The translations under genes were made by a program, and so were the position numbers. A stretch of DNA of 62,617 bases, filler included, from Dugesia japonica (taxonomy: Eukaryota): NCBI GenBank assembly GCA_001938525.1. It is 6 parts of 6 records of this genome, joined end to end, with 100 filler letters (N's around TTAATTAATTAA, not from the genome) between each part and the next. Parts side by side here need not be neighbours in the genome. Positions count along the whole stretch, not along the records: positions 47,442 to 62,617 come from MQRL01496623.1; 5 more parts are not named here. One strand, 5' to 3'. Numbering within the stretch: position 1 is the first letter of the stretch; every line of letters starts with the position of its first letter. Under the pieces are notes generated by a model. The model was given only the letters and a program-made list of their open reading frames with translations, was not told the DNA's origin and made no database searches. Below are positions 1-62,617 of this stretch, in pieces.

Positions 1-75
1 TATCATTATTATTACTATTACTATTTATCATTTATTTATTATTATTTATTATTATTATTGTTATTATTATTATTA
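1..75. repeat. (TTA)n/(TTTA)n low-complexity microsatellite
   Basis: Imperfect TTA/TTTA run read directly. Confidence 0.85.
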
Positions 76-1231
76 GTAAACGTACAAAGAGGACTTTTGT
101 CCTTAACCCAAGGCTCTGGTTGGTTTTAAAAGCGCTTTTATTATTATTCTAAGAAAATAATAATGCCATTTGAAAACCTTTGATTTTTTTTGAAAAATTA
201 AAATTAATGTTTTATCTGAAAATATTTAAAAGATTTAATATAATAATATAATAATAAAATAATATAAAACTTTTAAAATAAAATTAAAAAGTAAAAAATA
301 ATATAATTAATAAAAGCTAAAGTATAAAAAATTAATTTGAAATGAATAAATATATTCAAAGTTAAATTATAAAGAATAAAACTATTAAATTGTGAAATAA
401 TGAAATTTATTTGAAAGTAAAAAATATATTTAAAATATGATTTTTAAATTTTTTAAATTAAAATATTTTCAATGTTAGCCGAATCTTAAAGTGTTTAGCT
501 AATTTAATTTTCTTGAAGAAAGAAATGCAAATCTTTATATTTGCTTTTTTAATAAATATTTCATGGATACTGCATTCTTGAATTCAATAGTATAATAAAG
601 TCAATAATAATTTGTATAAGTGTATTGGAATTAACAAATTAATATAATAATTATAAAGACCATTACTAAATTATGATGCAAGACAATTTACTCGCAATAT
701 TGTGTATACCGAAACAATTCAGAAAATTGTATGAATATTAAATTTTACTCTTTAATTCAAACCAAAAAAATTTGCAAAATATTTACTCTAATAATTCTCA
801 TTTTCAACTTGAAATATGGAAATAAAAAAATCACGGATGCCTCAGAATAAACTAGTAAAATAATCAATAATATAAAATTTATTTATATCCATCTACAATA
901 TTTTTGGCAAATTTTTAATATATGTAAGAATTCCTCATGATAAATAAACAAAAGAGTAAATATTTCACTTTAATTAACTTTTATTTTAATTATTTTAAAT
1001 GGTTCTCATTAATAGAAATTCGAAAGTTCCAAAAATTAAAACAAAAACATAATCGAAACCAAAAATTTGTATGAGGTTATTTATTTATATTTTTAGTTGC
1101 TTAATTTGGTGGTATATTTTATATATCTTCCACTTGACATTTTCTAATATGTTAGGTGTTTCCCCACTAATACCATAATTTATAATTAAGTTCTATTTCA
1201 TTCATTGAATTGAAATCTGATTTTGGTTTAG

Positions 1232-4200
1232 AATCTCAATAGCAATAATCCTCCACGTCTCAGTTCGAGCAGTAGTTCCGGTGTATGGAGTCAAATGGCA
1301 AACAATAATTCAGAAATTAGAATGATTCCCAGTGATGCTGTGATTCTGTTATATAGGCTAGGTGAAGGAGAATTCGGAGAAGTCTATCGAGGTAGACTGC
1401 ATTTAGATAATGGACAAATAGAAGAAGTTGCAGTTAAAGTAATTATTAAATGAATTTGTAATTATTGATATTTTATGCAAGTTGTTGAGATTGATTAACT
1501 CATTTTTGGCATTGTTTCTAATATTAAAAATATAAATTGATAATACAAAATTTCGAATCAAAATAATTCTGTTTAATATTTTGCTAATCGATTAATAATA
1601 AGAAGAATCCACACCCAATATTTTAAGAGATTTTTTAAAGTTAGAAAAAAGTTAATCTGTAAAAATAAAGTATTAAAAAAATGATATTTTAAAGTTTCTT
1701 AAATTTGGAATTGAAGCATTTTCTGTTTTTGTTTCTAATTTTAAAATGGAAATTATATTTTTATATATCGGTTTTTCACAAAATTTGTACCTTCGAATTA
1801 TTAGGTTGAACAGAAAGTTCTTGCCGATTTTTAAGCAAAAATGAAAACAAATATTTATATTTAGTCCAAAATATAATTTCTATTCAATTCTATAACTTGC
1901 CTCCATTTTCCTGGTAAATGATCTATATCTCTAGCAAAAATGTGCTCGCGTTTAGAGTCAAAGAAAGCCAGAAGAACCAATTTAACATCACTGGAATCAA
2001 CGAATGAACTCTGTTCCAAATAATTTTGTAAAGATCGAAATGGGAAGTAGTCCAATGGAGAAATATCAGGCGAATATGAGAGTGATTAATAACTTTCCGA
2101 TTCAGTTCATTTATCTTCCTCTGTGTTTTGATTGTATTACGTAACTTAGCATTGTCATGGTGAAGAAGACCCTTTCTGTTGGCAAAAATCAAATATGTAT
2201 TACGTAATTCAACTGCTAAATGAGCCAATTGATCACAGTACACATCTGTTATAATTGTTTCTCCAGGTGGCAATAACTGAATATGTATGAGTCCTTTTCG
2301 ATTTTACCAAAGTGCGTAAATGCGTATCCAGCTTTAATGTGTTGGTAAAATAATACATGTGATATTATTGTATTAAATTCATTTTCACCTCTGGTTATTT
2401 GTCCTACCCATAAAATGGCTCGTTTTCATTTCATAAAAGTAGTTAAGAACAAACAGAAATTCAATTTAATTTGTTATTTTCTGTCTGTTCATGATGTTGA
2501 TAAAATGTTGATAAATGTGATTTGTAATGGTTTTTAGTGAAAACTGAAGTCTCTTCGTTATTTTCCTGATAGTTGAAAATGGATTTGCGGCTAATTCAGA
2601 CTTAAGGATGGCGTTATCAGCATCAGAAGGCCTATCCTAACATGATATATGACATATCTTCATACCTAAAATCTCTATTTTGTAATTTTCGGAAACCAAA
2701 TCAAACTGTTCTTTTTATACTGCTTCCTTCCCAAATACTTATAGTTACTTCACGTGAATTTTACTCTTCTGGAACTCATACAGCATTCAATGCCCCCCAT
2801 ACATGTTGCTTATTATAATTTATTTGTGCCGCCCTGTTTCTATAAACACTTCTTATAAATGATATTATCATTTACGCTTTCTTCAACATTGGATTTCATA
2901 ATAATAAGAATTCAAAAGTAACACGCTTAGTAAAGATATCATAAAATTAAAATAAGTGAGTTTACTATTTAATTTAATTAATAATACACCATAACTTTAT
3001 CAATTCAAAGCTTATATGTGAGTCTAAATAGTAAGAATATATAAGTTAATCGCGATGTGTTTTATTGATGCTTAAAAGTAATACGAAAAATATGCAAGAA
3101 CATTCTGTTCAACATGATAATTGTTATATAGTGTGTTAGTTGGGTTTTGAAAACTCATCGAATAATTAACATCAGAATTCAAATTCATTGCAACGATTTA
3201 TTAATATAAAAAACTATAATTTCAATTTATTTGTTAAAATTTAATTTCAGAATTTAAAACAATTACTTATTCGTCATTTATGTTTTCATTTCAATTTAAA
3301 TCTTTTTAAAAAAAGATTTCAAGAAAAACGATCACCAACCACACAAAAATTTCAACTCGCTTAAAACATACTCATATAGTGCAACGTATCTATATATGTT
3401 CAGTTAATTCTGTTCTAAATGGAGTATGTGATCAATTTAATGTTTTAAAATAATCTTTTTTTAAATCAAACACATTTGTTATCATTAAATAAAGTGATTT
3501 TTAACTTAATTAGTTTCCTTTTAAAGTTTTCTAAGCTGTTACTTTACTTTTCACGTAATTGTTGAAATAAAATTATTTTTTTGATTAATATTGTATTATT
3601 GCTAATATTAGTTAATTTTTAAAGCCAAACAGCGTATTTTATTATTGAATTACATTATTGGATTTAAGGTTACAATAAAATATCTGATTCAAATGTAAGA
3701 TATGCTATTTTAGATAGTAGCAATCCAAACAGGAAATTGTTAATCGATGTTATTAATTATCAATTATAAATATCTGTTCAGGTCAATTCAGGCTAATGTT
3801 AAATGGTATGCTGCGTTAAATAATCGTAAAATTTTCATTCACATTCTTCTTTATTTACTTGTTAAATCAGTAACATTTGATACCTAGAAGCTTTAAAATA
3901 GAAATCTGTTTGTTGTTTAGCGTTTAAAATTTAATGTTATTTCTGGGAAACATTGACTGATACAAAATATAATATTACACGAATGTTTTTTTCCTTAACA
4001 ATTAATTAATCATTGTTTAATAATAATGATGCATTGCGAATTTTCGATTCATTGTATTCATGATTTATTAAATTTAATTATTTCAGTAAATTTATTGATT
4101 TAAAATTAACACTTAATTTTAGAATCTGATCTTAATCATTTGATTTGACTAATATTGGAATTTAGCTAAATATTGAAATTTATGTATTTATGATAATTAT

Positions 4201-7200
4201 TTTATGTAAATTGAATTCATGCCAATGTTAAATTGAATATATTAAGATTTTCTTTATTTCAAAACTTATGTAGAAACGCAAAAAAGATAAAAATTTTATT
4301 TTCATAAAATATTTATTTTAATAAAGATTTATACAATTACAATTAATGCGAAAATAATTGAAGGACTTAACCATTGATCGAATATGATATTTCATTAATC
4401 AACATGTTTTAATATTTCTTTAGTTGTTAGTATTTTGAATTTTTGACTTTTGTCTTCTGGGATTTAAATATAGTATAACGTGAATATATTACTTTTTAAA
4501 TTTCGGTATATAGTTAATATACAATTATATAATTACGAAGTTTTATTAAACAAAAAACATAACACTCAGGTCCTAGGCGATCTTACACTGACTCGTTTGG
4601 GGTAGTTGCTGTCTACAGATTAGAACGCAATCAACCAATTACAAACTTCATTGTTTTTCTATTTTCTTCTATTTATTTTCTGGATTCCCAATATTTCTCG
4701 TCTTTTTTCATGAGAACTCATCGCTGAAAATCCAAAATAATATTGCATGTTATCTACTTTGGTACACTTAAATCATATTATAACAATTTCCATATACCAA
4801 TACTCAGAGCTTCCAATGATAAAGATGTACAGCAAGTATTGCAATGTTGGACCTAAGGATTTTTCTGTTTCTCTCACAGTTTCATTATATTTTTCTTTAT
4901 TCTTGTGATCTGCACCTTCATAGCTTAAATTTGAATCGAATGGACTTTTTACATCAACAACAACATATTTCTATTTTTAGAATGTCCGGATACAGTTGAT
5001 GATCACAGAAAATTTGGATGCCTGCTCTTATAATTGTCATATCTTTATTTTTCTTAATTAAATTCTCAATATGCAATATCTTGTTATGTTTTGCGATAAC
5101 TAATTTCATAATTTTAGGACAGCAGCATGGGGCGCTGTTTCTTTTTCTCCTCCACAAGCACATTTCTGATTATACCTGAAACATTTTATGGCCAGACTCA
5201 CATTTTGTCTAATAACATCCTAACACGTTATCATGGGATCTGTACGTATTACGTTGTTCATCGATATAATTTTATTGATTAAAATGATGCCGCAACGTAT
5301 ACATAAAATGTGTCGAATATTTGTGGACGCTTGTAAAATGCGAGTTACCATGTCAATTTGCACGTTACGATATTTATAGTTGTACTTATTTGTCTTCAGA
5401 AATCGATTTCGGCTCAAGACATGTTCAGCGTTTTTCTTCAAACTGTTATGGAATAATTAAAACACTTACAGTAAACAATTATCAATTTTCAGAAAATATA
5501 AGAACCTTAATTTACGCTATTTATTTCGAATCAATCATGGTAATTATACTTACTCAATATATTTGATCTAAAGATAAATATCTAAATTTAATTTCAAATT
5601 TGGAATAGTATTTATTAAAATTTTCGTGATTAACGAATTGAAAAACTTTTAATTAGAATTTCTGTTGAATTCCTAATGATTAAGTATTTGATGCCTGCCA
5701 ATCTTATACTGTCAAACAGATCATAATGAAAGATTTAATTTTAAATCAATGATTTGTGGAACTCAGAATAAATCAGAATCGAAATTAAATTCTGAATTTA
5801 ATTATTTTGATACTTGTTTAAAAATAATTTGATTTGCATAAAATAAAATAATTTTGCAGTGATTTTATTAATCTTTTCATTTTCTAGTTTAAATTTAACA
5901 TCAATTCAAGTTTATATTTAATTCGAATATTGAATTTTAAAATTTTGTTTCCCCTTTTTTTGAATAAGAAAAATCTATATTTTTATGTTTTTTTCTTTTC
6001 ATCAATTTCGATTTTTAGTTATTGCCATCACATATTCAACTGAGTTTTTTGAAATTGCTAAATAATCCTTGAAATGAGTTTATCATCTTTAGAAAACTCT
6101 TTTCGTTTGAAAATGAAAAGATAAATATTTTTCTTGACTCGGTTTTGTTTTTTAAAATGTTTTTAAATCATGAATGTTGTCTAACCAAGATTATTTCATT
6201 GAGCTGAAAATTGTTAATGTCGAGATAGATATAGAGTAGTAATTTGTAAGAAATAAATTAGATAAAAACATATTAATTTATTTGAGCATGTTAGCAGAGT
6301 TGATTTCATTTTTGAAGTAAAAATACATTAAAAGAATATGATTATCAAATGATATTCTTTTAATTGGTATCTATCCAGCACTTCAAATATCTAATCGGGT
6401 TTCAGATTTTATTATATGGAATTATTATGTTCTTACTATAGCAAACTTTAATAGAAAGTGTTTTTGTAAAATTTATTCAGTATTAAATGTATTTCCAATA
6501 TGTTTAGGTTTTGTACTTCTACTCTGAAGCATAAATAAATATTTGAAATACCATTTCCTACTTATTTCTTGAAAAAATATGGATTATTATTATTGTCTTT
6601 TGTAACTTCAAATATAGTAAATGACGCTTGGATAATAATAAATGAAAATGTTAGTGAATATATTTTAAGAGAAATCATTGCTTTTTAAAATCACATAAGT
6701 ACGAATTGACTAAATAATAACAGACCCATTTTTATGAAAACATTTAATACCATTATCTATGATAGGGGCATTCAACTTTTACGGGTTATTAGAAATGCAC
6801 AAAATAATAATGACGTTGAGGTAACTACTGGATGGCAGAATTGCTAGGCTTAAGGAAATGTTTTAAATTTAGCAAAGCTATTTCATTAAATGTTTATAAC
6901 ATAATATTTGGGTTTTTATGTTTGTATTATCAGTTAATTCTGTTATGTTTAAATATCATGTTATTTGAATATATTTCATACAAACAAAGTTTTGTTTTAT
7001 AAACCTGGAATTTTGTACAGAAATATTATTTAAACAATTTTTAAAAGATTTGTAGTTAAGTTAGATTTCTTGATTTTAAAAGAATATTATTGTAAGATTG
7101 AAGTACTTTTCATTTTAGGTATTAGTTCAACCATCTCAGAGATTAGATTTTATGAAAGAAGCTAGTATTATGATGCAATTATCTCATCCGAATATTATTA

Positions 7201-7877
7201 CAATGTATGGTGTTTGTGAAAACAAGAGGCTTATGATGATCTTGGAAGTTGCTAATTTGGGATCACTGTTAGATTATTTGTTAGATTATCCTGAGAAAAT
7301 TCAGTTGAGTGATCTTCATAACTGGGCAATGCAAGTAAGTAATTTATTGTTTTATATTCAGTTCAATATCTTTGTAAAGATTGCTAGTGGGATGACATAT
7401 TTGGAAAGCAAAGGTTTTGTTCATCGTGATTTGGCTTGCAGAAATGTTCTTTTATCAAGTGAAAATTGTTGCAAAATCAGTGATTTTGGACTTTCTAGAG
7501 CAGTGGGGGTAGAGAGTGATTATTACAAAGCCACACGGCGCGGTAAATGGCCGGTGAAATGGTATGCACCTGAATCCATTTATTACAAAACCTTCAGTCA
7601 TGCCAGTGATGTTTGGAGCTATGGAGTTTGTCTTTGGGAAATGTGGAGTTTAGGGGAACATCCATATGCACAACAAGATAGCTTCGAAGTTCTTAGACAA
7701 ATCGAAGAAGGCGTCAGGCTTCCAAGACCGAAATTAACATCAGATAAAGTTTATATGCTTATGCAGCAATGTTGGGCCTATCGACCTGAAGATCGACCTA
7801 CCTTTTCTCACTTACTTGCTGTATTTTCTCATTTATGTACTAATATTTATGAAAACGTTGATCCTCCCGATCATTAG
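1232..7877 (+). CDS. Non-receptor tyrosine kinase, Shark/HTK16/Syk-ZAP70 family (3' part; exons 1232-1438, 7119-7334, 7380-7877)
   Basis: Exon 1232-1438 encodes LGEGEFGEVYRG...VAVK. GT at 1439 and AG at 7117-7118 join in phase 0 to VLVQPSQRLDFMKEAS. A 45-bp GT-AG intron lies at 7335-7379. Motifs HRDLACRN, DFG, YYKATRRGKWPVKWYAPES and SDVWSYGV are typical of Shark/Syk. SH2/ankyrin exons were not seen in the window. Confidence 0.9.
1801..3117 (-). mobile_element. Full-length degenerate mariner element (~1.3 kb) in the kinase intron
   Basis: TIRs ttaggttgaacagaaagttcttgc / gcaagaacattctgttcaacatga with TA flanks; broken transposase with HHDNAK, SPDISPLDY and LPGKW motifs. Confidence 0.92.
4640..5250 (-). 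mobile_element. 3' fragment of an RLE-type non-LTR retrotransposon (R2/R4/NeSL-like)
   Basis: Minus-strand frames give CACGGEKETAPH..CP (CCHC knuckle remnant), KHNK, YPDI..VVVDVKSPFD, KNKEKY and IIGS, the restriction-like endonuclease signature; frameshifted. Confidence 0.75.
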
Positions 7878-8003
7878 TTGTTTTTGTGCAATTTTATTAG
7901 CAGATACGTGACAATTTTTTCAATATATATTCATTTTGACTGAACCCAGTTGTACCGAACTGTATTTGTTTTAATTTTAAACGTAATTGTATTCTATTTT
8001 ATC

Positions 8004-8009
8004 AATAAA
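8004..8009 (+). promoter_or_regulatory. Probable polyadenylation signal of the kinase gene
   Basis: AATAAA about 130 nt after the stop, followed by a T/GT-rich tract. Confidence 0.5.
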
Positions 8010-8120
8010 TCTCGATTTCTTATTCATTGTTGCTTTTCTTATTTATTGTTTTCGTTTAGCTTTACGAAGGTTGCACAAGTTTGTTTATTCTTTATTCTAG
8101 GTTGTTAGTTCTTTATTCGA

Positions 8121-8220
8121 NNNNNNNNNNNNNNNNNNNNNNNNNNNNNNNNNNNNNNNNNNNNTTAATTAATTAANNNNNNNNNNNNNNNNNNNNNNNN
8201 NNNNNNNNNNNNNNNNNNNN
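8121..8220. other. Artificial 100-bp spacer (44N-TTAATTAATTAA-44N)
   Basis: Six-frame stop linker centred in an N run; five identical copies in the window. Confidence 0.95.
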
Positions 8221-8915
8221 GAAGTTTTTTATTCATTATTTCTTTAGCGTTTAAAGTTATTTAGAATCTAAGAAAGAACTCTTTGAAAGACTTTTTGAAT
8301 TACAAAAATATAGATAACAAAAAGAACGATCTAACAAAATTGATTAGCTTACCAGACGATTTAAAAAGAAGAATTACATCTGAGCAACTTGATATATAAT
8401 GGTCTTTCTAAACCATCACTTTCAAGTATTGACAACCAAGGATCAATAGAAACTGAAAGAGTGAGTGAAGATGAGGATACAACTAATATATCAATAGATG
8501 AGGATAATGGATTGCTAGGTTTGCATGGGAAATAGCACTAGTAATATTATATATGATTGTGGGCATTAAAATGTATGAAGATGCATAAAATCAAAAGCAG
8601 ATAGCATGTAAACAACATGCCTTCTACATATTGATATCCGATATTGAAATGAATATAATCTACTAATATGTATGTGATCCAATAATATAAATATAAATAA
8701 CTTATTATTTGAATAATGAATTTTTTTCTGAACATTTAAATAATTATGAAACAATAACTTGTAAAAGATGTAAAAGATGTAATTAATGATAATTGATAAA
8801 CAAAACAATTCAATAAAATGGAATAGCAAATACTATAGTGCAAGCCGAGAAAACAATTTCTCATATGAAAACTAAATAAAATTTCAAATGAAAATTGTTT
8901 AACACATCTGAAGAA

Positions 8916-9379
8916 CCCTTTCACTCCCGGCGAGAGCATTTTTGAATTTTTGGCTTCAAATAATAGATTAAGTTTACGTAACAAAGTTTTGAACCAAAAT
9001 TAAAATTTTTTTCATAAAATTGGCGCCAATTTACAGAATAATTTCGAATTTTGGAATATTACATTTCATTCTTAACATATAAAATTCATTAGAAAATCAA
9101 ACATAAATTATGTTAATTTTTCACAATTTGCCCACATAATTGTTCGTTTTGGTTGTTACATTCTTTTAAAATTTTAAATCACTCATGGAAACACAAAGAT
9201 ATTCCATTCTATACTAAAACACTTATAACTTTTTGTGTGACCAATCTGGAATCAAAACAACTTATGCGTAAGATTGGCCTCATTAAACCCTTTAAAATGA
9301 TATGAAAATTACAACCTTCTCACTACTGTTTATCTGGATATTGAAGTGTATCCAATTGGATACGCTGGGAGCGAAAGGG
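8916..9379. mobile_element. piggyBac-type MITE
   Basis: TIRs ccctttcactcccggcg / cgctgggagcgaaaggg (2 mismatches); TTAA on the right, degenerate left target. Confidence 0.75.
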
Positions 9380-9499
9380 TTAATTGGACAATAAATATTA
9401 ATATAATATATAGAAATAATCTATCCAAAGTTTTATTATATTATGAAATAAGTAATGAAAATAAGTTTTAATATTCCAATTCAAATCAAATAATAAAAT

Positions 9500-10360
9500 C
9501 GCATTTAGTTTACGAAAGAATCCAATGGAAACTTCAAATAATTTCAGTCCAGCATTGTCCTACATTTGAACAGAAAAAATGCATATTCGACATTGTATTC
9601 TGTGTGAATTTCAGCAGGGAAAAAGTTTGTTTGTTCCGTTCTCGGCAAAGATGTAGCGCATTNNNNNNNNNNNNNNNNNNNNNNNNNNNNNNNNNNNNNN
9701 NNNNNNNNNNNNNNNNNNNNNNNNNNNNNNNNNNNNNNNNNNNNNNNNNNNNAGGCGGAGCTTACAAAACAAATGGAGTAACTAAGTAAACTATTTCTAT
9801 CCAAAAAGAAAAATGAGTCCCTCATGAACTCACTCGATCTAACAAAAATCTTTATCTTCTTAATAGAAATGGTCGAGAGTCGTTCTTATGGAAATTTGTG
9901 ATGGGAAATGAGAAATAGGTACAATGCAATATGATAATCCGAAAAGTAAAAGATAATGGGTAAATACCGGAGAACAATCAAGATTGTCGCAAAGTCCAAT
10001 CGTTTCGGAATAAAGATGGAATACGTCTGATGAAATATTAAAGGCGTCCTATATTATGAGCTATTGGAGCACCCAGTGTATTCACCAGACATTGTCCCAA
10101 ATGATTATCATTTGTTTAAATCGGTGCAACACACTTTGATATACACACTTTCAATAAATCGATGCCATCCGGAAATGGCTTGACGACTTTATCTCGTTCA
10201 AACAGCCAGAGTTTTTCCGAGATATAATTCATTAGCTGTCTGTAAGATGGCTTAAAGTTACCAATAATAACATCGATTATTTTTATTGAAAAATTTGTCA
10301 CTTTTTTAAAATAAATTTTGAAGTAAATTGAAAAATTTTAATTATTTGTTTGTAGACCAA
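9500..10360 (+). mobile_element. Degenerate mariner transposase relic
   Basis: (W)VPHEL near 9814 and HPVYSPDIVPNDYHLF near 10070; boundaries approximate. Confidence 0.8.
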
Positions 10361-10438
10361 ATATATTATTGTCTCGCTTGCATTTTCCATAGAATTTAAA
10401 AAATCTATTTTTATTTATAGATTAATTTACTGACTCAC

Positions 10439-13400
10439 CTTGAAGATTCGTTGCGATCCAATGGCATAGTAAGTGATGTTTCTGAGCTGGTCTGGGCAAT
10501 CTTGATGTTTGACTGCTCCTAATCACTGTTATTTCCTATTTCTAACATCAATAAAAACAATCCTACTTTACATATATCTGATTTCAATTTATTACTTTGG
10601 ACTTGAATTTTCTGCAGTCCATTAGCAACATCTGAAATAGATTGTCGCAAAATCTGCGATTCTTCTTCTACTCGTGTAATCAAACTTACAACTTCATTTG
10701 ATTTTATTATATCTTCTCTCAATTTTTTTTGCTCGGTCACAAATTTCCTATAATCCATTTTTGCAGTTGATAAAATTACATCATTAAACCTACTTAAAAC
10801 TTTCCACAGTTTCCTTAAGTTCTGGTAAAAGATCTATATCTTTGACTTGCTTAACAACACTAAAGATGAGATATGAATTGATTTAAATCTTTAAAATTTC
10901 AATATTAAGTTGAATAAATGAACAAAAATCGCGAATTATTATTTAGAATATTCGATAATATTTTTACAATACGATTTTTGGTGTAATTTACACACGTTAC
11001 GTTTCTTATTGTTTTAATATTAATAAATTAATATTAATCATCTATGACTGTGTTTCTCAACCAAAAACGCACCGCGGATTAGTAAACTACATCAAATTTA
11101 TATTGCTGACCATCGGCTGTGAAACAGTGCTCTATAGTATTGTTTCTCAACCAAAAAAAGATCCGCTGATCTGTAAACTGTACAACTTTCTAACGCGTAC
11201 TACTAATGATGATTATACCTAGTGTTGTTATAATACATTTTAGCTACAAATACGTTATTTACGAAAGCGAATTTATGTGCATCATTGGGATACAGGAACT
11301 GAACCTTCTTCCCCATAGAAGAATTTGATAATTCAAAGCATCTAGCATAGAATTTACAATTTAGTAAGCATTATTTAGTTAATACAATTTGTTTTAGCAA
11401 CATGTACGGAAAGTTCTGATTGTGCTACTAACAATTTATTTATTTATTTGTAAAAAGTACATAAAATATCAAGTATTTACAACAAAAACCACTACAAAAA
11501 CACAATAATATTTAAATAATTAATGCAACAACTTCCTTAGTTAAACTTTTTGTTTGCTATCAAAAGAATAATTAAATATTTTTCGGGGACGATTAATTTT
11601 TTTTTACGGATTACCGCTTGAGAAACACTGCTCTATGACATTACTTTGTTACATTAAAAGTAAAATAATTTACACTCAAACCTTTTTTTTTGTAGTCTTT
11701 TTTTGCGATTTTAAATTAATATATAAATAAAATGTTTAAATGTATAAATTCAATGTTATTTTAAGCAGTTTGATAAATATTTAGTCGTAAATAAATGGCA
11801 ATTATCATTATAATATTTAATAAACATGTATTGGTTTAGATTTACATTAGGAAATATGGTGATTTTTAGCAAAAATATCACTAGGAAACCTATAAAAAAA
11901 TATTACTTTAAAGGCACAAGGGTTAAATCACCGAATAAATTCAATACGATAAATATAATTGGCTTTATGACTTTGTAATCAATCAATTTCATAGTTAAAT
12001 TACAAAAAATATAAACATGTTAATTTCCAAAAATAATGCACTTCAGTTAATTTTATTCATTTTAATCTTTACTTAGATATTTACAACTTTATTTAACAGA
12101 TTAGTATACATCTAGGTCTCTTTTTATGCGGTATATACGTTCCATTGAAAACCACATTTAACTTAGGATTCGAAAATCACATAAAACAAAGCAGCAATCA
12201 AATTTCTCAGTCGTACAAGTTCTAACGGTTTTTAACTCATTACTCCTCGTCCTTTTTTGTGATGTTACATTTCTTATTGTTTTATTTTTTATAAATTTTG
12301 CTAGTTTTAAATTCAATTTATATATAATATTGTTAAATAGATTCCATTGTTCATGTTTGAATCAACAAACATTGTTTAATTTTATTTAATTGTTGTCAGC
12401 ATATCCTGAAATTTGTAAAATTTTTATTCCTGCGTTTTGCAGCATTTAAAAACAACTTTTAGGCTTGCGGCAACAATGGCATTTATATTATTGCTAGATA
12501 TGTATTGGTATATAATCTGTTGATGTTCTCATAAGTGTTTGAATTTTGAATTGTATAGTTAAGTATAATATTACGTACTTATAAGCGTTCCAGTAATAGG
12601 ACATTGACAGAATGTGATAGCAATTTTTCATATGTAATGTTTACCATATAATAGAATACATTATCAAGCCTCTTTCTTGCGCTGAAAGATATTCACAGCA
12701 GAAAAAGAAAGACAAATATAAATGCCAAAACTCGTTAAAGAATATACTACGCACATGGGAGGCAGATTTATTGGACAAGCAAGTCTCCCACGAAAAGAAT
12801 ACGCTTAAGATCTAAAAAATGGTGGTGGCCATTTTTCACACAAATTTTGAATGTTTATATAGTAAATACTTCGTGTGCGTACAAAATAGTTCATACACAT
12901 GAAAAGATATCACTTCTGGATGTTAAAGAAGAACAATCACCTACTTATCTAAAAAAACAGGATGCACAAAAAACGCCATGGACCTCAAGACAGTAGATTG
13001 TTGGATGGAAGAGTACCGAACGATGTAAGACTTGGTGAAGGATGTTCAAGAGTTTGTAGCAAATGAATTGTTGGACTTCGAATATAGNTGTTTTGTTACT
13101 TTTCACACACACTCAAGCGTATATAATATGACAGTGTTGAATTTAACAATTTTGAATATCACGAATTCTAAAATCAATATTTTAGATAGTGTATTATATT
13201 ATTATCGAATTAGTAGAGAACAGAACAGCTGCCACATTATTACCACATTATAAGGGCCACTGTTCGGAAGGGTTGAGTGATGAATGGAAAGCTTATATTA
13301 AATTAGCGAATGATAAAAATTACATTCATCTAACAGTTAACCACAAATTACTATTTATTGACAAAAATAGTGGTGCCAATACACAAAGAATAGAGTCGAT

Positions 13401-40189: not shown

Positions 40190-40440
40190 TGGATACTGTA
40201 AATCAATGAATGCAGTAAGCCAGTAGATACGGTATTATTGTATTCATACTAANNNNNNNNNNNNNNNNNNNNNNNNAGTAAGCTGATGAATAGAGTAAGC
40301 CCATTGGAATCGTAAGTTAATAGATATAGAAAGCCAGTGGGTATTGTAAACTAGTGGGCTTAAATACAGTAAGCGATTGAATAGAGTAATCCAATAGGTT
40401 TTAAAGGCTAATAGATACAGAAAGCTAATGAATAGAGCAA
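40190..40440. repeat. Degenerate minisatellite (agtaagc/agaaagc core)
   Basis: Recurrent agtaagc...gaatagag motifs roughly every 20 bp. Confidence 0.55.
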
Positions 40441-40831
40441 TATTTTTATTAGTTTCAAAATTTATCAATGTAATTTTATTATTTAAATGTAAATATATTT
40501 ACGAATTTAAAACATTATTTTAAATTTTATGTATAGTTTATTATATTAAAATTTATTTGAAGCCTACTATTTTAAAATTTTATCNNNNNNNNNNTTTTTT
40601 TAATTTAAAATTTCCTATGTATCAATAGTAAATAATCTACTGAAATTTCTGTAATTGATAAAACATTTTCAAGTCTTAATATAAAAATAAATGATAAATT
40701 AAATATTGAAATATTATGAATACAAATTGACATGTAAAATTTTAAAATTTAATTAAAAGTATATTTAAAGTTAACACAAGAAGCTTAAAAAAACAATGAA
40801 ATCAAGTGATGGGAAGAAAAAAATTTTTTAG

Positions 40832-41474
40832 CATTATGTTTTTTAAGCTATGTATAGGTAACCTTTTATTTTGAATCTAATGATATCAAATTCAAAGCAA
40901 TATGATTAGTTTTATGTTTCACTGAGCAGCTACATTCATCTTGGAAACTAAGCATATTTATATAATAAACCTTACATAAGATAAAATCAGTTTTTAATTC
41001 TAAGTCTAGTGATGCCAAGTTTGTCATCATACAATCATTTTTGACTGAGAAAATAAGTATCAAAATTTTAAATTGAAGCCTTCAACATTTATTTTATAGG
41101 GAAAGGAGCATTTTTAAAAAAAATGAATGGAAGCATTGCTGACCCACTTTTGTGTTTTCTTTCTAATGATATCGCTTTCGATCAAAAATTTCCAAACCTA
41201 AATAGGGGGTATATATCAGTGCGCACATACCTTTATCTCGAGAGTGAATCCCTTTTCCATGAGAGTCTATTAGAAATGTATACCGTTTTTAATTCTGATT
41301 CGAATGGCATCAAAATATTTTAAATTATAATTATTTTTAATTATATTTATAATTTATAAATAATTACATATTTATATTTTATTTTCTGAACAAAGCATTT
41401 TTCGATGTATTTTAGGCAATGTATAGGTAACTTTTATTTCAGGGTCTAATGATATTAAATTCAAAGCCATATGA
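40832..41474 (+). repeat. ~85-bp direct repeat pair (40832-40905 and 41396-41474)
   Basis: atgtataggtaac.ttttattt...tctaatgatat.aaattcaaagc.atatga occurs twice. Confidence 0.75.
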
Positions 41475-44057
41475 CATTTATTGACAAAAATAATTATAAA
41501 AGAAAGTTTAAATGTTTCAGTTCGTACCATACTCTTTCAGCGAGAACCAAACTTAATTCGACAAAAATAACGTAAATTTCAGAACGTTTTTAATTGAGTC
41601 CAACTATACCAAATTTGATGTAATACGATAAAATTTGCAATAAAAATTTAAACAAAAATTCCAAATTTCAAACTTTCGCAACATAATTTCGACCAATAAA
41701 ATTCGAAATCGAAAATATTCTCAAACCAAAAATGCGTACCGTAAACTAAAACAATCAATTTTCTAGAACACTTTCACCGAGGGGGTTCTGAGCCGTGCCA
41801 CATTTATCTATCTACGTTAATATCGTCATTTTATATTCGATAATTACTTTATTCTTTGTTTAAATAGTACTGATTTACATTGTATCTAATGATGTCGAAT
41901 TATTATAATATTTTATAATATGCTGTATTGTTTTTATTTTTTAGAATTGTTATGGATAACCTTGATAATATTGCATTAATTGATAATGATTTTCAGTAAT
42001 ATGTCGAGAAGCTTACATCAAAATTTCTTTTCTAATGGATCCTACATTCCCAAAAACTATTTTAAAATTAAAAAAATAAAAAATAAAAAGTTAAAAATAA
42101 TAAAGAATAATTTTTATTAAGTAAGTTTTCTATCAAAAGTAGAAGAGTGTGAGATTCTAAGAAGTTTATAGAAATGTAACTAATGATGCAATAATTATTG
42201 ACAAATTTAATAATATTTGTGGTTATCATATTTAAAAGCAAACAACAAATTCATCTAAAAATAAATCATTTTGAAATTAAAAATGTAGAGTTGAAAAAAA
42301 AAATTCCTTTACATCAAAGTTCTTTATCAAATAAATGCCAACTGTCATTCATTTTTAATAAAATGCGAATAAAATTTTTCAGATGTAACAATTTCTCTAA
42401 AAATGAATTAAAGTAAAAAAAATTCATCGATTAATATTTTATTAGTTAATAACAAGAAATTAAAACCAGAAGCAAACAAATTATTCTTGAAAATCGGTTA
42501 AAATATATATGAGAACATCCCTGAGAACTCTCAAAGCTAGACTACAGCTTAATTCCCCATTTTAATATTAATCATTTGACCGCGTTAAACGAAAAATAAA
42601 ATTGGATCTGAAAAATGCAAATTTTTCATAAAAAATAAAATATTCTTTAAAGTTCCTTTTAATTTTCTTAAATCAATATCTTGTTTCAATGCATCAAAAA
42701 TTATTTTTCAGGTTATATTTTGGGGTAGGGGGGCTTAAAAATCGAAATTTAAGTATCGAAATGGAAATAAATTCAGGCGACTTTAGTCGATTTAAGCGTC
42801 CAAAGGGTTAATATGTAAATTTCAGTAGCGTAGCCTTTTAGTATTAGTTATCATCCACAGTAGACGTTCAATTTAATTAACACAGATTTTATTAAATTCT
42901 TGTGTTTATAAACCTTTATCTTCTTAAAAAACCATATGCTAGTTATATTGTAAATTATATTAATCAGAATGGATGACTGGTAATAGTTAATAAAATAGAA
43001 GTTCTATAGTACGAGTACCGCGTACTAGAATTATTTAAAATAAAAAAAACTCTTGTTTCAATAGAGTTTTAATCTTTTGATTTTACATATAGATTTTGGT
43101 GCCCCAGACGGTTGACCGATCAGCCTCCTCTTAATATGGCCATGTTAACTAGATTTTCTCCAGCTTTCTTATGGTTCTACAAAATTATTCTAAAATTTTT
43201 ACTGAAATAAATGTTACTATTTTCAAAACGACCACACAGTTGAAAGATTTATTTTCTCAATAATTTCAGTGAGATTGTTATTATCAACAAATCAATTAAT
43301 GTAAATAGAATATAACCCGAAAATCATAAATTATTAGAAATACTAGACAGACATATTTGGAATAGCAATCCAATTTATAATAATTTGTTTATATTTCTAT
43401 ATTTTATTGATATTCTTTCCATAAAGAAAATTTCTTGCATTAAAAATATTTTTGATAAAATACATGATTTTTAAAACTATTGAAGATGACGATATTTATT
43501 CATTTTAAAACATCTGTGTTTCTCAATTAATAAAATATTTCCACCAATAAAAACTCATTAATTATAATGAAATTCAAATTATATATAAATATAAATAAAC
43601 CATCCATAAATAGAATACGATTTTGTTTACATTTGAAAACCATTATGAAAATATTATTATAAAATTAGTTAATTGATGAAATTTATTCATTAATTTTATT
43701 AATTTTATTAATTTTACACATTGCTAACTAACTAATGTTGAATCTTTGACATTATAAACTTGTCTAAACCATACTTTGTCAAATAAAATTTCGTATTTAA
43801 TTGCAAACATATTTTTACGGTTCTGGTTTTTGTTTAAATGAAAACTTGATGGTGTTTTAATTTAATTTCAATTCTGTAGGGGAAAACGGTCTCAAAGAAA
43901 TTCTATTTGGATATATAAGGCCAATCATAAAATACGATTGGGACAAAATTTCCTTATTGTAAACAGTTGTTATTAAAAAAAGTATTCAGTAATTGGTTAA
44001 TTTTATTATTTTCTATGTTCCTCAGTCGATAATAAATCATCTGTAACATACATTATC

Positions 44058-45302
44058 CAGTGCTGTAATCGTAAAATAAGATGATGTAATAGATATACTG
44101 TAAATATGCTATAAGAATCANATGGTATACTATATAAATGAGGCAGGAGGCATTTAAAAAATGACGAAAATATAATTTGAATTAAGAACGTTTATTTTTA
44201 TTATTGTAGCAACATGTCCCAAAGAGCTTAACAAAATGCATCAGAACAAATCTCACTCGAACATACATTTGATTGCGTATCTGTTGTTGAACGATAGTTT
44301 AGTAACCAAGATCGTACATATTTTTTTGTTTGAAAATCTGCAACTGGCGTTAATTAACATTAAATTTGATACATTTGCATATTCATCAAACTGAAACCTT
44401 GTTCGCACTCAGCTGTCGAACATTGTAACTAGGATACTGTAGTTAATTACTCCAGCACAAATTTTATATTCTTCGTGAAGTATCTTAATCCTGCAACGGC
44501 TTCTAGCTCATCGATATTAAATCTTCTAAATATTCTCCTTACTTTTGATTATAACAATCCACAAGTTAAACAATTTACTAGCACAATCTTTTCCCATTCC
44601 TTCGATTGAACATTTACTCCACTCGTCAGAAATATGTAATTTTTATTTTTTGAAACAGGGTAAAGCTTTTACAGTTGAAAATAAATTACATCCAAGTTTG
44701 ACATTTGAACTTATAAACCACGTATATTTGTCTAGAAAATCTGACCACTCAGACATTCCATATTTCAGGCCATTTTACTTTCGATTTTGCTATTCGAGAT
44801 ACGTTGCTGATGGTAACCATTAATAATGTATTATTCGATATTTTTTCATCCTTTTTATCATCTTGTAATTCGTTGTATTCCAATTTTTTTAGTACATAAC
44901 TGTCCAGTTGTTTAGCCATTGGTCCATGATAAAAATTATTACAATCGATTTTGTTTCATTATTTCTAGGAAAAATATTAAATAAAAGTATGAATGTATCA
45001 TAATTTTTTTCTCCGATTGTATCCGCAACCAAGGCTCCTACATAATAAATAACTTTAACACAGACAACTGGTAGTTCTCCACCACTATTGGCTACAAGCT
45101 ACTGCGCAACCAGTTGTCATATATCTACTGCACTGACATAAGGATTAAATTTTTAAATATTATGAATTGTTTCATTTCTTTAAGTATTTGAACATGTATT
45201 ATCTGTAGTAATTTTTAATAAGTATCGGATATACGCTATTCGTTCAAATCAAACCACAGAATATACGCCGTATACCACCATGTACCCTTCATTACAGCCT
45301 TG
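44058..45302 (-). mobile_element. Internally deleted hAT element with KIAA1586-like transposase remnants
   Basis: TIRs cagtgctgtaat / attacagccttg; perfect 8-bp TSD ACATTATC; WPEIW..EWSDFLDKYTWF...KLGC at the N-terminus and STAECEQGFSLMN (hAT dimerisation) at the C-terminus. Confidence 0.9.
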
Positions 45303-46518
45303 ACATTATCCAAATATGAAAATAAAACAATCTTATTGAAAGGGTTGATTTTACTGCCCAATTTAGTTTCAGTTTTTGTTTAAGAAAGGTTTTTAAATGA
45401 TTTAAATACGTAAAAGAAAAAAAGAATTTCAGTTTTTAATTGAAATATTACTAAAGTTTTTATTTAAATTTATTTAATTGTTATATTATTTTTATTTTAT
45501 TTTGAATGAATTAATCTTTAGTAAATTTTTAAAAATTTTTTTTAATATTGTTTAATAATTTGGTTGATTTTATTTTCGGATCTTTTTAAAAGTGAAGTTA
45601 TTAAATTGTAATTGTCAACTGGAAAATTATTACTAGATCTATTTATTAGTTTCAAGTTAGTATTTTTCTATTGAAAATATATTGTAAACTTTTAGTTGTT
45701 TAATTCTAATATTTTTATTAATTGTTGAATTTTTGTAACTTGTAATAAGTAATAATATTTGCTGTAAAAATTGCTGGTAATTATTACAAAAACATTTTTC
45801 ATTAAATGATTTTTATTTATTTATTATTTGTTTAAATTTATCAATACAATTTCTGAAAAATTTTTTTGAAAAATTAAAAATTATTTTGAAGAATTATTGA
45901 AATGTTTATTATTAGAAAAAATGTATATTGTTTTTAAAAATCGATACTTAAATATAAATGCATTATTTTCAGATATGGATTATTTGTTTAAACATGATGG
46001 ATTATTCATGCGTATTTTTCAACTTTAATAAAACAATTGTGGCATTGAATAAAAATTATGGACAATTGTGAAATTCTCAATTTAACTAATAGTTACATTT
46101 TTAATTGTTCTCAGTTTTTATTCATAAAGATGTAGAGAAATAATAAATGAAACTCATCATATATAATCAATTCGTTTTTCATGATCGCTTTTCATCAGGT
46201 TTGTGGCCCTCCACTCACATCTTTATAAAAACATTCGCATTGTAATTAAGACTTGATTACAATAAATGCAACCAAAAGAAAAAATAAATAAGGTTTTTTT
46301 AAATTCAAAGAATAAGTAATAAGTTTAAAATACCGCATCGACAAATCCTGTGTTAATGCAACTGAAGTAACAAAGTAATTTGAATGTCATCTATATAATT
46401 TACAGTCATATTACAGAATAACAAATAGAATGCGGTTCAAGAATAATATATATTATATTGGAGGTTTCATTAAAATAAACAAAAAGCTTCGATTAAAATA
46501 AAATTTATTTGTAAAGAA

Positions 46519-46747
46519 ATTCAAATTTTCAACACACTTGTCTTCTTTAAAAATGATGACTTTCTGATGGATTCAAATTGACTATCGATCATTGCTACAA
46601 ATTCTTAATCTTTTATTGACATTTTTTTAATAGACCAATAAAATCTCGATAAAAGATTAAGAATTTGTAGCAATGATCGATCGTCAATTTGAATCCATCA
46701 GAAAGTCATCATTCCTGAAGAAGACAAGAATTGTCGAAAATTTGAAT
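46519..46747. repeat. Long foldback palindrome (MITE-like)
   Basis: Core arms 46552-46616 / 46649-46713 (65 bp, one mismatch), extending outward imperfectly. Confidence 0.9.
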
Positions 46748-47341
46748 GTAAAATTCTATTTTTATTAATTAGTTAAATATCTGATATTTTATTAATGAAA
46801 GAAAAAAATATTATTGTGTGATGACGAATAAAATTTTTCAAGTAAAATGAAAATGAAATGAACAATAAAATTCTGTCTTATTTGAAATGGGTATGTTAAT
46901 GTGGCTAAAGAAAATAACACTAAATGGCATTACGGCAACAATCATGGAGAACTTTATTAAGGTTTATATGATAAATTTATAGAATAAATGGATATTATAA
47001 GAATAAGCATAGAAAATGTTTAATAAAAATTTATTTATTTATTTAAAAATCTTCTCACTATATCATAATAAATAAAAATATTGTTATTGGATAATTAAGT
47101 GATATATTAATAATTAACAATAAATAAAAAGAACTAAGCCAATTAAGGCAAACTTTATAATGTTTTAATTATAAAACCGAACAGCTGCTGTGAAATTTTT
47201 ATTTATAAATTGATGAATAATTTTAAAACTAAAATGATTAATGTATAAAACACATGTAAAGCATTGATAATTTGATATCATGATACAAAAATCAATTGTC
47301 AGACTGGTCTTTTTAAGTCTGTAATAAATGTTTTTAATTGA

Positions 47342-47441
47342 NNNNNNNNNNNNNNNNNNNNNNNNNNNNNNNNNNNNNNNNNNNNTTAATTAATTAANNN
47401 NNNNNNNNNNNNNNNNNNNNNNNNNNNNNNNNNNNNNNNNN
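47342..47441. other. Artificial 100-bp spacer
   Basis: 44N-TTAATTAATTAA-44N. Confidence 0.95.
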
Positions 47442-47691
47442 CCTTTGTCCAGAACAATTTATGGAGTGTACGAAACTCTCTTGCAGGGGCTAACGATGAA
47501 AATATAGCCGGTGGGGACTCTTGATTATCATGATGGTGAATTTGACTCTGAAAATATATTTGGTGTACGGGTTGTCTTTTCTCTGTTGATTTTCTGGTGG
47601 TGTTGAAATTTATGCTCCATTAAGAATGATTGTGTTTCTATAATAATTAATTAGCCTTCATTGATCAATGACTGATTTTGTCTTTTTCTAG

Positions 47692-48059
47692 TGCACTCAT
47701 CGTTAAATCGATCGGCCGCTCCAACCGAAAAACTTCGCGAGGACAGCAAAGAGAGGGAAATGACGTGGGACCTCTACCGCTTGGCTAAGCGTAGATGGGA
47801 GGCCGAAGTGGCTACAGCAAGCGCCAAAGTTAAGCGTTACCGGGCCAAATGCCGTAGCATCCGGGAGGAAATGGGCCTTGTTCAGGCGCAAGAACGAGTA
47901 TGGAAGGCCCAAGTCGAGTCCTTTTCTGAACTCATCCGGTCCGGCCATGACCGAGAAAATAAACTGGTTAATGACATCTTAGCTTTAAAAGCAAAGTCAT
48001 ACCTTGAGCCCCTTATGATTGATAAGGGTACTCAAACAAAGAACTCCGCCCCACCTTGA
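47692..48059 (+). CDS. Module 1: phase-1 terminal exon, coiled-coil protein with a C-terminal KGTQT motif
   Basis: tctttttctag acceptor; intact GC-rich frame; AATAAA at 48070. Confidence 0.6.
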
Positions 48060-48182
48060 ATTTTGATATAATAAAATTATTTTTCTGTGTATGTCTCTTG
48101 TATTGCTAAAATTTTGCCAGGTCGTATTTGGTGATGATAAGATATTTGGATTACACTTTTCATATATCGTTTGTAATTTCAG

Positions 48183-48565
48183 TGGTCCGAATTCAATTCC
48201 CTAATAGCCTAAGGCNNNNNNNNNNNNNNNNNCGCCGCCTCCTGGTAGAGCGTCATTTGAAGCGCAAAGCGGAACAGGCCTTGTTGAAACACCTGGATCA
48301 ACGAGATAGGTTAATTAAAAAGCTGTATCTCGTTGTCAAAAAACCGTCCGATTTAGCGGCCCAAACTAGGGCGTTAGAGACGGAGAACAAACTCCTGTTG
48401 CAACGCAAGGTCAATTTCCTCAAGCAGTACATCGCTGACTTGTCCCGCCAACTAGGCGATCCTAACATCTCTCAATGGGATGAAGATGACGACATTGCGG
48501 CTTTTAACTTTGTCGCCACTTCCCCAGACCAATGGTTAGATCCTGCCGCTTTGGATCTCATCTAA
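48183..48565 (+). CDS. Module 2: phase-1 terminal exon, basic/zipper-like coiled coil with an acidic-hydrophobic tail
   Basis: aatttcag acceptor; open frame across a short N run; paralogue at 49003; AATAAA at 48578. Confidence 0.65.
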
Positions 48566-48699
48566 ATGTTATTTGATAATAAATGCCTAATTAGTAGAAA
48601 TGCCTTAATTCGTTACTTAATAATAAATGTTTAATTAATAGAAATGATTTAAATATTACCGGGAAAATATAGAACCCGAACAAAAGGCTTATTGGTGAG

Positions 48700-48835
48700 C
48701 ACCTTCCATCAAGGGTAAGGTCAACCGCAATAATCCGAAAACCTATCATAGGGACGGTAGGGTTAAATTCTTGAAAGGGCTCCCCTGAGGACTGTTTTCC
48801 CCAGTCACTTTTTCTAACTCAGGTGNAGCCCCAAC
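48700..48835. other. Structured motif copy 1 (multi-stem)
   Basis: Stems gggct/agccc, cctga/tcagg, gactg/cagtc and cctatc/ggtagg; covaries with copy 2. Confidence 0.6.
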
Positions 48836-49002
48836 TAAAGCACCCAAACTAAACCGATATCAAATGGCTAGACTTTTTCTATATCTGTAAATAAATGATT
48901 AGTTAGTAAATCCTTACCTTTGTGCGTCTTATTTAGTTAGGGGAGTTTCGTTCTATATAAAATAAATTAATTATTTCTTTTCATTAATACTTCCTTATCA
49001 AG

Positions 49003-49385
49003 TGCCACGGATCACATTTCCGAACAGCTTAAGACGGTTTCACCGGATAATGCGTCGCCTACTCATCGAAAGACAGTTAAAACGTAAAACCGACCGAGCG
49101 TTATTAAAACACCTAGCCCAAAGGGACCAAATGATAAAGAAACTAGATTTGATAGTAAAAAAGTAAAACGATTAAGCCACGCAAACTAAGGCTCTAGAGA
49201 ATCAAACCCAACTGTTATTGCAAAGGAAAATNNNNNNNNNNNNNNNNNNNNNNGGGGATCTTTCTTGCCAGATTGGTAATCCCTCTTGGTTGCAGTAGAA
49301 CGATGATGATGATGTAGCCACCTTTAACCTTTTAACGATGGATCTAGGCCAGTGGCTAGACTCTAGTGCATTAGATCTCCTATAG
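49003..49385 (+). pseudogene. Module 3: decayed paralogue of module 2
   Basis: AG|TG phase 1; PRITFPNSLR...RRLLIERQLKRK...LLKHL...QWLDSSALDLL with one frameshift and internal stops; AATAAA at 49397. Confidence 0.85.
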
Positions 49386-49489
49386 TTTTCATATGAAATA
49401 AATTTTTTCGTGTTCAAATTATTGTAGTATCAATAAAGTAATGACGATAGAGAAAATCGCGAACCCAAATTTAAAGGTATATGGGCGCG

Positions 49490-49632
49490 TACCTCTCATT
49501 AACCTAGAGGTCAACCACCACATGCCGAATGCCTAACTTAGGGACGTTAGGTTAAATTCTTGAAGGGGTCTCCTGAAGGCTGTTTTTCCCCAGCCACGTT
49601 TTTTTTGACCGAACTCAGGTAAAACCCCAACA
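49490..49632. other. Structured motif copy 2, ending in the LTR-like terminus GGTAAAACCCCAACA
   Basis: Stems ggggt/acccc, cctga/tcagg, ggctg/cagcc, cctaac/gttagg and acctct/agaggt. Confidence 0.6.
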
Positions 49633-49694
49633 CAAAAAGACTTTTTCTATCTAAATCTTTAAACGTGATTTCTTGTTTAATGTCAATTTCTAAG

Positions 49695-49969
49695 GATGCT
49701 ACCTCACTGGTAGACCTAAAAAATGGTCCTCCTTGCAAGAGAAATTGCAGACATAAATCACAAAGCTACAACAAAGAAACACCAAACTCCAGAAACAGAA
49801 CGTCACATTGAAGAAACAAGACCTCGTCTTGTCATAGTCAAGCCATATAATGGCCAACATCATAAAGTCATATGCGGAACGAGTATCAGCACTAATGTCA
49901 ACTGTGCGTACCTTAGTCTAGTTCTCTTTAATCAAAGAAACGATCAAACCGAAGACAAGAATAAAATAA
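49695..49969 (+). pseudogene. Module 4: decayed phase-1 coiled-coil exon
   Basis: aatttctaag acceptor; frame CYLTGRPKKWSSLQEKLQT*ITKLQQRNTKLQKQNVTLKKQ... shows heptad leucines and 3 internal stops; AATAAA at 49960. Confidence 0.45.
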
Positions 49970-51074
49970 CAAAATATCGACGAACCATGAAAAATTTGTT
50001 TTATGTAAATAAGTCTTTAGTTATAAAGACATATTTATAAGCTTTTCAATCTTGAATGAATGAAAAATGGATAACCAGAGACAGTAAAAGGAAAAACAAC
50101 TGTAGCTCAAAAACTGAATTATGCAAGGACAGGACATTAGTCCGCATGGACAAAGGGTAGATGGAACAATGCACAAGTTCTGCCGGCGTTAGGATATCTA
50201 CTCCTAGAAGATTTCATGATAGAAACAGTGACAAAGAAGGAAAATCAAGAGAATGGTTCACGGATAAATAATAACATCATAAACTTCGAAGTCCAACAAA
50301 TGTTAAATTATCTTCTTTATCTTTTTAATATGTTACAAGATATTTTCATGTAAATTTTGAATGTAACTAATAACTGTTAAATAAATAAAAAATTAAAATA
50401 TATACGACCTTCTTATGAAATAAGGATTGTCAGTGGCCTTTAACAAAAAGCTTCCCAAACCTTGGCATGAACTAATTTATAGTTGACAGCAATCAAAATT
50501 GTAGATTAATTTTTTAATCTATTGTTACGGAAATTTAAGTAAACGAAACGCCATAATTTATCTCTAAAATATTATTTTAAGTTATAGTCAAACAGGCAAT
50601 CGAGTTGATTAAATAACAAAAATAAAATTCATTGAAATTATAAATTTTAAAAACATTAAATTACTTAATTTAAATGGCATAGCGTCAATTTTGTTTTAAT
50701 ATTTTAATTCAACCTTGTCAAATCAATTATTAATTTGTCATTTATTAGTTTTCAATTATCAACTTAGAAAGTTGTAAAAGAAATTTTCTATAAAAAATAT
50801 ATCGATATTGTTAATATTCAGCGAAATACTTATCTAAGTTATTTGGTATTATTAACATTGATTTGTGCCTAAAGTTATTTACAATAAATAAATTCAAAGC
50901 CATATCCTTAAGATAAGCAAATTCAATAGTTTTTTTAAAATTTAAACATATTTGAAAACAAATACAAATTACGATTAAACTAAGTTCAACCCTACAAAAT
51001 TTATTCAATAAAAATTAAGAATTTTTGATAAAATAATTTTATTAAACCTAAAAATAATTTCTGGTTATAAATCA

Positions 51075-51492
51075 TCAAATCATAACATCTCCATTCTACA
51101 AAACATAAAATCTATTAAAATGAAATTAATTTATTAACTTGAACTGCTTTAACTTCATCAGGTGACAAATATTTTCTTCGGAATCGTTTATCAAGATAAA
51201 TATCACTAACCGCTTGATCTGAAGGTATTTTGCATTTAACTTTGAAAGCAGATGATATTCTTTTAATTTCCGAATTTTCTGTACATTGTGTGTTGAAGTT
51301 CACAACTACATTTTTATTAAATAATTTGTAGTAAAATAGTACCTTCATTTTTCCGAATTGGGAATTTAATCATTGGCTTATGACTATTAACCTATATTAT
51401 AATTTTATAAGAAAATTATTTGCACTTATAGACATCACTTTTGTAATAAATCGAAAACTTAAAATAATATTCTTTGAAAAATTACGAAACAT
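51075..51492 (-). CDS. KGD4: KGD4/MRPS36 (alpha-ketoglutarate dehydrogenase subunit 4), ~96 aa; exons 51492-51439, 51391-51343, 51305-51139, 51095-51075
   Basis: Presequence-like MFRNFSKNIILSFRFITK; HKPMIKFP (cf. HTPLIRFP); KRFRRKYLSPDEVKAVQNG (cf. QKYRRKLVSQEEMEFIQRGG); three phase-consistent GT-AG introns of 47, 37 and 43 bp. Confidence 0.85.
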
Positions 51493-51644
51493 TTCAAAAT
51501 AAATAATTAAAATGAATTACTAAAACAAAGAAATAACAATTTAAAATAAATCAACTTTTATGCTATCTTTCGGTAATTATTTTAACTTAATTGAATTAAT
51601 TAAAATATTGATAAGATAAGATATTAGTAATTTTGTATTGACTT

Positions 51645-52100
51645 GAACCACCTAAGTGTTTGAAACAACTTCTTGGATTTATAGGGCTTACAAATTATTA
51701 CAGAAAATTTAATAAAAATTATTCAAAACACTCGAGGATATTAGAAAGTTTATGTGGAAACCATAAAAATAAATTAATTTGGTCAGATCAATGTAAACAA
51801 AGTTTTGAAGCTTTAAAGCGAGAATTAATGAAGGCTCCTATTCTTATTTATCCAGATTTATCCAAAGAATTCATACTAGATACAGCTGCCACCTTTGAAA
51901 CAATTGGTAGAGTATTATCACAGTTAGATGAACAACGAAATAAATGCGTTATATCTTATGAAATAAAAGCAATTAGTAAGCATGAATTAAGTTATTGTAA
52001 AACCAGGAAAGAGCTTCTAGCAATATATTATTTTACGAAACATTATAAACACTATTTATACGGGAAAAGATTTAAGCTTCGAAATGATCACACGCCATAA
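51645..52100 (+). mobile_element. Ty3/gypsy pol fragment (RT thumb to RNase H)
   Basis: LGFIGLTNYYRKF, LIYPDLSKEFILDT, RKELLAI and YLYGKRFKLRNDH motifs. Confidence 0.92.
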
Positions 52101-52180
52101 CTTTTATTTTAAAATTACAATTATTGTGAGAATAATTGTTGGATTTAACAATTGATCGCATTTGAGATTTCATGAAAATC

Positions 52181-52312
52181 AGAAAAAGCTTCGATCAAAA
52201 TAAAATTTATTTGTAAAAAGGTTCAAATTTTCGAAAATAGTCTTCTTCAGGAACCATGTCGAAAATTTGAACCTTTTTACAAATAAATTTTATTTTGATC
52301 GAAGCTTTTTCT
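52181..52312. repeat. Perfect 54-bp-arm palindrome, same family as 46519-46747
   Basis: Arms 52181-52234 / 52259-52312 are exact reverse complements around a 24-nt spacer. Confidence 0.95.
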
Positions 52313-52865
52313 TATTTTACAAAACTTTTATGTTTAATACAAAATAACCGATTACTACACAATTCGAAAAATGGATCAATCATCTAAGTAGTTTGGATAT
52401 GATTTTGGAATACAAAAACCTGAATGTCATTTAAATTCTGACGCAATGTCAGTAAATAGATAGTAGAGCACGGGCACAATTTACACTCCCCTCTACCCTG
52501 GGAGACTCGAAAACTGCATACTATTGTGCTAGTATTTTTAAGTTAGATTTTTTTCCTAAGATTTTTGGGATCAAAATGGTTTTGATCAGAATATTTTTTT
52601 ATCTGGATCAGATTTTTTTGATTCTGTGAGTGTGTGTGTATTTTCCATTTTTAAAATTTGTGTATGTTTGGGAGGTTGTGTGGGTTAATTTAAAGTAAGT
52701 CAAATTGAGGTGGTGTGTGTGGGAGTGAAATTGGACGTGAGGGAGGTGTGCAGATCTTGGAAATAATTTGTTTGTGGGTTTTATGATATAGGTGTTAGGA
52801 CTAAAATTCTTTCTATACATTGTCTAAAGGACTTATGTGGTAGAATTGATGGTTCGCCATAGAAG

Positions 52866-54483
52866 TGTTGGGGTTTTACCCTAGATGGATTTATTCCTTA
52901 TATGATTAAATCTAGGGGGGTCGAACTTTATGTGAAATTAAGTCTAGGGTAATTGACCCTGTAAAACCCCGTGATGAATTTGAATCTGGTGTCCCCCCAA
53001 AAAATATCCAGATCTTTGGGATGAAGCCGTTGACTCGTAGCTCGAGTAAAGACTCGCACCCCTTTGGTTCGGATTCATATTTCGTAGTGCTCGCTAAATT
53101 TTGATAACTACTTAGTTGATTTTAGTTACTGGTGTCAGTTTAATAAAGGAATAAAATAAAACCATATTAAATGAAAGGAAAATCCGGTTGTGAAAAGTTA
53201 TATTATTATTTATTTCACTCATTACATTAGAATTACATAAATAAAAATAAGCTAACATAGACTGCAAACTCGATCCGGAGCAAGCACATCGGGGTGAGTT
53301 CATTTGCTACTTCTTCTACCCATTTTTGTAGATCCTTCCGAGTCAGAAATCGTTGCAATCCAAACTTTATATGGTTAAATATTTACCGTGGATATTCTCG
53401 ATTTTCCGGTAATTTTCCAATAATAACGATTGAATAATATTGCTTTTTTCTTCGAGATTGAGTGGGAATTTTCACTTAAGAATTATTTTAATGGTTATCG
53501 TTGTCTAAAATTCGAACGGTATTTATACTGTTTCTCTTTACACCCTCATTCAATTCATTGGTGGATATAAATTCTTGGCGTTTTTATTGGCCAGATGGTC
53601 ACATGCTTTCTTTTCATTGGCGGTTATTTGTGGACTTCAAAACTATTGGTCAACCTTCAGACCCTTATAACTTTTTTCCCTTCCTTGCCATGATTTTCTA
53701 TGTTTAATTTTTAAATTTGCCGAATTTTTCTCGACCAGAATTTTTTAGATTGATAATTTTGGCACCACTAGAAGTCCTAATTTTCTTAGTTTTTGGTAGA
53801 AAATTTAATTTTAGATTTAAAATAAATCGTTTTAATTCTTATGATTTATTTTATTTAAATAAAATAAATTATTTATTTTATTTTCGTTGTGCATCTTAAT
53901 TAAGTGCTCATTTCTTTGGTCTTTCTGATTTATTTAATTTAGTTTCATTGTTTTTCTTCTATTAATTAATTAATTTAGTTAATTTTTTCTTTCTTCCAGT
54001 ATAATTCAATGTGATTTTCTTTATTTTGTCTAATGAATTGATGGTTAATCATTAATTTTTTGTCGTCCTTGTACAGCTTCTATTACTTTTTCCTCTTTTG
54101 TTTACTTATTTCTTGCTGTGATTTCGGCTATTTCGTTGGTTTTGGTTACCAATCTAGATTTTTCTTTTCATTATTTCTTTCTTTTCAATTAATGAATCAG
54201 TTCCTTGGCCATCGTTTATTATTTTCGTGGTTCGGATTACCGCTTCTGTACTTTGTTGGCTTTTTTATTTCCTCGTTATCTTCTGCTGTAGTTCTAGTTC
54301 TTTCATCCTTCACACGAGTTTTGGCCTTCTAGTTCCATTATGGCTTTCGTCATTCTTCTCTCTGATTAGATTATGCCCTTCTTGGGTCCGAATTCTTCAT
54401 TTTCTTTTCTTATGTAAATTTCTTTGAATTTCATGTTTACTTACACCATTTTATTTGCTTTAATCCGGTATTTCACCCCAACA
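52866..54483 (-). mobile_element. Solo LTR (1618 bp)
   Basis: TGTTGGGGT...ACCCCAACA termini; flanks gaag/gaat (4-bp TSD with one mismatch); interrupts otherwise colinear homology with 32550-32600; internal CCAAT/TATA promoter. Confidence 0.75.
53520..53649 (-). promoter_or_regulatory. LTR promoter: four CCAAT boxes plus TATAAATA
   Basis: Plus-strand ATTGG at 53557, 53586, 53616 and 53645; TATTTATA at 53520-53527. Confidence 0.7.
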
Positions 54484-55319
54484 GAATTTTGGTAGCGAAC
54501 GGGCACATGATTATAAGTTCTCGTGGATTGGCTTTTGGGATAGTGTAGATTTGTTGGTGGTTGTTGGATTTTGTGTTTGGTGGNNNNNNNNNNNNNNNNN
54601 NNNNNNNNNNNNNNNNNNNNNNNNNNNNNNNNNNNNNNNNNNNNNNNNNNNNNNNNNNNNTTGATTGATTGATTTGTAAGTAGTATAAAGATATTAAAAC
54701 ATTTTTTGGAGGGGAAAGGCATAATGTGTAAAGGTAATTAATTATTGGATTTTATAAGATTTAATTGAAATTTTTCTCTTAGGTGGTTGTGGCGTAATAT
54801 TTTTTTGAAAAGTTAATTTTAAATAAAATGATTCATTTTGCTTAAAATAATGTATTTTAATAAAAATACTGAATTAATTGAAAATATTGGTTTATGTAAA
54901 AATATGTGTATTTTATTGAGTAGACTTCAAATTTATGTATGGGATGTGGTAGGCCTTATATTTTTTAGTAGATTGTGCTTGAATTTTTTTCCCCGGTTGT
55001 AACTCAATTTATTTTTTTAAGGTTTATAGGGGTAATCAGAGTTTTGATCGGATCATTTTTTTAGTTCGGGATCATAAATTTTTGATCTGGAGATGTGGGT
55101 GAGGCGATTTTCTTTTTTTAAAATTTGTGTGTGTTTAGAAAGTGAAGGTGGTTAATTCGAAGTAGGTTAGGTGAAATTGGTGTGCGTTTATGCAAATGTG
55201 CAAGTGCACTTGATTGTACTGTGCAGTTATTGATTTGCATTTTTAATGGTTTTATGATATTGGTGTGTAAGGACTAAAATTCTGTCTATACATTGTCTAA
55301 AGAACTTATGTGGTAAGAT

Positions 55320-56002
55320 ATATTGGAATTATCATTCTGAAAAAATGAATTCAATTATGAAATCAAAATTTATGACCAATGGATTAACTGGACATAATTT
55401 GTCAATTTCTTATTTTTGTTTATCATTTCTTATATCCTATAAGTGCTGATGCCAAATTTTTGATTTTCTATTGGTGCATATTTTTGGAGCACATTGTGAT
55501 TCTTGTTTCTTTATTTCACGTTTCTTTTCTGGCTTCTGATTGGTCCATTCTTCAAAACCTTTTATAGACCATCCTGATAATGGTAAGGTATTCTTGTTGA
55601 AAATTTACTATGCCCTGTAACATTTCTTCTTCAAATTTCCTTACTAGGGTCTTTTGTGATCTTCCAGAGTGAAGATATTCTATAAAAACTGATTTTCTCT
55701 TAATTTTAATTCTTTTCTGCAATAAATTAATTAATTTTTCATGATAAATTTTTTTATTATATTTTATTAATATTTTCTAATTTCAGGTAATAAATTATAA
55801 TTTCCTCAACTTTAATTATTCGCGACTGGCTTATTATAATATTCTTCTTTCATAATTTCTCCCGGATCCTTTTCTAAATATTGATCTGTAAATTATTGAT
55901 AAATTGGTGATTGTTGTTAATCTTTCAAGTTCCGTTTCTTCTTGGCACTAATTCCGGACCCCTGGAGATATTATCCTTATTATCGGATGTTTCACCCCAA
56001 CA
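55320..56002 (-). mobile_element. 5' fragment of a related LTR
   Basis: Begins TGTTGGGGTGAAA on the minus strand, like the solo-LTR end at 54483; the other boundary is unclear. Confidence 0.55.
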
Positions 56003-56637
56003 TATTTATTAAAATTCATAGGCACGTGATGCATCCCAATTGCATACATGTTGCATTTATTATAATAAGAAAAATTGATTATTTTACTACTTAAAAACAT
56101 TTTTTAATTCATTATTTATAAAAAACCTTATTAATTTACTAATTATAAAAATAATAAATAAAAGAAAACAATTATCCAATAAAATATTTTTAATACAATA
56201 TTTAAAAACTAAATGAAAAACTAAATAAAAAAAATAAATAAAAACGAAATAAAAGACTAAATAATACATTTATTTTTTTATCAATAGTAACAAAAAAATT
56301 TATTGTATTGATTCATTTCAGCCAAAGGCTTTTCCATAGCGACCATCAGATTGAACTTTGCACACCCGATACAGTCAGGTGCGAAAAAACCAGCTGTCAT
56401 ATATTGATTTATAATCACGTCCAGAAGCATTTATTTTCGTTCTTCTTCAATCCTTCCACGTTTTTACAAAATATCTGTGAGCATTCCTAAATTAAATTTA
56501 TTAAAAAATTTAAAAATTAATAAATATTCAACCTGTTTTCATAAAATCTTCTTGAAATTCCTTCATTGTGGATTTTCTCTTAGTCATTTTAATTATATTT
56601 TACAAGAAAATTAATAATGAAATGCTTAATAAAAAAC

Positions 56638-57250
56638 AGTAGGTACATAGTAGCGCACTGGATCAACCTCCCCAGTTGACGTGATCGGATTATTACATAA
56701 GTGATCCAGTATTTTTCTAATGTAAATAGGCATTGGCACACATAATGTAACTAATTTCGTCGCGTGATTATAATATAAGGGATCCAGTATTTTTTATGTG
56801 TATTTAGTCGACGAACAAAATTTATGAGTGCAAGATTAATTTCATCGTCGGAAAATTTAGGCTTTTTTAAGCGGTAGTATTTTTTGCTGTGAATTTAGTT
56901 GGGAATTTATTCGTTGAGGTGAAATGAAGTCAATTTTTGACTGGTTTAGGTGAAATTGGTCTAATTTTTCCTCGGGATTGATAATTTTTGGGTGATTCGG
57001 TCAATTATTTTCATGGTTTAAGCAATATTGGTTTAATTTTCCCTGTAGATTGGTAAGTTTGTGTAATTTCTGAGTGAATCGGTCAATTATATACTCGGTT
57101 TAGGCAATATTGGTGAAATTTTTCCTCGGGATTGGTAATTTTTGGGTGATTGGGTCAAATTTTTACTAGGTTTTCGATATTTTGGGTTGAATTTTGACGG
57201 AAATTCATGAAAAAAGTCAAATTTGTTTATATTTTCAAGTTTTTTTAAAT
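56638..57250 (+). mobile_element. Divergent Polinton-like end with subterminal tandem repeats
   Basis: agtaggtacatagtagcgcac resembles agtagtgggatagtggcgcac; ~70-80-bp repeats (ttcctcgggattg...ggtcaa) at 56940-57170. Confidence 0.45.
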
Positions 57251-58074
57251 TATTTTAAACCTTTGTGGTAAATTAGTGAAATTAGGTCATTTTTTGTTAA
57301 AATTTTTAAATCAAATTTTTATGAGAATCCAGAAAACATTTGAAATTTTAAAAATCTTTGAAAAAATTTTTTTTGTCGAAATTTTTACATCAATCGATGT
57401 GTTGGGCTGAAACAGTTTTTCGTAAAATAGAAGGAAATAAATTAAATAGTAATAAGAAAATGAATAAAAAAAATAAATAAATAATGAGAAATAAAAGAAA
57501 TATTGATCTATGAAATAATAATGAAACGATTATTAAATAATAATAACTGAAGTTAAAAAGTGTAAGAAATATCAATCAAAATCTAGAGTAAAACAATAAA
57601 AAGAAAATAAAGTTGTAAAAAGCTATCGAGATAACGAAGAATTGATTAAATATTAAAATATACAATAATTGAAGATAATCAATAATTAGATGGCTAAGGT
57701 AAAATATGCTCANNNNNNNNNNNNNNNNNNNNNNNNNNNNNNNNNNNNNNNNNNNNNNGAATATCTATTATTATTTATAATTTGTATAAATGTGTTGAAA
57801 GTATCTATGTATTAAAAATAAAATTATATTGATGAGAGAAAAAGAAAGATTAAAACAAATAATTATATTAAAATATTTAGATATTTTAGAGAAAAATTAT
57901 AGGGGGAAAACAGATTAAATCATCATGATCATTATAAATAATAAAATAATAGATTATGAGTCAGGTTTAAGCACAAGAATTGTCTTATTATTATAATTTT
58001 ATAAAAATATAAACATGTGAAATTATTATTATTATCGATAAATATAATTAAAATTATTATTATTCAATAAATAC

Positions 58075-58420
58075 TATTATTTATAATGAACCCGGAGAAA
58101 ATTATACGTAGAAGAAGATCTGATGATTTTGTGTAAGAATTCAGTATTTATATTTGCATATTTGTATGTGATTATGTGGTTATCTTTATTTATAAAATTT
58201 TTACAAGCTTTAGAAAATTATTATTTTTTAAGAAAAATATTATTATTTATAATGAATAAGAAAGAATTAAGACAGGAAATTTATATGTAGACGAAGGTCT
58301 GATGATTTTATGTAAGAATTTAGGATTGATATCTTTATATTTGCATGTGATTGTGGAGTTATCGCTATTTCTAAAACACTTACAAGTTTCAGAAAATTAT
58401 TATTTTTTAAGAAAAATATT
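58075..58420 (+). repeat. ~170-bp diverged tandem duplication
   Basis: tattatttataatgaa...tctgatgatttt...agaaaattattattttttaagaaaaatat occurs twice. Confidence 0.85.
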
Positions 58421-60079
58421 AATTTTTTAACCCTCTCACTATGAGTAAAAAATATAGAACATCTGTGCGCACATAATCCGCTACAGAATTAACAAAAAAT
58501 AAAAAATAATCACATTCATATTTGGNCATCTATGTGGAAGCTACGGGTGAGCAGCGTACGATTTCTTGCATTAGCAGAAATCTGAAGTGGACGCAAAACG
58601 TATCTGTCAAAATTTAACGATACAGTGAGGTATAAAAGGAAATCAAAATCAGTGGAAAATCAGTCTTAAAAATTCAATTTTTCTTTAGCTCTTTTTGGTC
58701 GACTAAACCAAACTTTTAAGTAGCATCTACTATTATCAGAGGAAAAGATAAAAATATCAACGGAAATCAAAGAAGTAAATCTTTTAATTTATTTATAATA
58801 TTATTATATCAAAATAATAAAACGGAAAACTGAGGTGATGGTCGTCATAACTAGCCTTTTTGGTATTGACGATCATCACAGCTTAGATATCCAATGCACC
58901 ANNNNNNNNNNNNNNNNNNNNNNNNNNNNNCAAGTAGAATATTGTTAAGATGATTATGATAAAGTTGGACTCCGTATTGTGAGATGATGTTAATGAATAT
59001 AGGGAGATTTGACTATGATGATGATGATAATAGAGAGTAACGATGATAAACGTTTACGGTTAAAGACGCTGATGTTTAAGATAATGAAGAGATGAATATG
59101 GGTTCAAGTTTTGTATAATGAGGCAATGAATAAAATAAAGTAAATACGGTAAAGAGATGAGGGTTAATGATACTTTAAGCATTGATGTATGGNGGTTGAA
59201 CTTTCTGTTACTGAAATACAAGTTATTACATTGAGCTTAGTGTATTCAATGAGTATTAGGAACTATGAAGTTAACGTGAATTTACTTGAAAATATTAATT
59301 TCCGTTTATAAAATTATGCTGTTACGTTTTGATTTCATAGATTTATATAAAATTTTTTTGGTTAATGAGAAATAATTTTTTATCTATTGAATTAAACTAG
59401 AATAATTCATTTGAAACAGTTATATATTTCCTGAAATATAATTTAAACTTTTGACTATTTTATTGATATCGTTAAAGTAATAATTAATAACACAAAATGG
59501 TCTAAAATAATTGACGCGATTTAAAATCCCTAAATCATTAATAATTAGTAAGTCGGGATGTGTCAGTTCCTGAGAGCAATAAGGGACGAAGCTCTCACCG
59601 AGGACTCTCACCTCTTTACTCGTTTATATAATACAAATTAAAGATATTCGAAATTATTGTCAGTTGTAAATAGTTAAATTATAAAATTGTTTAGAAATGT
59701 CCAGAAAGTTTAAAAAGATGGAAGCAAAAAAGTCATTGAAGATTGAACCAACACATCGAGCGAGCAATGCCCATACTCATGGCTCGTCTAGAACCTCTAG
59801 TAGAAGTAGAAGTCATTGAAGATACGCTAGTATAACAATCATCAGTGTAACTATGACCATGAAAAGTTATAATATATTTTGCTTCGTAATTGATTTTCTT
59901 CACAACTGTTTTAGCATGATGATTAACAATTGAATATATAGATCATTTATAATTAATTTTAATAATATCTCAGATCACATTTAAAATGAAGCACCTCAAA
60001 TAGTGGCATTTTGTGGGTAATTCAAATTTGAATATTTTTTTTGGGGTTGTGGGTAATTTAAAGTTATTTTTGAAGTCTA

Positions 60080-60190
60080 AATATATATGCTTAGGACAGT
60101 CTTGATATTTTACATGGTATGGGGCAGTCTTGATATTTTGCATGGAGCAGTCTAAATACATATGCTCAAAGGTATTTAATTAAAGGTATT
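60080..60190 (+). repeat. Isolated patch of Polinton-like subterminal repeats
   Basis: The gggcagtcttgatatttt motif shared with 33355-33640. Confidence 0.7.
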
Positions 60191-60647
60191 TAAGGAATAA
60201 GACATTAATTAATTTTTTATAAGTTGATTAGTTGAAATAAATTATAAATAATTTTTTCATGCATTGTTTCAGTAACAGTCTTGTTCCCTTCCATACCATT
60301 ACATTACCTCCGATATGCATAGTCCGACGGAGCGAATCTATCAAGGTCTTAAGGATCCAATTCGAGTCCACTCATAATTGAACTTATCGATTAGCTTGCG
60401 TAGTTTTAACTAGGCTAAGCTCGATTACAGTATATGCATCTCCGATAGCAGTGCTTCCATCCGTTCACATTCGGACATAATTGAACACCACTACCATTGT
60501 TTTAAAAACAATCAGTCATCATCGTCAATAGTTGACTAGACTCAGATCCGCAAAATTGTCAGGAATTTCAAGTCAACTGTTACTTATTCAATACATAACA
60601 TTTTTATATTATTTAGCACATATTAAACATCTTTAACACATTTTTGG

Positions 60648-60795
60648 ACCATATTAATGGATCCTTTAAATATCTTAGACCATATTACTATGGAACCTTT
60701 AAACATAATTCACCATATTACTATGGAACCTTTAAACATAATTCACCATATTAATGGAACTTTTAATCATAATAGATCATATAATAATGGAAATT
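60648..60795 (+). repeat. 31-33-bp minisatellite, about 5 copies
   Basis: accatattactatggaacctttaaacataattc units. Confidence 0.85.
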
Positions 60796-60959
60796 TTTAT
60801 TTGATTTACCTAAATTTACATTAAATTAACATATAAAGGAAAAAACTCACCATTTTTAAATTCTCCATTTTTAATTCTCCATTTTTAATTTTTAATGCAA
60901 TTATGTAAATATGAAATTAAACAATCAATAAATATATTGATTGCTTAATTTTATATTAC

Positions 60960-61851
60960 TGTTAGATCTTGTGGGGAGAAATAACAATTAATTATTTAAT
61001 CTGACTCCAATTAAAATACGAAAATTAAATGCGCGTAAGGTATTATATAAATATGATAATAATAATAAATAACTAAAAAAACACTTTATATTTGATAAAC
61101 TTTATTATATTAAACAAAATTAACAAAAATTACAATTAACAAATAAAACCCAATTGATTTTTGGGATTTATCAATTTACTGCTCTATTTAAATTTTATAG
61201 AAGGATAACCGGTTCTACAATACCGTCCTAAAAAGTTCTGAATGGTTGGCCTAATATTCCTCACCACACGTGTTAGATCAAGATGTGTATTTTAATTTAT
61301 TTTATAACAGATCACAGATAATATATCAGTGTTTGAACCACTGTATTATTATATGACAAAAACCAAATATTTTAAAAGAAACAAATTGTAATCTAAACAG
61401 ATTTATATTTGTTCTACAAATACAAGAATTATTATTACCTTAACTGCTAATAATTAGCGCCTTAAAAGTTTTAATGCTATTTATCTGAACTGCTAATTTA
61501 GCTAAAATTTATGTCCCTAACAACTGATTTTCAATCAGTATTTATACTAAATTTAATAAGTATGTGTGTTAATACACATAAGAAAAAATTAGGACAATAT
61601 TCATTATTACTAAATATANNNNNNNNNNNNNNNNNNNNNNNNNNNNNNNNNNATTGATTAATTTCTTATTTCTAAATTTAGTAATTTATAAAAATTCTTT
61701 TTATTAAATTGAATGACCTTGAAATTTTTAATATATTGAAAAGCTTAAACAAACAGAAATTTTATGAATCAAATTAATAAATTAAATAAAATTTTATAAA
61801 TAAATTTATAAACTAGATAAACCAATGTAAGTCTAACTTACAACCCTAACA
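60960..61851 (-). mobile_element. Probable 3' LTR of a minus-strand LTR element
   Basis: TGTTAG...CTAACA inverted termini; purine-rich GAGGGGATGATA (61852-61863, minus) immediately precedes it; an alternative end exists at 61271. Confidence 0.6.
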
Positions 61852-62212
61852 TATCATCCCCTCAAAAATATGTTTTTGTCCCAAAAACTAAAATAATTAA
61901 GATAAAATAAAATTCATAACTATTAACAAAATTTGATCACTAAAATAAAATGTAAATGATTGTATATACAGCACAAGTATATAATATTGTCTAATAGCTA
62001 GATAATGGCGAACGGTAGTAGCTGTATACAGCTATAGTTCCCATATTGGACTGAATTGGAATAACTTTGGATTAGGTTGGCAACAATGACGAACGGGAGT
62101 AGCTAGAAACGCTAGAGTTCTCATTGTGCTTGGATTGCTGATAGAGTAGAGCGGTAGTAGCTAGAAACGCTATGGCTCTCCCTATTTGAATTTTCATTTT
62201 GGGGCGGCTTAG

Positions 62213-62617
62213 TCAGCTGTTAATCTCGTATACATTCTCGTGCACGAAACTCAATCGTAAATTCTTTAACTTATACTGTGCCCATAACCATACTGCGATT
62301 ACGCCCATGAAGCCTATTGCTGCCATTAGCAATGCTATTATCGTTTGAATGCGCTTTTGCATTTTGTCATTTTCTTTGAGATTTAAAGGTGTCACAATGG
62401 AACAATTGCACGATGTTGAGGCCATTTTTAAAGCTGCTTTTTCTATATCAATATTCGTTTGACACGATTCGATTTTGCTCCAGAGTTTTGCGTTTAATTT
62501 CCTGGAGATTGGTTTTTTACTAGTTGAATCAACTTTAACATTGCTTGGTTGTATTTCTTCTGAGAATACCAGATATGAGGCTGTTGATTCCGTTAGCCAT
62601 CGATAACATCTAATTTT
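62213..62617 (-). CDS. Env-like or accessory membrane protein C-terminus (frame open to the window edge)
   Basis: 134 open codons with Cys residues and a late hydrophobic helix IQTIIALLMAAIGFMGVIAVWLWA followed by basic residues; lies just upstream of the PPT/LTR. Confidence 0.55.
   Translation of the reverse strand, partial: KIRCYRWLTESTASYLVFSEEIQPSNVKVDSTSKKPISRKLNAKLWSKIESCQTNIDIEKAALKMASTSCNCSIVTPLNLKENDKMQKRIQTIIALLMAAIGFMGVIAVWLWAQYKLKNLRLSFVHENVYEINS

Follow-up and report, generated by a model that had tools for sequence, protein, structure and literature searches.

Positions 47442–49632 of the window, a stretch of 62,617 nucleotides joined from six records of the Dugesia japonica genome (GCA_001938525.1), may be the 3′ part of the LTR of a high-copy element of gypsy type, related to planarian Burro and GLT, that carries three small protein-coding accessory genes expressed as alternatively spliced, separately polyadenylated subgenomic RNAs; we consider the chances of this reading to be about even. 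The carrier is likely a highly repeated LTR retrotransposon, and it is plausible that the modules are mutually exclusive 3′ exons on one shared leader. Modules 1–3 are real and module 4 is weaker. The genomic copy seen here is decayed and, in two RNA runs, nearly silent. The array and its surroundings are arranged as follows.

47342–47441, no strand: assembly joint (N44 TTAATTAATTAA N44), of a type present five times in the window
47442–47691, plus strand: repeat sequence 5′ of module 1, of high depth, closing with a T/C-rich tract and the TAG of a putative acceptor
47692–48059, plus strand: module 1, an intact phase-1 frame of 122 codons predicted to form one long helix; AATAAA at 48070
48183–48565, plus strand: module 2, a phase-1 frame after CAG/TG (slashes mark putative joints), 127 codons (17 N inside); AATAAA at 48578
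48650–48836, plus strand: conserved block copy 1, non-coding, with donor-like CAG/GT at 48822/48823 and terminus-like CCCCAAC
49003–49385, plus strand: module 3, a decayed paralogue of module 2; AATAAA at 49397
49445–49632, plus strand: conserved block copy 2, 72% identical to copy 1, with donor-like CAG/GT at 49618/49619
49695–49969, plus strand: module 4, a decayed coiled-coil-like frame after AAG/GA, with three stops

The joint at 47342–47441 had been overlooked in the sequence-only reading. It cuts the element, so that any leader, promoter or 5′ terminus upstream is out of view; the contig ends at 47442, 250 nt 5′ of module 1, and hence no leader can be seen.

The sequence-only reading had described four co-oriented, GC-rich segments, and these are present, starting at 47692, 48183, 49003 and 49695 (GC 0.51, 0.48, 0.42 and 0.39; 0.27 for the window and 0.18–0.28 for the spacers). 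The CpG enrichment that it ascribed to them is not found (observed/expected 0.95–0.99 versus 0.99 for the window). All four modules have AG directly before them and read in phase 1, as described; the pyrimidine tract said to precede each AG is evident in module 1 (fraction 0.82) but weaker in the others (0.65–0.71). Modules 1–3 (122, 127 and 127 codons) all open with TG after the AG (AG/TG, phase 1), a feature previously missed, and share this start with the frame of element B described below; in the window, TG directly follows 241 of 5114 AGs (4.7%). The AATAAA reported near each stop lies 10, 12 and 11 nt past the stop in modules 1–3, but in module 4 it is at 49960, before the last stop; as a background, AATAAA follows 757 of 9057 stop triplets (8.4%) within 25 nt. 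One phase combined with one poly(A) signal per exon thus characterizes modules 1–3, and module 4 only loosely. The lack of ATG holds at the 5′ boundary but not beyond it: in-frame ATGs occur at codon 24 of module 1 (47760) and codon 17 of module 3 (49050), and an open in-frame ATG lies 49 nt 5′ of the AG of module 2 (48134), in whose unmasked frame no internal ATG was seen.

Selection on protein-coding modules, as had been suggested, is supported, the constraint being shown for modules 2 and 3 only. Their relationship as paralogues is borne out by a gap-free alignment over 128 codons, in which mismatches by codon position are 37/21/77 over 114 codons (p 1.4e-8). With pS 0.99 and pN 0.215, synonymous sites are saturated and replacement sites conserved, and all other frames do worse. 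Conservation starts at the AG (RIxFPNSLR); over the 62 nt 5′ of the AG, alignment of the two modules is no better than chance (265 of 1000 shuffles). GC3 is 0.44–0.56 in element frames versus 0.19–0.29 in three host genes. Module 3 is indeed decayed, with stops at codons 55, 58 and 99 that are private to this copy: in contigs from other copies, nearly all of the depth differs from it at all three stops and at the −3 base of the AG. Module 4, also called decayed in that reading, has three internal stops and an element-like GC3 (0.48) yet is single-copy; it is unrelated to modules 2 and 3 and has at most weak similarity to module 1 (19 of 500 shuffles). Modules 1–3 are high-copy, and module 4 does not act like a member of their cassette; its tie to the element is uncertain.

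The predicted model of module 1 is a single helix over residues 10–108 (mean pLDDT 86), in keeping with the coiled-coil character proposed for the array, which is less clear for module 2 (pLDDT 67). Near the C-terminus of module 1, DKGTQT resembles an LC8-binding motif and forms a putative site. Module 2 is laid out as a basic region, a zipper-like helix and an acidic tail with W, F and L. Modules 2 and 3 resemble bZIP proteins in layout only: Pfam yielded sub-threshold matches, mostly to coiled coils, and no Pfam bZIP; module 2 matched C/EBP-beta only at E 1.9–6.2, which is not significant; and its model had no Foldseek match at E<=0.001 among viral and PDB structures. No homologues of modules 1 and 2 were found in a set of 5.8 billion proteins searched at near lengths only, or in the viral contigs searched, and metagenome contigs contained no match to module 1 or to one block motif. 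ESM Atlas gave leads at 0.80 and 0.91 to unnamed clusters of low recognition. A profile of modules 2 and 3 had two matches among 1.84 billion representatives, both long TPR-repeat proteins reached by summing weak stretches, and these were rejected. Since a host kinase search gave no triclad-labelled protein among its best 120 matches, the homologue blanks likely reflect missing planarian data.

Modules 2 and 3 are each followed by a block of ~185 nt, likewise overlooked before, which ends in donor-like CAG/GT and a terminus of the form ...CCCCAACA. Copy 1 is among the deepest parts of the repeat, and copy 2 ends in the terminus GGTAAAACCCCAACA. The terminus motif was found twice (chance 0.08). 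The copies stay similar for ~30 nt beyond the supposed terminus, to a degree reached by 4 of 1000 shuffles; a simple LTR end leaves this unaccounted for. Against Rfam the block had no match at E<=1, and thus none to a known ribozyme or structured RNA; the structure z-score of copy 2 is −2.05, and a consensus fold from two sequences is too thin to count. A 5-bp hairpin in the block seems by eye to covary, a lead only. Related features lie further along the window.

52866–54483, minus strand: element B, a 1618-nt TG...CA insertion, likely a solo LTR, sharing the terminus and bearing a homologous 3′ block
53474 to 53233, minus strand: element B frame after AAG/TG, phase 1, 80 codons, one stop; AATAAA 18 nt past the stop
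55990–56002, minus strand: element C, a further terminus of the type of B's other end (TTTCACCCCAAC plus A), apparently truncated on the left

The TG...CA bounds of element B carry a short inverted repeat, 9 nt perfect, and are flanked by GAAG and GAAT, a candidate target-site duplication with one mismatch in four. Element B interrupts a repeat that runs uninterrupted near 32520–32660, and its 3′ block is homologous to both blocks of the array even without the terminus (0–2 of 500 shuffles).

Summed word depth in DNA run X1, which is used solely as a contrast and not as a copy number, is ~50 to 25,000x single-copy over 47442–49619 and ~1x over 49719–50114. Positions 47442–49620 are therefore repeat, at ~50 to 25,000x the depth of module 4. 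This depth, with the terminus and block shared with insertion B, upholds the proposal that the array is carried by a large mobile element. The module-bearing element displays one matching LTR-like terminus, at its 3′ end (49618–49632); by eye, no TGG directly follows 49632, and on the minus strand a purine-rich 12-mer lies 8 nt from this terminus. For this element we saw neither a leader nor a PBS, gag, pol or second LTR; a solo or 3′ LTR would lack a PBS. The RT/RNase H piece at 51642–52097 has no link to the module-bearing element.

In the proposed model, the element promoter would produce a transcript with a short leader exon, the donor of which would be spliced to any one of a number of acceptors; the mRNA would then end at the poly(A) site that follows the selected frame. 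The last base of the leader and the invariant TG would together form the first codon (A/UG, or the near-cognate G/UG). The products would be small helical regulators: a bZIP-like protein with an acidic tail from module 2 or 3, possibly a transactivator, and, from module 1, a long coiled coil that may carry an LC8 site. The array would likely have grown by tandem duplication of a unit comprising acceptor, ORF, poly(A) signal and terminal block. Donor-like CAG/GT also occurs within the array, preceding module 3 by 180 nt and module 4 by 76 nt, so local leaders might act in place of one shared leader. Both visible donors end in G, which would give a GUG rather than an AUG start, and upstream in frame they have a stop and no ATG. 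TATA-like boxes and in-frame ATGs would also allow unspliced expression.

RNA reads number 2 in run X21 and 91 in run X22, all partial, and 88 of the 91 are under 95% alike; sequences related to module 1 and to the block occur in oligo-dT RNA (the 91 partial reads of X22). At the acceptors, runs X21, X22 and X9 contained no spliced read or GT..AG joint, among 18 of 540 loose ends listed and with no host-gene control.

It is unlikely, though by no means negligible, that in the same element the modules are separate mini-genes, expressed without splicing from TATA/initiator promoters of their own and translated from the GUG of the supposed acceptor or from a nearby AUG. This agrees with TATATAAA at −49 in module 3 and TTCA 29 nt later, TATAAATA at −53 in B, TATAATA at −53 in module 1, GTG in frame in all four cases (modules 1–3 and B), the ATGs at 47760, 48134 and 49050, and the RNA runs, in which no splice joints were seen. 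However, each GTG has a pyrimidine at −3, an unfavourable context for initiation at a non-AUG codon. In this copy module 2 lacks a TATA, its upstream ATG is absent from module 3, where a stop closes the frame upstream, and YAG precedes the TG although unspliced expression does not need one.

Rather less probable is a chain of two-exon genes in which each block provides the promoter and leader exon of the next module. Both blocks do end in donor-like CAG/GT with similarity running past the donor, block relatives are seen in oligo-dT RNA, and the implied introns of 180 nt (module 3) and 76 nt (module 4) fit the host, in which the kinase has a 45-nt GT..AAG intron. Yet no block precedes modules 1 and 2, and in B the block follows the ORF as the final part. 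The conservation of the donor-like letters is explained by their place in the terminal inverted repeat, and the junction into module 4 would read GGA.

It is in our view improbable that the carrier is of Ginger-like or Polinton-like kind, either a DNA element or an integrated DNA virus bounded by terminal inverted repeats, instead of an LTR element. In favour are the short inverted repeats at the termini (TGTTGGGGT), the lack of any visible RT, integrase or PBS in the element, and nearby pieces (34272–35150) that are presumably Polinton-like. On the other hand, the inverted repeat in B is perfect over just 9 nt, TG...CA ends and a poly(A) signal close to the 3′ end match an LTR, gypsy elements make up >90% of LTR elements in Dugesia and Schmidtea, and B lies as an insertion in the Polinton-like repeat and does not belong to it.

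That the acceptors take a flatworm spliced leader (SL) whose terminal AUG is the start codon is very improbable. Flatworm SLs end in an AUG able to initiate translation (PMC12582326), and acceptors with no visible donor fit an outron, but an SL-derived AUG reads phase 0, closing after 4, 9 and 9 codons in modules 1–3, whereas it is the phase-1 frame that is conserved. This phase mismatch excludes the SL as supplier of the start codon, unless a variant ends one base differently. An ordinary host gene with alternative last exons is scarcely credible: it would have the anatomy of acceptor, frame and poly(A) signal, but not the high-copy depth, the GC3 unlike that of the host, the termini in common with insertion B or the lack of any host exon upstream within the contig. 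The repeat status refutes it, unless transcripts of the host were to splice into this copy.

The proposed expression of the array from spliced subgenomic RNAs has partial parallels. Complex retroviruses carry small, alternatively spliced regulatory ORFs in or next to the LTR (nef, sag, foamy tas/bet, HTLV HBZ), and a bZIP-like or acidic transactivator here would be analogous to HBZ or Tas. In these viruses the ORFs have a single poly(A) site in common, in contrast to one signal per ORF here, and we know of none with tandem signals of this kind; module 2 showed no sequence or fold similarity to their accessory proteins (Foldseek, viral and PDB sets). Insect errantiviruses also obtain an accessory ORF by splicing with a junction-completed start codon, AU/G for env of the gypsy springer subclade; in the part of that account drawn on here, a single env ORF lies inside the element and shares its 3′ end (bioRxiv 10.1101/2023.08.03.551782). 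Unlike these, the present element has multiple short frames, each with a poly(A) signal of its own, a proposed N/UG split and no env likeness. Cestode ta-TRIMs and solo LTRs are flatworm LTR elements with LTR donors spliced to downstream acceptors, but, in the portion of their description used, are short and non-coding, the acceptors being those of host genes (PMC4558846).

The giant gypsy-like Burro/GYPSM1 LTR retrotransposons of planarians may be similar in their likely host group, thousands of copies, accessory ORFs outside gag-pol and long LTRs; as far as part of their description goes, accessory domains (MATH, BIR, BCL2, ankyrin) lie within a ~4,900-aa polyprotein or an upstream accessory ORF (PMC6431247), unlike the row of ~120-codon frames beside the terminus here, each with an acceptor and poly(A) signal. 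The reverse strand of the probe for the planarian transposon GLT2 (PMC8532177 Table S1), inspected by eye, has an AT-rich tract ending in TTAG followed by TG and ~79 open phase-1 codons, GC-rich and with a coiled-coil-like end; this likeness is one of architecture only. Four short block/terminus motifs had no match in the first 400 characters of each GLT or GLT2 row. More tentatively, the family described here, B and GLT2 might represent a planarian LTR clade with an expandable array of small regulatory genes at the LTR end, in which one A-ending leader is joined to any of several YAG/TG acceptors and each gene has its own poly(A) site, resembling an adenovirus late unit. If so, the AUG would exist only after splicing, and the program would be left in every solo LTR.

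Planarian giant LTR elements are abundant, are piRNA targets and have tissue-specific expression (PMC8532177), and Burro1 is reported to support stem cells via a captured anti-apoptotic gene (as cited in PMC13465017). Existing planarian long-read and PIWI-knockdown data allow a direct test of the present claim. If splicing makes the start codon, the array would be invisible to ATG-based annotation. If the reading is true, a high-copy array of small genes would be spread by solo LTRs, and selected, lineage-specific small proteins at the LTR end would constitute a second class of element-encoded regulators.

Of the four co-oriented plus-strand frames in the 47442–49969 region, modules 1–3 are real accessory frames; the flatworm element that carries them is high-copy and likely of LTR type. 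The sequence-only reading had each module follow an AG in phase 1, which is borne out at all four starts (a slash follows the AG):

47692, plus strand: module 1, TAG/TG, phase 1
48183, plus strand: module 2, CAG/TG, phase 1
49003, plus strand: module 3, AAG/TG, phase 1
49695, plus strand: module 4, AAG/GA, phase 1

Pyrimidine fractions before the AG are 0.82, 0.65, 0.71 and 0.65 for modules 1–4; AAG is compatible with an acceptor because a host kinase intron ends in AAG. TG follows 241 of the 5114 AGs in the window, and the AG-then-TG starts of modules 1, 2 and 3 and of element B (a likely solo LTR) represent three independent cases. Module 1 has an in-frame ATG at codon 24 and module 3 has one at codon 17, while module 2 is preceded by one 49 nt upstream. 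The modules are GC-rich as claimed (0.51, 0.48, 0.42 and 0.39 for modules 1–4 vs 0.18–0.28 in spacers; the window is AT-rich, GC 0.27). They are not CpG-rich, the observed/expected ratio being that of the window for modules 1–3 and lower in module 4. The expected AATAAA near the stop is present in modules 1–3 (10, 12 and 11 nt past it) but not in module 4, where AATAAA precedes the last stop; the background is 757 of 9057 stop triplets with AATAAA in the following 25 nt.

Modules 2 and 3 are indeed paralogues, aligning gap-free across 128 codons. Their mismatches at codon positions 1, 2 and 3 number 37, 21 and 77 (114 unmasked codons; p 1.4e-8), with pS 0.99 and pN 0.215, and pN/pS in the five other frames ranges from 0.38 (mirrored frame) to 2.7. 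Conservation begins at the AG, the preceding 62 nt aligning at chance level (265/1000 shuffles). The dN/dS test covers modules 2 and 3; we infer coding of module 1 from its intact 122-codon frame, its GC3 and RNA relatives. Shuffle tests detected no kinship among modules 1, 2/3, 4 and B (best, module 1 vs 4, 19/500). AlphaFold models give module 1 as a single long helix and module 2 as helices with an acidic tail. Protein, Pfam and viral-contig searches, metagenome contigs for module 1 and fold searches for module 2 yielded no homologue; a C/EBP-beta match (E 1.9–6) and DKGTQT, which we take to be an LC8-like motif, are leads only.

Four of 24 listed sequencing runs were compared over 47442–50400, including DNA run X1 and RNA runs X21 and X22. 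Summed word depth in X1, relative to the level at 49719–50114 and not a copy number, is as follows:

Module 1: about 600–25,000
Module 2: about 800–9,000
Block copy 1 (48650–48836): about 18,500–20,300
Spacer and module 3: about 50–300
Block copy 2 (49445–49632): about 2,200
Module 4: about 1

This clear contrast places modules 1–3 within a dispersed family, in keeping with the suggested mobile carrier, and module 4 outside it. The 40 variant sites listed, of 221, include module 3's three stop codons and position −3 of its AG, and at each of these almost the whole depth of other copies carries a different base; the decay of module 3 is therefore private to the present copy.

The window also contains the following:

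8121, 16691, 26508, 35905, 47342: five joints, N44-TTAATTAATTAA-N44, splitting it into six contigs
7119–7877, plus strand: 3' exons of a Shark/HTK16 tyrosine kinase; the GT..AAG intron at 7335 is 45 nt long and in frame
10519–15780, minus strand: FG-nucleoporin, Nup58-like, weak Nucleoporin_FG2 match
22547–25564, minus strand: 1005-codon coiled-coil frame, presumably CSPP1-like, no Pfam hit
32104–35900: Polinton/Maverick-like remnant, direct repeat 32105–32370 / 35559–35829; frame 34644–35150 presumably PolB-associated, no significant Pfam hit
52450–52860, 54490–55315, 56635: related Polinton/Maverick-like pieces
51642–52097, plus strand: Gypsy RT/RNase H fragment
1926–2303, minus strand, and 18430–18840, plus strand: mariner-like transposase fragments
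46537–46728 and 52175–52318: two long, nearly perfect inverted repeats of one MITE-like family, with arms of 92 and 60 nt
52866–54483, minus strand: element B
about 55320–56002: a further, apparently truncated element, rich in A along its minus strand, whose terminus at 56002 is of the TGTTGGGGTGAAA type

Adjacency across the five joints is not certain, and the finding begins 250 nt from a contig edge because of the joint at 47342–47441. The kinase shares 78–81% identity with the HTK16/Shark proteins of flukes and tapeworms, 65% with that of Macrostomum and 54–64% with other-animal orthologues. These values place the host among the flatworms, and its composition and repeat load suggest a triclad planarian.

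Modules 2 and 3 are each followed by a block of about 185 nt, missed by the sequence-only reading, whose copies are 72% identical and kept far better than the synonymous sites of these modules. The 15-mer at 49618–49632 is found once more, reversed, at 52866–52880 (chance 0.08), where it closes element B. This element has TG...CA ends and GAAG/GAAT flanks, and sits inside a repeat whose uninterrupted version lies near 32520–32660. Its minus strand carries an AAG/TG-type phase-1 frame of 80 codons, containing a single stop, and AATAAA 18 nt further on. The 3' block of B, on this strand, shares homology with each of the two blocks of the finding (0–2/500 shuffles).

In the reading we favour, to which we give about an even chance, the modules are accessory genes that lie in the LTR of a gypsy-type element, at its 3' end. 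An element leader would be spliced onto each gene, the first codon would be completed at the leader–acceptor junction, and each mRNA would end at the gene's own poly(A) site. The invariant TG after AG is the main hint of a junction-completed start codon; the env AUG of springer-clade gypsy elements is formed in a similar way, according to bioRxiv 10.1101/2023.08.03.551782.

Partial reads, mostly <95% alike and in both directions, number 2 in X21 and 91 in X22, of which about 6% and 25% respectively were sampled, and lie mainly over the C-terminal half of module 1 and the block. Among 18 of 540 loose ends, those at module 1 run on in frame, by eye, as a diverged relative. Relatives are transcribed, the present copy barely. 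No splice joint occurs in these sampled fractions, taken without a host-gene control, and none of the contig joints listed for X1 and X9, a further sequencing run, is GT..AG at the acceptors. Unspliced, TATA-driven mini-genes are an unlikely reading. Both block copies close with donor-like CAG/GT and CCCCAAC; that each block supplies a local leader is decidedly doubtful. Block similarity extends about 30 nt beyond the terminus (4/1000 shuffles), which is at odds with a simple LTR end, and no PBS is evident by eye at the finding; a TIR element or DNA virus as carrier is quite improbable. Flatworm spliced-leader (SL) trans-splicing onto the acceptors is very improbable, since the SL AUG (PMC12582326) yields phase 0, closing after 4, 9 and 9 codons in modules 1–3. 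Host exons are hardly credible; GC3 is 0.44–0.56 in the modules vs 0.19–0.29 in three host genes.

The survey of publications, which does not extend to the sources most likely to describe the array architecture (Grohme 2018, Lee 2026 and Repbase), found no description of it, and its novelty is provisional. The accessible parts of PMC6431247, PMC8532177, PMC13465017, PMC11410931, PMC4558846, PMC10954484, PMC13238120, PMC12582326, 10.1101/2023.08.03.551782, 10.64898/2025.12.11.693146 and 10.64898/2026.01.28.702291 give no account of it. By eye, the probe for GLT2, a planarian transposon (PMC8532177 Table S1, available portion), has on its reverse strand the same AG/TG, phase-1, coiled-coil anatomy as the modules, which suggests a design common to several planarian elements. 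The striking part of the proposed accessory-gene arrangement would be its single leader and a start codon predicted to be made by splicing.

What the first reader, a model, noticed from the sequence alone, without database searches (positions are those of the whole stretch)
48700..49632. Duplicated multi-stem motif with compensatory substitutions after modules 2 and 3
Seen: the two copies are diverged but keep their pairing. The outer stem is gggct/agccc (48777/48827) versus ggggt/acccc (49565/49624); the inner hairpin is gactg/cagtc versus ggctg/cagcc; cctga/tcagg is invariant. Upstream hairpins are cctatc-atagggac-ggtagg versus cctaac-ttagggac-gttagg, and acctt/aaggt versus acctct/agaggt. 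Double changes in two separate stems suggest selection on an RNA or ssDNA fold such as a packaging, processing or self-cleaving element. It lacks a complete hammerhead or twister core.
Basis: partly seen in the sequence, partly recalled or inferred. Interest (0 to 1): 0.8.

Follow-up and report, generated by a model that had tools for sequence, protein, structure and literature searches.

The report
Conserved multi-helix RNA element, three copies
A roughly 175-220-base G+C-rich non-coding element occurs three times in this A+T-rich animal-type DNA and keeps the same set of RNA helices through many paired substitutions; it matches no described RNA family and its function is still unknown.

Summary
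The two copies (c1 48663-48883, c2 49452-49651) are islands of 77% identity and 46% G+C. They lie in spacers of 21-25% G+C that no longer align. Each follows one of two old paralogous terminal-type exons (M2, M3). The synonymous sites of those exons are saturated, so the element has been kept by selection. Three hold true double substitutions and the 'outer stem' is a register slip. An enclosing helix (P0) adds two more double changes. I found a third, diverged, inverted, solo copy (c3, 52859-53083, minus strand). A covariance model built from c2 alone recovers c3 (E about 0.002). On the three-copy alignment 96% of pair cells are paired and 19 of 35 pairs changed on both sides; slid controls give 27-46% and 1-3. 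G-U pairs favour the sense strand, so the fold is probably RNA. No Rfam family, tRNA, reading frame, transposon ends or outside relative was found, and there is no evidence for self-cleavage. Best reading at 0.4 confidence: a cis-acting structured RNA domain at the 3' ends of sense transcripts. The main rivals are a mobile small-RNA family and an independent ncRNA gene family.

The parts
48663..48883 (+). Element copy c1. The core is 48663-48835, followed by a 34-nt extra stretch and then the shared 3' block at 48870-48883. Helices: P0 48686-94/48728-36; A 48701-05/48717-21; B 48742-47/48756-61; closing (outer) 48777-81/48827-31; middle 48784-88/48819-23; inner 48790-94/48802-06. The single N at 48826 lies in an internal loop.
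49452..49651 (+). Element copy c2. Helices: P0 49476-84/49518-26; A 49491-96/49506-11; B 49532-37/49546-51; outer 49565-69/49624-28; middle 49572-76/49615-19; inner 49578-82/49591-95. The shared 3' block is at 49638-49651.
52859..53083 (-). Element copy c3 (sense strand is the minus strand). It is diverged and solo, with an insertion of about 65 nt in the 3' domain. Helices: P0 about 53061-53056/53024-53019; A 53047-43/53037-33; B 53013-08/52989-84; a 10-bp closing helix 52970-61/52879-70; inner hairpin 52960-56/52950-46; an extra hairpin 52915-10/52886-81. Its 16-nt 3' end is identical to that of c2.
48183..48565 (+). Exon M2 ('module 2'). It has a phase-1 acceptor, an open frame and a stop at 48563-65, and it contains the N run 48216-48232. 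It encodes a coiled-coil segment with an acidic tail. No relatives were found.
49003..49385 (+). Exon M3 ('module 3'), a paralogue of M2 and colinear with it over 126 codons. It has three in-frame stops and no frameshift, and it contains the N run 49232-49253.
47692..48027 (+). Exon M1 ('module 1'), a coiled-coil ORF. Its inferred phase-1 acceptor and donor join it in frame to M2 or to M3.
   Evidence: and a reading of the splice-site letters (inference)
48566..48662 (+). A+T-rich spacer between the M2 stop and c1 (21% G+C). It holds a 44-nt tandem duplication, each unit with a poly(A)-signal hexamer. It is not alignable with the spacer before c2 (49386-49451).

Best explanation
The element is a structured RNA domain of about 175-220 nt that folds on the sense strand.

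Its anatomy:
- a 5' domain, in which helix P0 encloses an internal loop and hairpin A;
- a small hairpin B, whose loop ends in a conserved G-rich word;
- a conserved single-stranded linker;
- a 3' domain, made of a long closing helix, a hairpin right after its 5' strand, and a long U-rich 3' linker;
- a short conserved tail.

Selection acts on the helices as pairs and on a few unpaired words as letters. That is the pattern expected if a protein or another RNA reads the loops on a fixed scaffold.

c1 and c2 were inherited together with the tandem duplication of a terminal-type exon. They sit in the sense orientation 70-98 nt after the stop codons, just past the first poly(A)-signal hexamers.

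Most likely role: the domain acts in cis on the transcript that carries it. It would lie either in the 3' UTR or in the stretch just past the cleavage site. The role would be 3'-end formation or termination, stability, localisation, or the use of the two alternative last exons.

Shown: the fold is conserved, the element is under constraint, the sense strand is preferred, and the element belongs to no described family. Inferred: that it is transcribed, that it acts in cis, and what the role is.
For: 1. Constraint.
- M2 and M3 differ at 68 of 99 third codon positions, against 33 and 16 at first and second positions. Amino-acid identity is 62% and dN is 0.26.
- The introns and spacers of the two units no longer align (z 0.8, -0.6, -1.5). 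The element aligns at z 17.8 with K = 0.27.
- G+C is 0.46 in both copies, against 0.21-0.25 in the flanks.

2. Fold, two copies. Consensus-energy z is -4.5, the conservation index is 0.66 against 0.39, and coding controls are flat. The substitution-redistribution null gives p about 0.003-0.018.

3. Fold, three copies.
- A model built from c2 alone scores c1 at 107.8 bits and c3 at 17.7 bits, with noise at 10 bits or less.
- The same alignment without structure scores 71 and 11.2 bits.
- 96% of cells are paired, 19 of 35 pairs changed on both sides, and no shuffle of 500 reaches this. Slid partners give 27-46% paired and 1-3 such pairs.
- A test of c3 anchored only on sequence-conserved words gives chance values of 0.22, 0.056, 0.49, 0.004 and 0.11 for the five helices.

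4. Compensation occurs within each copy. The stems therefore pair locally, not with a shared distant partner.

5. Strand. There are 6 G-U cells and 1 A-C cell. c1 and c2 have the orientation of the gene.

6. Homology fades gradually at both edges, as expected for a segmental duplication.
Against: - c3 is not preceded by an M-type exon, and no gene could be shown upstream of it. There is only a 41-residue ORF ending 150 nt before it. A solo inverted copy fits an independent unit at least as well as a cis element.
- There is no expression evidence. The poly(A) hexamers lie before the element, so it may not be in the mature mRNA.
- M3 carries three in-frame stops, yet c2 is as well kept as c1.
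- Only three copies are known, and the three-copy alignment was fitted to the model, which inflates pair counts.
- Single-sequence stability is unremarkable for c1 and c2 (z -1.2 to -1.8).
Confidence: 0.4

Rival explanations
1. The element is a mobile or formerly mobile small-RNA family, meaning a retroposed or SINE-like unit. Its source copies are selected for an RNA fold that their copying machinery recognises. c1, c2 and c3 would be three insertions or their descendants.
For: - There are three copies within 5.5 kb, one inverted and solo.
- The neighbourhood is rich in repeats: a gypsy-type fragment, a 146-nt foldback and other dispersed repeats.
- Fold-keeping differences between copies are what subfamilies of structured retroposons show (established knowledge).
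Against: - There is no tRNA, 5S or 7SL-like head.
- All three copies carry runs of five or more T on the sense strand, which would stop RNA polymerase III (read).
- There are no shared A-rich or simple-repeat tails, no target-site duplication, and terminal inverted repeats of only 6-8 nt at shifting positions.
- The edges of homology are gradual.
- c1 and c2 sit at equivalent places and in the same orientation behind paralogous exons.
- Nearly all c1/c2 substitutions in stems are compensated, so there is little sign of neutral decay after insertion.
Confidence: 0.25
2. The element is a small family of independent non-coding RNA genes, each copy its own transcription unit. The position behind M2 and M3 would be only a by-product of the duplication.
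For: - A closing helix, conserved loops and a multi-domain fold are present.
- G+C-rich islands in A+T-rich DNA are a classical signature of RNA genes (established knowledge).
- The solo copy c3 keeps the fold and has the best single-sequence z-score, -2.5.
Against: - The three copies share no upstream element.
- Internal T runs argue against polymerase III.
- No described family matches.
- The copies differ by insertions of 34 and about 65 nt, which is unusual for a functional RNA of fixed size.
Confidence: 0.15
3. The element is a splicing-control structure for the choice between the two alternative last exons M2 and M3. This would resemble the competing or masking RNA pairings described for arthropod 3' variable regions. 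In c1 and c2 a 3'-splice-site-like tract and a 5'-splice-site-like word are buried in the helices of the 3' domain.
For: - M2 and M3 are tandem paralogues with the same phase-1 acceptor behind the same donor.
- An eight-pyrimidine tract followed by AG occurs 8 times on the + strand of the 15-kb piece. One is the M1 acceptor and two lie in c1 and c2.
- CAGGTR occurs 5 times, two of them in c1 and c2, 18-25 nt after the tract.
- There is a literature precedent for masked splice sites and for similar intronic elements at 3' variable regions (PMC6191721), and for their origin by duplication (PMC6071210).
Against: - c3 keeps the fold but neither splice-site-like word.
- No docking site complementary to the conserved unpaired words stands out from noise in 47442-50400.
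- Compensation is within each copy, the opposite of what selectors competing for one docking site would show.
- The two 'mini-exons' differ in length by 7 nt.
- M3 has three stops.
Confidence: 0.1
4. The element is a self-cleaving ribozyme of a new class.
For: It has a compact multi-helix fold with conserved unpaired words and occurs in several copies. No known class explains it.
Against: - No ribozyme model matches.
- Few unpaired words survive in all three copies.
- Large insertions are tolerated inside the 3' domain.
- Nothing in the sequence marks a cleavage site.
Confidence: 0.05
5. The element is a DNA-level feature, meaning protein-binding sites including the 11-bp palindrome of hairpin B, and the helices are incidental.
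For: - The palindrome is kept in c1 and c2 by a symmetric change.
- The longest invariant word between c1 and c2 (15 nt) is unpaired in the model.
Against: - c3 replaces the palindrome by a different helix at the same place.
- Across the copies it is the pairs, not the letters, that are kept.
- The excess of G-U over A-C is not expected for duplex DNA.
Confidence: 0.05

Closest known systems
Competing or masking RNA pairings at arthropod 3' variable regions and mutually exclusive exon clusters (Drosophila PGRP-LC, CG42235, Pip; Dscam1, 14-3-3xi): PMC6191721, PMC6071210
   Same: The setting is the same: tandemly duplicated alternative exons, each accompanied by a conserved non-coding element similar to its sisters. 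These elements originate by duplication of an exon together with its flanking structure. In c1 and c2, splice-site-like words are buried in helices.
   Different: The known systems are short complementary boxes that pair over long distances with one shared docking site. Here each copy is a self-contained domain of about 175 nt with six local helices. Compensation is within the copy, no docking site was found, and a third copy lies away from any such exon.
Structured RNA modules carried by retroposons (SINE bodies, LINE or SINE 3' tails)
   Same: These are also multi-copy, a few hundred nucleotides long, dispersed in both orientations, and keep their fold between diverged copies.
   Different: This element has no polymerase III head, no tail, no target-site duplication and no sharp ends. 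Two of the three copies are at homologous positions of an old segmental duplication.
Cis-acting structured elements of eukaryotic 3' UTRs (for example SECIS elements and mRNA localisation or translational-control elements)
   Same: The position just after the coding end, the sense orientation, and helices kept by covariation with conserved loop words are all shared.
   Different: No Rfam model of such an element matches. The element here is larger and multi-domain. Whether it lies inside the mature mRNA is not known.

Membership tests
Self-cleaving ribozymes (hammerhead, twister, twister-sister, pistol, hatchet, HDV-like, hairpin, Varkud) | A match to the family's covariance model, meaning the catalytic core together with the helix topology | tested here: not met
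   Rfam 15 scans of the whole piece at E up to 1, and of each copy alone at E up to 10, on both strands, gave no ribozyme family.
Self-cleaving ribozymes | Site-specific cleavage of the transcript | not testable with these tools
   This needs RNA end data.
Docking-site/selector competing RNA structures | A tandem array of paralogous alternative exons with equivalent splice phase | tested here: met
   M2 and M3 are colinear over 126 codons, have the same phase-1 acceptor and follow the M1 donor. Their actual use as alternatives is inferred.
Docking-site/selector competing RNA structures | One docking site complementary to all selector copies | tested here: inconclusive
   The best duplexes in 47442-50400 are 10-13 bp with G-U pairs and no better than other hits. 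The gene's upstream part is cut off at 47442.
Docking-site/selector competing RNA structures | Selector arms co-vary with the docking site, not with a partner inside the same copy | tested here: not met
   The double changes pair within each copy.
SINE (polymerase III retroposon) | A tRNA-, 5S- or 7SL-derived head with an internal promoter and no internal terminator | tested here: not met
   ARAGORN found no tRNA and there is no Rfam hit. Runs of five or more T lie inside all copies on the sense strand.
SINE or MITE | Sharp ends with target-site duplication, and terminal inverted repeats for a MITE | tested here: not met
   Only 6-8-nt A+U-rich inverted words at non-equivalent positions are present. 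There are no flanking direct repeats and the homology fades at the edges.
SINE or MITE | High copy number across the genome | not testable with these tools
   Only the 15-kb piece is available. Pattern scans of public metagenome and viral contigs gave chance hits only.
snoRNA (C/D or H/ACA) | A match to a family model, meaning the boxes in register with the terminal stem or hairpins | tested here: not met
   No hit fell on c1 or c2. There is one sub-threshold C/D hit (20.2 bits against a gathering score of 45, E 0.77) antisense to the 3' part of c3.
Protein-coding exon | A frame open in all copies, with indels in multiples of three | tested here: not met
   Indels of 1, 1, 1, 4 and 3 nt separate c1 from c2, and no frame is open in both.

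The most novel reading that the evidence does not exclude
The element founds a new class of structured RNA in arthropod-type genomes. It would be a self-contained six-helix domain placed at the 3' ends of unrelated genes and read by a dedicated protein or RNA partner, or possibly catalytic. It would have been kept for longer than it takes synonymous sites to saturate.
Probability: 0.2. Interest if true: 0.7.

Novelty: new variant of a known kind. Interest (0 to 1): 0.45.

Why it matters
If the fold holds up in more genomes, this is an undescribed structured RNA family in an animal genome. Such families have mostly been found in bacteria, and in animals few large cis-acting 3' elements are known. 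Its position behind two alternative last exons gives a concrete case for asking how duplicated exons carry their RNA control elements with them. If it proves to be a retroposon module instead, it is ordinary. It would still be a clean example of a fold preserved between subfamilies.

Tried and rejected
- Known RNA families. Four Rfam scans and a tRNA scan found nothing.
- Protein relatives of the modules. The word search on M2 and on M1 was blank. Pfam gave only sub-threshold coiled-coil hits. The full search of 1.84 billion representatives with M2 gave two spurious repeat or coiled-coil hits. The gene is therefore an orphan and gave no route to orthologous loci.
- Outside copies of the element. 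Two metagenome pattern scans gave nothing and then one chance hit, seen on two near-identical G+C-rich bacterial contigs. Two viral scans gave two chance hits and nothing.
- Docking-site search: noise only.
- Mini-exon or recursive-splice-site reading of the 3' domain. It looked attractive for c1 and c2 but c3 does not keep the words.
- A third M-type exon next to c3: none found by tblastn or by a protein profile.
- A shared promoter-like element upstream: none found.
- Coding potential around c3: nothing found.
- MAFFT misaligns the 3' domain by one column. I therefore used a pairwise alignment in a script and then a model-based alignment.
- I did not use exact-protein look-ups of the window's own ORFs. 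They would return other copies of this genome and show the masked letters.

Full report
**Setting**

The piece 47442-62617 is A+T-rich eukaryotic DNA with 16-31% G+C over most of its length. It has several N runs, dispersed repeats, and one fragment of a gypsy-type pol gene at 51660-52100 (RT_RNaseH_2, E 6e-27). The best named relatives of that fragment are spider retrotransposon proteins at 44-50% identity. The host therefore looks like an arthropod-type animal, but I cannot name it. I do not take it for human sequence.

**The 'modules'**

The region 47442-49700 is richer in G+C, at 35-45% in 500-nt windows. It contains three ORF-like blocks. Reading the junctions gives a simple exon model, which is an inference from the letters.
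- A partial exon ends at 47511.
- Exon M1 is 47692-48027.
- Exon M2 is 48183-48565 and ends in a stop codon.
- All junctions are in phase 1, with pyrimidine-rich acceptors and GT donors.
- M3 (49003-49385) has the same acceptor phase and is a paralogue of M2, colinear with it over 126 codons.
- M3 has three in-frame stops and no frameshift.

M1 and M2 have no detectable relatives. The Pfam scan, two word searches and the full search of 1.84 billion representatives returned only coiled-coil or repeat noise.

**Gaps (tested first, as asked)**

The run 49232-49253 lies inside M3, not in the motif. On either side M3 is colinear and in frame with M2. Where M3 has 2 nt plus 22 N, M2 has 24 nt, which is eight codons. 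tblastn spans the run in one match of 110 residues over 330 nt. The run 48216-48232 in M2 fits the same way against M3, at 18 nt or six codons. Both runs therefore look like masks of true length. The single N at 48826 falls in an internal loop of c1. I filled none of them and did not look them up elsewhere.

**Age of the duplication and constraint on the element**

M2 and M3 differ at 33, 16 and 68 of 99 first, second and third codon positions. They are 62% identical in protein, with dN 0.26. Synonymous sites are thus saturated, and both exons were under protein-level selection for most of their separate history. The intron before each exon and the spacers around the element no longer align (z 0.8, -0.6, -1.5 against shuffles). 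The element aligns at z 17.8, with 22% differences (K 0.27), and has 46% G+C against 21-25% in its flanks. It is the only part of the unit that blastn still finds at the nucleotide level. The element is therefore kept by selection or, less simply, arrived later.

**The stems, two copies**

- True double substitutions occur in hairpin A (U-A to C-G), in hairpin B (U-G to A-U) and in the inner hairpin (A-U to G-C).
- In hairpin B a third, matching change sits in the loop and keeps an 11-nt palindrome.
- The 'outer stem' change is a register slip between a G run and a C run.
- A further helix, P0, encloses hairpin A and adds two double changes, one mismatch-to-wobble change and one break.

The tests gave these results.
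- Enumerating all helices of at least 5 bp kept in both copies finds three with compensation, against 0.41 expected. 34 of 3000 column shuffles reach this.
- RNAalifold gives z -4.5 on the + strand and -4.9 on the - strand. The conservation index is 0.66/0.74 against about 0.4 in shuffles.
- The two coding parts of the same duplication give z +0.9 to -1.3 and an index of 0.10-0.34.
- Redistributing the observed substitutions on either copy gives p about 0.003-0.018 for energy and index. It gives only 0.05-0.08 for the number of compensatory pairs.
- Single-sequence z-scores are modest, at -1.8 and -1.2.

Taken alone, two copies make a suggestive but not decisive case.

**A third copy**

A profile of the two copies found a weak match on the minus strand. 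Reading it shows a full-length diverged copy, c3, whose sense strand runs from 53083 down to 52859. It shares the 5' words and several internal words. Its 3' end is identical to that of c2 over 16 nt, and it has an insertion of about 65 nt in the 3' domain. Detection is reciprocal.

A covariance model built from c2 alone with the six helices was run without filters over both strands of the piece. It scores c1 at 107.8 bits and c3 at 17.7 bits (E 0.002), and nothing else scores above 10 bits. The same model without structure gives 71 and 11.2 bits.

In c3 hairpins A and B, P0 and the inner hairpin are formed by different letters at the equivalent places. The closing helix becomes a continuous 10-bp helix, because its 5' strand has changed to match a 3' strand identical to that of c2.

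On the three-copy alignment 96% of the 100 pair cells are standard pairs, and 19 of 35 pairs have changes on both sides. No shuffle of 500 reaches this. Sliding the partners by 1-3 columns gives 27-46% paired and 1-3 such pairs. That alignment is fitted to the model, which flatters it.

As a check I anchored c3 only on words conserved in sequence. I then asked how often shuffled inter-anchor segments supply the partner arm. The chance values are 0.22 (A), 0.056 (B), 0.49 (P0), 0.004 (middle helix) and 0.11 (inner hairpin), which is jointly of the order of 1e-5 to 1e-6. c3 alone folds with z -2.5. The conserved fold is therefore real.

**Strand and molecule**

Among the pair cells, 90 are Watson-Crick, 6 are G-U, 1 is A-C and 3 are unpaired. 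This favours the sense strand (+ for c1 and c2, - for c3) and RNA over duplex DNA. The margin is modest, and the alignment was optimised for that strand.

**What it is not**

- It matches no Rfam family on any copy, even at E up to 10, and no tRNA.
- It is not coding, because the indels are not multiples of three and no frame is open in both c1 and c2.
- Transposon hallmarks are absent. There is no polymerase III head and no shared tail.
- All copies carry T runs of five or more on the sense strand.
- There is no target-site duplication, only 6-8-nt inverted A+U-rich words at shifting positions, and the edges of homology are gradual.
- No shared upstream element was found.
- Pattern scans of public metagenome and viral contigs returned chance hits only. 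Eukaryotic genomes cannot be searched by DNA with these tools, so the family's true copy number is unknown.

**Ideas tested along the way**

In c1 and c2 the 3' domain buries a strong 3'-splice-site-like tract and, 18-25 nt later, a 5'-splice-site-like word. Both kinds of word are rare in the piece. With M2 and M3 as alternative last exons, this recalls the masking and competing pairings described for arthropod 3' variable regions (PMC6191721). It also recalls their origin by duplication (PMC6071210). Four points weigh against this reading.
- c3 keeps the fold without these words.
- No docking site stands out.
- Compensation is within each copy.
- c3 has no M-type exon next to it.

I keep this as a minor rival.

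**Verdict**

This is a real, selected, multi-helix RNA element of unknown class with at least three copies. My best reading, at 0.4, is a cis-acting structured domain at the 3' end of sense transcripts. It would have been inherited with the exon duplication and read through its conserved loops. A mobile small-RNA family (0.25) and an independent ncRNA gene family (0.15) are serious rivals because of the solo inverted copy. Self-cleavage (0.05) has no support. The decisive evidence is descriptive: a genome-wide and cross-species census with a covariation test, transcript and end mapping, and chemical probing.

While reasoning, and not in any tool call, note or script, I wrote out from memory several short consensus motifs and two longer fragments. 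The motifs were the ribozyme core, promoter boxes, an Sm-type site and splice-site and branch-site consensus words. The longer fragments were a ribosomal 5S RNA and the ribozyme of a human satellite virus. I stopped when I noticed. None of these letters was sent to a tool, and nothing in this report rests on them. All statements about known families rest on the Rfam and ARAGORN scans cited above.

The joined M1+M2 or M1+M3 products were not searched as one string. The exons were searched separately by reference.

Noticed in passing
window 51660-52100 (+): This is a lone fragment of a gypsy-type pol gene. It is a 146-residue ORF covering the RNase H-like domain behind reverse transcriptase. The best named relatives are spider retrotransposon proteins at 44-50% identity. 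No other part of the element was recognised in the piece. I did not analyse its breaks and built no joined or repaired version.
   Followed up: partly
window 52175-52318: This is a 146-nt near-perfect palindrome with arms 90% complementary. It is also the site of a sub-threshold mir-186 hit (24.6 bits against a gathering score of 70). It is probably a foldback repeat.
   Followed up: no
window 52579-52842 and 55041-55315; 58050-58427; 56929-57195: These are other dispersed and tandem repeats of the piece, at 69-80% identity. They are unrelated to the element.
   Followed up: no
window 48568-48652: This is a 44-nt tandem duplication (83% identity) in the spacer between the M2 stop and c1. Each unit carries a poly(A)-signal hexamer.
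   Followed up: no
window about 53395-53425 (-): This is a short stretch resembling the 5' edge of c1 and c2. It falls below the thresholds of nhmmer and blastn-short, so it is either a fourth 5' fragment of the family or chance.
   Followed up: partly
upstream of c2 (about 49423-49433, +) and of c3 (about 53101-53112, -): An 11-12-nt word is shared at the same distance (28-29 nt) before the start of the element. It is not significant by shuffles and is absent from c1.
   Followed up: partly
window 52846-52929 (+): This is a sub-threshold match to a C/D-box snoRNA model (snoU43, 20.2 bits against a gathering score of 45, E 0.77), antisense to the 3' part of c3. It is probably chance.
   Followed up: no
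window 48233-48565 versus 49053-49385: M2 uses G+C-rich third codon positions and M3 uses A+T-rich ones. The two differ at 68 of 99 third positions while keeping 62% protein identity. M3 has three in-frame stops.
   Followed up: partly
window 48216-48232 and 49232-49253: Both N runs have exactly the length that keeps the exon colinear and in frame with its paralogue. They therefore look like masks of true length rather than gaps of estimated size.
   Followed up: yes
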